DNA of 64,000 bases from the IMG/VR virus record IMGVR_UViG_3300010396_000002, positions 32,001 through 96,000 of that record; one strand, written 5' to 3'. How positions within the stretch are numbered: the first letter of the stretch is position 1; every line of letters starts with the position of its first letter. The DNA is from a virus. Below the pieces are notes generated by a model, which worked only from the letters and a program-made list of their open reading frames with translations, was not told where the DNA came from and did no database searches. Shown here in pieces: positions 1-64,000 of the stretch. The translations under genes were made by a program, and so were the position numbers.

Positions 1-4
1 CAAC

Positions 5-466
5 TTGAACAAGGGGCGCCAGAAGTTGAACAGGACCACGGTCCACCGCGGCGATCTTCGCTCTTCCTGTTCGTTCAACTTGAACGTCCGCCCCACTCGG
101 CTGAACACCGCTCTCTGCGCCGCCTACCTTGGCTACCTCGCCGGCCTCCTCGGGCTCGGCCTCCGAGGCGCTGCCCTCTCATGGGCCTACGCCGTCGCCC
201 AGGCCGGGCTCGCGATAGCTCTCATCGTCATCGTTGCCCGCTGGAGGTCGACTCGGTCGAGAGGCCGACGGCCGACGGTCACGGAGGCGTGCGCGGTCAT
301 CTGCGCAGCCGCCGAGATCGCCAACGCGGCGGGGCCGTACCTTCACCTGCCGCAGACATGGGCCCTCGGGAGGGTGACCTACGTCTGCTGCTTCCTCGCG
401 CTGACGGCAGTGCAGGGGGCCGGGACATGGACCACCTTGTTCGAGCAGGATCTGCGTGGCTGCTGA
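5..466 (+). CDS. Hypothetical membrane protein (start uncertain, possibly TTG at 80)
   Basis: About 4 hydrophobic segments; overlaps the next gene. Confidence 0.55.
   Translation: MNKGRQKLNRTTVHRGDLRSSCSFNLNVRPTRLNTALCAAYLGYLAGLLGLGLRGAALSWAYAVAQAGLAIALIVIVARWRSTRSRGRRPTVTEACAVICAAAEIANAAGPYLHLPQTWALGRVTYVCCFLALTAVQGAGTWTTLFEQDLRGC
73..85. promoter_or_regulatory. Palindrome GTTCAACTTGAAC, putative operator
   Basis: Perfect 13-bp palindrome. Partial copies at 1-10 (CAACTTGAAC, cut by the window edge) and 23-31 (AAGTTGAAC). Confidence 0.45.
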
Positions 467-738
467 CTCACCTGTGGCTGCTCTACATCGTCTTCGGGCT
501 GTGGGTCGTCGCGCTCCTCGCGTGGACGGTGCTCCTGCTCTACGCTTACCCGGTAGCCCGGCGACGCGAACGCCTTGCACGTGATCGCGAACGCCTTGCG
601 TTCGAGGCCCAGAAGGCAGCGGAACGCGCTACCATCTTTCACCTGGAAGCCGCGGACCGGGCCTCACGGACCGAACGCGCGCTCGAGGCACTGATTTTGC
701 GAGGGCGCTGGTTCGGGCGCCCTCAGGGGGGCTCGTGA
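427..738 (+). CDS. Hypothetical membrane protein with coiled-coil tail
   Basis: MDHLVRAGSAWLLTHLWLLYIVFGLW; TM segment then charged helix; stop overlaps the next start. Confidence 0.6.
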   Translation: MDHLVRAGSAWLLTHLWLLYIVFGLWVVALLAWTVLLLYAYPVARRRERLARDRERLAFEAQKAAERATIFHLEAADRASRTERALEALILRGRWFGRPQGGS

Positions 739-1016
739 TGTCGAACGAGGTGCTTGTGCTGTACCTAGTCGTCGGGCTGACGGTGATCACGCTGGTCCTG
801 CTCGTGCTCCAGGGCGTCACGCTCGGGATCGTTCTCGGCATGAGGCGGCGGGAGCAGGACCGTGGAAGCGCTCCGCCGAAGCCGCCGCCGGCGAAGGGCA
901 GGACGCTGCTCACGGCACGGTTCACCGCGGCTGGGGTGCGGGAGTCGGATCCAGAACCGGAGCCACCGTCGAGGCCGGCGCGTCTTCCTGCACCCCCGAT
1001 GCTTCGGGCTCGGTAG
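735..1016 (+). CDS. Small single-TM protein
   Basis: N-terminal hydrophobic helix and Pro/Arg-rich tail; GTGA overlap. Confidence 0.55.
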   Translation: MMSNEVLVLYLVVGLTVITLVLLVLQGVTLGIVLGMRRREQDRGSAPPKPPPAKGRTLLTARFTAAGVRESDPEPEPPSRPARLPAPPMLRAR

Positions 1017-1139
1017 CCTTCACGGCGGGGATCCCGGTCGGGGTCAGGCGCCGGACGCCGGCGTTGAGGCGCCGGAGCAGCTCCAGGGTGGTGGTCGGAG
1101 ACCCGTCGCACTGGATGCTCGCATCGGCGATGTGCTGGC

Positions 1140-1652
1140 TCATTTGAGCTTCTCCTTGATCTCCTTCAGCCCGTCGTGGAGGAACCTGAGCGTCGTCAAG
1201 GCCTCCACGAGCTGGCGCTGTATCTCCCCGCGCGTTCGGCGCTCTTCGTCGCGCTCCCCCTCGAGACCATCGAGCCTACTGTGGGCCCCGCCGAGCTGCT
1301 TGACGAGGTCATCGATCTGATGCGTCACCTCGTCGACTTGGCGCTGCATGGCCTCGATCGTCGAGAGGCTCGGGAAGGAGCCCGAGAGCCGCCTCGTCTC
1401 GTTCCGCTGCTCGCGCCAGAGCTGGTAGGCGCCGGAAATTTCTCTGCCAACGTAGGTCTCGAGCTCGGCGAAGCGCGTCTCGATGGCCTGGTTCGACGCC
1501 GCCGTCGCTGCTGCTGTCGCTGCTGCCTTGTCCTTCGGCCTTGAGATGAACGCGGAGAGCACCTGGCCCACCATGGCGAGCGAAGCGACGCCGATCGCCA
1601 CGTAGGCTGGGACCTGAGATGCCGCTGTCGCGGCGACGGTAGGATCGGCCAC
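1140..1652 (-). CDS. TM plus coiled-coil protein (possibly lysis-associated)
   Basis: One TM followed by a long heptad-like helix. Confidence 0.65.
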   Translation of the reverse strand: MADPTVAATAASQVPAYVAIGVASLAMVGQVLSAFISRPKDKAAATAAATAASNQAIETRFAELETYVGREISGAYQLWREQRNETRRLSGSFPSLSTIEAMQRQVDEVTHQIDDLVKQLGGAHSRLDGLEGERDEERRTRGEIQRQLVEALTTLRFLHDGLKEIKEKLK

Positions 1653-1673
1653 GGATCTGGAAGGTACTCTAGG

Positions 1674-2015
1674 TCACCCGTCCCTGTCGAACACGCATCG
1701 GGGCGGGGTTGCCCCGCCGGGATGTTCGCTCTTGAAGAGGGCCAGGTGGTAGGGGTGCTGGCGGTTCGCCCAGAAGCGGGCGCAGTTGCCCAGGAAGACG
1801 TCGCGCTCGGGGAGCACGGTCACCGCCTCATGGTCGGGGACCAGCCGGTAGAGCAGTTCGTCATCCAGGAAGCAGCGATCGTTGCCGCGCGCGTCTCGGT
1901 GGGCTCGGATCCCAGCGCGGAGCTTGCGGACCTCGAGCGCGAGCAGGACAACGGCGACGAGCAGCACGCCGAATGCCATGATGGCGAGCGCCATGGGCAC
2001 GGCGTTGTCGGGCAC
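1674..2015 (-). CDS. Hypothetical phage protein (TM plus GNDRCFLDD motif)
   Basis: GAGGG RBS before GTG; high GC3. Confidence 0.6.
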   Translation of the reverse strand: MPDNAVPMALAIMAFGVLLVAVVLLALEVRKLRAGIRAHRDARGNDRCFLDDELLYRLVPDHEAVTVLPERDVFLGNCARFWANRQHPYHLALFKSEHPGGATPPRCVFDRDG

Positions 2016-2016
2016 G

Positions 2017-2535
2017 TCAGCCCTCGCGCCGAACGAACCCGCTCCAGCCGTCGGCTTCGCTCGCCCTGCGGGCGGCGCGCAGCATGGTGAGGTGCTCGTC
2101 GGGCACCGGCTGTGGCGGCAGGCGCGCCGCGATGAACGCCCCCCTGTCGACGGGAGAGCCCCCGTCATCGAACTTGGTGAAAGGCCCGATCATCTCGGTC
2201 ACGAGCATGGCGACCGAACCATCGATCTGCTCGATGCGCGGCCCCGTCGTGACCATGGCGACGCCACAGCACTGGGCGCCATCGCTGTTCCGCGTGATGC
2301 AGTAGGAGACCGGCTCGGTCCGCAGGAAAGCCGCCTCGGGGTCCACCTCCCCCTCGGTTTTCTTGTGCAGGATCAAGTCACCGAACAGGACGTGGCGGCA
2401 CATCTCTCCGTCGACCAGCCTAGCGCCGGTCTCGAAGCGTACGTTGTTGATCCGCAGCCCCCCCGTACCCTGTCTCTCGCTGTAGAGCTCCAGGAAGAAG
2501 CACTCGCTCAGCATCCCCTTGACCTTGTCGTTCAT
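2017..2535 (-). CDS. Hypothetical protein
   Basis: High-GC3 ORF; -10-like TACCGT 6 nt upstream of the ATG. Confidence 0.6.
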   Translation of the reverse strand: MNDKVKGMLSECFFLELYSERQGTGGLRINNVRFETGARLVDGEMCRHVLFGDLILHKKTEGEVDPEAAFLRTEPVSYCITRNSDGAQCCGVAMVTTGPRIEQIDGSVAMLVTEMIGPFTKFDDGGSPVDRGAFIAARLPPQPVPDEHLTMLRAARRASEADGWSGFVRREG

Positions 2536-2554
2536 GCCCAGACGGTACCACAAA

Positions 2555-2925
2555 AGCCGACAGCCCCCGGGTGGGTGCCCCAGGGCCGTGGCTGCCGCGT
2601 CTCTTGTTCCGTTCCTGGGGTCAGCCAGGGGCGCGGCTACGGGTCCGGGTTTAGAGGTAGTGGGCTCCGGTCAACCACTCATCTCAGCGAGCATGCCGTA
2701 TCGGTTCGACGAAGCAGCCCCAGTGGGCCGAGCGAGGTTCCACCGTAACACGTGGTGCCGCCCCCATGGAAGCCAAGAGCCCCGCTCCCGAGGGGAGGGG
2801 GCTCCTGGTTAGCCCAGCTTGGTCGGTACCTGGGACCGGCCTGTCGCCTCTGCCGAGGGGTCTTACTTCGCGGGGCCCCTTCGGTCAGAACTGCCGGCGC
2901 GACCCGGCCTAAAGCTGGCGCTGAG
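2555..2925. ncRNA. Candidate structured RNA downstream of the GIY-YIG gene
   Basis: About 370 nt with no convincing ORF and nested inverted repeats (e.g. 2773-2808, 2849-2889). Confidence 0.35.
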
Positions 2926-2926
2926 C

Positions 2927-3739
2927 CTAAGGCGTCGGCTGGCGCGGGGTCAAGCCAGCGGCGCGTCTCTCGTGCGCTGCCCGGAGCGAGGCGCTTTTCT
3001 TCGTTGCTGTCGCAGCGCGCTCCTCTTGGGTCTTTGCAGCCATCGTCGCCACGGCCTTCGCTCGGCCCTTGAGCGAGATCGCGCGGCGCTCCTCCGGCGT
3101 CTGCGCCGCCTTGCGCGCCTTCGCAGCTTCGGACATCCGACGCCGTGTCTCGTCGCCGATCGAACCTGGCCCGTCGCCCCCCTTGGTCCCGTTGTAGCCA
3201 AGCGAAGGATCATCAGAACCGAAGTGCTCGACCCACCACGACTCGGCATCGTTCGCCGCGCCCTGACCCTCAACCTCTTCGAGCACTTCGGGAGCAAAGG
3301 CGTTGGCACCGTGCTTCGCCATTGCAAGGTGAAGCCGAAACGTCGGGCGCGGCTGCCGTGCGTGTGACAGGTGCTCCAACCATCTTGCGCCGAGCTTGCG
3401 CCGCGTGATGCCGACGTAGCGCTTCTGGTCCGGCGCATGCGTTACGCAGTAGACGATGAAGCGTCCCTGCGCGCTCGCCTGCATCTTGTCTCGCCGGGCG
3501 TCCCTCGTCGCCGTCCTAGTCTCATTGTGGCAACTTGGGCATGCGGCGACATGCCCTTCTTTTGATACCTTGCGCAACGCGCACAAGCTTCGCACGAGTT
3601 CGACACCGCAGACGCAGCGACAGAGCCAGAAGCGTCCGCTCGCACGCGCGCCAGCGGGTCGCTCCGCTGGCCGGAGCGCGGTCAGCTTGCCGAAGACATC
3701 GCCCGTAACGTCGTGAGCACGACGGGTCCTGTGATCCAC
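2927..3739 (-). CDS. GIY-YIG homing endonuclease
   Basis: IVYCVT...RYVGIT...RWLEH motif; N-terminal DVTGDVFGKLT...WLCRCVCG module; NUMOD3-like ETRRRMSEAAK. Confidence 0.85.
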   Translation of the reverse strand: MDHRTRRAHDVTGDVFGKLTALRPAERPAGARASGRFWLCRCVCGVELVRSLCALRKVSKEGHVAACPSCHNETRTATRDARRDKMQASAQGRFIVYCVTHAPDQKRYVGITRRKLGARWLEHLSHARQPRPTFRLHLAMAKHGANAFAPEVLEEVEGQGAANDAESWWVEHFGSDDPSLGYNGTKGGDGPGSIGDETRRRMSEAAKARKAAQTPEERRAISLKGRAKAVATMAAKTQEERAATATKKSASLRAAHERRAAGLTPRQPTP

Positions 3740-3750
3740 GCCTCAGCGTA

Positions 3751-5739
3751 TCACGCGAGCGGCGCTGGCGATCGGTAGGCTTGCGGCGGCATCGGCCGGC
3801 TCAGGATGGCCCATGCAATCGCTGCCGTGATGATCAGGTCGTCGTTGGCGCCGCTCTTCGCTCGGGCCTTCCCCCAGGCATCGACCACGAAGCTCCGGCA
3901 CTCCTCGAGCACCATGAGATCGGGCGTGCTCCACGCGCCCTGCCGATGATCCTGTTCGAGCAACGACAGCGCGCCCTCGCGACTCGGCCCCGAGGTGAGC
4001 CAGCCGTAGTGGCCGTCATGGTCCGTCCAGATGTGCGGGTAGCCGCACTGCCCGGCGCGGCCCCATGTCACGATCTTGGCGGCGAGTTCGGCCGACATGA
4101 TCGCTGGACCGAGATCCTTCGACGGCAGCACGCCGGCGATCATGCGTAGGTCGTGCGGGGCCGCTGAGATCGGGAAGCCGACCTTGGTGGCCGCCAGCGC
4201 GCCAGCTTCGTCGAGCAGAACGCCCGACAGCATGTCCGGCCGTACCAGCTCGTCGATGGCCGAGCAGCCCATGTTGTTGCGCTCGAGAGCGATGATCGCC
4301 TGGTTGAAGCGCAGTGCGAGCGCGACGGCGAGCCGGCCAAGCTCCTTCGGCTTCACCTGCCCATGCAGCGTAGCGACATGGCGCGGCTGCTCCCCGGCCT
4401 TCGTGACGCGCGTCCAGACCTGGAGCGCGGCGGGGTCGCCCCCTTCGCCGCCCGACGTGTCGCCTACCACGATGTAGAGCTGCTTCGGGTTGACGTCCTC
4501 GAAGATGCGCAAGCCGTACTGGGCCCCGCCACGGACCATCCGTAGCGACTTGTATGGGCGCTTCACGTCGTTCCATGCCTTCTCTTTCCTGGTCGCCTCC
4601 GCGATGAGGTGCTCGGTGATGTCCTTGTCGAGGTAGCACTCCCCCGACGCGATGAAGCAGGTGATCGGGTCGGTTGGCAGCTCCTTGTCGACGCGCATCA
4701 GCGTCTTCGCGCGCACCTGTGCCCGGAACCACTTTAGGTACTCCTGGACGACGCGGACGCGGTCTGGCTCGTCGGCGAACTTCTCGTTGAGCAGCGTCCA
4801 GCACTGCTCCTCGCGCACGCGACGCGCCTCGATCGACTGCTGGTCCGGCGTGCACGTCTCGCCTTCCTCGAGCGTGAGCCGGCGTCCAGGCAGCTCGAAC
4901 CAGGGGAAGAAGTGAGGGGTGAACTCGTCGCCCTCCGGCGATGTCGCGCGCTTCCACAGGCGGTGGAAGTATGGCCCGCCGCGAGGGTCGTTCTCGCTCG
5001 TCGAGACACCGCTCGGCGTCGTCTCGATCGTGACCTCGGTCGCCGGCGCTGGCGCCGTCACGGAGTTGAGCACGGAGTCCATCGTTGCAGCCGCGACCTC
5101 CCAGAACGCGATCTCGGTGCAGTGCAAGCGGTGCGTCGTGCCGCCACGGCCCTTCTTGTCGGCGGTCTGCTCGCTGGCGCCGGCCTCGAGCACCTCCAGG
5201 ATGCCGCCTCCGGCGATGGTAGCGAGTTGCCAGCGCCCCTTCGTGCTCGCGCGTGCTTGAAGCGGCACGCTAAGGCCCTTGCGCTGGAGGCTCTCCAGCA
5301 TGAGCTGCACCACGCGCGCGAAGTCGTGCTGCATCTCATGGTCGGACGACGTCTGGCAGACGACGCGGACCGAGACGCCCGGATGCACCAGCCAGAACCA
5401 GAGGTCCCGCGCGAGCTCGACCGTCGACATGCCGAGCTTCCTGGCCTTCAGCACGACGTCTCGCCCGGTGCGCGCTCGGTTGAACCGACGCTGTAGGTCC
5501 GTGAGCACCAGTGGTACCGGGCGCCCAGGGCGCTCGCCGTTAGGCCCGGCCTCCGCTGCGGGGACCTCGAGCTGCTCGCAGAACGCCTCGAAGTCGTCGC
5601 TGTACGTCGCCCGCAGGTGAGCCAGCGTCGAGAGCGGCTTCGTGTCGGCGACGGCGTTCGCGGCGAGCGCGTCGAGCCAGACGGACGACTCGGCTGGCAG
5701 GACCCGGACGACGGAAGCGGCTGCGGCGCGGCGGGGCAT
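3751..5739 (-). CDS. terL: Phage terminase large subunit
   Basis: Walker A VLKARKLGMST, Walker B LHCTEIAFW, motif C IETTP, nuclease motifs VVGDTSGG..GD, LERNN and DDLIITAAIA. Confidence 0.93.
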   Translation of the reverse strand: MPRRAAAASVVRVLPAESSVWLDALAANAVADTKPLSTLAHLRATYSDDFEAFCEQLEVPAAEAGPNGERPGRPVPLVLTDLQRRFNRARTGRDVVLKARKLGMSTVELARDLWFWLVHPGVSVRVVCQTSSDHEMQHDFARVVQLMLESLQRKGLSVPLQARASTKGRWQLATIAGGGILEVLEAGASEQTADKKGRGGTTHRLHCTEIAFWEVAAATMDSVLNSVTAPAPATEVTIETTPSGVSTSENDPRGGPYFHRLWKRATSPEGDEFTPHFFPWFELPGRRLTLEEGETCTPDQQSIEARRVREEQCWTLLNEKFADEPDRVRVVQEYLKWFRAQVRAKTLMRVDKELPTDPITCFIASGECYLDKDITEHLIAEATRKEKAWNDVKRPYKSLRMVRGGAQYGLRIFEDVNPKQLYIVVGDTSGGEGGDPAALQVWTRVTKAGEQPRHVATLHGQVKPKELGRLAVALALRFNQAIIALERNNMGCSAIDELVRPDMLSGVLLDEAGALAATKVGFPISAAPHDLRMIAGVLPSKDLGPAIMSAELAAKIVTWGRAGQCGYPHIWTDHDGHYGWLTSGPSREGALSLLEQDHRQGAWSTPDLMVLEECRSFVVDAWGKARAKSGANDDLIITAAIAWAILSRPMPPQAYRSPAPLA

Positions 5740-5743
5740 GGGC

Positions 5744-6004
5744 TCAGGAGCCTTCCTTGCCAGCGTCCATCGCCTTGTGGAGCTTGTAGAGCAGGCGCGA
5801 GACGCCGGCGACGAGAGACCAGTACGTGCCGTGCCAGCCGCAGTCAGCGGTCGATGGCGTCTCGACCACGTAGGCGAAGCCGGTCAGCTTGCCGGCCTTC
5901 GCCTCGGCGAGCAGCGTCTCCAGGCAGTTCACGATGCGCTGGTCGGGCGCGAGGCGGCGCTCCTCGAGCACCACCACCTCGCGCGGAGCCTCGTCGCCCA
6001 TCAC
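5744..6004 (-). CDS. Hypothetical protein
   Basis: Packed operon gene immediately upstream of terL. Confidence 0.6.
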   Translation of the reverse strand: MMGDEAPREVVVLEERRLAPDQRIVNCLETLLAEAKAGKLTGFAYVVETPSTADCGWHGTYWSLVAGVSRLLYKLHKAMDAGKEGS

Positions 6005-6264
6005 CAGACCCCGTACGTCTCGTGCTCGTTCTCAACCGCTAGCAGGCGCACGAGGCCGTACCGCGCCGGCTTCGGCAGACCGAGGCCGTGCTTCCGATCG
6101 ATCGCGGCCTGGACGGGCGCGCGCTGGCCACAGGCAGGGCAGCGCTCTGCGACCGCCATAAACGCGTCGAGGTCGGAGGTCACCTCGCCGATGGCGCCGA
6201 CACCGCACGAGAAGGCCAGTTCGCCGGCGCGAAGCGACAGGAGGCGCGGCGAGAAGTGCGTCAT
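6001..6264 (-). CDS. Hypothetical protein (CxxC)
   Basis: Overlapping start and stop codons. Confidence 0.55.
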   Translation of the reverse strand: MTHFSPRLLSLRAGELAFSCGVGAIGEVTSDLDAFMAVAERCPACGQRAPVQAAIDRKHGLGLPKPARYGLVRLLAVENEHETYGVW

Positions 6265-6704
6265 GGCTTTGTCAGCCTCGCCGCAGCGGCCTCAGCCTCG
6301 TCGTACGGCGTCGGGCATCCCTCAGCGTATTCGGCCGAGAACGTGATGCGGCCGGTGATGTTGATGACCCCGGGCAGCTTGGACGCACGCCGCAGCATGC
6401 AGTTGGCGCAGAGCACACCGGCGTCGGCCGGATGGATCGCCAGCCACTGCGCCTTCGGGATGAGCAGCGACAGCGCCATCGCGGCGTCATAGTCCGTGCC
6501 GCAGTCGAGGCATCGGACCGAACCGCTCCCTTGGTCGACGGCGGATGCGCGCTCAGCCGCGCCCTGCCTGCGCTGCTCTTCGGCCAGGTCGAGGATCGTC
6601 TGCGGTTGCTTGACGTGGAGCTTGGCGGCCTTCTCCACGAGGTCGGCGGCGCTCCGCTCGAAGCGTGCCGCGGCCATGAGGTGATCGCGGGCCTTCTGGT
6701 TCAT
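6261..6704 (-). CDS. Hypothetical Zn-finger protein
   Basis: CLDC...CANC; ATGA overlaps. Confidence 0.6.
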   Translation of the reverse strand: MNQKARDHLMAAARFERSAADLVEKAAKLHVKQPQTILDLAEEQRRQGAAERASAVDQGSGSVRCLDCGTDYDAAMALSLLIPKAQWLAIHPADAGVLCANCMLRRASKLPGVINITGRITFSAEYAEGCPTPYDEAEAAAARLTKP

Positions 6705-7078
6705 GTGATGACACCACCGGAGGTCTGCGCCGGAATCTGCACGATGACGCCGAAGACCTCGGCCAGCTTCTCCAGGTCGGCGCCCGTCGCCTTCAGCGGG
6801 TTGGCGGCATCCTCGGCGCGCTGAGCCGCACGACGCGCGCGTTCCATGTTGCGGCGCCAGCTAGGGCTGACCTTGTCCATGATCCGAAGCCGGAGCGCGC
6901 TAGAGAGCTCGCCGGGCAGGGCCACTACCCCGAAATAGGCGGCTCGCCGCTCCAGTTCGACGCGGACTGCCCACCGGCGCTGGCAGCGGTTGCGAGGCCT
7001 CCAGGACTCTCGGTCGTACCGCGGGCCCTTGCGGAAGGGACGCCCGCCCGGAATCCTCGTGCGCTTCTGGTGCGTCAT
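6701..7078 (-). CDS. Hypothetical protein
   Basis: ATGA overlaps at both ends. Confidence 0.55.
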   Translation of the reverse strand: MTHQKRTRIPGGRPFRKGPRYDRESWRPRNRCQRRWAVRVELERRAAYFGVVALPGELSSALRLRIMDKVSPSWRRNMERARRAAQRAEDAANPLKATGADLEKLAEVFGVIVQIPAQTSGGVIT

Positions 7079-7290
7079 GACGCCGCCCTCCCATGCGCGA
7101 GGCCGAGCTTGTACCAGTGAACGGCCTGGCTGTCGGCCTCGCCGGTGCAGTTCGAGCAGCGGTACCGCTTCCGGAGCACCTTCTCCGGGGTGATGTCGAC
7201 GAAGTCGTGACCCGAGCACCCGTCGAGCTTGGCGCCGTTCGCCTTCGTCTGCTCCCAGAGCGCGCGTGCCTCTTCGCGGGTCATCGGCAT
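7075..7290 (-). CDS. Small Zn-ribbon hypothetical protein
   Basis: CSGHDF...YRCSNC. Confidence 0.6.
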   Translation of the reverse strand: MPMTREEARALWEQTKANGAKLDGCSGHDFVDITPEKVLRKRYRCSNCTGEADSQAVHWYKLGLAHGRAAS

Positions 7291-7577
7291 CGGTCGGGTC
7301 CTTGCGCGGGCGGGACGCTGACCTCGATCATGCACGATGCGAAGTCGACCTTGCTCGTCGCCCCGCGGCCCGGGAAGAAGCGCTCCACCTGCGCGGCGAG
7401 ACGCTGGGGAGTCATCAAGTGCGGGTCCACCGGCTGCATCCAGGGAGGCGGGTCGGCCGCCATGCCCTTCGGGTAGAGCGCCTTCAGCTCCGAGCGCAGG
7501 GCCTCGAGCTGGTAGACGTCGCCGAAGCGGCGCACGTGCTCCTCGGCGAACCGCGCGCGCTCCGCGGCGGTCGTCAC
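7281..7577 (-). CDS. Hypothetical protein
   Basis: Packed operon, GTGA overlap. Confidence 0.55.
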   Translation of the reverse strand: MTTAAERARFAEEHVRRFGDVYQLEALRSELKALYPKGMAADPPPWMQPVDPHLMTPQRLAAQVERFFPGRGATSKVDFASCMIEVSVPPAQGPDRCR

Positions 7578-7765
7578 GGCTCCCTCACCAGCCGCCCCAT
7601 TGGCGGAAGCGGCACACCGGCGGCTGCCATCGCATCCTCGTGCCGCGCGAGGTCGATGGCAGCGTCCCAGATCCCGTGCCGGTCGCGCGTCTCGACCTTG
7701 AGGATCAGGTAGTCCTCCAGAACACGGTGATGGCGCTGCATATCCTCGGCCGACGGAGTCGTCAT
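7574..7765 (-). CDS. Hypothetical protein
   Basis: ATGA overlap; high GC3. Confidence 0.55.
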   Translation of the reverse strand: MTTPSAEDMQRHHRVLEDYLILKVETRDRHGIWDAAIDLARHEDAMAAAGVPLPPMGRLVREP

Positions 7766-8064
7766 GCTGCCCACCGTCGGCCGGCGGCGAGCCCGGCCTC
7801 GAACATGGCCACGAGGACGCGGAGGCTGGCTGCCGTCTCGTCGTCGCAGCGGTCCACGACCACGCACGCCCAATCGGTCGGCGCGTTCGTGCGCTTCGCC
7901 TCCTCGGCCGAGGCCAGGCGCACGTGGAGGTCGCGTGCCGCCTTCGACGCGGTGTCGAGCTGCACGACCAGTGAGATCATGTCCCGCCGGCCCTCGGGTG
8001 GGCGCGATGCGAGCCGGACCGGGCACGGTGTAGCGGCTTCAGCCGCCGTCGTCCTTGGCGTCAT
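7762..8064 (-). CDS. Hypothetical protein
   Basis: Preceded by CTGACC-17-TACGCT-7-ATG promoter-like arrangement. Confidence 0.55.
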   Translation of the reverse strand: MTPRTTAAEAATPCPVRLASRPPEGRRDMISLVVQLDTASKAARDLHVRLASAEEAKRTNAPTDWACVVVDRCDDETAASLRVLVAMFEAGLAAGRRWAA

Positions 8065-8096
8065 GCCCGGCAGCGTACCAGACCGAGCGCCGGCGG

Positions 8097-8285
8097 TCAG
8101 CGCGCAGCGCGGCTCTTGAACGCCGCGACGGTGGCGGCGAACAGGAAGGCCATCTCCGTGAGCTGCGGTTCCTTGCGCACGCCTTCGTCCCAGAGCTCGC
8201 GCCGCTGGACCTCGACGAGCTTCTGCTCCTCGGCCGAAAGCTTTGAGTCCGCCGGCCATGCCATCGGCACGTACGTATCCGGCAT
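8097..8285 (-). CDS. Hypothetical protein
   Basis: High-GC3 small ORF. Confidence 0.5.
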   Translation of the reverse strand: MPDTYVPMAWPADSKLSAEEQKLVEVQRRELWDEGVRKEPQLTEMAFLFAATVAAFKSRAAR

Positions 8286-8287
8286 GG

Positions 8288-8443
8288 CTACTTGTCGTCG
8301 TCCTCGGGAGGCTTGCCCTTCAGCTCCTCGCCGACCCAGTCCTTGGCCCACGTGATCAGGAACTCGGCGAGGCACAGGAAGGCGTAGGCCATGCCGAGCA
8401 GGACCAGCACGCCGCGGCTGTGACGCTTCGGGGGCTTCGTCAT
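8288..8443 (-). CDS. Small TM protein
   Basis: Single hydrophobic helix. Confidence 0.5.
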   Translation of the reverse strand: MTKPPKRHSRGVLVLLGMAYAFLCLAEFLITWAKDWVGEELKGKPPEDDDK

Positions 8444-8664
8444 CGGGTGACCAGGACCAGCGCGACAGCCGCGACGAACGCGACCACGATGGCGACGGTC
8501 CACCATGCAGCACGCACCCGCCGCTGACGGCCCTTCGCCTCGGCATCGAACCAGGCCACGTCGGTGTCGAACGCCTGGACGACGCGCGCCTGTACCGGCG
8601 GCACCTCCGGGAAGCCGGCAGGCTCGCCTCGATCGACCGTGCCCGGCTTCCGGTAGGTGTCCAT
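8440..8664 (-). CDS. Small C-terminal TM protein
   Basis: C-terminal hydrophobic helix; ATGA overlap. Confidence 0.5.
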   Translation of the reverse strand: MDTYRKPGTVDRGEPAGFPEVPPVQARVVQAFDTDVAWFDAEAKGRQRRVRAAWWTVAIVVAFVAAVALVLVTR

Positions 8665-8668
8665 CCAG

Positions 8669-8860
8669 CTACGCCTCGATCTCGGCCTGGTAGGCGAGCG
8701 CCGGCGCGCCGCAGGTGCAGTGCATGCACCCGTCGACCGGGTTGTGCTCGGCGATCGGGTGCTGGCAGCGGCCACATGCACCAGCGCCCACCGCGGCGAA
8801 CTGCTTCGCCGCCAGCGCTGCGCGGTCGATGACCTCGGGGGTCGTGGTGGTGGTGTTCAT
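8669..8860 (-). CDS. Small Cys/His-rich protein
   Basis: GGAGGAG RBS; CGRCQH...CMHCTC. Confidence 0.6.
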   Translation of the reverse strand: MNTTTTTPEVIDRAALAAKQFAAVGAGACGRCQHPIAEHNPVDGCMHCTCGAPALAYQAEIEA

Positions 8861-8955
8861 GGTGCTCCTCCGGCGGGTCCTCTTGCTGCGCCTCTTGCCC
8901 AGCGACCCGCCCACACCGGGCACCGTAACCGCTGTTTGGCGGCTTGTCGAGGCAC

Positions 8956-8986
8956 TGTGTGACAGCGCTCGGGCGCGTGTGTGACA
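8956..8986. promoter_or_regulatory. TGTCAYACA box pair (8956-8964, 8978-8986)
   Basis: Two TGTGTGACA copies 22 bp apart, intergenic. Confidence 0.75.
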
Positions 8987-9033
8987 GCGGGGTCAGGTCG
9001 CCGGAGCGGTCGGGAGCTTGGGCGGAGACTACG

Positions 9034-9258
9034 TCAGGCCGGAACGCGGTACCAGAGCGAGAGCGCGGTGAGCGAGATGCACCTGCCCGCCCACCCATGA
9101 CGACAGTTCTGGAGGGTCGCCATGCCCGTCGCTTCGTTGAAGCTCCGGAGCTTGTAGCGGTGCCACGGAGCCGAGCAGCGTTCGGACTGGAACTGGACGT
9201 ACTCGGCGCCGACCTCGGGCAGCGTGTGCCCGACCTCCGGCGGGTAGTGGCAGGCCAT
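9034..9258 (-). CDS. Hypothetical protein
   Basis: TGATG overlap. Confidence 0.5.
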   Translation of the reverse strand: MACHYPPEVGHTLPEVGAEYVQFQSERCSAPWHRYKLRSFNEATGMATLQNCRHGWAGRCISLTALSLWYRVPA

Positions 9259-9488
9259 CAGAAGACCTCGACGACCCGCGCGTCTCTGTTGCCCGGATCG
9301 TTCCGCAGCAACCACCCACTGGCGTCCTCGCGGGTCTCGAAGGCCTTCACGTCCTCGTAGCGGGGATCGACGCGAGCCGCTGACGCCCATCGCCAGAGGA
9401 GCCCACCACGGCTCTCCGTCAGCACGAAGTCACCGATGAAGGTGGACTCCTCGACGCGCCAGCGCGGGACAGGGGAGACGGTCAGCAC
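9258..9488 (-). CDS. Hypothetical protein
   Basis: High-GC3 3' part of a longer ORF. Confidence 0.5.
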   Translation of the reverse strand: MLTVSPVPRWRVEESTFIGDFVLTESRGGLLWRWASAARVDPRYEDVKAFETREDASGWLLRNDPGNRDARVVEVF

Positions 9489-9766
9489 TCGTCGCCCGTC
9501 TCGGTCAGGTAGAGGTGCACCAGTTCGAGCTTGTCGGTGGACATGCCGTCGAGACCCCAGCCCTTCCGCTTCGCCGCGGCCAGCGCCCGCTTCTGCTCGG
9601 CGACGGGGTAGCTCTGGATCTCCGCGATGAGGTCCGCCCGCCGCTTCATCTGCCAGAGCGCGGTCTCCACCTTGCTCTCCGCCGCCGAGAGCGCACGTGG
9701 GAGCTCGGTGTGAGGCACGCCGGGGAAGGCGTCCCAGATCCGTTGCTGGATCTCGGCCGCATCCAT
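9482..9766 (-). CDS. Hypothetical protein
   Basis: High-GC3 helical ORF. Confidence 0.6.
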   Translation of the reverse strand: MDAAEIQQRIWDAFPGVPHTELPRALSAAESKVETALWQMKRRADLIAEIQSYPVAEQKRALAAAKRKGWGLDGMSTDKLELVHLYLTETGDEC

Positions 9767-9874
9767 CTTGCGTCTTGCGTGCGTCGACGGGGATCCGCTT
9801 GGTCACCCCGTTGTGCGTGATCTCGATCCAGTCGTGCGCCGGGGTGAGGGCCGTCGGAACAACGATGCCCATCG

Positions 9875-10075
9875 TCAGTACCCCGCCACGATCCAGCCGA
9901 TGCTGACGAGCAGGATCGCGAGGCCGTAGAGAGCCAGCGCCAAGCTGGTGCGGCGGGTCGTGACCTGCACGTACCCCATCGGGCGCATGTAGACCTGACG
10001 GGAGCGCTTGATCATCTGGAAGAGCGCGACGAGCGCGATGAAGGCGGCGATGATGAGCAGGATCTTGGTAGCCAT
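9875..10075 (-). CDS. Two-TM small protein (holin candidate)
   Basis: GGAGGA RBS; 2 TMs; directly downstream of the lysozyme-like gene. Confidence 0.5.
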   Translation of the reverse strand: MATKILLIIAAFIALVALFQMIKRSRQVYMRPMGYVQVTTRRTSLALALYGLAILLVSIGWIVAGY

Positions 10076-10125
10076 GGGTCCTCCACGCGGCACACGGCCG
10101 CGGCTGTCGTCCAGCGCCGATGGTA

Positions 10126-10734
10126 TCAGAGCCCGACAGCGGCGGTCTTCTGGATGTCGCCATAGAGCGAGCGCGCGGCCGCTCGGACGGTGAGCAGATC
10201 GCAGACCCCGCCGGCGAAGGCGGCAAGCTGTTCCGACGGCGGCAAGGCCGCGCAGACCTGGCGGCTGTGCCGGATCCTGCTGAGCGCTACCCTAGCCTGC
10301 GCGCGCCGGTCGCCGCGAAGGTGGCGCGCCCTCTTGAGCTGCCAGAGCCCCTCGGACGTCTGCTGCCGGCCATCCCAGTCGCACCAATGGTCGCCCGGGG
10401 CCTGGTAGCAAGCGCCGAGGTCCACGTCCCTCCGCAGCCCGCTCTCGTGCCTCGCGACGCCCACCATGTCCCTGGCATAGAGCTGGGCCTGCCAGGCGTT
10501 CCCCTTCGCCGCCTCGGTTGCCACGGCCGCAACGTCGGCCGCGATGCTCTGGTAGCGGGCCAGCGCCTGCTCCGGCGTCTCCTCGAACCCGGGGATCTGC
10601 CGGTGCTTCTCGGGCGGCGAGAGCCTGAGCATCGCGACGAGCACCCGCTGCTCGAGGGTGGGTTCGTCGGCGGTCAGGTGAGCCGGCGAGAGCAGGACCA
10701 GGAGCGCGAAGAGGGTCAGGAAGATGGTTCGCAT
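10126..10734 (-). CDS. Secreted lysozyme/lytic-transglycosylase-like protein
   Basis: Signal peptide MRTIFLTLFALLVLLSPAHLTA; catalytic-type VARHESG and GLWQL motifs of the SLT fold. Confidence 0.6.
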   Translation of the reverse strand: MRTIFLTLFALLVLLSPAHLTADEPTLEQRVLVAMLRLSPPEKHRQIPGFEETPEQALARYQSIAADVAAVATEAAKGNAWQAQLYARDMVGVARHESGLRRDVDLGACYQAPGDHWCDWDGRQQTSEGLWQLKRARHLRGDRRAQARVALSRIRHSRQVCAALPPSEQLAAFAGGVCDLLTVRAAARSLYGDIQKTAAVGL

Positions 10735-10773
10735 GGCCACGCTCTTAGCACGATCCGTAGAGCCTGGAGCTAC

Positions 10774-10815
10774 TGTCACACAGTCGGCTTGCCCACGACG
10801 GCTCACTGTGTGACA
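10774..10815. promoter_or_regulatory. TGTCAYACA box pair in a divergent promoter region
   Basis: 10774-10782 and 10807-10815, 33 bp apart. Confidence 0.75.
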
Positions 10816-10864
10816 CTCGGACCTGGACGACAGCCAGCGCCGCCGCGCGCTGTGAGGAGGACCC

Positions 10865-11158
10865 ATGCCCGATCGAAGAGAAGAACCGCTGCCCACCTGG
10901 GCAACGCGCGTCATTAGCCGCACGGAACGCCACAGCACTGGCGTGAGCTACGCCGTCCTCGTCGAAGACGACGACGCCACGGACGCGCACGGCATCGGTC
11001 TCGGCGAGGGCCGCCGCTTGGCCATCTGGACCACCGAGGTGTTCTTCGGCGCGACCGACTCGCACTGCTCCGGCGGGGTCGCGTTCGTCATGGCGGCACG
11101 CGAGCAGGACCGCATCGCGACCGAGACCTGGGCCCGCCTCTCACGCGGGGAGGGCTGA
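10865..11158 (+). CDS. Hypothetical protein
   Basis: GAGGAGG RBS. Confidence 0.65.
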   Translation: MPDRREEPLPTWATRVISRTERHSTGVSYAVLVEDDDATDAHGIGLGEGRRLAIWTTEVFFGATDSHCSGGVAFVMAAREQDRIATETWARLSRGEG

Positions 11159-11162
11159 GCCG

Positions 11163-11534
11163 GTGCCCCGCGAGATCATCGGCTACGTCGTCAAGGTCGG
11201 CGACGAGTACGCCGACAACGACGGCTGGACCACGTACAACAAGACCAGGCGCTTCCAGACGACCGACAAGACAGCGGCCGACAGGCTCCGGCAGAGAGCA
11301 GCAGACAAGCGCGCGTTGGGCGCGGCGAACGTGGCCCGGGTCGTGCTCGTCGTGCGCCATCCGCGCGTCGAGTACGCAACCACGCACGCCGAGTACCGTT
11401 GGGACAGGGAGGACAAGTCGTACGACGCCCCCGACCCGGTGCCGCCGGAGGGCGATGGCTGGGAACTCAAAGCAATGGCCATGGACGGAGGGCTCGTGCT
11501 CTTCGCCTGGTCCAGGACCGTGAAAGGGAAGTGA
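11163..11534 (+). CDS. Hypothetical protein
   Basis: GGAGG RBS; high GC3. Confidence 0.65.
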   Translation: MPREIIGYVVKVGDEYADNDGWTTYNKTRRFQTTDKTAADRLRQRAADKRALGAANVARVVLVVRHPRVEYATTHAEYRWDREDKSYDAPDPVPPEGDGWELKAMAMDGGLVLFAWSRTVKGK

Positions 11535-11536
11535 TC

Positions 11537-12490
11537 ATGGGACGCTCTGCAACGGACCGCATGCGAGACGGAGGCGTAGAGGCGAAGAAGGGTTCTGTCG
11601 TCCTCGTGCCGATCGACGACATCTGGGCGCCGCCTGTCGGGCACCCGCTCTGGCACCCGCGGGCTGCTGACCCGATCGACGAAGAGCTCGCCGCCGACAT
11701 CACGAAGCACGCCGAGGTGAAGAAGCCGATCGTCGTCCGCGACGATGGCGAGGTGAAGGGCAAGCGGCGCCTGACCCTGCTCGACGGGGCGAGGCGCACG
11801 ACCAACGGCAAGGAGGCCCAGCGCAGGCTCCGAGCCTCCGGCGCCCTGAAGAAGTCCACGGACAACCCCAAGGCGCTCTTCTACGTGCAGGTGGAGTTCT
11901 TCAAGGGGAGCGACGCGGAGTTCCTCCTCGAGCGCCTCCGCAGGAACAAGGAGGACCCGCTGAAGAAGGCCGACCGCGCCTCCGTCCTGGCGGCGACGGT
12001 GAAGCAGCTCAGCGCGCCCGGGATCGCAGCCCCGCTCGACGCCATCGTGGATGCGATGCCCAAGGGCGTCGGCAAGCGCGAGGTCGAGTCCCTGATGGAC
12101 TGGGACAACCTCGTCGCGCGCTGCAAGGAGCGCTTCGATGCCGGGGCCCCGCTGGTGTACCTCCGCAACGTGCTCGACGCGGCTCGGGACGAGCAGGAGC
12201 GCACCCTCTCCGTGCTGGAGGAGTCCGGCGCGAAGACCGCGGCCACCGCGACCAGGGCCCTGCGGAAGACGGCGCCGGCGACGACGGCCCCGGCCTACAA
12301 GATGCGCCCCAGCAAGCAGGTCGTCGCGTTCCGCGAGAAGCTGGAGGAGCACACGGCGACCTACGGCGACGCCAAGGTCAGCGCGGTCCGGTTCATCGCG
12401 TTCCTGCATGGCGACGACACCGCGCTCGACGCCTACCCTTCGGTGAAGCAGGCGGCCATCGACGCTGGCCTCGTGAAGGCGGAGGAGTAG
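11537..12490 (+). CDS. ParB/Srx N-terminal domain protein
   Basis: VPIDDIW...PIVVR...LLDGARR, ParB-like motif. Confidence 0.7.
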   Translation: MGRSATDRMRDGGVEAKKGSVVLVPIDDIWAPPVGHPLWHPRAADPIDEELAADITKHAEVKKPIVVRDDGEVKGKRRLTLLDGARRTTNGKEAQRRLRASGALKKSTDNPKALFYVQVEFFKGSDAEFLLERLRRNKEDPLKKADRASVLAATVKQLSAPGIAAPLDAIVDAMPKGVGKREVESLMDWDNLVARCKERFDAGAPLVYLRNVLDAARDEQERTLSVLEESGAKTAATATRALRKTAPATTAPAYKMRPSKQVVAFREKLEEHTATYGDAKVSAVRFIAFLHGDDTALDAYPSVKQAAIDAGLVKAEE

Positions 12491-12493
12491 ACC

Positions 12494-12706
12494 ATGGCCA
12501 CGCTCATGCTCATCTGGCTCATCCTCAAGATGGTGCTCGCGGTCCTCGCGACGCTGTCCTTCGTGACCCTCTGCATCGTCGCCAAGCAGAGCCTGCTCTC
12601 CATCGGGCGGCTCGCCGACTCCATCCGGGTCAACGTGCTGCCTGCTGGCAACGTCTCGTCCAAGCTCTGGGACGCCTTGCTCGAGTGCCTCCGGAGGCAC
12701 GGATGA
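12494..12706 (+). CDS. Small TM protein
   Basis: GGAGGAG RBS; hydrophobic N-terminus. Confidence 0.6.
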   Translation: MATLMLIWLILKMVLAVLATLSFVTLCIVAKQSLLSIGRLADSIRVNVLPAGNVSSKLWDALLECLRRHG

Positions 12707-13614
12707 GCGAAAAGACCTGCCAGGTACACAGCGGAAAGGACGTCCCATGTGGAGCACCGGCAACGCACTACACCGAGCTGCCAGCAACGGGCCCCTGGTT
12801 CGCGTGCGCTGACTGCGCCGAGAAGACGCCGCTGACGTGGACGGGGCTGCGAGGCCTCTCGTGGCGCCCGCTCAGCGAGCTGGTGGTGTTCGTGCCGGAG
12901 CAGCCCTACCCGCTGACCCTCTGCGTGCCGATGCCTGATGCTGAGCGCTGCGAGAAGTGCGGTGGGCAGCAGTTCGTCAAGCTCGAGGTGACGCGCTCGG
13001 ACTGGCGCGCCGACTCGGACTACCAGCACGCCGCGATGTGCCCGACCCTGTTCTGCCCGCACAACAAGCGCTTGGGGGCGGAGACGTGCGAAGCGTGCCG
13101 CGCCGAGGACGACCGTTGGCGGAACTCCGGCAGCGCGCTCCGCGCGCTCTGCGGCGACCTCGCCTATGCGCTCGACGAGGCGGGCACGCACTACCCCACC
13201 GACCGGCTCCGGATGGCGGAGGAGCGCGGCTACGACCGGGACGACTGCCTTGCCGAGCTTCGCGAGGTGAACGGCGGCTGGCCCGAGGCGCTTTACGCGA
13301 TCCCCACCGACCTCGGGCGCCGTGTCCGCAGAGCGCTCGGCATCCCGGGGCCGCTGGCGTTCCTCGCCGTCGGGCAGGAGCGGTTCGAGGACGTGCTCGC
13401 CAACGCCCACGCGTTCAACTTCCGCGGTGTCGCCAGGGAGTTCAAGGACGCCACCCTGGAGGGCCCGGCAGCGGTCCTGAAGCTGCTCCACAGCCTCGCC
13501 GAGGATCGCCGCTTCATCTGCGGTTCTTCGTGGGGTGAGCGGAGGGCCGAAGCCCGCCTCGGCATCGCCTGGCGGGCGTACCGAGCCTGGCGCAGAGAGC
13601 AGGTGCAGCCGTGA
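12703..13614 (+). CDS. Cys-rich hypothetical protein
   Basis: Several CxxC pairs; ATGA overlap. Confidence 0.65.
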   Translation: MSEKTCQVHSGKDVPCGAPATHYTELPATGPWFACADCAEKTPLTWTGLRGLSWRPLSELVVFVPEQPYPLTLCVPMPDAERCEKCGGQQFVKLEVTRSDWRADSDYQHAAMCPTLFCPHNKRLGAETCEACRAEDDRWRNSGSALRALCGDLAYALDEAGTHYPTDRLRMAEERGYDRDDCLAELREVNGGWPEALYAIPTDLGRRVRRALGIPGPLAFLAVGQERFEDVLANAHAFNFRGVAREFKDATLEGPAAVLKLLHSLAEDRRFICGSSWGERRAEARLGIAWRAYRAWRREQVQP

Positions 13615-13826
13615 ACGACGCGACCACGGTCATCGTAGACGGCGCAACCTGGTGTGCGTGGCTCGACACGGGGCCGGAGGGCATGCCGCGCGTGAACGTG
13701 ACGAAGGATGGCGTGCCCGTCTATGTGAGGTGGGATCGATCTACGCTACATGGGCGCCAGTCGCAGCCGATCCCGTCGGAGTTGACGGAAGCGTTCCGCG
13801 AAGCGCTGAACGGTGGCCGATCATGA
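13611..13826 (+). CDS. Hypothetical protein
   Basis: GTGA/ATGA overlaps. Confidence 0.55.
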   Translation: MNDATTVIVDGATWCAWLDTGPEGMPRVNVTKDGVPVYVRWDRSTLHGRQSQPIPSELTEAFREALNGGRS

Positions 13827-14440
13827 TCGGCCCCATCCCGCACCCCGAGAGGTCAGCCGCGCCCGCGGTCGCCGTCGTCAGCCCCTCCGCGCTCGCGCCG
13901 CCCAAGCCTCTCGTCGATGACGGCTGGCGCATCTTCGCCGACGAGATCCGTCAGTTCGACGCCGACGGGGACGAGATCCCCGACTGGGACGACGCCTTCC
14001 CGATCTACGGCGAGATCGATCCGCACCTGTTGCCGGTCGGCTGCAACGCCTACATCACGACGGGGAAGAAGAACCCCACATCACGCCAGTACGTCTGGCT
14101 CCGGATCGACTGCATCGGCGACGGGCCCGAGGATGTCGGCGAGCGCTGGATCGGTCGACGCGACGACTACCACGACGAAGAACTCCGCGAGAGCGGCTGG
14201 ACGCACATCCTCGACCTCGCTTGGGATCAGGACTGGGACGCTTGGATGCTCCGCGAAGGCATCGCGCCGGGCCAGGAGTTCCTCGTCGACATCGAGGCGA
14301 CGTACACCAAGTCGTGGACGGACTACGGTTACGAGTACGACGTCGAGTTCGCCGTCGAGATCGTCGCCAGGGCCCCGCGCTCGCCGGCTGAGGTCGTGGC
14401 GCAGTGGGTCGGCGCGCTGCCGGAGGTCGTACGGCTATGA
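13823..14440 (+). CDS. Acidic hypothetical protein
   Basis: High GC3; overlaps neighbours. Confidence 0.65.
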   Translation: MIGPIPHPERSAAPAVAVVSPSALAPPKPLVDDGWRIFADEIRQFDADGDEIPDWDDAFPIYGEIDPHLLPVGCNAYITTGKKNPTSRQYVWLRIDCIGDGPEDVGERWIGRRDDYHDEELRESGWTHILDLAWDQDWDAWMLREGIAPGQEFLVDIEATYTKSWTDYGYEYDVEFAVEIVARAPRSPAEVVAQWVGALPEVVRL

Positions 14441-14913
14441 GCGTCCCGGCGTCGTTTCGCTGCTCGATCTGCAAAGAGTGGGCGGAGATGAAAGACTTCA
14501 CCGACGGGAAGTCGTTCTGCGAGAGGTGCTGGCTGAAAGAGAGGATCACGCCGATCCTAGACCCGCGCTGCAAGGATGAGGTGCGCTGGCTCCTCGAGCG
14601 CATGCTGCCCCACTACCTCGTTCCAGTGCCTCGTGAGTCGTTGCTTCTGTTCTCATTGCGCCGCATGCCCATCGGCTACGAAAAGGCACCAGAGGCCATC
14701 CGCTGCGATGCACGGCTCTACCGCTGCCCAGCGATCGAGTGGGCAGGCAGCGTCGCCTGCACAGACTGGGACGTGCCCAGGCTCGAGGAGCAGCTCCGGT
14801 TCGCCGGCATCGCGATCCTGTTCGTCGAGGTGCTGGCGGAGCTACACGGGCGCGGCAGGGGCAACGCGCTCGCCCGGCTCGTCGACGCCGTCGCGGACCA
14901 CAAGGAGGCGTGA
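14437..14913 (+). CDS. Zn-finger hypothetical protein
   Basis: CSIC...CERC. Confidence 0.6.
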   Translation: MSVPASFRCSICKEWAEMKDFTDGKSFCERCWLKERITPILDPRCKDEVRWLLERMLPHYLVPVPRESLLLFSLRRMPIGYEKAPEAIRCDARLYRCPAIEWAGSVACTDWDVPRLEEQLRFAGIAILFVEVLAELHGRGRGNALARLVDAVADHKEA

Positions 14914-14915
14914 CC

Positions 14916-15455
14916 ATGAAGATCGACCACCATCGAGGACTTGACCTCATCTCGATCGTCGACTTCGACAAGCTTCTGCGCTTCTCCGAGGCCGAGAGCA
15001 AGCGCGCGCTCGAGCAGGTGGAGCAAGCCTACGGCAGAGACGTGCGGGAGCGCGTAGAGCGCGAGTGCATCACCATGGCGCTCAGCCGCCCGCGCCGTTC
15101 GGGCTGGATCACCGGGCTTCATCGGTGGCAGGACATCGCCGCGGAACGCTTCAAGGCGGCCCTGTGCGCCGGCGACCCCGAGGCCAACGCCATCGCCGCG
15201 CTGATGATCTTCGTCTGGCGCCTGCCGCCGACGCACGGTCGAGACTTCCGGCCGTCGTGCCGAGCCGTGAAGGCCGAGAAGTACATCGGCCACGGTGGTC
15301 GTGAGATGGTCGAGATGACGCTCGACTGCGGGCACCCGATCAGGCCCAAGGGCGTGCTCGGCCGCTGGAGCAATCGCTCCTGGCACCAGGGGCGTCTCCT
15401 CCGCTGCTTGGCCTGCCATGCGCGGAGCCTACCGCCCGTCCTGGTCGGGCTATGA
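14916..15455 (+). CDS. Hypothetical protein with C-terminal Zn ribbon
   Basis: AAGGAGG RBS; LDCGH...CLAC. Confidence 0.65.
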   Translation: MKIDHHRGLDLISIVDFDKLLRFSEAESKRALEQVEQAYGRDVRERVERECITMALSRPRRSGWITGLHRWQDIAAERFKAALCAGDPEANAIAALMIFVWRLPPTHGRDFRPSCRAVKAEKYIGHGGREMVEMTLDCGHPIRPKGVLGRWSNRSWHQGRLLRCLACHARSLPPVLVGL

Positions 15456-15640
15456 AGCGGCCCCCGGTGCCGGAAGGCGGCTGGCAGAACTGCCGCTGCC
15501 CGTCATGCCTGTGCGTGCTGCGCGGCGTACCGATCCCGCCCGGAGTGACCTGCCCGGCACCATCGCTCGCCGAGCTAGAACCGTTCCCCGCCCTTGGCGC
15601 TCTCGCCATCATGATGCGAGGCCCCGAGCGCGGCCCCTGA
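15452..15640 (+). CDS. Small Cys-rich protein
   Basis: ATGA overlap. Confidence 0.4.
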   Translation: MKRPPVPEGGWQNCRCPSCLCVLRGVPIPPGVTCPAPSLAELEPFPALGALAIMMRGPERGP

Positions 15641-15807
15641 CGGCTCCGGCCTCGCGAGCATCTCGGCGAGCTCGTCCTGGGTGAAGATCATCGGGAGCGC
15701 GCACTGTCCAGGGGGCGGCTCCGGGATCGGCGGGCGCGTGAAGGCCAGGAACCAGGCACAGTACGAGCAGACGTCGGGACCGTTCGGGTCGCGTGGGCAG
15801 ACGAGCT

Positions 15808-16155
15808 TCACCGCGACACCTGCGCCAAGGACGTTGGAGCATGCACCGTCCAGTGCAACCAGGCCTGCATGCACGCTCGCCAGTAGTTGACGTCCCGGAC
15901 CATCATCGTCCTGTTCTGGGCTGCCAGGATCTGCTCTTGATCTGCGGCTCGCTCGTGCACGAGGTGTTCGACCGGCCATGGCGCCTTGAAGAAAGGGAGG
16001 GCCTTCCGGAGGGCGACCCTCGCGTCATGCACCTCGGGCGGTGGCCAGAGGCATCTGTCGGCGTCCTTCGCTGTCAGCAGCGTCAGGAGAGCGTCCAGGG
16101 CCAGATGGATGGCGCGGGCGGCTTCCTGCGGGTTGGTCGGGTTGGTGTCGTCCAT
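15808..16155 (-). CDS. Hypothetical protein
   Basis: Divergent from the 16230 gene; shares the MDDTN start with the 22674 gene. Confidence 0.55.
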   Translation of the reverse strand: MDDTNPTNPQEAARAIHLALDALLTLLTAKDADRCLWPPPEVHDARVALRKALPFFKAPWPVEHLVHERAADQEQILAAQNRTMMVRDVNYWRACMQAWLHWTVHAPTSLAQVSR

Positions 16156-16171
16156 GCCCGGTCCGATGCGC

Positions 16172-16235
16172 TGTCACACACCCTGGTCGCGCACTGTGTG
16201 ACAACTTGCGGATCCCCCTGCTGCACTGTATGACA
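16172..16235. promoter_or_regulatory. Three TGTCAYACA boxes in a divergent promoter region
   Basis: 16172-16180, 16195-16203 and 16227-16235 (the last contains the ATG). Confidence 0.8.
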
Positions 16236-18008
16236 GTGGTCATGGCGAGAGCGAAGAAGCCTGAGAAGCAGGCGGCCGCAGTCGTGCGCAAGCGGCCGAT
16301 CCTGTCGTGCACGGTGAGCCCCGAGGTCCGAGCCAAGATCGACGAGCAGGCCGAGGCGGAGGAGAAGACCGTCGCGGACGTGGTCGACGCGAGGCTCCGG
16401 ATCGGGTTCGGGATGGACTGCCCAGCGGCCCCCGTAGAGGCGCTCCCGCCCGACGTCGAGGAGGACATCGTCGACCGGGGCCGCGCGACCGGGCACGACC
16501 GGCTGACAACCATCGCGGAGCTGGTGCGGCTCGGGTTCCTCTACAACCGGCGGATGCTCGAGACGCTCGACGAGGGCGTGAAGCTGGCGACGCGCCCTCC
16601 GCCGCCAGGTGTACCGGCCGAGATCGGTTGGCACCGGCGCGAGGCCGACGCGCGGGTGCTCGGCAGCCTCCGCGGCAAGCTCGACCTTCCGGAACTGGAG
16701 GACGGCGAGGCTGAGGGCGGGTACCGCGAGGTCGACGTCGCGTTGCACCAGCACGCGGCCACGAAGTATGCCGAGGCCGCTGGTGGCGTCGCCTGCGTGC
16801 TCTGCGGCGCGCCCGTTCCGGAGTTCCCGGTGCAGCGGTCCTGCACGAAGGCGCGCTCGAAGGGCCAGACCTGCATGCGGTTCTGGGCCTGGATCCGCCC
16901 GAACAAGGAGACGGAGGCCTACGACGTCACGAAGATCGCCGAGACGATGGGCGGCCGCGCATGCCTCGTCGGCACCCGCATGCCCGTCTCCACCGTCATC
17001 TCCTGGCACGAGCAGGGCGGGTGCGCCGAGGTCCGCCAGCAGTACCCGCACCTGACCGAGGAGCAGATCCACGTCGCGCTCGCCTACGCCGAGGCGTTCC
17101 CGGAGGAGATCGCCGCAGAGCTCGGCCACTGGCCCAAGCACGTCGAGTACCCGCTCTGCGCGTGCGAGCGGTGCCAGACGCTGTACGGCCCCAACTACCG
17201 CGGGCACTGCATGTGCGACGCGACGGGCGAAGATGGGCGGTCCTTCCTCGACAAGGTCGGAACGCGGATCGCAGAGGCTCCGGCATGCTGCCATGCAACA
17301 TGGAAAGATGGCCGCTGGTGCCACCATCCGAAGTGCGTTCATGGGGACGAGAAGCCTCCGCGTCCGCCGCTCATCGTCGAGGTGCCCACGCTGCTGTCGC
17401 TAGTCCGCGACCAACTCCCCAAGCACGGTGCACCGTCGCGCGAGGACGTCGTGGCCGAGGCCCAGGAGCGACTCCGCCGAGCCAATGCGGACCGTCTGGC
17501 CAACGAGTCGACCGACAACGGGGCGACGCATCCTGCCATGATCGACGCCATGCGCCGGAAGGGCCTGCTCAAGACCGCCGACGAACTGGCGGCGATCCCC
17601 GTCGTGCACGTCACCGCCGGCCCCCATGCACAGCAGGAGATGGCTGCCCTCCGCGCGAGGGGAGTCCTCTTCACCTCCGACGAGCCAGAGCAGGACGGAG
17701 CCGACCGAGTCGGGGCCGTGCTCGACGGGGAGCCCGCATCGGGGGCCAGGACGCTGGTGCTGACCGAGCCCCTCGTCTACCAGACCACCACCGTCGACAT
17801 CGACGGCGAGGGCAAGACCACCACCACGATCGACCCGCGGCCCGTCGTGGACTTCGTGCCCGATGCGGGCCAGCAGGACTTCTACGCCGAGGAGCCCTTC
17901 GTCGAGCGCCGGGTCGTCGACTACGACGCCGACCCTCGGCGAGGCCGTGGCGAGCCTCCGCCGGAACCGAAGCCTGACCAGCGTCGTCGGCGCGGGAGGC
18001 GGGGGTGA
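16230..18008 (+). CDS. Multidomain protein: ribbon-helix-helix-like N-terminus, DUF433 and Cys-rich modules
   Basis: RPILSCTVSPEVRAKIDEQAEAEEKTVADVV (RHH pattern); GGRACLVGTRMPV...YPHLTEEQIHVALAY (DUF433). Confidence 0.75.
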   Translation: MTVVMARAKKPEKQAAAVVRKRPILSCTVSPEVRAKIDEQAEAEEKTVADVVDARLRIGFGMDCPAAPVEALPPDVEEDIVDRGRATGHDRLTTIAELVRLGFLYNRRMLETLDEGVKLATRPPPPGVPAEIGWHRREADARVLGSLRGKLDLPELEDGEAEGGYREVDVALHQHAATKYAEAAGGVACVLCGAPVPEFPVQRSCTKARSKGQTCMRFWAWIRPNKETEAYDVTKIAETMGGRACLVGTRMPVSTVISWHEQGGCAEVRQQYPHLTEEQIHVALAYAEAFPEEIAAELGHWPKHVEYPLCACERCQTLYGPNYRGHCMCDATGEDGRSFLDKVGTRIAEAPACCHATWKDGRWCHHPKCVHGDEKPPRPPLIVEVPTLLSLVRDQLPKHGAPSREDVVAEAQERLRRANADRLANESTDNGATHPAMIDAMRRKGLLKTADELAAIPVVHVTAGPHAQQEMAALRARGVLFTSDEPEQDGADRVGAVLDGEPASGARTLVLTEPLVYQTTTVDIDGEGKTTTTIDPRPVVDFVPDAGQQDFYAEEPFVERRVVDYDADPRRGRGEPPPEPKPDQRRRRGRRG

Positions 18009-18262
18009 GCCTCGCCTCATGGTGGAAGGGCCTCTGGTCAGAGCCGCCGGAGCCGGAGAGCCCAGCGCCTCTTCCGCCGCCAGACCCAGCCGCCTTGGCG
18101 GTGAACGAGGATGGCCAGCTCCAGTTCAGGACCGTGAGCGGGCGCACCGACGTCGCCATCATCCTCCGGCTGCCGGTCACCTTGTCGCGTCGGGAGAGCC
18201 TTCAGATCGCACGCGAGATCCTCGCTGCCCAGGGCCTGGACGCGCCCAAGGACAACGCATGA
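18005..18262 (+). CDS. Hypothetical protein
   Basis: GTGA overlap. Confidence 0.55.
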   Translation: MSLASWWKGLWSEPPEPESPAPLPPPDPAALAVNEDGQLQFRTVSGRTDVAIILRLPVTLSRRESLQIAREILAAQGLDAPKDNA

Positions 18263-18474
18263 GCAAGCCGATCTACGTCGACGGGGTCCCGCATCGTGTC
18301 CGGCGTGGCAGGCTCGTTCCGATCCCGGTCCGCTGGCTCGGCCAGGTCACCAGCCGGCAGACCATCAACGCGCGAGCGTCGAAGCTGACGCGCAAGCTCC
18401 GGCACCGGATGAAGGCCGACCGCTCCCGCGTGAAGCGCGAGGCGCAGGAGCGGCACGCGCTCGAGGGCTGGTAG
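18259..18474 (+). CDS. Small basic protein
   Basis: ATGA overlap. Confidence 0.55.
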   Translation: MSKPIYVDGVPHRVRRGRLVPIPVRWLGQVTSRQTINARASKLTRKLRHRMKADRSRVKREAQERHALEGW

Positions 18475-18846
18475 ATGCCGCTTGGCCCGGCTCCTGAAGC
18501 GAACACCAGCGCCGGACGCCGTGTGCATGTGCCGACCGGCAGGACAGCGACGCGGCCGCCACAAGCTGGCCTGTCCCCGCTCCAGCGCGTACCGACCGCC
18601 TCAGGAGCGCGAGTGACCTGGCCGCCTGAGCGGCTCGGCGCGCCACCGTCCGCTGGCGAGATCGAGGCCGTGCTGGCGGCGCTGCGCACCGGGCCGAAGG
18701 CGACGACGGAGATCGCCGTGCCGTGCCTGTCGCTCGCCGATGGGACGAAGGCGGAGATCGCCTGCGACGTCGCGGTGCTGCACTGGTTGTGGAGGCAGAA
18801 GAGGATCGCCTGGGACTGGCAGGCGCAGCGGTGGAAGCTGCCGTGA
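18475..18846 (+). CDS. Hypothetical protein (possible winged helix at C-terminus)
   Basis: Abuts the previous stop codon. Confidence 0.5.
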   Translation: MPLGPAPEANTSAGRRVHVPTGRTATRPPQAGLSPLQRVPTASGARVTWPPERLGAPPSAGEIEAVLAALRTGPKATTEIAVPCLSLADGTKAEIACDVAVLHWLWRQKRIAWDWQAQRWKLP

Positions 18847-18891
18847 AGACGGGGGCTTCCGGATCGGCTCTGCCTGTCCTATCCGGGCCGG

Positions 18892-19233
18892 ATGCCCCGA
18901 ACTGTCCTCGTGGCCGAGTCGGACCGCGATGTCTGCTGCACGCTCGCAGACCTCCTGAGCCTGCACGACTGCGGCGTGATGCTCGCCCATGACGCGATCA
19001 CCGCGCTCCACATCGCGCAGACGTCCGTTCCCTGCCTGGTCCTGTTCGACATGATGCTGCGCGGCGGCCAGGAGTTGCTGCCAGCGCTCGTGCAGACGGG
19101 CGTCCCCGTCGTGACCATGTCAACGTGGGCACGAGACCCGAAACCGGAGGGCGCCGTCGCCCAGCTCGGCAAGCCGTTCGAGCTCGACAAGCTGCTCGCG
19201 TTGGTCGCCCGCTACTGCGGGCCGGAGAGCTAG
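18892..19233 (+). CDS. Single-domain response regulator (CheY-like receiver)
   Basis: TVLVAESD...LVLFDMML...VVTMST...LGKPFELDKLLALV; phospho-Asp, Ser/Thr and Lys-Pro conserved. Confidence 0.85.
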   Translation: MPRTVLVAESDRDVCCTLADLLSLHDCGVMLAHDAITALHIAQTSVPCLVLFDMMLRGGQELLPALVQTGVPVVTMSTWARDPKPEGAVAQLGKPFELDKLLALVARYCGPES

Positions 19234-19529
19234 CGGCGGGCGGAGACGAGGGGCGGAAGCTCGTCCTGGTCCTCGAGCGAGGCCAGCCGGCGAGCGCCGC
19301 GAGGGAACGGCGTGAGGAGCGTCGGCGACGCCTGCTGCGCGCCAGGCGTCAGGATGTTGACCAGGTGCTGCGCGGCGGCCGCGTTCTCCCGGATCAGGCG
19401 CTGGAGCACGATCGGGTCGAGCGGGAAGGGGAGCGCAGCAGATCCGCCGGCCTCGGCCAGCATGCGCGCTGCGTCGAGCGCCCGCCGCATCCCGGCCGCT
19501 TCGTCCTTCGGGTAGATGATGGTGCTCAT
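19230..19529 (-). CDS. Hypothetical protein
   Basis: ATGA overlap with the large ORF. Confidence 0.55.
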   Translation of the reverse strand: MSTIIYPKDEAAGMRRALDAARMLAEAGGSAALPFPLDPIVLQRLIRENAAAAQHLVNILTPGAQQASPTLLTPFPRGARRLASLEDQDELPPLVSARR

Positions 19530-22345
19530 CGGTTGCCACCATGCAGGCCGCGCGCGATGAGGAGCGCCCCAACAACGGCCGAGCATGCCGTGTCCGTGTC
19601 GAAGCGCTGGAAGGTGTCGCGCTGCGGGTCGCCGGCGCTCAGGACCATGTCGCCACCGTTCACGCTGTCCGTGTCTTCGTTGGTCTCCACCCAGACGTAC
19701 TCGACCTTGCCGAACGCCTCGGCGAGGCTCTGCTCGCCGGAGAGCGCGCGCAGCGCCTTGCGACGCTTCATCCGCTCGTCGTAGCGGCCAAGGATGGCGT
19801 ACTCGGCGCCGGTGAGCGTGTCTCCTCGCGCCTCGGATCGCATGTCCTCGTAGGTCTGCACCAGCGGCGGGATCCCGTCCGCGTCCGCGTACCAGAGCAC
19901 CGCCTCGCGGGACATCCAGCGCCCGGAACCACGCCTCGCCTCGTGTTCGTGGAGCCCGTCCAGGCATTCGGCGACGTGATCCACCGTCAGCATGTCCCGC
20001 GGCGGGAAAGGGGGTGCCCCCTCGAGCATGGCGAGGATCGTGCGGCGCCTGACCTCGATCAGCCAGGCAGGGAAGGGGTGCTCGGCCGCATCCTCGGCCA
20101 GGAGGTGCTCGACCTCGCGGGTCACCCAGAGCTCGGACTGGAGGATCGCGACGAGGACCGCGCCCATGTCGACGACGGTCTGCCACCAGAGCGCCTCAGC
20201 GGCCGCGGCGAGCAGCGCGCAGAACGCCGGCATCTGGCTCGCCGCCACGACGAAGCTCACCGCAGGCATGTGATCCATGAGGCTCCGCGTCAGCCGGAAG
20301 CACTTGGCCATGATCTCGACGCCGCCGCTGACGTAGAGCGCGACCTCACCATGCCCGCGCCGCACGCAGAGCACGGGCACGCCGAGCGCCTTGGCAGCGG
20401 TCTGCTCGATGCCATGCACGGTCGGGCCCGCGAACTCGATGGGCGCAGACGGATCGGGCATCTGGAAGGCTCGAGCCGCCCAGTTCGCATGCTCCCCCGT
20501 CGTCGGGTGCCGGACGTTGGCGAGGTGCTCCTGCTCGCAGCTCGTGAAGACCATGCTCGTGAAGACCTCGAGCCCCTGCTCCGTCGGGACCCACCACTTC
20601 GCCACGAACGTGAGCCGCGGGTCGACCTCGCCCCTGTCGTTGAGGCCGTGGTTGACGATGCAGCGGAGCAGGCCCGCCGTGCCGGCCTTGCCTACGCGGA
20701 ACGCGTTGATGCGCGCGAGCGCGGGCTCACCACGGCTGTGCGCCATGATCTGGTTGAACTGCGCGGGCGTCGTCGTCTCGTCGGTAGCGACGACCTGCCA
20801 AGCGACGTGCATGACGCCGGCGACGCTCCGGAGCTGGGCCACGAGCATGCCTTCGGGCTCCAGCTCCGTGCTCAGCGTGCGGAAGTCGAACGCAGCGGAG
20901 GGGGCCGGAGCGTCGAGACGCAGGCTGCCGTCGGGGTCGGCGAGCATGGTGCGCGGCTTCTCGACCAGCTCGGCGGCGATGTGCTTCGCCGCGGTCTTCC
21001 GCGAAGCGACGTACTGCCGGTACGCCGTGCACCGCTCCATGTGGGCGAGCCCAGCGCCCGCGGTTCCCTCGCGTACGGTGCCGCAGGCCGGGCAGACCTC
21101 GACGTTGCCGCGCTCTTCCCAGAAGGCTGGACGGTCCTGCGACGAGCCGCTGGCCACGCATCGGAGCTGCCCGTCGGACGTCTCCACGACCTGGCCAGGC
21201 GTGTATGACGCCGGGCGCGTCTTCCCGGAGCCGTCGCGCACCACCAGCGTGTTCGGCTCGACCTTGCGCCAGCGGTCTGGCTCGGCGCGCACGCTCTCGA
21301 ACGAGAGCCGGCCGCTCGTGCCAATCGTGAAGCACTCGTCGCTGGTGACCTCGCCGAGGACAGCGCTCGAGACGCCCTCCCGCTCACCGGGACGGGCCCG
21401 GATGGCATACTCCCACGTCTCGTCGACGAGCACGTGCCTGCCGTCTTCCAGCGCGACGCCGATGCACTCCCAGTGCTTGACGACGTCCGCTTTGGAGAAG
21501 ACCCAGCCAGGCCTGTCGAAGATGACCTGCTCGCCCGGCGTGCTCATGACCGTGGCGGTCCCGATCTTTGCGCGCCACACCTGATGCTGCGCCGGCTGGA
21601 CCTGGTCCTGCTTCTCCGCCCGCACGTCGATGCGCAGCACGCCGCAGCCGTTGATCTCCTGGCCCTGGGGAAGCACCCACTGCCACTTCGGGTGCTCCAC
21701 GCCTCGGTCGACTGCGCGCACCACGTCGTCGAGCGCTCCGCGCAGCACGCGCAGTCCGGCCTCGCGCGCACAGATCCAGAACGTTCCCTCGGCCTGTGCC
21801 TGTGGCCAGTCATCGCTGGTCATGCGGTGCAGCGTCAGGACGCGCGCGCCCAGCACAGGCCCCACGTCCAAGATCCGAAGCTTGTGCTCGATACAGTGCC
21901 ACACCGCGTCGCGGAGCTTGGCCATGTCTTCGCGTGAGCCGCTCAGCGTGAGCGAGGCGCGCTCGTCCAGCTTGCCGGTGATGCCCCCGGCCTTGGTCCA
22001 CTCGGCGGGCTCGCCCTCGAGCAGTGCCTCCTCAGTCGTGCCGCTCTTGCTCATGTGTGTGACGTGGCACTGCCCCTCGCACGTACGCTCGCCGTCGACG
22101 ATCTTGTAGGTGATCGTCCGAGCCTCGACGAAGGCGTCGTGGAGGCCTTCGTCCCTCCCATTCACGGTGAAGATGATCTTGCGGCTCGCCTTCCCGGGCA
22201 CAGACCACAGACTTCGGGGAGGCCGTGTCCGCTCGCGAGCGCGCCACGTTGCGACCGCGCTGGTCTCGAGGAGCTGCCCGTCGAGGTAGAGCCGCGCCGA
22301 CTCCGCGCACTCCGACTGCTGCTGGCTGTAGTTGGTGTCAGTCAC
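19526..22345 (-). CDS. Large (939 aa) modular hypothetical protein
   Basis: Long high-GC3 ORF; overlaps neighbours. Confidence 0.75.
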   Translation of the reverse strand: MTDTNYSQQQSECAESARLYLDGQLLETSAVATWRARERTRPPRSLWSVPGKASRKIIFTVNGRDEGLHDAFVEARTITYKIVDGERTCEGQCHVTHMSKSGTTEEALLEGEPAEWTKAGGITGKLDERASLTLSGSREDMAKLRDAVWHCIEHKLRILDVGPVLGARVLTLHRMTSDDWPQAQAEGTFWICAREAGLRVLRGALDDVVRAVDRGVEHPKWQWVLPQGQEINGCGVLRIDVRAEKQDQVQPAQHQVWRAKIGTATVMSTPGEQVIFDRPGWVFSKADVVKHWECIGVALEDGRHVLVDETWEYAIRARPGEREGVSSAVLGEVTSDECFTIGTSGRLSFESVRAEPDRWRKVEPNTLVVRDGSGKTRPASYTPGQVVETSDGQLRCVASGSSQDRPAFWEERGNVEVCPACGTVREGTAGAGLAHMERCTAYRQYVASRKTAAKHIAAELVEKPRTMLADPDGSLRLDAPAPSAAFDFRTLSTELEPEGMLVAQLRSVAGVMHVAWQVVATDETTTPAQFNQIMAHSRGEPALARINAFRVGKAGTAGLLRCIVNHGLNDRGEVDPRLTFVAKWWVPTEQGLEVFTSMVFTSCEQEHLANVRHPTTGEHANWAARAFQMPDPSAPIEFAGPTVHGIEQTAAKALGVPVLCVRRGHGEVALYVSGGVEIMAKCFRLTRSLMDHMPAVSFVVAASQMPAFCALLAAAAEALWWQTVVDMGAVLVAILQSELWVTREVEHLLAEDAAEHPFPAWLIEVRRRTILAMLEGAPPFPPRDMLTVDHVAECLDGLHEHEARRGSGRWMSREAVLWYADADGIPPLVQTYEDMRSEARGDTLTGAEYAILGRYDERMKRRKALRALSGEQSLAEAFGKVEYVWVETNEDTDSVNGGDMVLSAGDPQRDTFQRFDTDTACSAVVGALLIARGLHGGNR

Positions 22346-22674
22346 GAGCCGCTCCCGTCCGCGGGCACGTCCTCACCGGCCCTCTTCTTCAGTGCGTCGG
22401 CGATCCACTTGTCCCCCTTGGTCAGGTCGTACTCGATGGTCGCGATCAGATCGCGCTTGGTGAAGACCCCGTAGTTGCCGCCGAGTCGTCCTCGGATGCC
22501 ATCGAGCACGCCGTACGTGATCGTCGGCTCCTGTTGGAGGGTCGGCTTCGCGTCGGGACAGAGGGCGCGAGCCTGATCCCCTCCGAGCGCGACGTGCTGC
22601 ACGACGCGTTGGTAGAGTTGGTAGAGTGCCAGCGCCTCGTCGGCGTTCGGCTTGAAGCTGTTGGTGTCGTCCAT
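22342..22674 (-). CDS. Hypothetical protein
   Basis: ATGACA-16-TACCCT-7-ATG promoter-like arrangement. Confidence 0.6.
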   Translation of the reverse strand: MDDTNSFKPNADEALALYQLYQRVVQHVALGGDQARALCPDAKPTLQQEPTITYGVLDGIRGRLGGNYGVFTKRDLIATIEYDLTKGDKWIADALKKRAGEDVPADGSGS

Positions 22675-22703
22675 GCCCGGCAGGGTACCACTGCCTGGCG
22701 CGC

Positions 22704-22712
22704 TGTCATACA
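22704..22712. promoter_or_regulatory. TGTCATACA box overlapping a -35-like hexamer
   Basis: Exact motif match. Confidence 0.65.
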
Positions 22713-23245
22713 GTCGACGGGAAGACCTCGACCAGTGCGACGACGTGCCGCTCGAGGTTGGCGACGACGTGCGGGAAGTGCTCCCTGAGCGCGGCCAGCA
22801 TCGACGGCGTGTCGTGCTCGCCTTCCATCAGGAAGACGCTGTTGCAGGCCCCGCGCTCGTCGCCCTGGCAGCGGTCCCACCAGGCCAGCGCGGTGAAGCC
22901 GTTGTCGAGGACGTGCCGCAAAAACTGGCCTTGCGGAAGCTCGTCGGCGTCGTAGTGAACGCGCTCGCTCTCCTCCTTGGTGGTGCCCTGGCCCTGCCAG
23001 CAGAGCGCGCCACCGTGCCGCCACCTCCAGCGCTTGGGCGCGAGCGTTCCATCCAGGTGGTGGCGATGGGCGCCGCGCCGATACCACTCCAAGCCATCGT
23101 CGTAGACCGTGCGCCCGCCCGGCGCGTGCAGGAAGTGGCCCGACTGGTTCCAGCACCCGAAGTAGTAGACCTCCCTCCACGCTGTGTGACAGCGCTGGCT
23201 GCACTGTATGACACCCGCTTGCGCTGGTCCACACAGCCGTGTCAT
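22706..23245 (-). CDS. Hypothetical phage protein (start uncertain)
   Basis: YYFGCWNQSGH...ALAWWDR...NSVF; the nearest in-frame ATG lies inside an operator box. Confidence 0.6.
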   Translation of the reverse strand: MTRLCGPAQAGVIQCSQRCHTAWREVYYFGCWNQSGHFLHAPGGRTVYDDGLEWYRRGAHRHHLDGTLAPKRWRWRHGGALCWQGQGTTKEESERVHYDADELPQGQFLRHVLDNGFTALAWWDRCQGDERGACNSVFLMEGEHDTPSMLAALREHFPHVVANLERHVVALVEVFPSTV

Positions 23246-23248
23246 ACA
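23183..23248. promoter_or_regulatory. Three TGTCAYACA boxes
   Basis: 23183-23191, 23205-23213 and 23240-23248. Confidence 0.75.
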
Positions 23249-23312
23249 GCGCGCTGCTCCCTGTGAAGAAGGCGACGGGCTCCGGGGGCATGGTGCTCCC
23301 GGAGCCATGTCG

Positions 23313-23543
23313 TCAGACCACCAGGATCTCCCGCTCGGTGCCGTCCTCGGCGCGCATGATGATGCGGCAGCGCTGGTCACGGGCGAGGATCAACTCCTCG
23401 TAGAACGTGAGCGCGCGCCGGATCGCCTCCGTCTTGCTGTCAGCCTCCGAGAGCGCCACCACGCGCTCGAGCCTGGCCTTCGTGCGCTCGGGCAGCTCCA
23501 GGCTGAGACGGGTCTTCGGCTCCGTGCTCGCCGGCCGCGGCAT
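23313..23543 (-). CDS. Ribbon-helix-helix DNA-binding protein
   Basis: KTRLSLELPERTKARLERVVALSEADSKTEAIRRAL, CopG/Arc-like pattern. Confidence 0.75.
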   Translation of the reverse strand: MPRPASTEPKTRLSLELPERTKARLERVVALSEADSKTEAIRRALTFYEELILARDQRCRIIMRAEDGTEREILVV

Positions 23544-25118
23544 CTACGGCACCGCCTTGGCGAGCAGATCCCGCAGAGCGCCGGCGTAGGGAAGGTCGTG
23601 CGCGTCGGCAGGCGCGTGCTCGTCGCAGTAGAAGCAGGAGGAGAACGGGACCTTCTTCGTGGCGATGTTGATCTGCCGCCCATCGGCCATCGCGCAGCCA
23701 CGCTCCGGCTCCGCGGCGCAGGTCGGGAGCGCATCTACCACAGCGCGAAGCTGCCGAACGCGGATGCCGGCATGGACGCCTTCCGCGTTGAGCTTGGCCA
23801 CGTCGCGCTCGAGGCCAGCCGCGAGCGCCTCCGCCTCGATGGCGCGCCGGATCGCTTCATCACGGCCTCCACGCATCTCCGTCGCCTCGCGCAGTGCGTT
23901 GACTGCCCCGGCTTTGGCGGCCACAAGGTCGACCAGGCCCGTCCCATAGACGCCCTCCTCCTTGCAGAGGTCGCACTTGTCGCGGAGGTCGTAGCCGTGG
24001 TGGCAGCGGAGCTGCGCCGCGTACATCTGCTCGATCTTCCGCTCCGCATCCGCGAGCCGGGCGCGCAAGGAGGCGCACTCCGTCTCGGAGTCGTCGGCAC
24101 GGTCCGTCTCGCGCTGGATGTCGGCCTCGGCGCCCGTCTTGTAGCGATCGAACTCGGCGCGCAGGGAGGCGGTGGCGCGGGCGTGCCACATGTCGCGGAT
24201 GTCGATAGCCTCAGCAACACCGGCTGCCGCGCATCGGCCATGGTGGTCCGCATCCGGTCCAGTCCACGCGGGGAAGAGCCGACGGACGAGCGTGTCGCGG
24301 GGCTCCACATCCACCGGCACCAGCAGCGCGGCGAGCTGCGCGATCACATCGCCCCGCTCCCGCTCCGCCCTCTCCCGGGCCGCCCGCTCGTCGAGAGCCC
24401 ACGCCGCGAGGATGGCGCGCGTCACGTCGTCGGTGCAGCAGACGGTCCACTCACCCGCGATCGTCAGGGGACCCACGGGGCTCTGCCATGCATGGGGCTC
24501 GTGCCACCGCCACGGCATCATCCCGCGGTGTCCTTCGTTGGTGACGGCCACCGTCCAGACGTGCGCGCCGTACCCCGGCAGCGCCGTCTTCCCGCGCCAT
24601 ACCTCGCCCGATAGCGCCTCGATCGCCTCCAGGTCGGGCGCCTCCTCGCGCGGGGACGCCAAGCGTGCGGCGCGGGCGCGGTCATAGGCTGCGCGCGCGA
24701 TGGGATTCGCGAGAACCTGCAGACGGGTGGCCTCGAAGTCGGTTGGATCGGGCGCCTCCTCGCCGGGCCCCGGGCACGCTGGATCGCTGCCGAGCTGCGC
24801 GCACAGGACCGAGTGCCCGGCGAGGAAGGCCTCGGCGCGAGCGCCCGCGCCTCGACGGTCGACGTGAGGGTGATGAGCGGGGAGGGGCGCCGGCGGCATG
24901 GTCTCGGCGCCGGTGCACGGTTCGCCGTCTGCGTGAGCACCGCTGCACAGCGGGTGATGCTTGTAAGGGTCCAGCCCTGGGCAGGACACGCCAGGCCCCA
25001 CACCGTGCTCCGCGCAGGCGATGTCGGTCGCGGCAACCCGATGCTTCTCGTTGCTCTGGTCGATGCAGCCCCACGCTGCCACGCGCTTCTCACAGGCGAA
25101 GACCGGCTTAGTCGTCAT
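23544..25118 (-). CDS. Modular Cys-rich/coiled-coil hypothetical protein
   Basis: ATGA overlap; multiple small modules. Confidence 0.65.
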   Translation of the reverse strand: MTTKPVFACEKRVAAWGCIDQSNEKHRVAATDIACAEHGVGPGVSCPGLDPYKHHPLCSGAHADGEPCTGAETMPPAPLPAHHPHVDRRGAGARAEAFLAGHSVLCAQLGSDPACPGPGEEAPDPTDFEATRLQVLANPIARAAYDRARAARLASPREEAPDLEAIEALSGEVWRGKTALPGYGAHVWTVAVTNEGHRGMMPWRWHEPHAWQSPVGPLTIAGEWTVCCTDDVTRAILAAWALDERAARERAERERGDVIAQLAALLVPVDVEPRDTLVRRLFPAWTGPDADHHGRCAAAGVAEAIDIRDMWHARATASLRAEFDRYKTGAEADIQRETDRADDSETECASLRARLADAERKIEQMYAAQLRCHHGYDLRDKCDLCKEEGVYGTGLVDLVAAKAGAVNALREATEMRGGRDEAIRRAIEAEALAAGLERDVAKLNAEGVHAGIRVRQLRAVVDALPTCAAEPERGCAMADGRQINIATKKVPFSSCFYCDEHAPADAHDLPYAGALRDLLAKAVP

Positions 25119-25396
25119 GCGCCACCGCCTTTGGTCGCTCGCCGTCGCTCGAGCGCACGCTGCGCGTCCGCGTCGACAGCGCTCTCCAGCTCCTCGTCTG
25201 GAAGCGTCGCGAGTAGCACCTCCTTGAACGCCTCGAGCACGGTCTTGCCCATGCCCCGATTGCACCGGAAAATGAGAACCAGGCTCTGCGCATAGCCCGC
25301 CTGGTTTGGCCAGAGCGCGAGGATCCTCTCGATCGCCTCTTCGTCGGTCATCGGCGCCCGCTGCCCGAAGCCCTCCCGCTGCCGGTAGTCGTCCAT
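25115..25396 (-). CDS. Hypothetical protein
   Basis: GGAGGAGG RBS. Confidence 0.65.
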   Translation of the reverse strand: MDDYRQREGFGQRAPMTDEEAIERILALWPNQAGYAQSLVLIFRCNRGMGKTVLEAFKEVLLATLPDEELESAVDADAQRALERRRATKGGGA

Positions 25397-25417
25397 CGCT
25401 TCGTCCCTCCTCCGTAC

Positions 25418-25563
25418 TGTCACACAGTACCGTGGCGTCGTGTATGACACAACCGGCCGGCGCTGTCACACAGTGCGCTCAGTTGCCGCGAGCTCGCTTC
25501 TTCTTCGCTGTCATACAGACCTCCAGCACTCTGTCATACACCAGCCGCAGCCGCTGTCACACA
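25418..25563. repeat. Six phased TGTCAYACA boxes
   Basis: Starts at 25418, 25441, 25464, 25509, 25532, 25555 (spacing 23, 23, 45, 23, 23). Confidence 0.9.
25479..25514 (-). CDS. Candidate 11-aa micropeptide MTAKKKRARGN
   Basis: GGAGGT 4 nt before the ATG; ATG lies within a box. Confidence 0.3.
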   Translation of the reverse strand: MTAKKKRARGN

Positions 25564-26288
25564 GCGGACGGTGGGGCCCCTGAGCCAGGTCCCTGCCCGC
25601 CCTGTCCAGGCGGCTGCGGGACGGGGAGGCCGTGCTTCTGCGCCATGTGGGCCAGGAGCTTCGCTGTCGCCTCCGGTCCAAGGGCCTCCCGGACGCCGGC
25701 CAGGAACACCTCGGACTGGTGCCGGAGCACTTCGGCCTCGGTCACGGAGGGCGGCGGAGCTCCGGGGATGCCGGCCCAGTCGTCTGGGTAGTGCCGCTCG
25801 AGTTGGCGCCGCATCTCGGCCGCGCTGCCCTTCGATAGCTGCTGGAGCATGATGGCCCAGAGGTTGTGGCGGGTCGAATCGACATGCCTCCAGAACTCCA
25901 CAAACGCCTTGAACGGCTGCTTTGCCTTCACGGGGAAGCCGTCGTTCTTGTGGTCGGTGCCCTCCACGAACCAGAACGCCAAGGTCGCCAGGGGCACGCC
26001 TTGCTGCTGGAAGGCTGGATTGCGCTTCGCGCCTTGGATGAAGAGCGACGCCGCCTTGACCACCGCTTGGAAGTCCATGGTGAGCGGGTGGCCGACCTTG
26101 CCATCCTTGGCCTTGAAGGCGGCCTCTAGCTCGCCCCTGAAGTTCTCCTCGTGCTTCTTTTGGGCGGCAAGGATGCCCCTGAACTCCGCGTTGAGGGGAT
26201 CTTCGGGCTTGAACGGGTTCTCGAGGAAGTCTGACCAGTGCGGGTCGGCCTTTCGCTTGCGCTTGGTCTGGCGGGGCTTCTGGGGCAT
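25557..26288 (-). CDS. Hypothetical protein
   Basis: High GC3; basic N-terminus. Confidence 0.65.
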   Translation of the reverse strand: MPQKPRQTKRKRKADPHWSDFLENPFKPEDPLNAEFRGILAAQKKHEENFRGELEAAFKAKDGKVGHPLTMDFQAVVKAASLFIQGAKRNPAFQQQGVPLATLAFWFVEGTDHKNDGFPVKAKQPFKAFVEFWRHVDSTRHNLWAIMLQQLSKGSAAEMRRQLERHYPDDWAGIPGAPPPSVTEAEVLRHQSEVFLAGVREALGPEATAKLLAHMAQKHGLPVPQPPGQGGQGPGSGAPPSAV

Positions 26289-26313
26289 GGCTTCAGGAAT
26301 GCGGGTTTCGGGG

Positions 26314-26847
26314 CTATGTGGCACGCGCGCGCGGCTTCTCGGCCGAGTAGGCGTCTGCCAGGACGAGACGGGAGCGGCAGTTCGAGCAGGTGACCTTGGG
26401 GCGGTCGCGGGTGACGGTTCCGGCGTCGGCGATCCGGATCGCGGCTCGGCCGGAGCAGCACACCGGGAACCCCCGGGTAGCCACGACGATGCCGTGGGCG
26501 GCACTCCTCCACCGCAGGGGGCCGGCGTAGTGGGTTCTCGGGCCGGGCTTGGCCGGTGCGGGGGTCGGTTCGTCGGCGGTCCCCATGCGTTCGTGGAGTC
26601 GGCTGAGCTCGAGGTCGATGCGGGCGGGAGGGAGGCCGGCGGTGGCGAGCCAGTGCCGGAAGCCGTCTTCGGAGAAGAAGGTGAGGGAGGTGAGGCGGTC
26701 GTGGGCGGTGGAGGGGGGGAGGCCCTTGCGGATCTGCTCGGCGACGAGCTGGGCGCCGGAGGCGAAGGCTTCGCGCTCGTGTCGGGGGGTCCAGGTCACG
26801 GGGTCCTCGACGGGCAGGGCGGCCAGCCGCTCGGCCTTCGTGTTCAT
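26314..26847 (-). CDS. Hypothetical protein
   Basis: GGAGG RBS; ATGA overlap. Confidence 0.55.
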   Translation of the reverse strand: MNTKAERLAALPVEDPVTWTPRHEREAFASGAQLVAEQIRKGLPPSTAHDRLTSLTFFSEDGFRHWLATAGLPPARIDLELSRLHERMGTADEPTPAPAKPGPRTHYAGPLRWRSAAHGIVVATRGFPVCCSGRAAIRIADAGTVTRDRPKVTCSNCRSRLVLADAYSAEKPRARAT

Positions 26848-27197
26848 TGGTCGGCCCTCCGGCATCTGCACCAGTCGCACTCAGGCTCGACGTGATGGCA
26901 GCCGTGCACCTTGCCGGAGCGGAGGACACAGCCGGTGCAGCCCTGCGCGTAGGAGCACGGGGTGCCGCACCAGCCGCTCTCGTGAACGGCGGGACGGCCG
27001 CATGGGCAGACGTCCGCGGTCGAGCCCGTCGCCGTGAGCCGGAGAACGGCGGCAGGATCCTTCGCGCGGAGCTGCTCGCCGATCGAGGCGGACGTCGAGG
27101 GACGGTGCTGGAGCATGTCGTAGGTGACGAAGGCCCGGTCGACGGCCTCGCGGCGCATCATGAGGGCGGGGACGTCGACGATGCGGCGTCGGCTCAT
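26844..27197 (-). CDS. Cys-rich hypothetical protein
   Basis: Many Cys residues; overlaps neighbours. Confidence 0.55.
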   Translation of the reverse strand: MSRRRIVDVPALMMRREAVDRAFVTYDMLQHRPSTSASIGEQLRAKDPAAVLRLTATGSTADVCPCGRPAVHESGWCGTPCSYAQGCTGCVLRSGKVHGCHHVEPECDWCRCRRADQ

Positions 27198-27418
27198 AGT
27201 TGCACCTGGAAGGCGTCGGCGAGCGGCCGGAAGCCTACCCGCTGGCTGAGCATGGCGACGAGCGCACGGCCGTCAGCGGCCAGCTTGACCGTCATGCGGG
27301 CCACGTCGTCAGGGCTCAGGTCGAGCCCGGAGAAGGCGACCGCCGTCATCGTCAGGAGCGAGCCCAGAGACAACAGCGACAGCCGAGGAGACACGCGAGG
27401 CTTGGGTGCGTCGTCCAT
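27194..27418 (-). CDS. Hypothetical protein
   Basis: GAGGT RBS. Confidence 0.5.
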   Translation of the reverse strand: MDDAPKPRVSPRLSLLSLGSLLTMTAVAFSGLDLSPDDVARMTVKLAADGRALVAMLSQRVGFRPLADAFQVQL

Positions 27419-27427
27419 GATCTACCT

Positions 27428-28030
27428 CTACCACGTAGGACCGATCGTTGAGTCACCACGCCCGAGCATCTCCTGTTCGCGACGCTTCTCGTCCGCTGCG
27501 ATGCCCTTCGCGATCTTGTCGAACATGATCTTGGCATAGTCGGGAAACGGCCCCGTCAGCGCATCGACGGGGAGGGAGAGCGACATGCGGCACGGCTTGA
27601 CCTCGGCCGCGTCCATCGGCGCGCGCTCAGGTTCTTGGCGCGGTTCGGGCTCCCACGGCACGACACGGACCGCGACGCACGGAACGCCGCCGGGAATCTG
27701 GCCGCGGTGCGCCAGCGACATCCGGCCCTCAACCCATCGTTCGCCGTCCCATTCGAGCGGAAGTGCTGCGCTCAAGAAGAGCTCGGTCACGCGCCAGACC
27801 CCGACGCGTCCTGGGATCTCCACCGGCTCCCGTGACCTCCCGGCCTCAGCCGCGCGGAAGCGACTTTCGGTCCATGTGCCCTTGCGCTTGGGCACGAAGA
27901 GAATCGGCTCGCGGAAGCCGATCCCCAGGTAGAACCCGTGCTCGTCGTAGTCCTTCACCGCTTCGAGCTTGCCGACGAGCACTTGCTCGACCATGATGTC
28001 TTCCGCAATCTGCTTGATCCAGTCGTTCAT
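27428..28030 (-). CDS. Hypothetical protein
   Basis: ATGA overlap. Confidence 0.6.
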   Translation of the reverse strand: MNDWIKQIAEDIMVEQVLVGKLEAVKDYDEHGFYLGIGFREPILFVPKRKGTWTESRFRAAEAGRSREPVEIPGRVGVWRVTELFLSAALPLEWDGERWVEGRMSLAHRGQIPGGVPCVAVRVVPWEPEPRQEPERAPMDAAEVKPCRMSLSLPVDALTGPFPDYAKIMFDKIAKGIAADEKRREQEMLGRGDSTIGPTW

Positions 28031-28338
28031 CGTGAGCCCTTGGTCTTGTCCACGACCTTGTGCTTGCCCGCGGCGACGTCGGCGGCGAGCTGCTCCAGCT
28101 TCTTGCGCTGCTTGTCAAAGCTCTTCTTCTTCGCCTCCACCATCTGGAGAACGCGGGCCCGCGCCGCTGCCTCGCCGCGGTGCCAGTCCTTCGGGGCAAG
28201 GCCCAGCGGGTTTGCTTGGCGCCCGCCGATCGGGAAGGCCGTGCTTCCAATGATCTCGACGCGCACCAACTCGATGCCGCGGGCGAGCGCGGACTTGGTC
28301 ACGTAGACGACGGCGATCTCTCGCTCGGCTGTGGGCAT
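28027..28338 (-). CDS. Hypothetical protein
   Basis: GTGACA-18-TACAGT-6-ATG promoter-like arrangement. Confidence 0.6.
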   Translation of the reverse strand: MPTAEREIAVVYVTKSALARGIELVRVEIIGSTAFPIGGRQANPLGLAPKDWHRGEAAARARVLQMVEAKKKSFDKQRKKLEQLAADVAAGKHKVVDKTKGSR

Positions 28339-28346
28339 GCCCGTAC

Positions 28347-28377
28347 TGTATGACAGAAGCTGTGCCGCTGTCACACA
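28347..28377. promoter_or_regulatory. TGTCAYACA box pair coinciding with -10/-35-like hexamers
   Basis: 28347-28355 and 28369-28377, 22 bp apart. Confidence 0.75.
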
Positions 28378-28380
28378 GCG

Positions 28381-29076
28381 TCAGGCGTTCGACCACGAAC
28401 CGTTGCGCCACACGAGCGTCGAGGGCCACAGCGCGACGGCCCCCCGCTGCCCTGCTCTCGTCCGGTACTCGTCGATGGTCTCCCCTTCGTTTGGCTTGAG
28501 CAGCTTGAGCCTCCCGCTCTCGTGCAGGACGGCGATCTCGTGGAGTCCGAGCAGACCACCACCTCCAGGCCGGAACCAGCGATGCGGCGGCGTCTGCTCC
28601 TGCGTCCATCCGGCTCCGCGGAGCGCTGCTTCCAGATCGCCGCGCGTCATCTGGCGCCGGATCTCCATAGCCTGCTCGGGCGTCGTCTTGCCATCCAGCA
28701 TTGGAACGGCCGCCTGCGGCGCCTCGTCCTTGTACCCGGGCAGGCAGTCCACTCCCACGGTCGCGACCTTCGCCGGCCTCCAGACCAGCCCGCAGGCAAG
28801 GTTCTGGCAGGCATGGTCCTTATGGGCCTTCGTCGCGAACGCCCCGACGTCGACGTGCTTCGTCCTGCACAACGGGCACCAGAGCAGCATCGGGATCGGC
28901 GCCGCGTCGGTCTTGCGCATGGCGCGATTGAGCCGGTGCACCCAGGCAAACAGCGGCCCCCCGCCGAGGATCTCCAGCACGCGCGCTGCGAGGTCGGTCC
29001 TGCCATCTGCGTACCCGCGGTAGTACGGCTCTGCTTCCGGTGCTCGCTGGTCCGCCGCCTCGCACGCCTTCGTCAC
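28381..29076 (-). CDS. Hypothetical protein with Zn ribbon
   Basis: PIPMLLWCPLCRTKHVD...HACQNLACG. Confidence 0.6.
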   Translation of the reverse strand: MTKACEAADQRAPEAEPYYRGYADGRTDLAARVLEILGGGPLFAWVHRLNRAMRKTDAAPIPMLLWCPLCRTKHVDVGAFATKAHKDHACQNLACGLVWRPAKVATVGVDCLPGYKDEAPQAAVPMLDGKTTPEQAMEIRRQMTRGDLEAALRGAGWTQEQTPPHRWFRPGGGGLLGLHEIAVLHESGRLKLLKPNEGETIDEYRTRAGQRGAVALWPSTLVWRNGSWSNA

Positions 29077-29729
29077 CTCGTTGAGGAGAGCCGCGGCCCC
29101 CTCAAGCTTGTGGGCCTCGTCTCCGCGTCGGTCAGCTCGGCGCGCACGGCCTCCTGGTACACGGCAAAGAAGCTGTAGGCCCTCGCGTCGTTCCCCTTCT
29201 GCCAGACCCGGTTCATCGCCGCGTCCACGGCCTTGCGCACGGCCTCGCTCGGCTCGACGGGCGCTGGCGCGGCCTCCTCCGCCGGGGGCTCCTCGTCGTC
29301 GAACCGCGTCAGCGGCCCCTCCAGCTCGAAGTTGGCGAGCTCGCCATCGTCTTGAACGCCCACCATGCGCGCCGTCCCCGTGCACTGCGCGCCGCTGTCC
29401 CGCCTCAGCCGGTACTCGACGTCATTGCCGACGCTTGGCGCGCTAGCTTCGGACGGCAGCGTGAAGCGGATGCGGCGCACCATGACGGCAGGCCCCGGGC
29501 CGGAGCCGCCGGGCACCACGCTGGTCTCGAGCTTCGTGATACGGGTCCGCAGGTGCCCGTCGAGTTCCAGCATCATGCCGGGCTTCGATGGCCCGCTAAT
29601 GCGTTCCCGCAGCGCCTCCACGGTGCGCCCCACACACTCCCTCCAGATGGGGCCCGTGCTCTCTTTCGTGAACTCGTCCCAGACCGCGAGCATGTCGCGC
29701 ACCAGATCATCAAGGCTCTTCTCGCCCAT
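29073..29729 (-). CDS. Hypothetical protein
   Basis: GGAGGAG RBS. Confidence 0.6.
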   Translation of the reverse strand: MGEKSLDDLVRDMLAVWDEFTKESTGPIWRECVGRTVEALRERISGPSKPGMMLELDGHLRTRITKLETSVVPGGSGPGPAVMVRRIRFTLPSEASAPSVGNDVEYRLRRDSGAQCTGTARMVGVQDDGELANFELEGPLTRFDDEEPPAEEAAPAPVEPSEAVRKAVDAAMNRVWQKGNDARAYSFFAVYQEAVRAELTDAETRPTSLRGPRLSSTR

Positions 29730-29806
29730 GGGCTGCTCCTCCACGGCGTCGTCCAGTCGCCGTGAGCCCGAGGCTACCACGAGAGGGGCATGGTAGGCTC
29801 ACGCGC

Positions 29807-30121
29807 ATGGACGACCCCTTCCGCGTGAGGCCACACGCGTGCATCGTGTACGCAGTGAAGCGACCGCGTGCCACTGGACGCTTCGATGCGCAGTACAACC
29901 TCGTACGCGAGGACGTGCTCACCTACGTGAGCGGCGGCGAGCTCTACGAGCAGGAGGCGGCATGGTTCCGTGAGCACGGCTCCGTCGAGCAACAGGAGGA
30001 GCAGCGGGCTCGGGCGGAATGGGAACGCGACGGCACCGCACCGCTGGCGCGCGGTCAGCGGGCTCGAGCCCGGAGACCTCCGGGTGCTGCTCGCCAAACC
30101 CTGGCTTCGCCTGCGCGCTGA
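29807..30121 (+). CDS. Hypothetical protein
   Basis: TGG-TAGGCT-7-ATG; high GC3. Confidence 0.5.
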   Translation: MDDPFRVRPHACIVYAVKRPRATGRFDAQYNLVREDVLTYVSGGELYEQEAAWFREHGSVEQQEEQRARAEWERDGTAPLARGQRARARRPPGAARQTLASPAR

Positions 30122-30191
30122 CGCACTTCGCAGGGTTCGAGGGGGACGACATCCGCGCCGTCCGCCTCGGGCTCGTCCCATGGGAGCGCGG

Positions 30192-31337
30192 CTAACTCTT
30201 CAGCGTCAGGGCCTCGACCGCCTGAGTAGCGTACCCAAGCGCTGCCACACGGTCCTCTTCGGCGATCACCCGCTTGTCGCCATCCTTGATGGGGGCGAAG
30301 ACCTCGAGCCCGAGCCGCAGACACCGGATCCCGATGTCTTCGGGCCGGCTGTTCTTGTCGGTCGCCCTGGTCGCCAGGAAGTCGAGGTTGCTCTGGAGGT
30401 AGAGCGCGCCGTCGATGTACCCGACCTCGCCGTAGGTCGTCACGGGAACCGAGAGGCAGTCGGCCGCCGCCACGGCCGTGTCCGGCGAGTCGAAGACCAT
30501 GACCAGGAAGTAGGAGGTCAGATCGCGCGTCGCAAACGCCTTCTTCAGGTTCACCTGCCGTTCGTTGGCCTTCTCCATCGCCGCGGAGAGCGCCATCGTG
30601 TCCTCGCCCTTCTTCAGGGCCTCGCCGGTCGCGCCAAACATCTGGTAGAGCGCGGTCGTGTCGAAGCCGATCGCCTTCTGCTTCACGCCGGGGCGCTTTA
30701 CCAGCGTGCCCAAGAGGGCCATGTCCCATCCGCCCTGGGACGCCGCGTTGTTGAGCGCGATCATGATCTCGATGTGCTTGTCCTCGTCGACGTCGATTAC
30801 CGAGACGTTGACCAGGTAGGCCCGCCCGCTCTTGCTCGTCTTGTCGAGCACCTTCATGCGCTGGTGCCCGGCCACCATGCCGAGCGGCTTGCCGTCGGTC
30901 CAGAGGCGCTTGTTCCAGACGATGGATGGCTCCACGAGCCCGTTCTCCACGATGCTGTCGGTCAGGAGCTGAAGGCCCTCGATGGAGATCCAGCGTGGGT
31001 TCTGCGCGTTCCCATCGCCGAGGATCCGACGATCCATCTCGACGATCTCATACCCTTTGTCGAGATGATGGTGCTGGACGTCCTCCGACCCGATCGCAGG
31101 GAGCACGGCCTTCTTCGTGACGCCGGCGCGCTGCACCGAGCACGTCTCCGCGCACGGAACCTTCGGCAGCGCCTTGCACTCCGGGCACTCGTCGGCAAGG
31201 GTCGGCTTCTTCTTCCGCCTGCCGCGTGGCGCCGGGCAGTTGACATGGCATTCGACGGTGGGCGCGCTGCCGCAGTTCGGGCACCCGTCCTTGATCGTCA
31301 GCTTCTTCCCCGTCGCCTTCGCGGACGTGTCGCCCAT
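30192..31337 (-). CDS. ParB-like nuclease-domain protein with N-terminal Zn fingers
   Basis: NPRWIS...SIVENGLVEPSIVWN...MVAGHQRMKVL...IALNN. Confidence 0.8.
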   Translation of the reverse strand: MGDTSAKATGKKLTIKDGCPNCGSAPTVECHVNCPAPRGRRKKKPTLADECPECKALPKVPCAETCSVQRAGVTKKAVLPAIGSEDVQHHHLDKGYEIVEMDRRILGDGNAQNPRWISIEGLQLLTDSIVENGLVEPSIVWNKRLWTDGKPLGMVAGHQRMKVLDKTSKSGRAYLVNVSVIDVDEDKHIEIMIALNNAASQGGWDMALLGTLVKRPGVKQKAIGFDTTALYQMFGATGEALKKGEDTMALSAAMEKANERQVNLKKAFATRDLTSYFLVMVFDSPDTAVAAADCLSVPVTTYGEVGYIDGALYLQSNLDFLATRATDKNSRPEDIGIRCLRLGLEVFAPIKDGDKRVIAEEDRVAALGYATQAVEALTLKS

Positions 31338-31353
31338 GGCCGCGGAGCGTAGC

Positions 31354-32046
31354 CTACGCGGTGATCGAGTAGAAGCGACGCCGGGCCACGACGCTGAAGG
31401 CGAACGGGAAGTAGTGGCAGAGCTTCTCGAAGTCGCGGGGGAACGTGTCGTAGAGCCAGAGCAGGCTCGGCGTCGACAGGTCGATCCCCGTCGCATTGCG
31501 GCCGGAGCTCACCGGCATCGGGATGCCGTTGGCGGCAAGAAACGCCTCGACGTCGACGCGAAGCCACTTCTCGATCGGATGGAACACTTCCTGGTACTGG
31601 ACGGCCTTCAGGTTGCGGCGACGCCACATCGAGTCGGAGGCCTTCGCGCCGGTCAGCACGAGCGGGATGCCGGTATCCCCCAGGACGAGGTCGTAGCAGT
31701 CCCGGAGGGTCCACTCTGGAACCGCAGCCAGCACATCCTCCGATGCCGGCGGCCGATACACACCGTTGCGGATGAGGCGCGAGAGTAGCCAGTGGGGGTA
31801 CTGGAGCACCTTGAAGCCCCAGCGACGCTCGGCTTCCGCGAGCGCCGTGTCGACGCACTCGAGGTTTGGCACGAGGTACATGAAGAAGCCGACGACGTGC
31901 TCGAAGGTCCGCACGGCGAGCTGGGCGATGACCCGACTGTCCTTGCCGTCGCTGTAGCTCACCAGCGCCTGCGACTTGCCTGTGCGGGCGATGACGTGCT
32001 AGCGGGCTTCCTCGAGCACCGCCAGCGTTGTCTCGATCTTGCTCAC
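31354..32046 (-). CDS. PAPS-reductase-like (PP-loop) protein, interrupted by an in-frame TAG at 31999-32001
   Basis: LVSYSDGKDS PP-loop, TGAKASDSMWRR, HPIEKW; frame open from GTG 32046 except for one TAG. Confidence 0.75.
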
Positions 32047-32099
32047 GGAGGGAGCCTAGCGCAGAACGCGGAGGCTTTGGGATGGCGCGGGAGAGGTGC

Positions 32100-32405
32100 T
32101 CAGGCCCCGCCCCCGCCAGCACCACCAGAGGCGTGGTGAGCTTGGCCGGCCTTCGACGCGTGCCAGTCGCCCGTGGGCACGCTCTTGCGCCCGGAGACCT
32201 TCGCCGCCGCCTTGCTCGCGGACTTCAGCCCTGCCGCCTTCGCCGCCTTCGGGCTCTTGCCCGCCGCCGCGGCCTTGGCGAACGACTTCGCGCCGGCCTT
32301 GTTCGCGGCCGCCGCCGCGCGCTGCGCCTTGGACCCGCCCGCCGCCTTCGCCGCGCCGCCCGCGCCGGCCGCCTTCTTGCCCGGTACCGCCCTTTTCGCC
32401 GCCAT
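32100..32405 (-). CDS. Ala/Lys/Gly-rich histone-like small basic protein
   Basis: AAGGAG RBS; AAK repeats. Confidence 0.7.
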   Translation of the reverse strand: MAAKRAVPGKKAAGAGGAAKAAGGSKAQRAAAAANKAGAKSFAKAAAAGKSPKAAKAAGLKSASKAAAKVSGRKSVPTGDWHASKAGQAHHASGGAGGGGA

Positions 32406-32481
32406 GGTTCAGCTCCTTCTCGTGATGGTCTCACCCCGTAGGGTCAGGTGCCAGGCTGGACCTGGCGTTGCGAGAGCTAGC

Positions 32482-32874
32482 CTACACGGCGAGGGGGCGG
32501 CGCGGTAGGGGTCGCCGCGGGTGATCCGCGGTCATCGGGGAGGGCTTGGCCGGCCCGACCAACTGCCAGTGCCTGCCGATCAGACACTCGGCCTCCATCT
32601 CCTCGCAGGGCTCGCCGATCACCCGCCGCCCGGGGACGCTTGGCTCCGGGCGCTCTCCCCAGAGGCAACGCCCGTCGGGGGCGAGCTGCTTGCCCTGCCG
32701 GTACCAGCGGGTGACCGCATCCCAGAAGGGATGGCGCGAGCCAAGGCGGCGCTCCTGCCCGCGGGTGGTCAGGGGGATCGGCCCCATGTAGCCGTGGTCC
32801 TCGAAGCGGATGCGCTCCCCGTTCACCTCGATGACGCGGTCGGGGCCGCCGACCAGGATGCAGGCGACGTTCAT
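32482..32874 (-). CDS. Hypothetical protein
   Basis: GAGGAG RBS; ATGA overlap. Confidence 0.55.
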   Translation of the reverse strand: MNVACILVGGPDRVIEVNGERIRFEDHGYMGPIPLTTRGQERRLGSRHPFWDAVTRWYRQGKQLAPDGRCLWGERPEPSVPGRRVIGEPCEEMEAECLIGRHWQLVGPAKPSPMTADHPRRPLPRRPLAV

Positions 32875-33062
32875 GCTCCGCTCCTCGGCTGGTCCCAGAC
32901 CAGCGCCTCTCCCAGCACCGGCACGGCTCCCCAGAGCACGAGTGCGACGACCAGCTTGTCGACGGGACCGTCGGCAGCCCTTGGGACCAGGAACAGGGCG
33001 CCGACGATCCAGACGACCAGGAAGAAGCCACGGTCGACGATCTGCTCGTCCTCGCGGGTCAC
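32871..33062 (-). CDS. Two-TM small protein
   Basis: Hydrophobic segments; GTGA overlap. Confidence 0.5.
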   Translation of the reverse strand: MTREDEQIVDRGFFLVVWIVGALFLVPRAADGPVDKLVVALVLWGAVPVLGEALVWDQPRSGA

Positions 33063-33709
33063 CCCGGCCCCATGGCAGCGCGGAGCTGCCGGCCCTGGAC
33101 CCACACCGCCGACCGCGGAGCCCTGACGGCGAGCCCGGCCTCGGCGGCGAGGTCGACGAAGGGGACCGGGGTCTTGAACCGGACGTGGTGGGAGAGCAGC
33201 CACGCGAACCGCCCGGCCTCCCAGAACAGGCTTCGGGGCAGGTCGGTGGGCTCGAGGAGCCGGGAGCCCGTGACCCAGACCAGGCCGAGGACGTGACCCG
33301 CGGGCCCCAGCCGAGCATCGGGCAGGGCCTTGCCCTTGGCGTCGACCCAGCGCTTCGCGGCGGGCTGTGCTGCGGCCGCCGGCGTGAGTCTGCCGACCTT
33401 CTCTGCCGCGTACACGCCCAACCACTGGGCGCTCTTCTCGAAGGGGCGCTCGCGCGTCTCGATCGTCTTGTCGCCCTCGCACACCATCTCGGCGAAGACA
33501 CGCCAGAAGGGGACCACCAGCACCTTGTCGGGCACTGGCGGCATCGGCTCCGGGAAGGGGAGCGGGAGCGTGCGCGACGCGGCGCCCTTGCCGATGTTGC
33601 AGACGCATGCACCAGCACCCTCGCGACACGCAGGCGTGTGCTTGGAGCCCGCTGCGATGCGGGCGAGCTGGTCCTGTTCTTCTCGTCGTAGCTGTTCGGT
33701 GTCCTTCAC
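33059..33709 (-). CDS. ASCH-domain protein
   Basis: FAEMVCEGDKTIETR (GxKxxExR), GHVLGLV, AWLL...PVPF. Confidence 0.75.
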   Translation of the reverse strand: MKDTEQLRREEQDQLARIAAGSKHTPACREGAGACVCNIGKGAASRTLPLPFPEPMPPVPDKVLVVPFWRVFAEMVCEGDKTIETRERPFEKSAQWLGVYAAEKVGRLTPAAAAQPAAKRWVDAKGKALPDARLGPAGHVLGLVWVTGSRLLEPTDLPRSLFWEAGRFAWLLSHHVRFKTPVPFVDLAAEAGLAVRAPRSAVWVQGRQLRAAMGPG

Positions 33710-33900
33710 GATCTCCTCCGCGCCGGCAGCTTGGTGCCCGGGTGCTCGGCTGCGTACTTCATGCACCGGGCGCAGTCGTAGACGTCTCCAGGGTGCCCTG
33801 GCGTTCCTGGTGCCGATCCTCCGAGCGGCAGGTGATGAGGCTTCGGCATCGGCGGGAGCGGCACCGTCGGCCGGGTGTGCGGCTTGGGCTCGGGCATCAT
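33706..33900 (-). CDS. Small Pro-rich protein
   Basis: Overlapping codons. Confidence 0.45.
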   Translation of the reverse strand: MMPEPKPHTRPTVPLPPMPKPHHLPLGGSAPGTPGHPGDVYDCARCMKYAAEHPGTKLPARRRS

Positions 33901-34136
33901 CGACGCCTCCGGATGACGTCGGACGCGAGCCCGACGAGACCAGCCACGAAGACCAGGGCCTTGGTCAACCGCGGCCCCAGCGTCTCGTCGAGCGCGGCAC
34001 GCACATCGCGATACGCCTTGTCGCGCAGGTGCAGCGCCTTGTCGCGCTGGTAGCCGTAGCTCTGCTCGATGATCCGGCGCTCCTCCGGCGTGAGGCTGTC
34101 CGTACCCGACCACTTCTCTGGCGTGAGATCATCCAT
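33897..34136 (-). CDS. Small C-terminal TM protein
   Basis: GGAGGT RBS. Confidence 0.55.
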   Translation of the reverse strand: MDDLTPEKWSGTDSLTPEERRIIEQSYGYQRDKALHLRDKAYRDVRAALDETLGPRLTKALVFVAGLVGLASDVIRRRR

Positions 34137-34617
34137 CGATCACCTCCGCCTGGACCTCGGGAGCCCCGACCGTGAGCAGCGGCATCTTGCCGGTCTGGTA
34201 CGCCTCCGCAATGGCGCCGCCGACCAGCTCCATCACCGTCTGGCCGTCGGGGAGCGTGAGCCCAGCCAGGAACTCGGCATCGATCGTCGAGGCCCCCGCG
34301 GCGACCAACTCGAGCTTGGCGCGCACGGCGAGCACGAGCAGGCGCCACCGCTCCCGGCACGCCTGCTCCCAGCGCTGCTCCCTGGTCTTGTCCTTGTACC
34401 GCTTCGCCTCCGGGAAGGAGGTGACCTTCGGCAGCGGGAGCACGACGCGGACCTGCCGCATCTTCGGGCCCTGACCGATGGTGAAGAAGATGAGCGCCAG
34501 CCCCTGATCGTCACGCGCGGCGCTGCCGAAGTTGTACCCGCCGTGCTTGCGCACGACGTTCTCCAGCTCCGCCTTGCTCTTCTCCACGGTGACCGTGGTA
34601 CCTTCGGCGTAGCTCAT
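34129..34617 (-). CDS. Phage-type hypothetical protein
   Basis: MSYAEGTTVTVEKSKAE...RERWRLLVLAVRAKLE. Confidence 0.7.
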   Translation of the reverse strand: MSYAEGTTVTVEKSKAELENVVRKHGGYNFGSAARDDQGLALIFFTIGQGPKMRQVRVVLPLPKVTSFPEAKRYKDKTREQRWEQACRERWRLLVLAVRAKLELVAAGASTIDAEFLAGLTLPDGQTVMELVGGAIAEAYQTGKMPLLTVGAPEVQAEVIDG

Positions 34618-34913
34618 CGCCGGACCCCACGTGCTCGCTTCGCGGCGTCGAACTTGGCCAGGGCCCGGTGCGCGCGGACCGCAGCCAGCTCGCCGCAGCG
34701 CGCGTACTCGCGCTGGAGGCGTGCCTTCTGCACACGCACCGACCGGCCCGTCGTCGCGTCGCGCACGATGACATGACGAGCGTCGTCGATGCCGGTCACC
34801 ACGAGCGGCCGACCGCTCCACTGCGCGAACACGTCGTGGACTCGCACCGCGATCCGGCGCACCAGCTTGGCGATCCGCTCGCGCTCCTTCTGCGCCTCGG
34901 TCTTCTTCTTCAT
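34614..34913 (-). CDS. Basic hypothetical protein
   Basis: Overlapping codons. Confidence 0.55.
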   Translation of the reverse strand: MKKKTEAQKERERIAKLVRRIAVRVHDVFAQWSGRPLVVTGIDDARHVIVRDATTGRSVRVQKARLQREYARCGELAAVRAHRALAKFDAAKRARGVRR

Positions 34914-35197
34914 CACCCGTCTCCCTTCGCCAGATCCGCGGCGAGCGTCGCCTTGGCCGCCGCGATGAACGGACACCAGTCCGGCGTCTGCCAGGTCGTG
35001 TCGCCGATGCGGCGCAGCCCATTGGCGCTCAGCGCCGGCGCCGCGGACACCGCTCTCTCGTTCGCGCAGTAGACGTCGTGCCCCGAGTCGACGTCGTTGC
35101 CGTCCTCGATGCAGTAGTGCTCCGAATGCTCGTACACGCACCCATGGCAGGAACCCTGTAGCGTCAGACGCGGCCCCTGTCGCTTCACCTCGGCCAT
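34913..35197 (-). CDS. Cys-containing hypothetical protein
   Basis: CHGC...TPDWCP. Confidence 0.6.
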   Translation of the reverse strand: MAEVKRQGPRLTLQGSCHGCVYEHSEHYCIEDGNDVDSGHDVYCANERAVSAAPALSANGLRRIGDTTWQTPDWCPFIAAAKATLAADLAKGDG

Positions 35198-36105
35198 CAC
35201 GCGCCTCCCTTCTTCTTCGCTGGCTTCGCCTTGGCCACGATCTCGCGCAGCCACGCCGGCGGCTCGCCACCGCGGGCCCACGCGAGCGCCTCGGCCGCCA
35301 TGACGCGCCCGTGGACACCGCTCTTGAGGAGGTCGCCCTCGACGCGCTCGATCTCCTTCGCCGACCTCGTCTTCGCCCGCGGCGGCGATGCTGCCTTGGC
35401 GGCCTTCCGGACCGCCTTGCCGTCGACCTTCCCCTCCGAATCCGTCGACGCGGTCACCGCCTCGCGCACGGCAGCGCTCCCTCCGTTCTTGGCGAGCCGG
35501 AGCGCGACGTCGGGAGTGATCTCCTTCCGGTTGATCTTGCCCTGGAGGTCAGAGTCGAGGAGCAGGCACTTCACCAGCGCGTTCGCCGTGTCGAGGCGGA
35601 GCCCGGCGCAGGCCGCAGCCGCTGGCGGCGCCATCCCGTCGTTCTCCATCGCGTCCTTGAACCGACGCGCGAGCACGAGCGGGGGGTCCTCCTTCCGAGC
35701 GGCGTTCTCGAGGTACCGTGCTCGGACCGGATCGGTCGTGGCGACGGCCCGGAGCTTGAGCAGCTCCTGCCTCTTCGCCCTGCGCTCCGCGTTCACGATC
35801 GTGACGGCCGCGAGTCGACGATCTCCCGCGGCGACGAGGCGCTCCCCGCCGTCGGTGTAGACCACGATCGGGGTGCCGAGCGCCGTGCCGTGCTCGCGCA
35901 TGCTGGCGAGCAGCACCTGCATGTCGGCGTCGTTCGGGTCGGTCCGCGCGAGCCAGTTCTGGTGCTCGGGGTGCTTCGGGTCCGAGCGGGGGGACTTGTA
36001 CTTCGCCGGCACGACCCACCAGCCGTTGAAGCTGCCGTCGGCGCCCATGCGCTCCTTCTGGGCAGCGAAGCCGGTCAGCTCAGCGGTCTTCTTCTTCGTG
36101 CCCAT
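35197..36105 (-). CDS. ParB/Spo0J-like protein
   Basis: LASMREHG...PIVV...VAAGDRRLAA...ENAARKE, then an HTH-like region. Confidence 0.75.
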   Translation of the reverse strand: MGTKKKTAELTGFAAQKERMGADGSFNGWWVVPAKYKSPRSDPKHPEHQNWLARTDPNDADMQVLLASMREHGTALGTPIVVYTDGGERLVAAGDRRLAAVTIVNAERRAKRQELLKLRAVATTDPVRARYLENAARKEDPPLVLARRFKDAMENDGMAPPAAAACAGLRLDTANALVKCLLLDSDLQGKINRKEITPDVALRLAKNGGSAAVREAVTASTDSEGKVDGKAVRKAAKAASPPRAKTRSAKEIERVEGDLLKSGVHGRVMAAEALAWARGGEPPAWLREIVAKAKPAKKKGGA

Positions 36106-36545
36106 CAGCGGCCTCCTTTCGGCTTGTCGTCGAAGGTCGCCGCCCGCGAGAGCGTGTCCTTCGCGGCCCTGTCCAGCGCCGAGCTGGAGGCCGGTGCAAG
36201 GAACACCGAGGCTGCTCCGGCGCAGAGCAGAATCTCGAGCACCTCCACACGCCCGAGCTGGCGCCCCGCGGTGTTGCTGAGCCGGAGCCCGACCATGTCG
36301 AGGCTCTCCGCCAGAGCCTTGGGGATGCGCAGCGTGACCCTGTCCTTCTGGATCGTCACGTCGCAGCCGCGACTGAGCAGCTCCCTCCAGAGCGCGCTCT
36401 TCTCGAGCTTGAGAACCCTCCCTGCTTCGGCGACGCGCGCCTGGAGCTCGGGAGCCATCCGAACCGACGCCAGCGGGTTGCCCTTCGGCTTCCGCAGGCG
36501 CACCTGTTTCTGCGTGGCGCGTTTGCGCCTCGCCTTGTCGTCCAT
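36105..36545 (-). CDS. Tandem ribbon-helix-helix regulator
   Basis: ASVRMAPELQARV...KSALWRELL and VTLRIPKALAESL. Confidence 0.65.
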   Translation of the reverse strand: MDDKARRKRATQKQVRLRKPKGNPLASVRMAPELQARVAEAGRVLKLEKSALWRELLSRGCDVTIQKDRVTLRIPKALAESLDMVGLRLSNTAGRQLGRVEVLEILLCAGAASVFLAPASSSALDRAAKDTLSRAATFDDKPKGGR

Positions 36546-36552
36546 GCGCCGG

Positions 36553-36582
36553 AGGGTGGCACGGGTGTTAACACTTCGTCAA
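36553..36582 (-). promoter_or_regulatory. Sigma-70-like promoter with palindrome GTGTTAACAC (36565-36574) in the spacer
   Basis: TTGACG-18-CACCCT-7-ATG; divergent intergenic region. Confidence 0.55.
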
Positions 36583-36660
36583 GTCGTGCTAGCCTGCTCG
36601 CCTGGACGACAGGAGCGCGCGACGATGCGCGCCGTAGGAGAACGCGTGTCCAACGACTCG

Positions 36661-37293
36661 ATGAAGATCCCGACCAACCATCGACAGGCCGAGCGACGCC
36701 TGATCGAGATGGTTCGTAGCGGGGCGTGGGAGATCGACGACCAGGGCCGCATCTGGCAACTGAAGCGCCGCGGCGGAAGGGGGCGCGGTGGTGGGGCGCG
36801 CATCATCGACATCGCTCGGATTCGGGCCGAAAAGCGCATGCCACGCGGCTACCTGATGGTGCGCGCCATGTTCGACGGCCGCCGCGTCTGCGGCCTTGCG
36901 CACCGCCTCGTCTGGCAGCACCTCCGCGGAGACATCCCCGACGGCCTCGTCATCAATCACAAAAACGGTCGCAAGGATGACAACCGAGTCGCCAACTTGG
37001 AGGTTGCGACGTACTCGGCCAACAGCCGTCATTGTCAGGATAACCTCAACCCGCCGGTCCTTCGCGGGTCGCGGAATGGTGCGTCCAAGCTGACCGAGAG
37101 CGACATCATCGACATGCGGACCGCACGAGCAGCGGGCGCATCGTTGCTCTCCTTGGCCGAACGGTTCGGCATCAGTTACCAGCAAGTTTCGACTATCACG
37201 CGCGGCCACAGGTGGAAGCACGTCCGCGACGCGCCGCTGCAAGTTGCAGACGGACGGAGCACGCGCTGGCAGCGTTCGGCAGGGAGGCCATGA
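36661..37293 (+). CDS. HNH homing endonuclease with C-terminal HTH
   Basis: AHRLVW...INHKNGRKDDNRVANLE...N; SKLTESDI...LAERFGIS. Confidence 0.88.
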   Translation: MKIPTNHRQAERRLIEMVRSGAWEIDDQGRIWQLKRRGGRGRGGGARIIDIARIRAEKRMPRGYLMVRAMFDGRRVCGLAHRLVWQHLRGDIPDGLVINHKNGRKDDNRVANLEVATYSANSRHCQDNLNPPVLRGSRNGASKLTESDIIDMRTARAAGASLLSLAERFGISYQQVSTITRGHRWKHVRDAPLQVADGRSTRWQRSAGRP

Positions 37294-38213
37294 TGGGCAC
37301 GACAACGATCGAATGGACGCAGAACGAGGACGGCACGCCGGGCGAGACGTGGAACCCCATCAAGGGCTGCACGCGCATCTCGCCCGGATGCGGCGGCGGC
37401 ATGACCGGGCCCAACGGCGAGCGCGGTGGCTGCTACGCCGAGGGCATCGCCGCGCGCTTCTCGAAGCCCGGCCTCGCCTTCCACGGGTTTGCTGAGATGC
37501 GGGACGGCAAGCCGCGATGGACCGGCAAGGTCGCGCTGATCCCGGAGTTGCTCGACGAACCGCTCCGGCGGCGCAAGCCGACCACCTGGTTCATCTCGAT
37601 GAGCGACCTTTTCCACGAGAAGCTCACCAACGAGGAGATCGCCGCGGTCTTCGGCGTCATGGCCGCAAGCCAGCGTCACCGCTTCCAGGTACTTACCAAG
37701 CGTGCCGAGCGCATGCGCGACTGGTTCGCATGGGTCAACCAAACGCATAGCGCGGCCGCTTGGATCGCGCAGGCCGCAGGCGACATCCTCTCCACGAACT
37801 TTCCCGGCATGTCCCGCTGGGACCAGGCGCTCGCGAGCGTTGTTGAGGACGGTTCGTGGCCACGCCGCAACATCTGGCTCGGCGTCTCGGTGGAGGTGGC
37901 AGAGTACAAGCTGCGCCTCGCGCTCCTGAGGGACTGCCCCGCGGCCATTCGTTTCGCGTCGCTGGAGCCAGCGCTCGGCGACCTCGGTCTCCTGGACCTC
38001 TCCGGCATCGACCAGGTCATCACCGGCGCGGAGAGCGGGCATGGGGCCCGCCCGATGCAGGAGCAGTGGGTACGGAGCATCCGCGACCAAGCGAAGGCCC
38101 AAGGGGTCGCGTTCTTCTACAAGCAACGACTGAACGAGCGGAAGCACAAGGTGAGCTTGCCGCTCCTCGACGGACAGCAGTGGGCAGAGATGCCGGAGGT
38201 AGCGACGCGATGA
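37290..38213 (+). CDS. DUF5131 (phage Gp37/Gp68) family protein
   Basis: TIEWT...TWNPIKGCTRISPGC..CYAE, SMSDLFHE, FQVLTKR, IWLGVSVE, SLEP, GAESG, FFYKQ. Confidence 0.9.
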   Translation: MMGTTTIEWTQNEDGTPGETWNPIKGCTRISPGCGGGMTGPNGERGGCYAEGIAARFSKPGLAFHGFAEMRDGKPRWTGKVALIPELLDEPLRRRKPTTWFISMSDLFHEKLTNEEIAAVFGVMAASQRHRFQVLTKRAERMRDWFAWVNQTHSAAAWIAQAAGDILSTNFPGMSRWDQALASVVEDGSWPRRNIWLGVSVEVAEYKLRLALLRDCPAAIRFASLEPALGDLGLLDLSGIDQVITGAESGHGARPMQEQWVRSIRDQAKAQGVAFFYKQRLNERKHKVSLPLLDGQQWAEMPEVATR

Positions 38214-38521
38214 ACGACAAGGACTGGTCCGAGGCACATCTGGAGGTCGGGTCCGTCGAGGCGAACGGACGCGCCACGTTCCGGGTGACGATCTTCGACA
38301 TCGAAGACGAACCCTTCGACCTGCCGTGCGCCGCGGTGGCGCACACGAGATACGGCGGCGAGCACGTCATGTTCCGAGCCGTCGGCGCCGCGGTGAAGGC
38401 TGCACCGAACGCGAAGCGGATCGGCGACGTGCTCGGGTGGGAGGACAAGCAGGATGCCGAGCGCGCGGCGAAGGCTGCAAGCAAGGTCTTCAAGGCGGAG
38501 AAGCAAGGAGCGACGCGATGA
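38210..38521 (+). CDS. Hypothetical protein
   Basis: GGAGGT RBS; ATGA overlap. Confidence 0.6.
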   Translation: MNDKDWSEAHLEVGSVEANGRATFRVTIFDIEDEPFDLPCAAVAHTRYGGEHVMFRAVGAAVKAAPNAKRIGDVLGWEDKQDAERAAKAASKVFKAEKQGATR

Positions 38522-41238
38522 AGGACGAGACGAAGCAGGAAGCGAAGCGCGGTGGGCCGGTGAAGTGCCCGAGGCCGTGCACGGAGTGCGACGAGGGGGA
38601 CCACCACTTCTCGGACGCGACGGTGGAGTTCGCCGACGACGCCAACACGCACGGCGACGATGCCGAGGCCATGGCCGTTCGGGAGCAGGCTGTCGCGGCG
38701 GGATGCACGGCCTGGTACGTGTGCAAGCACTGCGACGCCTGGATCGAGTACGTCGACCAGGACGAAGACGCCGCGCTCATCGACGAGGTGACCATCGCGA
38801 CCCCGGAGGACGTCGCTGACCTGCTCGGCGATCTGGTCGCGAGCGAGTCGCTGGACAACGCGCACGGCCTCGACGACATGGGCACCACAGCCGACGGGGC
38901 ACTGGTGTTCGACCTGCTCCTGAACGAGCCTGAGGATCGGCGGCTCCGGGTCACCGTGCGGGACCGGGCTCATGTCGGGCTCGGGCACGTGCTCGACAAC
39001 CTCTCGCGCGGTCCAGCCGGTCCGTGGTGCACGCGCTGCGGGAAGGGAGACGCCGACGCACTGTCCCGAACCTGCTACCACATGTACACACCGGGCGAGC
39101 GTCACAGCCCGCGCAACGGTGGTCCATGCCCTGGCTGCGACACGTGCGGCACCAGCACGGCCTCGTCGGGCCCGGTGCACACCGATCTCTCCATGCCCCA
39201 TCGCACGGACCTGAGCGACCAGGCCTACCGGATGGCGGAGCTGGTCCGCTGCATCGACTGCAACGCGGTGATGAAGAACCGGAACGGCCCGCGAGACGAC
39301 ACTATGTGCCCGGCTCGAAAGACCACCGGCGACCGGCCAATGACGGACGCGGATGCCGAGGCTGGGCTCCTGGCGATGACCCGCGGCAACGAGCTGATCC
39401 TCAAGGCGCTCCGCGGCCTGTACCGGGTGCACCGGGGATCCGGCGACGGCGTCGAGGTCGCCTACGACAAGGCCCTCACCGCGTTCCTGGAAAGGACCGC
39501 GCCCAAGCGTCCCCTCGTCGCCTGCCACGTCGATGAACCCGGGGAGAGCACGCCGCCCTTCGTCGAGGCGTCTGGCGAGCAGTTCGCGCAGCATGCGGCC
39601 GTCACGCGCTGCCTGCGGGCCATCGCGCTCGTCGAGACGTGCACCACGATCAAGCCCGACGTGCTGGTCGTGCCGAACGATCTCTACAAGGCCCTGCCAC
39701 AGTTCTCGGTCATCTACCTGCACGGGGTGCGGATCATGACCGACCTGGAGCCGTTCCCCACCGACACCGTCGACATCCGCGTCGCGAGGCTCGAGGACGG
39801 GCTGATTCGCTTCCCGCTGTCCAGCATCGAACCGATCTGCATGGAGCACGGCACCGTCCACCGCGACAACGCTGGCGCTCCATGCGGCTGCCCGGAAAGC
39901 ACTGAGGTGTCCGCGGCCTTCGAGTCGGGCGACGGCGAGGTGGAGGACGGCCCGCCGCGCTTCCGCGGGCTCGGGCGCCCGGTCTCGCCGACCCGGGACG
40001 CCCTCATGGAGCGCGCGACGTGGCTCGCCGAGGACCCCGCCCGCGTCGCCGCGTTCAACGCCTACCGGCCATCGGCCGAGGAGCTGGCGAAGCTCCCCGA
40101 GCCCATCCGCAAGTTCGAGGATGCCGCGGTTCTGATCTGCACGATCTGCCGAAAGTCTACGGACGCATGCTCGTGTCAGGCGAAGGGGCTGCGCGAGGCT
40201 TCCGCCAGACTTGCCGCAGCTCGCATCGATCCGGCTGCCGCGACGCTCCCTCCCGGCACCAAGCGCTGGTCGGACATCAAGGCCAAGGGCAGGAGCGCGG
40301 AGCACCTCGCCCACCTCGATGCCGAGGTCGAGCAGATTGCCGCAGCGATCGGGCCTGCTCCGAGCCACGACATCGTCATGGACATCGAAGACGAGTATGC
40401 AGCCCGCGTCGCAGCCGAAGCGCTCGCTGCCCAACTGCAAGCGCGCATCGATCGACTCATGGCGGCCTCCGCAGAGGCCATCACGGTCCATGCGCTCCGA
40501 CGAGGGCGCGCGGTGTGCCGGTTCGTCGATGCGCCTCCTGGCTCATGGCCGGAAGGCCATCGCTGGGCCAAGGTCCCGCAGAACATCACCCCCGGCGCCG
40601 TGCTCTGCGATGCCTGCTGGCCCGATGCCGTTCGGGCGAAGGCGTCGCTCGCGTACCTGCACTTCGCCACCGACGGCAACGACGGGATCTGCGGCCCGAC
40701 GGTGGACCCGGAGTCGGGACGCCAGGCCCACTACACGCGCGACCGATCCCGGTTCATCTTCGCCACGGCGAACCGCTGCCCGAAGTGCTGGGACCTGCTT
40801 GGGCCCGATCCGAGCACCGGGGGCCAGAAGCGGCTGCCGGTCTCGCCGGCCTTCGACATCGTGTTCCGGCTCGAGCTGGCGAACGGCGAGGGCGCCGGCC
40901 TCACCGCCGAGGACATCAGGCACAGGGTCGAAGGGATGCACCACGGGACCAACATCAGGCAGACCGTGGCGGAGAAGCTTCACGACGTCGCACTCGATCT
41001 CCAGGTGAGTCCCAAGAGCCGCGTCGTCCTGCACCGGGTCGGCGCCCCGTTCGCCGAGGAGCTCCGCGAGCAGATGAAGGCCGGCTGGGACCTCGCTCAC
41101 ATCCGGGCGGAGATCCAGGCGCTGCGCGACGAGACCGCCCGCCAGCATGCGTCGGGGGCCCATGTCTCCGGCAACTCCACCAGGCTCTCGACGCTGGACG
41201 AGGTGCTCAACATCATCGACGGGAAGGACAAGCCGTGA
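38518..41238 (+). CDS. Large (906 aa) patchwork Cys-rich protein
   Basis: AAGGAG RBS; many CxxC modules. Confidence 0.75.
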   Translation: MKDETKQEAKRGGPVKCPRPCTECDEGDHHFSDATVEFADDANTHGDDAEAMAVREQAVAAGCTAWYVCKHCDAWIEYVDQDEDAALIDEVTIATPEDVADLLGDLVASESLDNAHGLDDMGTTADGALVFDLLLNEPEDRRLRVTVRDRAHVGLGHVLDNLSRGPAGPWCTRCGKGDADALSRTCYHMYTPGERHSPRNGGPCPGCDTCGTSTASSGPVHTDLSMPHRTDLSDQAYRMAELVRCIDCNAVMKNRNGPRDDTMCPARKTTGDRPMTDADAEAGLLAMTRGNELILKALRGLYRVHRGSGDGVEVAYDKALTAFLERTAPKRPLVACHVDEPGESTPPFVEASGEQFAQHAAVTRCLRAIALVETCTTIKPDVLVVPNDLYKALPQFSVIYLHGVRIMTDLEPFPTDTVDIRVARLEDGLIRFPLSSIEPICMEHGTVHRDNAGAPCGCPESTEVSAAFESGDGEVEDGPPRFRGLGRPVSPTRDALMERATWLAEDPARVAAFNAYRPSAEELAKLPEPIRKFEDAAVLICTICRKSTDACSCQAKGLREASARLAAARIDPAAATLPPGTKRWSDIKAKGRSAEHLAHLDAEVEQIAAAIGPAPSHDIVMDIEDEYAARVAAEALAAQLQARIDRLMAASAEAITVHALRRGRAVCRFVDAPPGSWPEGHRWAKVPQNITPGAVLCDACWPDAVRAKASLAYLHFATDGNDGICGPTVDPESGRQAHYTRDRSRFIFATANRCPKCWDLLGPDPSTGGQKRLPVSPAFDIVFRLELANGEGAGLTAEDIRHRVEGMHHGTNIRQTVAEKLHDVALDLQVSPKSRVVLHRVGAPFAEELREQMKAGWDLAHIRAEIQALRDETARQHASGAHVSGNSTRLSTLDEVLNIIDGKDKP

Positions 41239-41936
41239 GCGCGCACGCCAACCTGATCGCCAAGCTCCGGGAGACGTACAACCCGTCTGCGGGCTGGGCC
41301 CTCTACACCGAAGTCCAGAGTGAGACCGGGGGCTCGAAGCAGGGCCAGCGACGAGCCGACGGCGTGCTGGTCAATCTCTGGCCGTCGCGCGGCGGGCTCT
41401 TTTACGTCCTTCTGGAACAGAAGAACTCGATGGCGGACCTCGGCCGGGATCTGCGAGTGCCCGCCAAGGCCGAGGAGATCGGTCGGTTCTGCAAGGAGCG
41501 CTGGCTGGTCATCCCCCCGACGCTGAAGCTCAAGGAGCGGCCGCGGGACTGGCGCGTATTGGTCGTCGGGACCGGCGCGCCGTACTTCTTCGACGACGAC
41601 AAGGACCCGCCCCAGCACCCCGTCACCCCGCCCACCGATGGCTTCCTCCAGAGCCTGCTCGCGAGCGGGTGCACGGCAGCGGAGGAAGCCGCTGTCGCCG
41701 ACATCCCGATGGTCGCTCTCGGCCGACCGCGAGCGGCACACACCTACGGACTGTGCGTTCGAGGGCACGCCGTGCCGATCACATGGAAGGGCGACAAGCA
41801 CCCGCCCAAGGTCCCCTGCATCTCGTGCAGGGACGACCAGGGCCCGGACACCGAGATGGCCGAGACCGTGATCGCAGAGGCTGACGAGGCCACGCTCCAC
41901 ATGCTCCGCGAGCAGATCGATCGCAGGCTTGGCTGA
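41235..41936 (+). CDS. MmcB-like PD-(D/E)xK nuclease-fold protein
   Basis: TEV...RRADGVLVNLWPSRG...EQKNSMAD...PAK...FCKERWLV. Confidence 0.65.
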   Translation: MSAHANLIAKLRETYNPSAGWALYTEVQSETGGSKQGQRRADGVLVNLWPSRGGLFYVLLEQKNSMADLGRDLRVPAKAEEIGRFCKERWLVIPPTLKLKERPRDWRVLVVGTGAPYFFDDDKDPPQHPVTPPTDGFLQSLLASGCTAAEEAAVADIPMVALGRPRAAHTYGLCVRGHAVPITWKGDKHPPKVPCISCRDDQGPDTEMAETVIAEADEATLHMLREQIDRRLG

Positions 41937-42205
41937 TGCTCCAGCAACCGCTCCTCGAGACCGGCCTCCCCACGAAGGCGCCTCCGGGCCTGCCTCAACT
42001 CTCCCGCGGGATCCTTGGCCACCTGCGGACCGGGGACCTTGACACCACCAAGCTCGCCAAGCTCCTGAGCTGCGCACCGAGGCGGCTGCCCTTCGCCCTG
42101 TACTGGCTCCGGCATCGCGGGCTCATCATCGACGTTGGCCGCGTCAAGGGCCCCTACGGCGGCACCAGCGGCAAGCCACTGATCTGGCACCTCGTCGCCC
42201 GATGA
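41936..42205 (+). CDS. Small winged-helix-like protein
   Basis: DTTKLAKLL...ALYWLRHRGLI...WHL. Confidence 0.55.
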   Translation: MLQQPLLETGLPTKAPPGLPQLSRGILGHLRTGDLDTTKLAKLLSCAPRRLPFALYWLRHRGLIIDVGRVKGPYGGTSGKPLIWHLVAR

Positions 42206-42423
42206 GACGCTCCTCCAACACCGACGGGCTGCGCCGGTACGCCAAGGAGCGCAGCGGCAACGCTGGCACCGGCGGAGGGAACCGACAGGCCCGCACGCAT
42301 CGGCCCGGTCCGCCGTCTCTGCTCGCGCCAGACACGCGTCCGCTGGAATGCCCGACATGCGGCGAGCACGACTGCCGGGACTGGGTGCTCGAGGGACTCC
42401 CCTGCCGCGACCCAGAGTCATGA
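42202..42423 (+). CDS. Hypothetical protein
   Basis: ATGA overlaps. Confidence 0.5.
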   Translation: MRRSSNTDGLRRYAKERSGNAGTGGGNRQARTHRPGPPSLLAPDTRPLECPTCGEHDCRDWVLEGLPCRDPES

Positions 42424-42906
42424 GCAGCGGCAAGGTCTGGACCTGCTGGATCTACTTCGGCAACCTCGAAGGCCCCCGCGGCGGGCCGCCCGATATCCAG
42501 TTCGTTGCCTGCTCGCCGGCGTGCATGGCGAAGTTCAAGCCGGGCAAGAGGCGCTGCCATGGCCCCGCCGAGTTTGCGCCGGGCGAGCTCGGACCAGACG
42601 GCAAGTCCGAGTGCCCGACGTGCGGGCGGCGGGTCGCCGTCACCCGCCATGGGCGCCTGGCGAGCCACAAGCCCGACCACGAGGAACGCCACGCCCGCGA
42701 GAAGCTCTTCCAGGCCGAGGAACTGGCGCGGGAGACGCGCGCGCTCCTCGAGCACCGACGGTGCTCTCGTCCAGGTCCTCTCCGAGGCTGCCGACGAGGT
42801 GAAGGGCTTCAACTTCGACGCCGCCAGGCTCTCCCTGGACGCGGCCTCCGGCGCGATCGAGCAGATCCGCGAGAAGCTCGACGAACTAGAGCGCGGGCAG
42901 GGGTAG
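42420..42906 (+). pseudogene. Hypothetical gene with apparent frameshift near 42753
   Basis: Coding-like frame switches at GAG-C-ACC; the second frame ends at 42906 in a hairpin. Confidence 0.5.
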
Positions 42907-42922
42907 CGAAAATCGCTACCCC
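42900..42922. terminator. Hairpin GGGGTAGCGA-AAA-TCGCTACCCC between convergent operons
   Basis: 10-bp perfect stem; no U-tract. Confidence 0.5.
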
Positions 42923-42929
42923 CATGGAA

Positions 42930-43265
42930 GACGAAGGCCCCGGCGAGTCGCGATCTCCCGGGGCCACACGGTGCTTGGAGCCACCGCCTCGCCTCCCAGC
43001 CTCGGGCTCCATCCCTCCGCTGGGTACTTCAACCACTTCCTGCTCTGGTTGAACACCTACAGCTCGGAACAGCGGCCTCCTCGCGGGGGCTCCGGGCTTG
43101 CCCGAAGGGTCGCCCAGGACGGCCTTCCCGGTCAAGCCTTGCGGCGAGGAGCTGGCGTCGGTAGGTTCTGCGGGACGGCGCACCACATCGCAGCGCGGTG
43201 TCGTCCAGACTCTCCCACGCTGCACCGCGCCGTTGCACTTCACCCTGGAGCTCCGGCCCCGGGGT
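42930..43265 (-). ncRNA. Candidate ~330-nt structured RNA
   Basis: Ends pair (CCCGGGGCC/GGCCCCGGG); internal helices; terminal hairpin followed by UUCGUCUU on the minus strand. Confidence 0.45.
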
Positions 43266-43272
43266 TGAGGTG

Positions 43273-43449
43273 CTAGTGCGAGCCGAAGCGCTCGGGCCAG
43301 AGCCGCCGGTCGATGATTCCGGCGATCTCGTGCTTGGTGTGGTTGTTGATGATGCCGCGCTCCTGCGCGGTCGCGATGACGCTCTTCGTGAAGGCGTTGA
43401 GACGACGCCGGAGGAGCCTCGTCACGACCCGGTCGACGAGGCCCTTCAC
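43273..43449 (-). CDS. Small hypothetical protein
   Basis: GTGA overlap. Confidence 0.5.
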   Translation of the reverse strand: MKGLVDRVVTRLLRRRLNAFTKSVIATAQERGIINNHTKHEIAGIIDRRLWPERFGSH

Positions 43450-44537
43450 GATGGCGCTCCCTTCTCGCCGAAGACCTCGGAGACCGTCGGCGGCCGATCC
43501 CCGACGTAAACCTGCCCGTCGGGCGCGATGCAGACCGGCTTGCCTTCGCCCTCCACCATGGCGCGCTCGATGTCGGCGACCGTGACACCACCAGCCCCAC
43601 CGATCCCGGCGGGGTGCATGTCGCCACCAGCAGCCTGGTCCGGCGTGCCCCTGTTGCCCGCTGATCCGGCAGGCGGAGGCGGCTGGCGGGCCCTGAGCTT
43701 CTCGTGCCAGCGCTTGCCACCGTACTTGAGACGGCGCTTGAGCGTCGAGGCGACGAACTGCCCGATCGCGTCCTCGATGGACGACGCCGGCGCCGAGAAG
43801 CTGCGCGTCGCGTCGTCGTCGATGTCCCACGAGCTCTCACCCTTGCCAGGGATCGGGATCTCGTCGCCGTCGCACATCGTGATCTTGACGTCGGTGAACA
43901 CCTTGGTCAGCCAGCGCGGGCGCTCGATCCGCACCTCGCTGAAGGTCGCGACGCCGTCGTAGGAGCGCTCCGGCATCGGGACTTGGACAGTTCGGCATGC
44001 GAGCGGACGGCGGATGACGGTCTCCTCGCCGCGGAGAAGCTTGTCGAGGCTGAGGCTTCCATCACGCCAGCGCGGCGTGCTGCACCACTCGTTCGGGTCG
44101 GCCCAGGCCCGCCACCACACAGATCCATCGTGGAAGCGCAGGCTGACCTCGCGCTCGATCCCGAGGATGCTCACCTTGTCGTGCCTGCTCTTGCGCGTCA
44201 TGCCGATGGCGTAGAGCGCATCGTGAAGCCACCGCGCTTCGATCCCGATGTAGAGCGCAGCGATGCCGACGCCGACGCTCAGGAGCGCCTCGCCGTCTCC
44301 CGAGTCGACGTTGAGCGCGAGCCTCGTGCCTGCGTCGATGCCCAGCTTCCAGCTCGCCCGCAGCGCCATCTGATCGTTGCCGGTCGGATAGACGTACGCC
44401 CGGCCGTGGAGGAGAGCCGACCCAGCCGGTTCCCCGGTCGGCCCTTCGTTGAGGTTCTGCCAGTGCCCGTACCAGCCGGGCTCGGACCCGTCGCGGCCGA
44501 ACAGCCAGCCGCCCCGCCTGTGCTTCGTCTGCCCCAT
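43446..44537 (-). CDS. Hypothetical phage protein
   Basis: 363-aa high-GC3 ORF. Confidence 0.7.
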   Translation of the reverse strand: MGQTKHRRGGWLFGRDGSEPGWYGHWQNLNEGPTGEPAGSALLHGRAYVYPTGNDQMALRASWKLGIDAGTRLALNVDSGDGEALLSVGVGIAALYIGIEARWLHDALYAIGMTRKSRHDKVSILGIEREVSLRFHDGSVWWRAWADPNEWCSTPRWRDGSLSLDKLLRGEETVIRRPLACRTVQVPMPERSYDGVATFSEVRIERPRWLTKVFTDVKITMCDGDEIPIPGKGESSWDIDDDATRSFSAPASSIEDAIGQFVASTLKRRLKYGGKRWHEKLRARQPPPPAGSAGNRGTPDQAAGGDMHPAGIGGAGGVTVADIERAMVEGEGKPVCIAPDGQVYVGDRPPTVSEVFGEKGAPS

Positions 44538-44546
44538 GTCCCCCCC

Positions 44547-45308
44547 TCAGGCCCTGGCGCCCTTGCCGGGCTTCCCGCGCTCGGCGGTCTTCTTGATCTT
44601 CTTCGTCCCCGCCGCGGCGGCCGCAGCCTTCTTCGCCGCCTTCGGGGGCTTGGTCCCGTTCGTCTCTTCGGCCTCCGCGGAAGCCTTCCCCTTCGGCGCC
44701 GCTCGAGGCTTGCTGCCCGCGGAGGGCTTGCCGATGTCGAACGCGTCGACCATCGGGAAGAGGGCGCCCTGGTCGAGCTTCTTGCGCTCGTCGGCAGTGA
44801 ACGGCGTACGGCTGCCGGGCACCTCGACGCGCGTCCCGGAGTCGAGGCGGTAGAGCACCCGCTCGTTCTCCTCGAACACGGCGACGACGTCGACCTCGAC
44901 CTCGCGCGTACCGCTATTGACCTCCTTGGTGAACTTCACCCAGTCGACCTTGAGCGGCTTGAGCTGCCTGACGAACTCCGAGGCGTCGTCGCGCGCTTTC
45001 TTCTGGAGCGGCACGAGCTTGCAAGCGTATCCCGCCAGCTCGGCCTTCCTGCGCACGAGTTCCTCGCCGCTGAAGTCCTTCGCGTTGATCTGCTGGGCGA
45101 GCTTGTCGTGATCCTTCTTGACCGGGTTGATGTCGTTGCGGTGCTTCCGCGCGACCCTGCCCTTGGCCTCCTCGATAGGCTCGATGAGGCAGGAGAGGCG
45201 CGCGACCTCGGCGTTCGCCTTCTTCACCTCCTCGGCGTCGATCACGACCGGCAGCTTCGCCTTGCCGACCTCTTCCCAGAACCCCGTCGAATCGTTCTTC
45301 TGAGCCAT
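44547..45308 (-). CDS. Coiled-coil protein with Lys/Ala-rich tail
   Basis: AAGGA RBS; high GC3. Confidence 0.7.
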   Translation of the reverse strand: MAQKNDSTGFWEEVGKAKLPVVIDAEEVKKANAEVARLSCLIEPIEEAKGRVARKHRNDINPVKKDHDKLAQQINAKDFSGEELVRRKAELAGYACKLVPLQKKARDDASEFVRQLKPLKVDWVKFTKEVNSGTREVEVDVVAVFEENERVLYRLDSGTRVEVPGSRTPFTADERKKLDQGALFPMVDAFDIGKPSAGSKPRAAPKGKASAEAEETNGTKPPKAAKKAAAAAAGTKKIKKTAERGKPGKGARA

Positions 45309-45332
45309 CCCCGTCCTTCTTCCTGCCGGGGT

Positions 45333-46487
45333 CTATGCCCGGCGCTGCACTGGTTGCCGGTCAACCCTGCGGATGACCGCGGGCTGCCGGTCGGCAACCC
45401 GGTAGAGGTACTCGAGACCGTTCCCCTGGTCGATCTCATGGCGCGCAAGGACCACCTTCTGGGGCTCGCCCTTGCGCGCGGGTGCATAGACCTCGATCGT
45501 CTCGGCGAAGCCGCACTGGGCAGCCACGTTGTCGAACGCCACAGCGTTCCAATCCTCGGCCCCCTCCTCCTGCTGCCAGGGGAGCGCTGCATAGGCCGGA
45601 CGCGCTTGCGCATGAAGCACGGGGCCCTCCCCGGCGGTTGTCTTGCTCGTCTTCGCCGTCTCGGTCGCGAGCACGTAGGAGGCCCGAGCACCCTCGCCGC
45701 TGGCGAAGACCAGCTCGTCGCGCTCCTCGAGCCAGACGATCGCCGAGTCGACGATCCCTGGAAGCACGTCGGAGACGGCTGCATGGAGCTGGTCGCGGGT
45801 GCGCTCGCCTCGGTCCAGGGCCCGGATCGCTGTAACGGCCGGCGCCAGGTGCTCGGGCACGTCGGAGGGAGGCGTTGCCCGGCTTGGCGTCGCGGTCGGC
45901 GCCGGATGTCGGCGGAGCACACGGGCGCCGGCGAGGATAGCAGTCGGCTGCGGCGCGCCGCACTTCGGGCACAGCACCGGGCCGTCGCCAGCGTCCTCGC
46001 GCACCAGCGAGCCGGATCCCTTGCAAACCTGGGCGAGCTTCGCCGGCGCGCGCGCGACGGGAGCGGCACCGTCCACCGATGTGCTGGAGCTCGGGCGCTC
46101 CCAGCCGGGGATCGTGTCGGCCATGCCGGAGCGGTTCATCTTGGAGAACCAGTCGGCGCCGATGAGCAGCACCTTCTCGTCGGGATGGTAGCGCGCCATG
46201 CGCTCGAGCTTCACCCGGCTCTTCGCGTCGAAATGCCCCTTGGTCTCATGGTACTCATGGTGCCCGTCCGGGTAGACGACCTTGAAGTCCGGCTTGTAGC
46301 TTGTCGTGCCGCGGCGGATGCCGTCGAACCAGAACGTCTTGGGCTCGTACTCCCACGAGACGATCTCGCCCTTTGCTTGAAGCGACCGCAACCACCTCGC
46401 GTAGTTCGCTTCAGCCGCGGACTTCCAGTAGGTGTCGCCGAGGTCAGCTCGACGTCCCTTCACGCTGTGGTGTGGATGGATGGGCAT
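45333..46487 (-). CDS. PD-(D/E)xK endonuclease (DUF1064/resolvase-like) with C-terminal extension
   Basis: KSAAEANYA...WEYEP...YKPDF...ETKG. Confidence 0.75.
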   Translation of the reverse strand: MPIHPHHSVKGRRADLGDTYWKSAAEANYARWLRSLQAKGEIVSWEYEPKTFWFDGIRRGTTSYKPDFKVVYPDGHHEYHETKGHFDAKSRVKLERMARYHPDEKVLLIGADWFSKMNRSGMADTIPGWERPSSSTSVDGAAPVARAPAKLAQVCKGSGSLVREDAGDGPVLCPKCGAPQPTAILAGARVLRRHPAPTATPSRATPPSDVPEHLAPAVTAIRALDRGERTRDQLHAAVSDVLPGIVDSAIVWLEERDELVFASGEGARASYVLATETAKTSKTTAGEGPVLHAQARPAYAALPWQQEEGAEDWNAVAFDNVAAQCGFAETIEVYAPARKGEPQKVVLARHEIDQGNGLEYLYRVADRQPAVIRRVDRQPVQRRA

Positions 46488-46679
46488 GGTCTCGCGCAGC
46501 AAGGAACGCTGCTCGTCAGGGACGGAAGACGCAGGCCGAGCACCGCAGCGAACGCCCCGAACGCGAGAGGAGCCTACCACAGCCCCTGCACTTGGTGGGC
46601 GGTCTCACGACGACGGGCAACGTTCCAGGCATCCGGCCAGGGCGAGACCTCGGGAACGGCCGTGGCGGAGGCCGACGGA

Positions 46680-47363
46680 TCACCGGCCCGCGCCTCCCTG
46701 GATCACGCGGAACCGGCCCACCTTCTGAGCCTCCAGCCCGGAACGCACGCACGACTCGCAGAGCTGGACGTCTCGCCACCGCACGAACTCGGTCACGTTT
46801 ACCGGCACCTTCGACAGCCCTTGGTGCGGGAGAGACGCCTTGTAGGCCGTAGCGCCAGGCACGAGGTCGCCCTTGCAGGCCGTGCAGGTATGCGGCGGGC
46901 GCTTGGCTCCGGTCCTCGTCGGCCGTCGCTGTCCTACCTGGTAGGCGTACAGCACGCGCGCGTCGTCGTGGAAGTGCGCCGTGTAGACGGTGCCGTCCCT
47001 CGTGAAGGCCCAGACGTCGCCGCCCCTGTCGTGCTCGAGGAGCCGCTCCGCGGCCTTGGCGACACAGACCAGGCCCTGAGACATGTCCTTCACCTTGCCA
47101 GGCTCCACGTCGAACAGGGCGAAGCCCATGGTCACCTTGCCGTTGCGCTGGACACCGGCGAGCCATAGCGGCTTGACGTCTGCGATCCGCCACTGTCTCC
47201 CGTCCCAGGTCTTGTACTGCGGGCAGTCCGGGATGTTGGTGCACTGCCACTCCAGCCCGAAGTTGAAGCGGTTCGACACGACCGGCAGCAGCATCATGCC
47301 GCAAGAGCACTTCGGCCAGTTCTTCGCTGGCGCTCCGACCCATCCAAGGAAGCCCGAGATCAT
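46680..47363 (-). CDS. Zn-binding hypothetical protein
   Basis: GAGGT RBS; CSC...CTNIPDC, CTAC...CESC. Confidence 0.6.
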   Translation of the reverse strand: MISGFLGWVGAPAKNWPKCSCGMMLLPVVSNRFNFGLEWQCTNIPDCPQYKTWDGRQWRIADVKPLWLAGVQRNGKVTMGFALFDVEPGKVKDMSQGLVCVAKAAERLLEHDRGGDVWAFTRDGTVYTAHFHDDARVLYAYQVGQRRPTRTGAKRPPHTCTACKGDLVPGATAYKASLPHQGLSKVPVNVTEFVRWRDVQLCESCVRSGLEAQKVGRFRVIQGGAGR

Positions 47364-47719
47364 GTAGCTACCTCCCCAAGCCCAGCGACGCGCCGAGCCT
47401 CCAGACACGTTAGTCCACCGACGCGGAACATAGAGCAGTCCTTCGGGCGCCGGCCGTAGATCGCACACGACACCCGCGAGCCAACGGAGCCGCGGAGCGC
47501 GACGCACACCGTCCCGTCCTTGGTCTCCTTCGTAGCCAAGCGCATCCCATCCTCGGTGCTGCCGTCGAGACACCGGCCGATGTTGTCGACCACGTACATG
47601 CGCCGGTAGCGCGGCGAAAGCTTGGTGATGTCCTTGGCATCGAGCGCGACGTACCCAGCGGGCGCGCCGGCGAAGTCCGAGATGCAACACGCCCCGCAGG
47701 TGCGACAGTCGAGGCTCAC
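47360..47719 (-). CDS. YkgJ-family CxxCxxCC cluster protein
   Basis: LDCRTCGACC...CVAL...CAIYGRRPKDC...C. Confidence 0.85.
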   Translation of the reverse strand: MSLDCRTCGACCISDFAGAPAGYVALDAKDITKLSPRYRRMYVVDNIGRCLDGSTEDGMRLATKETKDGTVCVALRGSVGSRVSCAIYGRRPKDCSMFRVGGLTCLEARRVAGLGEVAT

Positions 47720-48261
47720 AGGCACCCCTGTTCTCCAGGCGCTTCCTTGCGCGGCTTCTTCCGCTTCGGTGCAGGCGGAGCCTTCCCGGCTGCGATGTCG
47801 GCGAGGAAGGCGACTTCCTCGCGCCGCTTGGCCTCAGCGAGCGCTGCTTCGTACTGCGCATGCAGATCACGAAAGGCTGCCGCGTCGCCACCATGGTCCG
47901 GGTGCAGGCGCTTCGCCTCGCGTCGGTAGGCGGCCTTCACCGCTGCGACCGAAGCATCGGGCTCGAGGCCGAGCGCCGCGAAACCAGCCATGGCGATGGC
48001 GTCGAAGTCCTTCCCGGCCGCCCGGCGAACGGGGGCCCCAGCGCGGTACGCCTTCGCGGTGAGCGCTTCGCCTACGCAGATGTCGAAGATGGCGCGGCCA
48101 CGCCCCTTTCGGAGCGAATCGTAGGCCGCACCGACCGCGGCGTCCGTCGTTCGCGAGCCCTCGACGAAGCCGTAGTCGTCTGGCAGCGCAGAAGTATTGC
48201 GTCGAGGATCCTCCGTCCACCAGGTGCACCAGAACGTACGGGCGAGCTCGGGCCGAATCAC
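47716..48261 (-). CDS. J-domain (DnaJ-like) protein
   Basis: LGLEPDASVAAVKAAYRREAKRLHPDHGG. Confidence 0.85.
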   Translation of the reverse strand: MIRPELARTFWCTWWTEDPRRNTSALPDDYGFVEGSRTTDAAVGAAYDSLRKGRGRAIFDICVGEALTAKAYRAGAPVRRAAGKDFDAIAMAGFAALGLEPDASVAAVKAAYRREAKRLHPDHGGDAAAFRDLHAQYEAALAEAKRREEVAFLADIAAGKAPPAPKRKKPRKEAPGEQGCL

Positions 48262-48370
48262 GACCCCTCAATGCTGCCGCCCGGCGCATCGGCCGCTGGT
48301 ACGAAGAGGATCCCGTACCAGCCCCATGCGGCCATGCCGCTGCCCCGCTGCGCCATCGATCTGCGACGGC

Positions 48371-48868
48371 TCACGCCCCAGCTCCGGACGCCACGAGCCG
48401 GAGCGTGCACCGGCCCTCGCACTTGACGAACGCGCGATCCTTGTTGAGGTCATGGCAGCCACCGCGGCCACGCGAACAGATCATGCCCATGAAGCCAGGC
48501 TCCCGCGTCACCACCAGCCCGGGGCCACCGTTGGCCTTCAGCTTCTTGTGGTTGCACGAGAGCCCATCGCGAAGCACGCACGGGCCGCAGAGCTTCGGGA
48601 AGCTGCCCGGCAGGCCCTGCGAGTCGACGTAGAGCCGCGGGTGCGCGGTCACGGCCTTCGAGCAGGCCCCGTGGCCGATGCCGATGAAGAGCAACGACCC
48701 GGGTTGCGGAAGCGGTCGGTCCCGCTCGTCGCACTCGACGTAGAGCTGGAGCCCCTTCTCGGCGAGCTGGCCACAGACGTTGCACGCGGCCATCGGGTCG
48801 GCAGGCCGGTGCGCCGTCAGCGGTTCGGTCGCAGCGATGCGCGCGGCGTTCGGCTTGGTCTTGCTCAC
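48371..48868 (-). CDS. Cys-rich hypothetical protein
   Basis: GTGA overlap. Confidence 0.55.
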   Translation of the reverse strand: MSKTKPNAARIAATEPLTAHRPADPMAACNVCGQLAEKGLQLYVECDERDRPLPQPGSLLFIGIGHGACSKAVTAHPRLYVDSQGLPGSFPKLCGPCVLRDGLSCNHKKLKANGGPGLVVTREPGFMGMICSRGRGGCHDLNKDRAFVKCEGRCTLRLVASGAGA

Positions 48869-49122
48869 GACGTTGCACCAGCGTTGACGCCGGCCGTTGG
48901 GCAGCTCGCCATGTAGTGCCCTGCCACACCGCACGGGCAGACGTTGCGGGTCGCCATCCCCTTCCGTTGCCGGTGCTTCAGCCCCCGCCGTTGCTGGGCC
49001 TCGTGGTGCTCCTTGCAGCGGATGAAGTCCTTGAACACAGGCTTCCGGTTGCCCCGCGGGCAGTTCAGGCAGACCCCAGCCAGGGCGCACTCGATCTTGC
49101 GGCGAAGGTCGCTGGCCCTCAC
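48865..49122 (-). CDS. Small Zn-binding basic protein
   Basis: CLNC...C..H; C.CGVAGH....C. Confidence 0.55.
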   Translation of the reverse strand: MRASDLRRKIECALAGVCLNCPRGNRKPVFKDFIRCKEHHEAQQRRGLKHRQRKGMATRNVCPCGVAGHYMASCPTAGVNAGATS

Positions 49123-49607
49123 GGCTCACCAGCCTTCGCGAGGAGGCTCTGCGCCTCGAGCCGCTTCGGCGGGATGATGGTGACGCGCACGCCAGCCTCG
49201 ACGGCTCGGAGGCACATGTCCCCGGTGCCCGTCGGCTGGTTGCCAGGCTTGCGGAGCGCGTACGTGAACGCGAGCACGACGTCGGGCTGCTCTGCATCGA
49301 GTTGGCGCTGGTTGCGCCGGGGGCCCGCGCCCGGCCACGGCCCGTCGAGCGCATGGTCGACTGGGTAGGCGCGAACCTCGAGCCCGAGCTCCCGCGCCAC
49401 GTCGGCGGCGATGAGGTCAGCCCCTTCGATGGCGACGCCCTTGTCGTCGCGCTTCCCGCACCCGCCGTGCACCACGATCGATCCAGGATGGAGCTTGGCG
49501 AGCCACTCCTTGATGACTGCCCGCTGCGTCCAGTCTCTGGCCCCGCAAACGAGCACGACCAACCGCCTGCCGTCGCGCACGACCTGGTGCTGCTGCTTGG
49601 CGGTCAC
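49119..49607 (-). CDS. SLOG-superfamily (DUF2493/YspA-like) protein
   Basis: VLVCGARDW, VVHGG, GAD, AGPRRN, PDVVLAF, GTGDM. Confidence 0.85.
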   Translation of the reverse strand: MTAKQQHQVVRDGRRLVVLVCGARDWTQRAVIKEWLAKLHPGSIVVHGGCGKRDDKGVAIEGADLIAADVARELGLEVRAYPVDHALDGPWPGAGPRRNQRQLDAEQPDVVLAFTYALRKPGNQPTGTGDMCLRAVEAGVRVTIIPPKRLEAQSLLAKAGEP

Positions 49608-50182
49608 GGGGACCTCGACGCGTGCCGACGATCCGCTTGGAGCGCGGCCCAGGCGAGCGCAGCGACCCGCACCAACTGCTTGCGGTACGCGCTCGGGTTG
49701 CGCTCGTCTACGGGCGGGACCGTGATCGTGAACGTCCAGGCTCTGTCGTGGTCCACGCTCCCGGCCGGGTTGCGGCCGTGCTCGAAGCGCAGCGCGCCGC
49801 TCAGCATCTTCCCGGCATGGCCAAGGATGTAGCTCAGCCAGTCGAGGCCGGTGTGCTCGTCGTCGTGCTCGGGGCCTCCCCACTGCTGATCCTGGCGCGC
49901 GCGCTCCGCCATGACCTCGTCGAGGATCGGCGCCAGCCCCTCACGCTCCGCTCGAAGGGCATCGCGCTCGCCTCGAATGCGCTGGATCGCGCTCACGATG
50001 TCGGCGCGGTACTGCCCTCCGTCGGCCACGCGCTGGCATGCCTCGATGATGCTCTCCTCGCGGCGCTTCAGGTAGGTGCGGTCCGCCTCGACCTGAAGCA
50101 GGGCCCGTGCGACCAACGATGCCGGCTCCGACTTGGCCCACGCCAGCGCCTCTGCCATCTCGGCTTCGGTCAGCCCGCTCAT
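49604..50182 (-). CDS. MazG-like all-alpha NTP pyrophosphatase-fold protein (tentative)
   Basis: EVMAERARQDQQWG...W..YI...LVRVAALA. Confidence 0.5.
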   Translation of the reverse strand: MSGLTEAEMAEALAWAKSEPASLVARALLQVEADRTYLKRREESIIEACQRVADGGQYRADIVSAIQRIRGERDALRAEREGLAPILDEVMAERARQDQQWGGPEHDDEHTGLDWLSYILGHAGKMLSGALRFEHGRNPAGSVDHDRAWTFTITVPPVDERNPSAYRKQLVRVAALAWAALQADRRHASRSP

Positions 50183-51162
50183 GCCTCAGCTCCAGCGTTG
50201 GTGGTGGAAGGCCGCCGCGTACACGCGCACCCGATGCAGATGTAGCCGAGCGACTTGCCGGCGTGCTGGTGCGAGCAGACCGGACACGCGCCGGCCATCT
50301 CCTTCTCCGCCTTCGCGTCCGCTGCCATCTGCGCCTCCGTCGCCGCCACGTCGGCCGGCTGGATCACCGCCACGACCTGGCCGGAGGTCAGGCTGACCTT
50401 CACGGCATCCAGCTTGCCGCGCACAGACCAGAGCGCGTCGGGGTAGACCACCCGCACGAGGTCGCGGACGTAGATCGGGATCACCGACTCGCCCATGGCG
50501 ATGCTCACGTGGTCCCAGTGCTCCGGCCAGCCCAGCTCGGAGGGCCTGCGCGCATCGGTCACGAGCCGGTACCCGGCCCGCGACAAGTGGGCTCCGATCT
50601 GCTCCGCGGTGAGCCGCCGCTCCGCGCGAAGCTCGGCCGTCCTCCGCGCGCTCTCCTGCTTGTTGTGCGCGGTGACCTTGAGCCCGAAGGCGTCCTCGAC
50701 GGCGTCCAGGCTGGTCCCCTCCGGCATCGCGATCAGCGTCTTGCCGTCGGTGACCCAGACGCGGCCGCTGCACGAACCGAACCGGAGCTTGGGCCACGGC
50801 GCCATGTAGCTCGGCGTCCGCAGCCCCCAGCCAGTGCGCGCAAGCGCGGGCCGCCACGCCGCCGGCGCCCAGTCGAACTCTGGATCGTCCTGGTGGCGGA
50901 GCGCGGCCAGAGCCTCGTGGTCGCCAACCCACTCCTCGACGTGGATGTCGTGCTCGGGGCACCCGAACCGGAACCAGGCCCGGATGCTAGCGTCGATCGC
51001 CTTGGTGCTGCTGTTGTCGACGTCGCCGGCGCAGAAGCCGACCAGGTCCTCGTCGCAGCCTGCGTGCTGGCACTTGCCCGGCATGCGCGGCAGCGCGTCC
51101 GCCATCTCGATGTAGGCCGCGGTCCTGCCTCGCGGCCCGATGCTCACCTGGTTCTCGCTCAT
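50179..51162 (-). CDS. Hypothetical protein
   Basis: GAGG RBS; overlaps neighbours. Confidence 0.65.
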   Translation of the reverse strand: MSENQVSIGPRGRTAAYIEMADALPRMPGKCQHAGCDEDLVGFCAGDVDNSSTKAIDASIRAWFRFGCPEHDIHVEEWVGDHEALAALRHQDDPEFDWAPAAWRPALARTGWGLRTPSYMAPWPKLRFGSCSGRVWVTDGKTLIAMPEGTSLDAVEDAFGLKVTAHNKQESARRTAELRAERRLTAEQIGAHLSRAGYRLVTDARRPSELGWPEHWDHVSIAMGESVIPIYVRDLVRVVYPDALWSVRGKLDAVKVSLTSGQVVAVIQPADVAATEAQMAADAKAEKEMAGACPVCSHQHAGKSLGYICIGCACTRRPSTTNAGAEA

Positions 51163-51464
51163 CGCTTCGCCCTCCTCTTCGCTTCCGCCTCGTCGCGCTT
51201 CCGTTGCTCTTCGATCTTTGCTCTGACCTTGGCCATCGCTGCATCCTCGGCCGCGATCGTTTCCTTCATCGCGCCCCAGTCTGCATGCGAGTCGACCATC
51301 CTCTTCCAGACCGCTCGGCACCCGTCATGGGTCCCGTACTGAGCCTCCGCGTCGTTGAGCGGGGCCTCGCACCAGGGGACCAGGCACTTGCTGTACGGCC
51401 GGAAGCGCCGGAAGCCTTCGCCCCCGAGCTGCGCCTTGACCTGTTCGCTGACGTCGTCGCTCAC
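51159..51464 (-). CDS. Hypothetical protein
   Basis: GTGA overlap with the dnaB stop. Confidence 0.55.
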   Translation of the reverse strand: MSDDVSEQVKAQLGGEGFRRFRPYSKCLVPWCEAPLNDAEAQYGTHDGCRAVWKRMVDSHADWGAMKETIAAEDAAMAKVRAKIEEQRKRDEAEAKRRAKR

Positions 51465-52924
51465 TCCTCGAACCTCGTCAGGCTCTTGGTGAACCACATG
51501 GCGATCTCTGCCGAGTCGTCGCCGTGCCGGTTCTTCTCGAACACGAGGTCGGCGCGCACCTGCCCCCCGCGCGTAGGCGATGGAGTCTTCGGCGGGTTCT
51601 TCGCCGTCTTCAGCACCGCCAGCGTCTGCGCGTGCGTCTTCAGGCTCGGCGCGCCGAACGCCCCACCCTCGCTGTTGAGCTGGGTGATCACGACCGCGGC
51701 GAAGTCGAGCTTGAGCGCGAGGTCTTCGATCTCGCGCCCCACACGGTCGAGCTTCTCGTTGGTCGAGTCGTTCCTCCGCGCGTCGGGTTCGTTCGAGCCG
51801 AACCGCTGCACCGTGTCGAAGACGACGACGGAGAGCCGCGCCGGGCAGTTCTGGCCATGCTCGGCGCACGGCCACCCCTCCTTCTCGAGCTTCGTCTTCC
51901 AGGCGCGCAACTCGACGCGCAGCCGGCGGACCGTGAGCTTGTTGTCGTCGTGGATGAAGATCGGGAGCGATCGGATCCACTCGGCCGCACCGTGCAGCGC
52001 CGGCCAGTGGCTCTTCACGGGGTTCCCGTACTCGTCGGTCTCGACCATCTGCTTCGTGCGTAGACGCGTCTCGCTCACGCCACCGTAGGTGCAGGCGAGC
52101 GCCGTCGCGATCTGGGCGCGGGTCATCGAGTCGGCGACCGCGAAGAAGACTCCTTCGTAGATGTGCCCACCGTCGGGCGTCGGCGTCGGTGTGCGCGCGA
52201 TGTTCGCGCCCCACTGGCGAGTCAGGCTGCTCTTGCCGCCGCCCGAACGCCCCCCGAGGAGCAGTACCTCGCGCCGGTGCAGGCCGCCCGTCGTCTGGTC
52301 GAACTGCTCGAACTGCGTCGCGAGGCCAGCGACCTTGCCTGTCGTCGAGGCGTCCCGCTCGGCGCGGTCCATCGCCTCCTTCATCGACTCCTGGATCGTA
52401 ACCGCGCTCGTGCGCGCGCCGAGGTCGGCGGCGTCCTGCACGAGCCCGACCGTCACGTCGGCCCAGTCCGCGCCGATCTTGCCGCCCATGGCAATCGCCT
52501 TCTGGGCATCGAGCGTCGAGAGCACGGTCCGGTTGCGCGCGTGCTCGCGGATCGCTTCGCAGTAGCTGCGCACGTTCTGCGACGGGCCGTGCTGGGCGAC
52601 GAGCATCCGCACCTGCGGTTCGCCGATGCTGTCGAGGTAGCCCAGGCGATCCAGCGTCGAGAGCAGCAGCTCCACGTCGATCGCGCCGCGCGTCTTCCGC
52701 GTGTCGCGCACGCCCTCCCACAGGCGCTGGTAGTTCGCGCCGTAGAAGTGCTGCGGCTCGAGGATCTCCAGCGCGAGGTCGCACTGTTCGACGTCGAGCA
52801 CGCACGCCGCAATCGTGGCGCGCTGGATCCGCTCGTCGTGCGGTGGGGCCGGCTCCTTCGGCGGCGGCACGGCGCGCAGGTGTGGAAGGGACTGCTTCTG
52901 GACTTCGGGTGCTCCGCTGCTCAT
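51461..52924 (-). CDS. dnaB: Replicative DnaB-like helicase
   Basis: N-domain PPHD...LEPQHFY; Walker A GGRSGGGKS; Walker B VVFD; TQLN; KNRHG arginine finger. Confidence 0.9.
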   Translation of the reverse strand: MSSGAPEVQKQSLPHLRAVPPPKEPAPPHDERIQRATIAACVLDVEQCDLALEILEPQHFYGANYQRLWEGVRDTRKTRGAIDVELLLSTLDRLGYLDSIGEPQVRMLVAQHGPSQNVRSYCEAIREHARNRTVLSTLDAQKAIAMGGKIGADWADVTVGLVQDAADLGARTSAVTIQESMKEAMDRAERDASTTGKVAGLATQFEQFDQTTGGLHRREVLLLGGRSGGGKSSLTRQWGANIARTPTPTPDGGHIYEGVFFAVADSMTRAQIATALACTYGGVSETRLRTKQMVETDEYGNPVKSHWPALHGAAEWIRSLPIFIHDDNKLTVRRLRVELRAWKTKLEKEGWPCAEHGQNCPARLSVVVFDTVQRFGSNEPDARRNDSTNEKLDRVGREIEDLALKLDFAAVVITQLNSEGGAFGAPSLKTHAQTLAVLKTAKNPPKTPSPTRGGQVRADLVFEKNRHGDDSAEIAMWFTKSLTRFEE

Positions 52925-54039
52925 CGTTCCGCCGCCTCCGCGCGCGCCCCGCGCGCAGCCCACGCCTCCGCCCAGTCCTTCGATCCCGGCGCAGCCCAGC
53001 GCTGGGGCTCCGCGCCCGCCTTCGCCAGGTCCCACGCGATCTTCGCTGCGTACTTCTCGCCCGCCTCGTCGCCGTCGACCGCGACGCCGGCGAAGCGACC
53101 GCGCGCCAGCTCCGCCCATGCCTGGTTCCAGTTTCCGAGCCCAGGCATCCCCAACACGATCACGTGCTCGCCGCGCGCGCGCAAGAGCTCCCGCAGAGCG
53201 AGCACATCGATCGCCCCCTCAACGAAGGCCATCGGGTACGCGAGCGGCGCCGTCGTGGCGCGCTCCACGCCGTAGGGCCATGGGAAGCCCCGGCCCCGCG
53301 CCCCGACGTACCGCGGCTCCCCCTTGTCGATGCGCCGACGCTGCACGTTCACGACGCGCCCGAGCTGGTTGCGCCACGGGATCACGACGCGTGCCTCCGG
53401 GTGCGCCAGCCGGTCGTCGCTCCCGTCGTCCCGCCGGAGCAGCCCCGTGCGGCGAACGGCGTCGATGCCGACGGCCTTGGCCATCGCCTCGACGACCGCG
53501 CTCTGCCTATCGGGCTTCGGCAGAGCAGCCCACCCGTCGGCGAGCGCAGCCTCAAGCACCTGGCGCCCCCGTAGGTACGCAGCCACGTCGCTCTGCGCGG
53601 CCGGACCGTCGAGCCGGCCGATCCGGAACATCGGCGCGACCGCGGCTGCGAAGACCTCGTCCGCGAGCGGCGGGGGTCCTGGCGGCGGAACTGGCCGCGG
53701 TGGTGGCAGGTTCTCCGGCCGCGAGATGTCGATCGCGGCAAGTGCTGCGGCCCTGGCAAGCACCTCGCGGAAGTTGTGCACACGGTCGAGGTGCTCCACC
53801 GCGGCTACCAGGTCGAAGATGTCGCCGGAGAGTCCGCACTCGGCCTGGCACTTCACCTGGATCGTCCCGTCTCCGCCGACGCGAACCGAGCACGACGGCG
53901 AGCGGTCATCGTGCGAGGGGCAGCAGATCATCACCCCGCGCGCCTGGCGCCGGGTCTTCGTGATCCCGAGGCGCCGGCAGACGTCGGCGGGGTCGCAGAG
54001 CGCTGCACGCACCGCCTCGACTGCGGTTCGGTCACCCAT
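52921..54039 (-). CDS. DnaG-type primase (CHC2 Zn finger plus TOPRIM)
   Basis: CPSHDDRSPSC...CQAECG; FVEGAID; VDGDEAG. Confidence 0.85.
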   Translation of the reverse strand: MGDRTAVEAVRAALCDPADVCRRLGITKTRRQARGVMICCPSHDDRSPSCSVRVGGDGTIQVKCQAECGLSGDIFDLVAAVEHLDRVHNFREVLARAAALAAIDISRPENLPPPRPVPPPGPPPLADEVFAAAVAPMFRIGRLDGPAAQSDVAAYLRGRQVLEAALADGWAALPKPDRQSAVVEAMAKAVGIDAVRRTGLLRRDDGSDDRLAHPEARVVIPWRNQLGRVVNVQRRRIDKGEPRYVGARGRGFPWPYGVERATTAPLAYPMAFVEGAIDVLALRELLRARGEHVIVLGMPGLGNWNQAWAELARGRFAGVAVDGDEAGEKYAAKIAWDLAKAGAEPQRWAAPGSKDWAEAWAARGARAEAAER

Positions 54040-55213
54040 GGGTCGGCTCCGAGCGACGTACGATCACACGCACTGCCTCACGCGCGCCCTGCCTGGACTC
54101 GTCGGGGGACAGCTTGTCGAGCCCGCGGTCCCGGATCAGCTTGGCCACGGCGGGGTCCATCAGCGGCGACCTCGCTTGCTCCCCGCGCTCGAAGTCTGGA
54201 CGGTAGCGCGGCTCATCCAGATCGGGCTCAATCTCGCCCCGACCAAGAGCCGCAAGGCGTTCCACTTGGGCCGTGTCACGAAGGATTGTCTCGATGCCGC
54301 GGTAGCCGCCTGGCTTTGCACCAGGACCGCGACCCATCAGCCAGTCGTCCTTGGCGGCGCCGTCGATCGCGGCCTTGCAGTCGTCTCCGGTGAGCCCTTC
54401 GGCGAAGCGGTCGAGCACGCGCTGCACCCGCTCGTCGGTCATTTTCGGCGGGCGCCCATGGTACGGAGCTGCCTGCCAATGCTCCACGACAGCGCGAGCC
54501 TCGGCGAGCCGTTCCACCGATGCCTCCCCGCGCCGTCGATGGCGACTGGGTTTCTGCGCAACGACGGCGCCGCCATCGACTACTGGGATCCGAACCTGCG
54601 CTGACGATGCCGACTCCCGAGCAGACGGGGATGTCGGCGGAGCCGGTGGGCACTCGCCCCGCCCTTCGCCGTCGTCCGACGTCGGGGTGGTTGTATTGGC
54701 GGATCCCTGGGAGGTTCCATGGGAGGTTTGTAGGGTGCCCGGCACCCCCCCGGGGGGGGGTTTAGGCAGGGGGGGAGGGGGGGTGCTTGGCACCTTGGGG
54801 GAGGGGGGTGCCGCAGCAGGAGGGGGTGGCGCGGGAGGGAGGGGGGTGCTTGGCACCGAGCTCCCCCTCTTGCTGTGCGGCCCCTGGCGGCTCAAGCGCA
54901 CGGCCTCGCCGTCGAGCGCACCCAGCGTCAGCATGTTCGTGAGCTGGGCGCCGTCGGCGCCGTAGCGCGGCTCCGTCGTGAACCAGCCGGCCTCTCGGAG
55001 GGCGCGGAGCCAGTCCCGCACGGTGCCCACGTCGAGGCCCGTCCAGGCGGCGATTGCGTCCGGCCCCTTCCACGTCTGGCGGTTCGGGTTCGTCGCTGCA
55101 CCGTCGGCGAGGCAGAGCAGCACGAGGCGTGCGATCGGCGGGAGCACGTCGCGGGAAACGTTGGGCAGCCGCTGCGCGCACTCGATGAGCAGGTTTCCTG
55201 TCTCGCCCGCCAT
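54032..55213 (-). CDS. Phage replication initiator (N-terminal HTH, Pro-rich linker)
   Basis: ARLVLLCLAD...IAAWTGLDVGTVRDWLRALREAGW; located upstream of primase and helicase. Confidence 0.75.
   Translation of the reverse strand: MAGETGNLLIECAQRLPNVSRDVLPPIARLVLLCLADGAATNPNRQTWKGPDAIAAWTGLDVGTVRDWLRALREAGWFTTEPRYGADGAQLTNMLTLGALDGEAVRLSRQGPHSKRGSSVPSTPLPPAPPPPAAAPPSPKVPSTPPPPLPKPPPGGVPGTLQTSHGTSQGSANTTTPTSDDGEGRGECPPAPPTSPSARESASSAQVRIPVVDGGAVVAQKPSRHRRRGEASVERLAEARAVVEHWQAAPYHGRPPKMTDERVQRVLDRFAEGLTGDDCKAAIDGAAKDDWLMGRGPGAKPGGYRGIETILRDTAQVERLAALGRGEIEPDLDEPRYRPDFERGEQARSPLMDPAVAKLIRDRGLDKLSPDESRQGAREAVRVIVRRSEPTHG
54733..54857. repeat. Iteron-like G-rich repeats inside the initiator gene (candidate origin)
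   Basis: GGGAG(6-7)TGCTTGGCACC twice plus degenerate copies; palindromic GGTGC-N3-GCACC core. Confidence 0.55.
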
Positions 55214-55818
55214 CAGAGTACGTCTCCACCATCGCAGTAAGGGGCGTCGCCCAACACGGCGCGTACCCTGGCCGTCTCCTCGTTGAACATGTCGAAGAAC
55301 GCCGTGCTGACCAGCCATGAGCGAACCCGGCGCATGGCATCGTGCGTTGCGTCGTGCAGGTCCACGTCGGACAGGTGCGTGCTCTCCGCGACCTGAAGTT
55401 CGCGCTCGACGCTCTCGAGCATCGCATGGCTCCACACCGTGAGCTTTTGCTGGTGCTCCACGACTTCGAGCAGCATGCGCGCGCGCCCGACCAACTCCCA
55501 AAGTTGATCGTCGGCCATGCTCCCGTCGTCCTTCGGTTGGTCGTGTGCTGCCTTCGCACCGTCGACGAATGCGGCGAGCACCGGCTCAAACCGGAAGAAC
55601 TCCCCCTCCGAACGAATGCGCAGCGAAGCGAACCGTTCGTGGAGGGCTTGCTCGTCGTCCCTGGTTCCGGGGACCGCGACGAGAAGCGTGAGCACCTTCG
55701 AGTTGCCGGTCTGGAGCCGACGCCGGCGCGCGTGCGGGTTGCCTGTCGTCGTGCCGATCTTGATCGGCCCTGACGCGTCCCCTTCCTGGAGGAAGTAGAC
55801 CCAGCTCTCTGTGCCCAT
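55213..55818 (-). CDS. GIY-YIG (T5orf172-like) protein
   Basis: VYFLQ...IKIG...RRLQTGN...EQALHERF...GEFF. Confidence 0.8.
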   Translation of the reverse strand: MGTESWVYFLQEGDASGPIKIGTTTGNPHARRRRLQTGNSKVLTLLVAVPGTRDDEQALHERFASLRIRSEGEFFRFEPVLAAFVDGAKAAHDQPKDDGSMADDQLWELVGRARMLLEVVEHQQKLTVWSHAMLESVERELQVAESTHLSDVDLHDATHDAMRRVRSWLVSTAFFDMFNEETARVRAVLGDAPYCDGGDVL

Positions 55819-55821
55819 CTC

Positions 55822-56382
55822 CTAGCCCCCCTTCTTGGGCAGGAGCCCGACGGTCTGGATCGCGGTGAGCACGGCTTCGATCTGCGCCGGCGAACCCTTG
55901 AGCTTTGGCAGCGCCAGCGACACGTACGGCTCGTCGCTGAGGTGCATCGAACTTGCGACGATCACCACCCCGTTGCTCACGAACATGGAGCAACCCTCGA
56001 CGCCGTCGGCTCCGAACTTCTTCCGGAGGCGCTCGGCTTCGCGCGCCATCGCCTCGTGCTTCGCCTTCTCGGCCAGGTGCTTCTGCTGCTCGTCGACGAT
56101 CTTGACCACGAGTGACCGATCGAACGCGCCTCCCTTAGTCACGCGGATCAGGCGCCCGATGTTGCCGGTGAAGAGCTTGAGCCATCTATCGTTGGCCTCG
56201 ACAGCGAAGCGAAGCTCGGTCCCGTCGATCGTGAGCTTGCCTCGCCAGGAGCGTCGATCGGCGTCGCGCGTGCTCGGCCCTTCAGTCACCGTGACGGCGT
56301 GACCGAGCTTGCCCATCCTTGTCGTGAAGACGTCGAGCAGGGCGCGTGCTCGCTCCTCGGCGCCGGTCGCCGTCGCGCTCAT
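55822..56382 (-). CDS. Hypothetical protein
   Basis: ATGA overlap. Confidence 0.65.
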   Translation of the reverse strand: MSATATGAEERARALLDVFTTRMGKLGHAVTVTEGPSTRDADRRSWRGKLTIDGTELRFAVEANDRWLKLFTGNIGRLIRVTKGGAFDRSLVVKIVDEQQKHLAEKAKHEAMAREAERLRKKFGADGVEGCSMFVSNGVVIVASSMHLSDEPYVSLALPKLKGSPAQIEAVLTAIQTVGLLPKKGG

Positions 56383-57134
56383 CGGCTGGTCTCCGTTGTC
56401 GGCCGACGACGCACATAGACCTCGGGCACGACCTCCTTGGTCCGCTCGCCCTTGAACTTGATCGAGCGCGTGTAGGGCTGCTCCGGCTTCGGGTCTCGAG
56501 GACCCAAGGGATCGCGCGGATCCCAGACGGTCCGCTTAGGCTTCAGTTGATGAACCGTCGGCGGCTTCGGCGTGCACGGCGGAGGTGCCTGCGGCGCTGG
56601 CTTCGGTGGCAGCGCCTTCGGGATCCCCAGCGCGGCGCGGAGAAGCTCGAACGCGTGCTCGCTCTGGTGCTGCTGCCCGAACTTGACCAGCGCTGCCCGG
56701 AGGGCCTCCACCGTCTTGGCCCTGTCCTTCCGGAGCCGCGGCGCCCAGTAGCCGGCCCAGTCCGCGGCTGCTGTTGGCGCGATGCCCTTGACCCAGGTGC
56801 GCGTGCCCAGGTTCATCTTGGCGAGCTTGAAGAAGATCCCGCCCACCGTGCGCCGGCGGGTCTCGTCCTCCGTCAGCATCCCGCCGATGCCCTCGAGCTG
56901 CTTGGCGTCGAGCACGAGCTGCTTGACCTCGGCCAGGCCCACCCACCGGAGCAGGACCGACACCGTCCACCAGGCTTCGCTCCGCCCCGGAGCCTCCTGG
57001 AGCTCGGCCATGATCCGGTCGGCTGCGGCGTCCCGCTCCTCGTGCGTCTCGGCCGTCCAACGGTCGGCCCTCGGATGCGTCCAGCCGTCGCCTTCGCGCT
57101 GGACGGCCCGCTCACCGTTCTGTAGGTTGTCCAT
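56379..57134 (-). CDS. PHAX-type RNA-binding domain protein
   Basis: LEGIGGMLTEDETRRRTVGGIFFKLAK resembles the PHAX RBD signature (GG-M-T-D--RRRT-GG-FF); GGAGG RBS. Confidence 0.75.
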   Translation of the reverse strand: MDNLQNGERAVQREGDGWTHPRADRWTAETHEERDAAADRIMAELQEAPGRSEAWWTVSVLLRWVGLAEVKQLVLDAKQLEGIGGMLTEDETRRRTVGGIFFKLAKMNLGTRTWVKGIAPTAAADWAGYWAPRLRKDRAKTVEALRAALVKFGQQHQSEHAFELLRAALGIPKALPPKPAPQAPPPCTPKPPTVHQLKPKRTVWDPRDPLGPRDPKPEQPYTRSIKFKGERTKEVVPEVYVRRRPTTETSR

Positions 57135-57184
57135 GTCCCTCCGCGGCGCCCGATCCCCCCCGGGCAGAGCCGGAGGGGCTTGGA

Positions 57185-57216
57185 AGGCCCGCCACGCAAT
57201 TTGGCGGGCTTTCTTC
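57185..57216. terminator. Intrinsic terminator-like hairpin
   Basis: GCCCGCCA-N7-TGGCGGGC followed by TTTCTT on the plus strand. Confidence 0.55.
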
Positions 57217-57331
57217 GTTCAGGGCGTTCGCCAGCTTCCACCGGGCAGGCCAAGCCTGTCAAGCTGGGACGGTGGTGAGGCTGGATCCTGCGCGGACGTC
57301 GAGGCGGATCGCGTACGTCCGGGGCGCGCTG

Positions 57332-57592
57332 TCAGGCGGCTGGTGGCGGGGTTGTAGGCGGGTGCTCGCGCTTCACCGCGATCTTGATGATCGCGGACCA
57401 AGCCAGCTCGCCAGCGCATCGCGCGACGTGGTCGCGCTCCACGCGCTCGTCGAACCGACCCGAGGCGACCTCGGCCTTGATCTCCCGGCAGGCCTGGCAG
57501 GAGTGCGTTGCCAGCTCGGCGATGCCTTGCAGCGCGTCGAGCGCGATGGCGAGGTGCCGCGGGAGCGCGCCGGTCTTCAGCGTGGAGGCCAT
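57332..57592 (-). CDS. Hypothetical protein
   Basis: High-GC3 ORF. Confidence 0.45.
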   Translation of the reverse strand: MASTLKTGALPRHLAIALDALQGIAELATHSCQACREIKAEVASGRFDERVERDHVARCAGELAWSAIIKIAVKREHPPTTPPPAA

Positions 57593-57665
57593 GCGGCTCA
57601 GGCTACCAGCGCAGCCTGAGGCCGTGGCGCTCGCGCGGCGAGGCGAGCTCGCCGCGCGGCACGCG

Positions 57666-57956
57666 CTACACCGACAGGGGATCGGGTTCGCCGAAACGCG
57701 ACTCGGGCCAGACGACGCGGTCGCCGGAAGCACCGATCTCCACGATGCACGCGGCCGAGGGATCGGCCGGGGGATCGATCGCAAGCCATAGGCGCGCGTC
57801 CTCCCATGTCCACGCGCCGTAGTCGCCGCCCGGGAAGCCCCGGCACTCGTAAGACGCTTCGTCGCGCCCCCCGTAGTAGGGCAGGGAGACCGGGGCAGGC
57901 AGGGGAGCGGCGACGGGCGAGCGGTTCGCCGCGGAATGCCACGGGGGGCGGTTCAC
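57666..57956 (-). CDS. Hypothetical protein
   Basis: 3' part of the ORF looks coding. Confidence 0.45.
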   Translation of the reverse strand: MNRPPWHSAANRSPVAAPLPAPVSLPYYGGRDEASYECRGFPGGDYGAWTWEDARLWLAIDPPADPSAACIVEIGASGDRVVWPESRFGEPDPLSV

Positions 57957-58123
57957 GGGCACGGGGGACGGGTCACGCCCCGCCGCAGAACGCACGGCGC
58001 GCGCCTCGGGCGACCCAAGGGCAGCACGGGCGAGATCGGGGCGGGACACCGTCGGCACAGGGCGCGACGAGGTACGGGGGACGGAGCGGGTAGAGCGTCG
58101 GGCGGCCATGATCGGGGCTCCTC

Positions 58124-58363
58124 TCACGCGGCACGGGCGATCCGGATCGCCTCGCGCCACGCCTTGACGTGCTTCGGCACGTACGTTGCGAATCCGGTCG
58201 GTTCGGTCTTCCCCCCCTTGATCTGCCTGACGTAGGCGGCGACGCGGCGCCCATGCGCCGTGTCCTCGGGCCGAATCCGGCACCGATCGAAGTCGGCGCG
58301 CCGTTCAGCGGACCACGCACGGGGGGAGGTCTTCGGGGCGGTAGCAGGGCGACGGGTTGCCAT
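58124..58363 (-). CDS. Hypothetical protein
   Basis: GAGG RBS. Confidence 0.55.
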   Translation of the reverse strand: MATRRPATAPKTSPRAWSAERRADFDRCRIRPEDTAHGRRVAAYVRQIKGGKTEPTGFATYVPKHVKAWREAIRIARAA

Positions 58364-58372
58364 CGGGGTGCC

Positions 58373-58603
58373 TCACTTCCGAAAGAAGGACGCGAGCGAG
58401 GTAGCCCCGACGGGCGCCGCGGCGAGCGTCACGGACACGGTCCCCCGCTTCCGCCCCATCCGGTCCAGAGCGGCCTTTGCCTGCTTCTCCCCGTCTGCCT
58501 TGTCCAGGCAACGGCCGGAGGCGAGGTACGCCCCGATCGGGGAGTAGAGACGCCACACGTACGGCAGGGGCGCGGGGGAAGCCTTCGGGGTCTTCTTAGC
58601 CAT
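58373..58603 (-). CDS. Small basic protein, first gene of the leftward operon
   Basis: Follows a promoter-like sequence. Confidence 0.55.
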   Translation of the reverse strand: MAKKTPKASPAPLPYVWRLYSPIGAYLASGRCLDKADGEKQAKAALDRMGRKRGTVSVTLAAAPVGATSLASFFRK

Positions 58604-58615
58604 GCCCGGAGCCTA

Positions 58616-58632
58616 TGCGATCCCCGTGCCAG
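58616..58632 (-). promoter_or_regulatory. Sigma-54-like promoter (leftward)
   Basis: CTGGCACGGGGATCGCA: GG-N10-GC. Confidence 0.55.
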
Positions 58633-59047
58633 GGGGGCAGACGCTACCAGGGCGCCCCCGTCCGGACAGGGGGAGCGCCGAGCATCGGGAAGGCTCGCCA
58701 GGGCGACGAGGGACGGGCGCCAAGGCGGGAACGGTCGGGCGGACGGGGGACAGGGACTCCACGGCGACGCCTCGCTCCTACGGGCGCCAGGGAGGCGCGC
58801 CCGGGGCAACGGGGCACGGGAGACCCGCCCGGGAGGCGTCCCACGATGCAAAGGTGCAAGATCCCAGCTTTCAGGGTTGAAAAACAGGGGGATTCGCTAG
58901 CAAGCGAGCACACTTACGGGGTCTCCAGCCTATCCAGGCGGCTCCGGGGAGACTTCCACGATTGCAATAACGGGGGGTCCGTCCGCAAGCGTGCCAAGTC
59001 GCGAGAAAACCCTTCAAAACAAGGTGAATCGCGCGAAAGCGAGCGGA

Positions 59048-59063
59048 CGGCACGCCACCTGCA
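59048..59063 (+). promoter_or_regulatory. Sigma-54-like promoter (rightward)
   Basis: CGGCACGCCACCTGCA: GG-N10-GC. Confidence 0.6.
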
Positions 59064-59073
59064 ATAGGGGTGA

Positions 59074-59920
59074 ATCGTCCGGCGCAGCAACAGGGCGACG
59101 GACACCGACGGACGGCCCCCCGCGAGGGGGGCACCCGTCATCCGGTCACCGGGGCGTGCGATGCCCCCTCCGATACGCTCCCGGGCAACCGGGGACCCGC
59201 AAGGGTAGGAGGGGTCGCTAGCTGCCAAGGGGCGCGCCAACACAGGGCGCTCCGTTCCGACATCGGCGCATCCCCCCGGACAGGGGGCGACATCAGGGGA
59301 GCGCGGGCGAGCTTAGGCCCCGCCTTAAACGACCATCCCCCGCAGTCATTCCCGCCCGGAGAACGCTACCGGGGCGGTGAGACCGAGAGCGCGGCTTAGC
59401 ACCCCGCGCGCGGCAGTCTCGCGATGTCGCGAGGCTACCAGGGCGACCATAGGGCAGGTTCAGAGACTGCCGGCAGGACCGGGCAAGCTTCCCAGTGCTT
59501 CTCTCATAGAGGCATGATGCGGCAAGGGATTCGGACCGGGATAGAGACTCGCACCGTGCGCCATGTCGAAAGGCGAGAAGCGGGCGAGCAAACGCATCGA
59601 TCGGAAGACGATGCCTGTTGAGAGTTTCGGGTGCGTTGCCCTCGGATATGCCGCGCGAAGGCGTGCGACGGTCGCAAGGGCGGACGATGACACCCGACGG
59701 GGAGCCAAGCACATAGGGCCCCGCACTCCAAACAGGAACGCCTCCTAAGCGAGCGGTGAAGGGAACACCCTTGAACGGATCCAGGCCCGTGCGGCAAGTG
59801 CCACACGGGGGACCATTCGAGCCCCTGTCACCGCGGGAGACTGACTCGGACCGACGAGCGGTAAAGCAGGTGTCGCAACCTGCACTGACAGACAGGGCGG
59901 GCGCTCTACAACGCTCCCCT
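59074..59920 (+). ncRNA. Candidate large (~850 nt) structured ncRNA or leader
   Basis: No credible ORF; GNRA-capped hairpins at 59115-59132, 59180-59193, 59195-59206 and 59594-59614; longer-range helices 59411-20/59463-72, 59628-33/59691-96 and 59753-59/59828-34. Confidence 0.55.
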
Positions 59921-59927
59921 GTGACAC

Positions 59928-59967
59928 GCGCAAACCCCCGACGTCGCCTTGACGTGCGGGGGTTTGC
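59928..59967 (+). repeat. Bulged-G hairpin element, copy 1
   Basis: GCGCAAACCCCCG-ACGTC-gcctt-GACGT-G-CGGGGGTTTGC. Confidence 0.85.
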
Positions 59968-59986
59968 CGATCGTAGGAGGCACACC

Positions 59987-60541
59987 ATGCTCAAGTCATC
60001 CGGGATCACGGTAGAGCGTCGCGACGCGATGCGGATCGCTCCCCAGCGCGCGGAGCAACTCCGCAGCCAGCGCGCTAACGGGATGTCGAGCCGCTACGGG
60101 CACGCCCCGGTGTGCAGCAACCAGCGATGCGACGGTGAATGTCGCCTCTGCTCGGCTGACGCCGCGTCCGCTGCCCTCGTTCCGGATGACGCGGCGGACG
60201 CTCGCGCCAAGCTAGACCGCACGATCCAGCGCGCGGTCCGTCGCAACTATCGCGCGACCACGACACCGGCGGTCGTGAAGCGCACGACAGAGACCAGCGC
60301 CATCGCAGCAATGCGAGCGGGGGGACTCGCGGATCATCAGATCCGCGCCGCGCTTCTCCAGCGGACCCCCGTTGAGACCGTCGTGAGGACCGCGAACGAT
60401 GTCCGGCGCGACGTCAGGCGCGCCAAGATCGGCGCGCAAGCGATCCACGACGCGGCGACGTTCCGCCGCACGATGCAAGCGGACGAGCGGCGCGATCCTC
60501 GCGTCTACCTTGACGGCGACGCGGTCGTCATTCCCACGTGA
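59987..60541 (+). CDS. Hypothetical protein (array unit 1)
   Basis: AGGAGG RBS. Confidence 0.7.
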   Translation: MLKSSGITVERRDAMRIAPQRAEQLRSQRANGMSSRYGHAPVCSNQRCDGECRLCSADAASAALVPDDAADARAKLDRTIQRAVRRNYRATTTPAVVKRTTETSAIAAMRAGGLADHQIRAALLQRTPVETVVRTANDVRRDVRRAKIGAQAIHDAATFRRTMQADERRDPRVYLDGDAVVIPT

Positions 60542-60542
60542 A

Positions 60543-60584
60543 CGCGCATACCCCGGGAGCCGGAAGGCTTGCCGGGGTTACGCG
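60543..60584 (+). repeat. Bulged-G hairpin element, copy 2
   Basis: GCGCATACCCCGG-GAGCC-ggaa-GGCTT-G-CCGGGGTTACGCG. Confidence 0.85.
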
Positions 60585-60600
60585 ATCGGAGGCACACACG

Positions 60601-60780
60601 ATGATCCGCACGTTCCAAGGCGAGTATTCTGATAGTCGCACGGCACCATGCGGCAACGGATGTTGCGACGGCGCTTGCATCATCTGCGATCCGCCGCGCC
60701 CGTGCCTCGGCTGCAACGGGAAGACGCGCGACGACTCCGGTTACTGCCGGAAGTGCCGCGAACGCAACGGCGACGAGTAG
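60601..60780 (+). CDS. Small Cys-rich protein (unit 2)
   Basis: GGAGG RBS; 9 Cys in 59 aa. Confidence 0.65.
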   Translation: MIRTFQGEYSDSRTAPCGNGCCDGACIICDPPRPCLGCNGKTRDDSGYCRKCRERNGDE

Positions 60781-60817
60781 CGCACACCCCGGGGGACTCG
60801 GTCCTGCCGGGGCTGCG
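60780..60817 (+). repeat. Bulged-G hairpin element, copy 3
   Basis: GCGCACACCCCGG-GGGAC-tcg-GTCCT-G-CCGGGGCTGCG. Confidence 0.85.
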
Positions 60818-60835
60818 TCGTTGAAAGGCGGAACC

Positions 60836-61441
60836 ATGACGGACCAAGTCACGGGCGCGGACATCGCGAAGGCCATGAGGGCAGCGGTAGCCCAAGCGAG
60901 GCTAGAGCAGCTCGCCGCGGACACCGAAGCGAAGTCAGACGCGGCGGACATCTCGCGCAAGCGGGCCCGGTCCTTCTTCGCGCGCCCCACGTCCAGCCCG
61001 AACCGCGCGCCCGTCGCACGGTCGACGGATGACGAGCACAACGCGAAGGGATACCCATACGAGATCCCGGGTTTCGTGCTCGCCAACGATCGCGGTCTCT
61101 ATCTCCCCCCTGAGGGGAGCTTCTCCCGCGAGCTTGACCGCGTGTCGCCCGAGATCGAGGCGGACATGCGAGCGAACCAGATCGAACGCGAAGCCAAGGC
61201 GGCGCAAGCTCTTGCCGCGGCAGACGCGGCGGAACGCGCGTACCAGCACGCGCTCGCGACGGGCGCACGCAAGGTCGCGACGGCGTGGGTTCAAGCGGAG
61301 CGCGCACGGGCGCGCGCGGAGCGCGCTGTCGACGCGGCGAAGCCTCGGCCCGTGTTCCGCTTCGCCGGACCGAGCGACGCAAAACACGCCGGCCAGATCC
61401 AAGCTCAGCGCGGCATCGTCAAGCTCCGCCGCATGTTCTAG
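60836..61441 (+). CDS. Ala/Arg-rich helical hypothetical protein (unit 3)
   Basis: AAAGG RBS. Confidence 0.7.
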   Translation: MTDQVTGADIAKAMRAAVAQARLEQLAADTEAKSDAADISRKRARSFFARPTSSPNRAPVARSTDDEHNAKGYPYEIPGFVLANDRGLYLPPEGSFSRELDRVSPEIEADMRANQIEREAKAAQALAAADAAERAYQHALATGARKVATAWVQAERARARAERAVDAAKPRPVFRFAGPSDAKHAGQIQAQRGIVKLRRMF

Positions 61442-61481
61442 CGCACACCCGGGGGCTTCCAAGCCGCCCGGGTTGCTGCGT
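61441..61481 (+). repeat. Bulged-G hairpin element, copy 4
   Basis: GCGCACACCCGGG-GGCT-tcca-AGCC-G-CCCGGGTTGCTGCGT. Confidence 0.85.
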
Positions 61482-61495
61482 GGAAGCGAGGCGCC

Positions 61496-61843
61496 ATGCG
61501 CAAGACCATCGACGTCGTACGGGACGTGATCATCGCCATCATCGAAGCCGACCGGGAGCCTGGCACGGCTCCTACCGGGTGCGCGATCTACGAAGGCGGG
61601 GCGACCATCCTGCCGGAGCGCATCCGCGGCCGCGTGCCCAGCAAGATCAGATGGACGGCGTCCCGTGGGCAGCACGCCTGGGAGGGCGCGCTGTTCACGC
61701 TCAAGGCGCTCGGCGTCGACATCGGCCAGCCGCTCAACACCGGCGACACGATCCCGGTGAGCTGCCACTGCGGGGCAACGGAGGGCCTCCGCGAAGACCC
61801 CTACGGTGGCGGCAAGGTCTGCCCCACGCACTACCAGCCGTAA
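61496..61843 (+). CDS. Hypothetical protein with C-terminal Zn knuckle (unit 4)
   Basis: GAGG RBS; CHC...CPTH. Confidence 0.7.
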   Translation: MRKTIDVVRDVIIAIIEADREPGTAPTGCAIYEGGATILPERIRGRVPSKIRWTASRGQHAWEGALFTLKALGVDIGQPLNTGDTIPVSCHCGATEGLREDPYGGGKVCPTHYQP

Positions 61844-61881
61844 GCGCACACCCGAGGGCCTGACGGCTGCTCGGGTCGTGC
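61844..61881 (+). repeat. Bulged-G hairpin element, copy 5
   Basis: GCGCACACCCGAG-GGCC-tgac-GGCT-G-CTCGGGTCGTGC. Confidence 0.85.
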
Positions 61882-61900
61882 CGTCGAAAGGACGGTCACC

Positions 61901-62074
61901 ATGTCCAAGCTCTGCGCCAGCATCGTCATCACGTGGGCCGCCGGCCTCGTCGCCGGTCTGCTCATCCGGTCCAGCGCGGGACAGCACGGGCTGCTCCCGA
62001 GCCTCGCGATCGTGGTCGTGTCTGCCGGGGCAGCGGGCGCCATCTTCGCGCTCACTGCGGGGAGCCGGTCATGA
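61901..62074 (+). CDS. 57-aa two-TM protein (unit 5a; below the ORF-track cutoff)
   Basis: AAAGGA RBS; MSKLCASIVITWAAGLVAGLLI...LAIVVVSAGAAGAIFAL. Confidence 0.65.
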   Translation: MSKLCASIVITWAAGLVAGLLIRSSAGQHGLLPSLAIVVVSAGAAGAIFALTAGSRS

Positions 62075-62373
62075 GAAAGGACCGCGTCATCAAGTTCTCC
62101 ACCGGCGGCTATGTGACCGAGAAAGACGGGCGCCGCCGTGCGAAGTTCACCAGGAAGGAGGCACACGATGAAGCTCGCAAGATCCGTGCAGGCGATGGCC
62201 GGTGCACCGTCGTGAGGCTCGTCCCGCCGGTGATCAACGTGACGATCAAGCTCCAGATCCGCGGGATGGCCGGTACCGTCTGGGACATGGTCGAGGACGC
62301 GCTCGATGCTGGCGACGTTCAGGAAATCTTCAACAGCTCGGAGACGCTGGTCCTCTCCGCCGTATCCGAGTAG
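62071..62373 (+). CDS. Hypothetical protein (unit 5b)
   Basis: ATGA overlap. Confidence 0.65.
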   Translation: MRKDRVIKFSTGGYVTEKDGRRRAKFTRKEAHDEARKIRAGDGRCTVVRLVPPVINVTIKLQIRGMAGTVWDMVEDALDAGDVQEIFNSSETLVLSAVSE

Positions 62374-62411
62374 CGCATACCCCGGAGGCTTCTTGCCTGC
62401 CGGGGCTGTGC
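62373..62411 (+). repeat. Bulged-G hairpin element, copy 6
   Basis: GCGCATACCCCGG-AGGC-ttctt-GCCT-G-CCGGGGCTGTGC. Confidence 0.85.
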
Positions 62412-62431
62412 CGTCAGGAGGGCTATCCGCC

Positions 62432-62773
62432 ATGAATGACAAGATCCCCGCCGTGTTCGAGAACCTGACCGCAGCGTCCCCGCTGGATGACCTCTGTGTC
62501 GCGGCCTATATCGCCGCCGCAAACGCTGCCCGCGAGGACATGAAGCCGCAGCGTGCGGGAGCGTGCCTCGCCTCGGACGATGCGACGATCGCTTACTTGC
62601 GCGCCCCATCGACGCGCTCCTGCCTGGAGGACTGGCTCCAAGCGTACCGGCACGACGAGGGCGTCCTGACCGCGCTGTCCGACGATGCACGCACCCAGGT
62701 GCTCGCCTCGGCATGGCGCGCATACGAGGCAACCGTGATGCAAGCGCGCGACGCTGCGCGGGCCGGTACCTGA
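62432..62773 (+). CDS. Hypothetical protein (unit 6)
   Basis: AGGAGG RBS. Confidence 0.7.
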   Translation: MNDKIPAVFENLTAASPLDDLCVAAYIAAANAAREDMKPQRAGACLASDDATIAYLRAPSTRSCLEDWLQAYRHDEGVLTALSDDARTQVLASAWRAYEATVMQARDAARAGT

Positions 62774-62812
62774 GCGCACGCCCCCGACCGGAAACGGTGC
62801 GGGGGTCGGCGC
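62774..62812 (+). repeat. Bulged-G hairpin element, copy 7
   Basis: GCGCACGCCCCCG-ACCG-gaaa-CGGT-G-CGGGGGTCGGCGC. Confidence 0.85.
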
Positions 62813-62831
62813 ATTGAAGGAGGCCGACACC

Positions 62832-63695
62832 ATGATCTGTCCTGGCTACGACGACTGGAAGACGACCGAGGACCACATCGAGGTGCCCGCAGGCTCCTCC
62901 CATGCGGCGCCCGCTGGCCGCTACCAGGGCCCCGACGCGGCCGGGGATCGGCCGTGCATCGACACGACGGGCATGACCGAGTCGGAGATCGCCAGGTACG
63001 CGGCCGCCGGCGCCGATGCCGTGGCGGAAGCCGAGGCGCTCCGAGAGGACCACGTCGACGGCGGCGAGCCGTTCGACCCGAAGGCGTTCGCCGCGGCGCT
63101 CGAGTTGGAGCTCGACCGGAACGCGGATCCGAACTGCACGCTCTGCAAGGGCCGCGGCGTCGTCGTTCAGAAGCACGACGGGCCCGGTGGCGAGCGGCTC
63201 ACGTGCGACTGCGTGCTGTCCCCTGAGCGCGTCGCCGTCATCGCTGCGGCCGAGGCTGCCGGCCACGAGAAGATCGCGCCGCGCGCGCGGGACGCCACGG
63301 CGGAGCAGCTCGCTGACTGGTGCGCCTCGCGCCATGCCGCCGCCGAGGTCGAAGGCCAGCGCGAGCTAGGCGCGGCGATCCGAGCCTACTGGGCGAGCGA
63401 GCCGGCGATCCTCGCGGTGCGCCGGCACCCATGGGCCGACATCTTCATCGCAAACCACGACGGGGCCACGTGCGGGACCTGCCTCCCGTCGGGGATCGAC
63501 CTGAGCGATCCAACGGTCGAGGTCTTCCAGGTTGGCAGCGACGGCTGGACGGGCCCGGTCACCTGCACGAAATGCGGCAGACCGATCGACGTCGTCGTCG
63601 ACGGGATGAAGGCCGTCGCCGATGGCAAGGACGACGAGTCCGTGCTGGCGGAGCTCAAGCCCGTCGTCGAGCGGCTCAACGAGAAGAAGGGCTGA
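62832..63695 (+). CDS. Acidic Zn-binding hypothetical protein (unit 7)
   Basis: AAGGAGG RBS; CTLCKG...CDC, CGTC...CTKC. Confidence 0.7.
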   Translation: MICPGYDDWKTTEDHIEVPAGSSHAAPAGRYQGPDAAGDRPCIDTTGMTESEIARYAAAGADAVAEAEALREDHVDGGEPFDPKAFAAALELELDRNADPNCTLCKGRGVVVQKHDGPGGERLTCDCVLSPERVAVIAAAEAAGHEKIAPRARDATAEQLADWCASRHAAAEVEGQRELGAAIRAYWASEPAILAVRRHPWADIFIANHDGATCGTCLPSGIDLSDPTVEVFQVGSDGWTGPVTCTKCGRPIDVVVDGMKAVADGKDDESVLAELKPVVERLNEKKG

Positions 63696-63714
63696 CGGTC
63701 GAGCGACCCATGTA

Positions 63715-63754
63715 GCGCAGAGCCCCGGACCGGCAAGGTCGCGGGGCTCGACGC
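63715..63754 (+). repeat. Bulged-G hairpin element, copy 8
   Basis: GCGCAGAGCCCCG-GACC-ggcaa-GGTC-G-CGGGGCTCGACGC. Confidence 0.85.
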
Positions 63755-63768
63755 CGTGGAGGTGTTCG

Positions 63769-64000
63769 ATGCGAACCGTCTTCAATACGCCGTTCCCATC
63801 ACCGACGACATCGAGATCGAGATGCACAAGGGGGCCACGCCGCTCTCCTTCCAGGAGCAGCACGGGGCCGCATGTGTCTGGGCCCTCGTCGATACGGAAG
63901 CTCCGAAGACGATGCGCCGCTTCCGGCTCGCCGGCACAGGGCATACGCTCGACGCCGACGACGGCACGTACGTTGGGACCGCGCAGTTCCGCGGCGGCTC
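63769..64000 (+). pseudogene. Small phage protein (DUF7352-like), apparent 1-nt deletion near 63784; runs off the window
   Basis: GGAGGT RBS; MRTVF, then AA, then in another frame YAVPITDDIEIEMHKGATPLSFQEQHGAACVWALVD...RRFRLAGTGH...YVGTAQ. Confidence 0.6.

Follow-up and report, generated by a model that had tools for sequence, protein, structure and literature searches.

A candidate large structured RNA in the probable leader of a small-gene operon of a soil phage

The stretch of DNA analysed here (the window) comprises 64,000 nucleotides and corresponds to bases 32001-96000 of a 155,559-bp record, the complete genome of a phage with direct terminal repeats and a GC content of 69% (also labelled G000). 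In the public sequencing runs searched, this DNA was found in one DNA run from a soil metagenome, its probable source, and no RNA run containing it was listed. The contig in that single run is identical to ours, and strain variation is therefore not seen. A gap of 1383 nt without genes (58604-59986), the largest in the genome, separates a block of leftward genes from an operon of small rightward genes and is bordered by the ATG codons of the two divergent neighbours at 58603 and 59987. The leftward block includes genes for a DnaB-type helicase, a T5orf172/MUG113 protein and the PHAX-domain protein P0002, and the first gene of the rightward operon encodes P0003 (Table 1). The original prediction had proposed a structured RNA within an ORF-poor stretch at 59074-59920; this interval does lie in the gene-free region, but the true gap is larger.

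That the stretch holds no credible gene, as predicted, agrees with a codon model for which the long ORFs of this phage served as training set. Codon log-odds were below zero in all six frames between about 58550 and 59950 and above zero in the flanking genes. Long ORFs are present in the gap, for example one of 238 aa on the minus strand (59293-60009); they were considered as genes and rejected as high-GC artefacts. Homologous gaps in other phages, described below, contain 5-13 stops in each plus-strand frame per homologue, and the tblastx similarity between the gaps is not protein-like, as it occurs in all six frames in patches of 13-44 codons which hop from frame to frame. ARAGORN detected no tRNA or tmRNA gene in the whole window. 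Iterons and internal repeats were not found in the gap, nor was a paralogue of the gap found elsewhere in the genome.

Table 1. Features in and around the gap. Positions are those of the window unless a relative is named.
Feature	Position	Strand	Remarks
DnaB-type helicase gene	51461-53119		leftward block; ~5.5 kb from gap
T5orf172/MUG113 protein gene	55213-55818		leftward block
PHAX-domain protein P0002	56379-57134		leftward block; PHAX_RNA-bd, E = 1e-10
Leftward gene	58373-58603	-	ATG at 58603
Sigma-54-like -24/-12 motif TGGCACG-N4-TCGCA	58616-58632	-	13 nt before leftward-gene ATG; pattern scan
Divergent control region	58633-59048	.	between both -24/-12 motifs; non-coding, poorly conserved, GC 62-64%
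Sigma-54-type -24/-12 motif GGCACG-N4-CTGC	59049-59062	+	presumed leader promoter; pattern scan
Variable 5' leader part	59075-59384 (310 nt)	+	lineage-specific hairpins including GCGA-, GCAA- and GCAA-capped ones
Core	59385-59986; L004 1395-1886; L011 9330-9848; L013 ~60-581		from alignment
5' domain	59385-59593	+	alignments and covariance-model alignment
H1	59389-59409	+	5'-domain hairpin
H2	59416-59435	+	5'-domain hairpin
H3	59453-59471	+	5'-domain hairpin
P4	outer 59479-82/59536-39; inner 59490-93/59526-29; tip hairpin 59495-59515	+	CCGG-closed
PB	59548-59588	+	three-tier hairpin; 9-nt loop AUGUCGAAA at 59563-59571, almost invariant
Central domain	59594-59858	+	per-sequence folds, helix lists
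GGAA-capped hairpin	59594-59614	+	central domain
Helix beta	59614-19/59731-36	+	nested; central domain
Helix gamma	59622-25/59725-28	+	nested; central domain
H-UGC	59628-33/59691-96	+	window-specific insertion hairpin 59634-59686
CAnAUAG-motif hairpin	59698-59723	+	central domain
Delta hairpin	59742-59839	+	window-specific extension 59753-59834
Small hairpin	59845-59858	+	central domain
3' domain	59859-59926	+	covariance model and alignment; 35 pairs including E1
HD hairpin	59866-59883	+	loop UCGCA; preceded by junction CGGUAAA
Hairpin with conserved CUACA loop	59892-59922	+	flanked by junctions UGACAGA (5') and UGACAC (3')
E1	59927-59969	+	first bulged-G intergenic hairpin of array; 3' boundary of structured RNA
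Shine-Dalgarno AGGAGG	59975-80	+	before P0003
P0003, operon gene 1	59987-60541	+	184 aa; Arg-rich N-terminal segment; C-x4-C-x3-C-x2-C motif

Homologous gaps were reached via the adjacent P0003-family gene in three other environmental phage sequences. Common to these loci is a layout of leftward genes, a gap of 1.4-1.8 kb that is empty to gene callers, and a P0003 homologue. L004 is a 2.8-kb metagenome contig from NCBI whose protein is 48% identical to P0003, and L013, a contig from Logan, provides 581 nt of sequence upstream. L011 (equivalent to L012 and L014) belongs to G001, a second complete phage with direct terminal repeats (162,811 bp). G000 and G001 have about 100 ORFs in common, at only 35-65% amino-acid identity, and apart from the gap the surrounding region shows little conservation. 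A link between the RNA and the PHAX-like protein P0002 was considered and rejected, because in G001 its gene is not retained in the vicinity of the RNA.

All four sequences can be aligned over the 3' part of the gap, which we call the core, and have exact blocks of up to 18 nt in common there; nhmmer E-values for the homologous cores range from 1e-102 to 1e-141, and each complete genome carries a single copy. The P0003 family has six members only across the two large protein databases searched, and the RNA is present upstream of every member for which upstream DNA could be read. A blastn search with the gap against 50,697 phage records gave no match, and no IMG/VR relatives were found via P0002, P0003 or the DnaB helicase. 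The terminase-like alignment yielded only G001 and one contig of 26% identity, and homologues of P0005 were confined to the copy in G001. Scans for the exact PB-loop motif (viral and metagenome contigs), the exact 3'-domain motif (viral and genome contigs) and the GAUAGAGAC-PB motif (viral contigs) retrieved no true homologue, all new matches being located in unrelated coding DNA or failing the nhmmer screen. Since five motif scans gave chance matches only, the RNA family appears to be rare in current data.

Transcription of the leader presumably starts from the sigma-54-type motif at 59049-62, judged by its sequence and position. The motif GGCACG-N4-CTGC occurs at the matching relative position in three loci (59049 in the window, 940 in L004 and 8880 in L011) and has a -24 GG and a -12 GC that are 10 nt apart, as in TGGCACG-N4-TTGCW, the pattern we used to define sigma-54 motifs. 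The first array hairpin follows 879 nt downstream of it in the window, 873 nt in L004 and 914 nt in L011. In L004, the leader motif also aligns to the promoter part of the Rfam narK motif. The minus-strand motif at 58616-58632, a putative divergent partner of the leader promoter, has a counterpart in L004 (TTGGCCCG-N4-TTGCG) situated 17 nt before the leftward ATG; hence both -24/-12 motifs are conserved in that relative. Between the two motifs conservation is limited to short patches such as GCAAGATCC near 58855. Genome-wide, the sigma-54 motif is not enriched (4 copies versus 3.2 expected).

The expected transcription start near 59073-59076 is in line with the predicted beginning of the element about 12 nt after a sigma-54-like -12 box: the GG is located at 59049-50 and the GC at 59061-62, and position 59074 follows 12 nt on. 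Neither sigma-54 (PF04552, Sigma54_DBD) nor a sigma-54 activator (PF00158, Sigma54_activat) was matched in the complete phage genome, and thus the host would have to supply both. A scan of the sequence between the leader motif and gene 1 identified no sigma-70-like promoter and no terminator-like site, which makes co-transcription of the RNA with gene 1, and with the array as originally proposed, plausible.

Downstream of the promoter only short patches of 59075-59384 align to L004 and L011, and this part is most likely a fast-evolving spacer of the leader. The GNRA-capped helices listed in the original prediction are all present in the minimum free energy (MFE) structure and in the helix list, but three of the four fall in these lineage-variable 310 nt. 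When the homologous loci were compared with Rfam under an E-value threshold, a twister-P5 ribozyme (RF02684) emerged on the plus strand of L004 (1134-1185; 50.8 bits versus a gathering score of 37.6, E about 1e-9). All conserved segments of the ribozyme are present, the diagnostic ones being UAAUGC and CAAGCCCGG, and it is placed in the spacer about 170 nt past the predicted start and 210 nt 5' of the core. At the aligned site of the window (~59113-59165) a hairpin and CCGGUCAC are kept, but the catalytic core is not. No match to twister or another ribozyme family was obtained at E <= 10 for 59060-59400 of the window, nor for the G001 spacer even at E <= 10, so that a twister is found in one of the three loci having the full spacer.

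About 14 helices, grouped into three domains, make up the core, whose loops and junctions are conserved and whose length varies between 490 and 600 nt across the homologues. The architecture of the core was derived from folds of the individual sequences anchored on the conserved blocks and is the same in all of them. The 5' domain consists of three hairpins, the CCGG-closed element P4 and hairpin PB, and contains the conserved junction CAAACG. Helices alpha, beta and gamma of the central domain are nested around a GGG-UGC...CCC hairpin and the CAnAUAG hairpin, and the delta hairpin comes after them. Constant loops and junctions are distributed over the core and comprise AUGUCGAAA, CAAACG, CGGUAAA, UCGCA, CUACA and UGACA. 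Two irregular hairpins of 70-80 nt that had been predicted at 59628-59696 and 59753-59834 are indeed present, but they turned out to be window-specific extensions which are absent from L004; peripheral variation of this kind is typical of large RNAs. A predicted 10-bp helix (59411-20/59463-72) is specific to this phage and competes with the conserved hairpins H2 and H3.

In all four sequences, GUCR in the PB loop (59565-68) can pair with YGAC located just 5' of E1 (59922-25), the variable position being U-G, U-G, C-G and U-A, respectively. This match is a weak lead towards a possible tertiary contact.

Pairing in the core is maintained by compensatory changes. In H3, GGCAG/CUGCC of the window is replaced by GGUAG/CUACC in L004 and L011 and by GCUAG/CUAGC in L013; in helix beta, CCUGUU/AACAGG of the window corresponds to CCGUG/CACGG in the relatives, and multiple compensatory changes among the window, L004 and L011 are found in beta, gamma and alpha. 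In a set of 12 helices registered by hand (71 pair positions), 98.7% of the cells are canonical, and 26 of the 71 positions have changed on both sides as compared with 0-3 when the 3' partner is slid. Covariance-model alignment of the 3' domain gave 91.4% paired cells versus 31-48% in slid registers, and both partners had changed in 14 of the 35 pairs, as against 0-5 after sliding; for the 5' domain the values were 90.4% versus 25-42%, and 10 of the 30 pairs as against 1-5. For either domain none of 500 shuffles scored as high. These figures come from four independent sequences, a number with which R-scape-grade statistics are impossible, and from helices seeded by single-sequence folds and covariance-model alignments fitted to the proposed structure.

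The region folds more stably than shuffled sequences. For 59074-59920, the interval originally suggested for this comparison, the z-score is -3.9 on the plus strand and -2.2 on the minus strand, and for the core it is -6.1 and -3.6, respectively. Homologous cores score -6.1 (L011) and -2.5 (L004), and two coding controls of 602 nt +0.8 and -0.1. G-U pairs are rare (3 of 234 cells), and pairing alone thus does not fix the strand. Several features of the sequence nevertheless point to an RNA on the plus strand. In the three full-length loci the plus strand has the -24/-12 motif upstream of the core and the genes downstream, and in the three leaders it shows GNRA loops and an excess of A (20-22%) over T (10-13%); moreover, it folds better, and the L004 twister is encoded on it.

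The prediction of a large, densely structured and untranslated RNA-type element on the plus strand at the head of the array is thus borne out by the homologues from the three further loci, which display compensatory changes and have no reading frame in common. It holds for the 3' two-thirds (59385-59986), in which the element is conserved, whereas the 5' 310 nt vary.

The structured RNA ends with E1, whose sequence is conserved in all four loci. Weaker copies of E1 occur after each downstream gene, both in the window phage and in the relatives, and the resulting array of small rightward genes, each followed by a bulged hairpin, extends over 25 kb with about 22 intergenic hairpins. A U-tract does not follow E1, the terminator scan was negative there, and the array hairpins likewise are devoid of U-tracts. 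The Arg-rich N-terminal segment of P0003, the product of the first gene, is conserved.

At Rfam gathering scores (release 15) the whole window gave no match, a check that the original prediction had suggested; GOLLD, ROOL, OLE, HEARO, raiA, RNase P, group I and II introns, tmRNA and RAGATH were covered. At E <= 5-10, only chance-level matches to small RNAs were obtained with 59060-59986 and the homologous cores. If the descriptive class of large ornate phage non-coding RNAs is taken to require a length of at least 400 nt, covarying helices and junctions, non-coding character and a location in a phage, the core belongs to it, being present in two complete phage genomes with direct terminal repeats and two further environmental contigs. 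RAGATH-type motifs are RNAs associated with ribozymes in phage-like regions. Like the core, ROOL and GOLLD are phage-encoded, 0.5-0.8 kb long and built of many helices, multi-stem junctions and short invariant loops (PMC5737381; cryo-EM, PMC12286853), and for them, as for the core RNA, function and protein partner are not known. GOLLD resembles our leader also in having a conserved 3' and a poorly conserved 5' region (PMC12286853). By contrast, the core matches neither Rfam model in sequence or structure, even at E <= 5-10, does not adjoin tRNA genes (the window has none), lies in leader position ahead of a protein-coding operon and downstream of a sigma-54-type motif, and is so far known from only four sequences, which come from soil and other environments.

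Self-cleaving ribozymes located close to phage genes have been proposed to act in the processing of polycistronic transcripts (PMC6765202), and the particular motif does not seem to be important. The RNAs associated with twister and hammerhead ribozymes in phages (reviewed in PMC6765202) are similar to our case in that a novel folded RNA adjoins a twister in L004, and small genes of no assigned function are separated by conserved RNA elements. They differ in that no ribozyme was detected in the window phage or G001, that the intergenic elements here are bulged hairpins instead of ribozymes, and that the core has no RAGATH or other Rfam match.

Antiterminator RNAs such as the lambda N leader (nutL plus RNase III hairpin) and HK022 put provide another point of reference. 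The arrangement of promoter, long structured leader, hairpin before the ribosome-binding site and small Arg-rich gene-1 product is reminiscent of lambda N, and as in lambda N and HK022 put the element heads a long operon. The core is, however, 5-8 times larger than nut and put, has neither a conserved boxA/boxB nor put-like twin hairpins, and follows a different type of promoter. The sequence CGCUCU in the window had been considered as a boxA and was rejected because it is not kept in the relatives.

Based on these data, 59385-59986 very probably encodes a conserved, complex and non-coding structured RNA outside all catalogued families. With its core conserved in four phage sequences through base-pair swaps, it is a candidate for a new class of large phage RNA. 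The stretch as a whole is most likely an untranslated 5' leader of about 912 nt (59075-59986, plus strand) of the rightward small-gene operon. The possibility that the region has no function and represents decayed genes or GC-rich filler with chance hairpins is extremely improbable. It is true that high-GC DNA yields spurious long ORFs and many hairpins and that local z-scores in 150-nt windows are modest between 59400 and 59700, but such a region would hardly retain exact 18-nt blocks and nhmmer E-values down to 1e-141 between phages whose proteins are only 35-65% identical, nor combine compensatory changes with the lack of a conserved reading frame. Only a small chance is given to an element acting at the DNA level, such as a replication origin or a recombination site. 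Its location between divergent operons some 5.5 kb from a DnaB-type helicase gene would suit an origin, the scarcity of G-U pairs means that the hairpins could form in DNA too, and the minus strand also beats the shuffles (z = -3.6). On the other hand, the gap is free of iterons and internal repeats and the core is not AT-rich, some 14 compensating helices with conserved single-stranded loops are unlike known origins, and the features of the plus strand (the L004 twister, the GNRA loops and the promoter motif) fit an RNA.

As regards the mode of action, we see about an even chance that the core is made as an operon leader and then trimmed into a discrete and stable RNA acting through its fold. 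According to this model, host RNA polymerase, proposed because the phage encodes no sigma-54 or activator, would transcribe from the -24/-12 motif at 59049-62, producing the core RNA and gene 1 on one transcript, from which the folded core would be trimmed to a discrete, stable RNA particle. By analogy with the array, the 3' cut may occur at E1; this hairpin is shaped like those found behind each gene, in the window phage as well as in the relatives, so that the RNA would occupy a 'cassette' slot. The 5' cut would fall in the spacer and be made by twister self-cleavage in L004 and presumably by host RNases in the window phage; as only one of three full-spacer loci has a twister, processing in the window phage is something that we purely infer. 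The particle would then act via its conserved three-dimensional fold by binding a protein or another RNA, and would not be a mere attenuator of the hairpin type. A simple attenuator or 5' stabiliser would need far less than about 14 conserved helices with invariant loops. The strict linkage of the RNA to the downstream gene, however, fits a cis-acting role equally well.

One such role would be that of an antitermination leader which, alone or together with P0003, rides the polymerase through the approximately 22 hairpins in the manner of HK022 put or lambda N/nut. We regard this as unlikely. The RNA is always located directly upstream of, and co-oriented with, a P0003-family gene and a hairpin array, no terminator intervenes between RNA and genes, and the distance from promoter to E1 is kept at 873-914 nt despite the unconserved spacer sequence. 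The conserved Arg-rich segment of P0003 would fit as well, an Arg-rich first gene product corresponding in position and type to lambda N. The array hairpins, however, lack U-tracts and are not scored as terminators, and a need for antitermination is therefore not shown. Moreover, known antiterminator RNAs measure 65-120 nt and the core is a multi-junction fold of 500-600 nt in which a conserved boxA/boxB-like element or anything like put is missing, and the twister upstream of the core in L004 would be superfluous for antitermination. Slightly less probable still is a leader that acts in cis on stability or translation, its fold shielding the 5' end of the mRNA from RNases (twister cleavage gives a 5'-OH) or controlling translation of gene 1 by alternative pairings. 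A possible switch of this kind is suggested by the segment after CAAACG, for which the window, L004 and L011 each offer two pairing partners, one proximal and one distal; yet only in L004 and L011, not in the window, does the proximal pairing overlap helix beta, and the alternative pairing may thus be coincidental. Likewise, the MFE structure of the window pairs an anti-Shine-Dalgarno-like GCCUCCU (59739-45) with the Shine-Dalgarno sequence, but this pairing is not conserved, since L004 and L011 form the delta hairpin there and their Shine-Dalgarno regions differ. Protection of the 5' end would also require small structures only, not an elaborate fold with invariant loops.

To return to the trimmed RNA, a more specific version of this model appears possible but doubtful. 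The core of about 0.55 kb may represent a new class of ornate phage RNA and possess its own activity, be it as a ribozyme, an RNA-only cage similar to those of ROOL and GOLLD, or an RNA subunit that associates with the Arg-rich zinc-knuckle product of gene 1. As the first cassette of the operon it would then be set free, the array hairpins taking over the part that twister and hammerhead ribozymes play in other phage gene arrays. To our knowledge, bacterial and phage RNAs that exceed about 500 nt and have complex conserved folds are very rare, and each known one (rRNA, RNase P, group I and II introns, OLE, GOLLD and ROOL) is catalytic or forms an unusual assembly.

Our study thus describes a candidate new class of large RNA from a barely sampled clade of soil phages with genomes of about 160 kb. 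Its length makes the RNA amenable to in vitro transcription as well as to chemical probing and cryo-EM. The RNA is found in a defined context that consists of a sigma-54-type promoter, a linked small Arg-rich protein, a processing-like hairpin array and, in one relative, a natural twister variant just upstream. This context bears on the role of large phage RNAs and on the clustering of self-cleaving ribozymes in arrays of small phage genes.

The segment 3' of CAAACG, a conserved junction in the 5' domain of the RNA core, has two possible pairing partners in three homologues: those of the window, of the 2.8-kb metagenome contig L004 and of L011, the locus of the second complete phage G001. One is the few bases immediately after it, which gives a local GNRA-capped hairpin; the other is a distant strand, and pairing with it closes the central domain. 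These alternatives could represent a conformational switch or a coincidence. In L004, the variable leader spacer harbors a self-cleaving twister ribozyme of type P5 (RF02684; 50.8 bits vs a gathering score of 37.6), located 210 nt 5' of the conserved core.

Coordinates of features in the window and in related contigs (window positions unless stated)
Feature	Position	Strand	Remarks
662-aa protein	3751-5739	-	67% identical to G001 protein; terminase-large-subunit-like motifs
T5orf172/MUG113 (GIY-YIG-related) domain protein	55213-55818	-
PHAX_RNA-bd domain protein	56379-57134	-	251 aa; PF10258, E = 1e-10, above cut-off
Second sigma-54-like -24/-12 motif	58616-58632	-	TGGCACG-N4-TCGCA; 13 nt before ATG of leftward gene 58373-58603
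Its L004 counterpart	L004 489	-	17 nt before leftward ATG
Alternative-pairing segments	59595-59614 + 59847-59854; L004 1612-1629 + 1731-1736; L011 9544-9561 + 9710-9715
First array gene (P0003)	59987-60541	+
Second array gene	60601-60780	+	59 aa, 11 cysteines, CxxxCCxxxCxxC...CxxC...CxxC
Bulged-hairpin array matches (model R1, weak)	60477-62818; L011:9903-19734; L004:2275-2385; L013:1199-1273
Twister-P5 ribozyme	L004:1134-1185	+

Because the putative leftward motif lies so close to the ATG, its use would imply that the mRNA of the leftward gene is almost without a leader. The PHAX_RNA-bd domain encoded in the leftward block is unusual in a phage. No homologue of this protein was seen near the RNA in G001, which makes its connection to the RNA doubtful. 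The G001 homologue of the T5orf172/MUG113 protein adjoins the RNA-containing gap and carries an additional HTH_8 (Fis-type) domain.

The family of P0003, the first array protein, comprises six members (with P0008-P0011 and P0013) in the two large protein collections searched. P0003 carries a conserved Arg-rich N-terminal segment (MR.AP.RA.QLRS.RAN) and a C-x4-C-x3-C-x2-C motif; a Pfam search gave no match, and confidence in the Atlas model is low. No family match was found for the second, cysteine-rich array protein.

The terminase-like protein, which had no Pfam match, has apart from G001 only one relative among IMG/VR contigs, at 26% identity, which shows how sparse the sampling of this phage clade is. 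Bulged intergenic hairpins, one after each small gene, recur in related phages, including the Logan contig L013, as weak matches to model R1, which describes the 3' domain of the core together with the first array hairpin. The hairpin-punctuated array is thus a conserved feature of the phage group.
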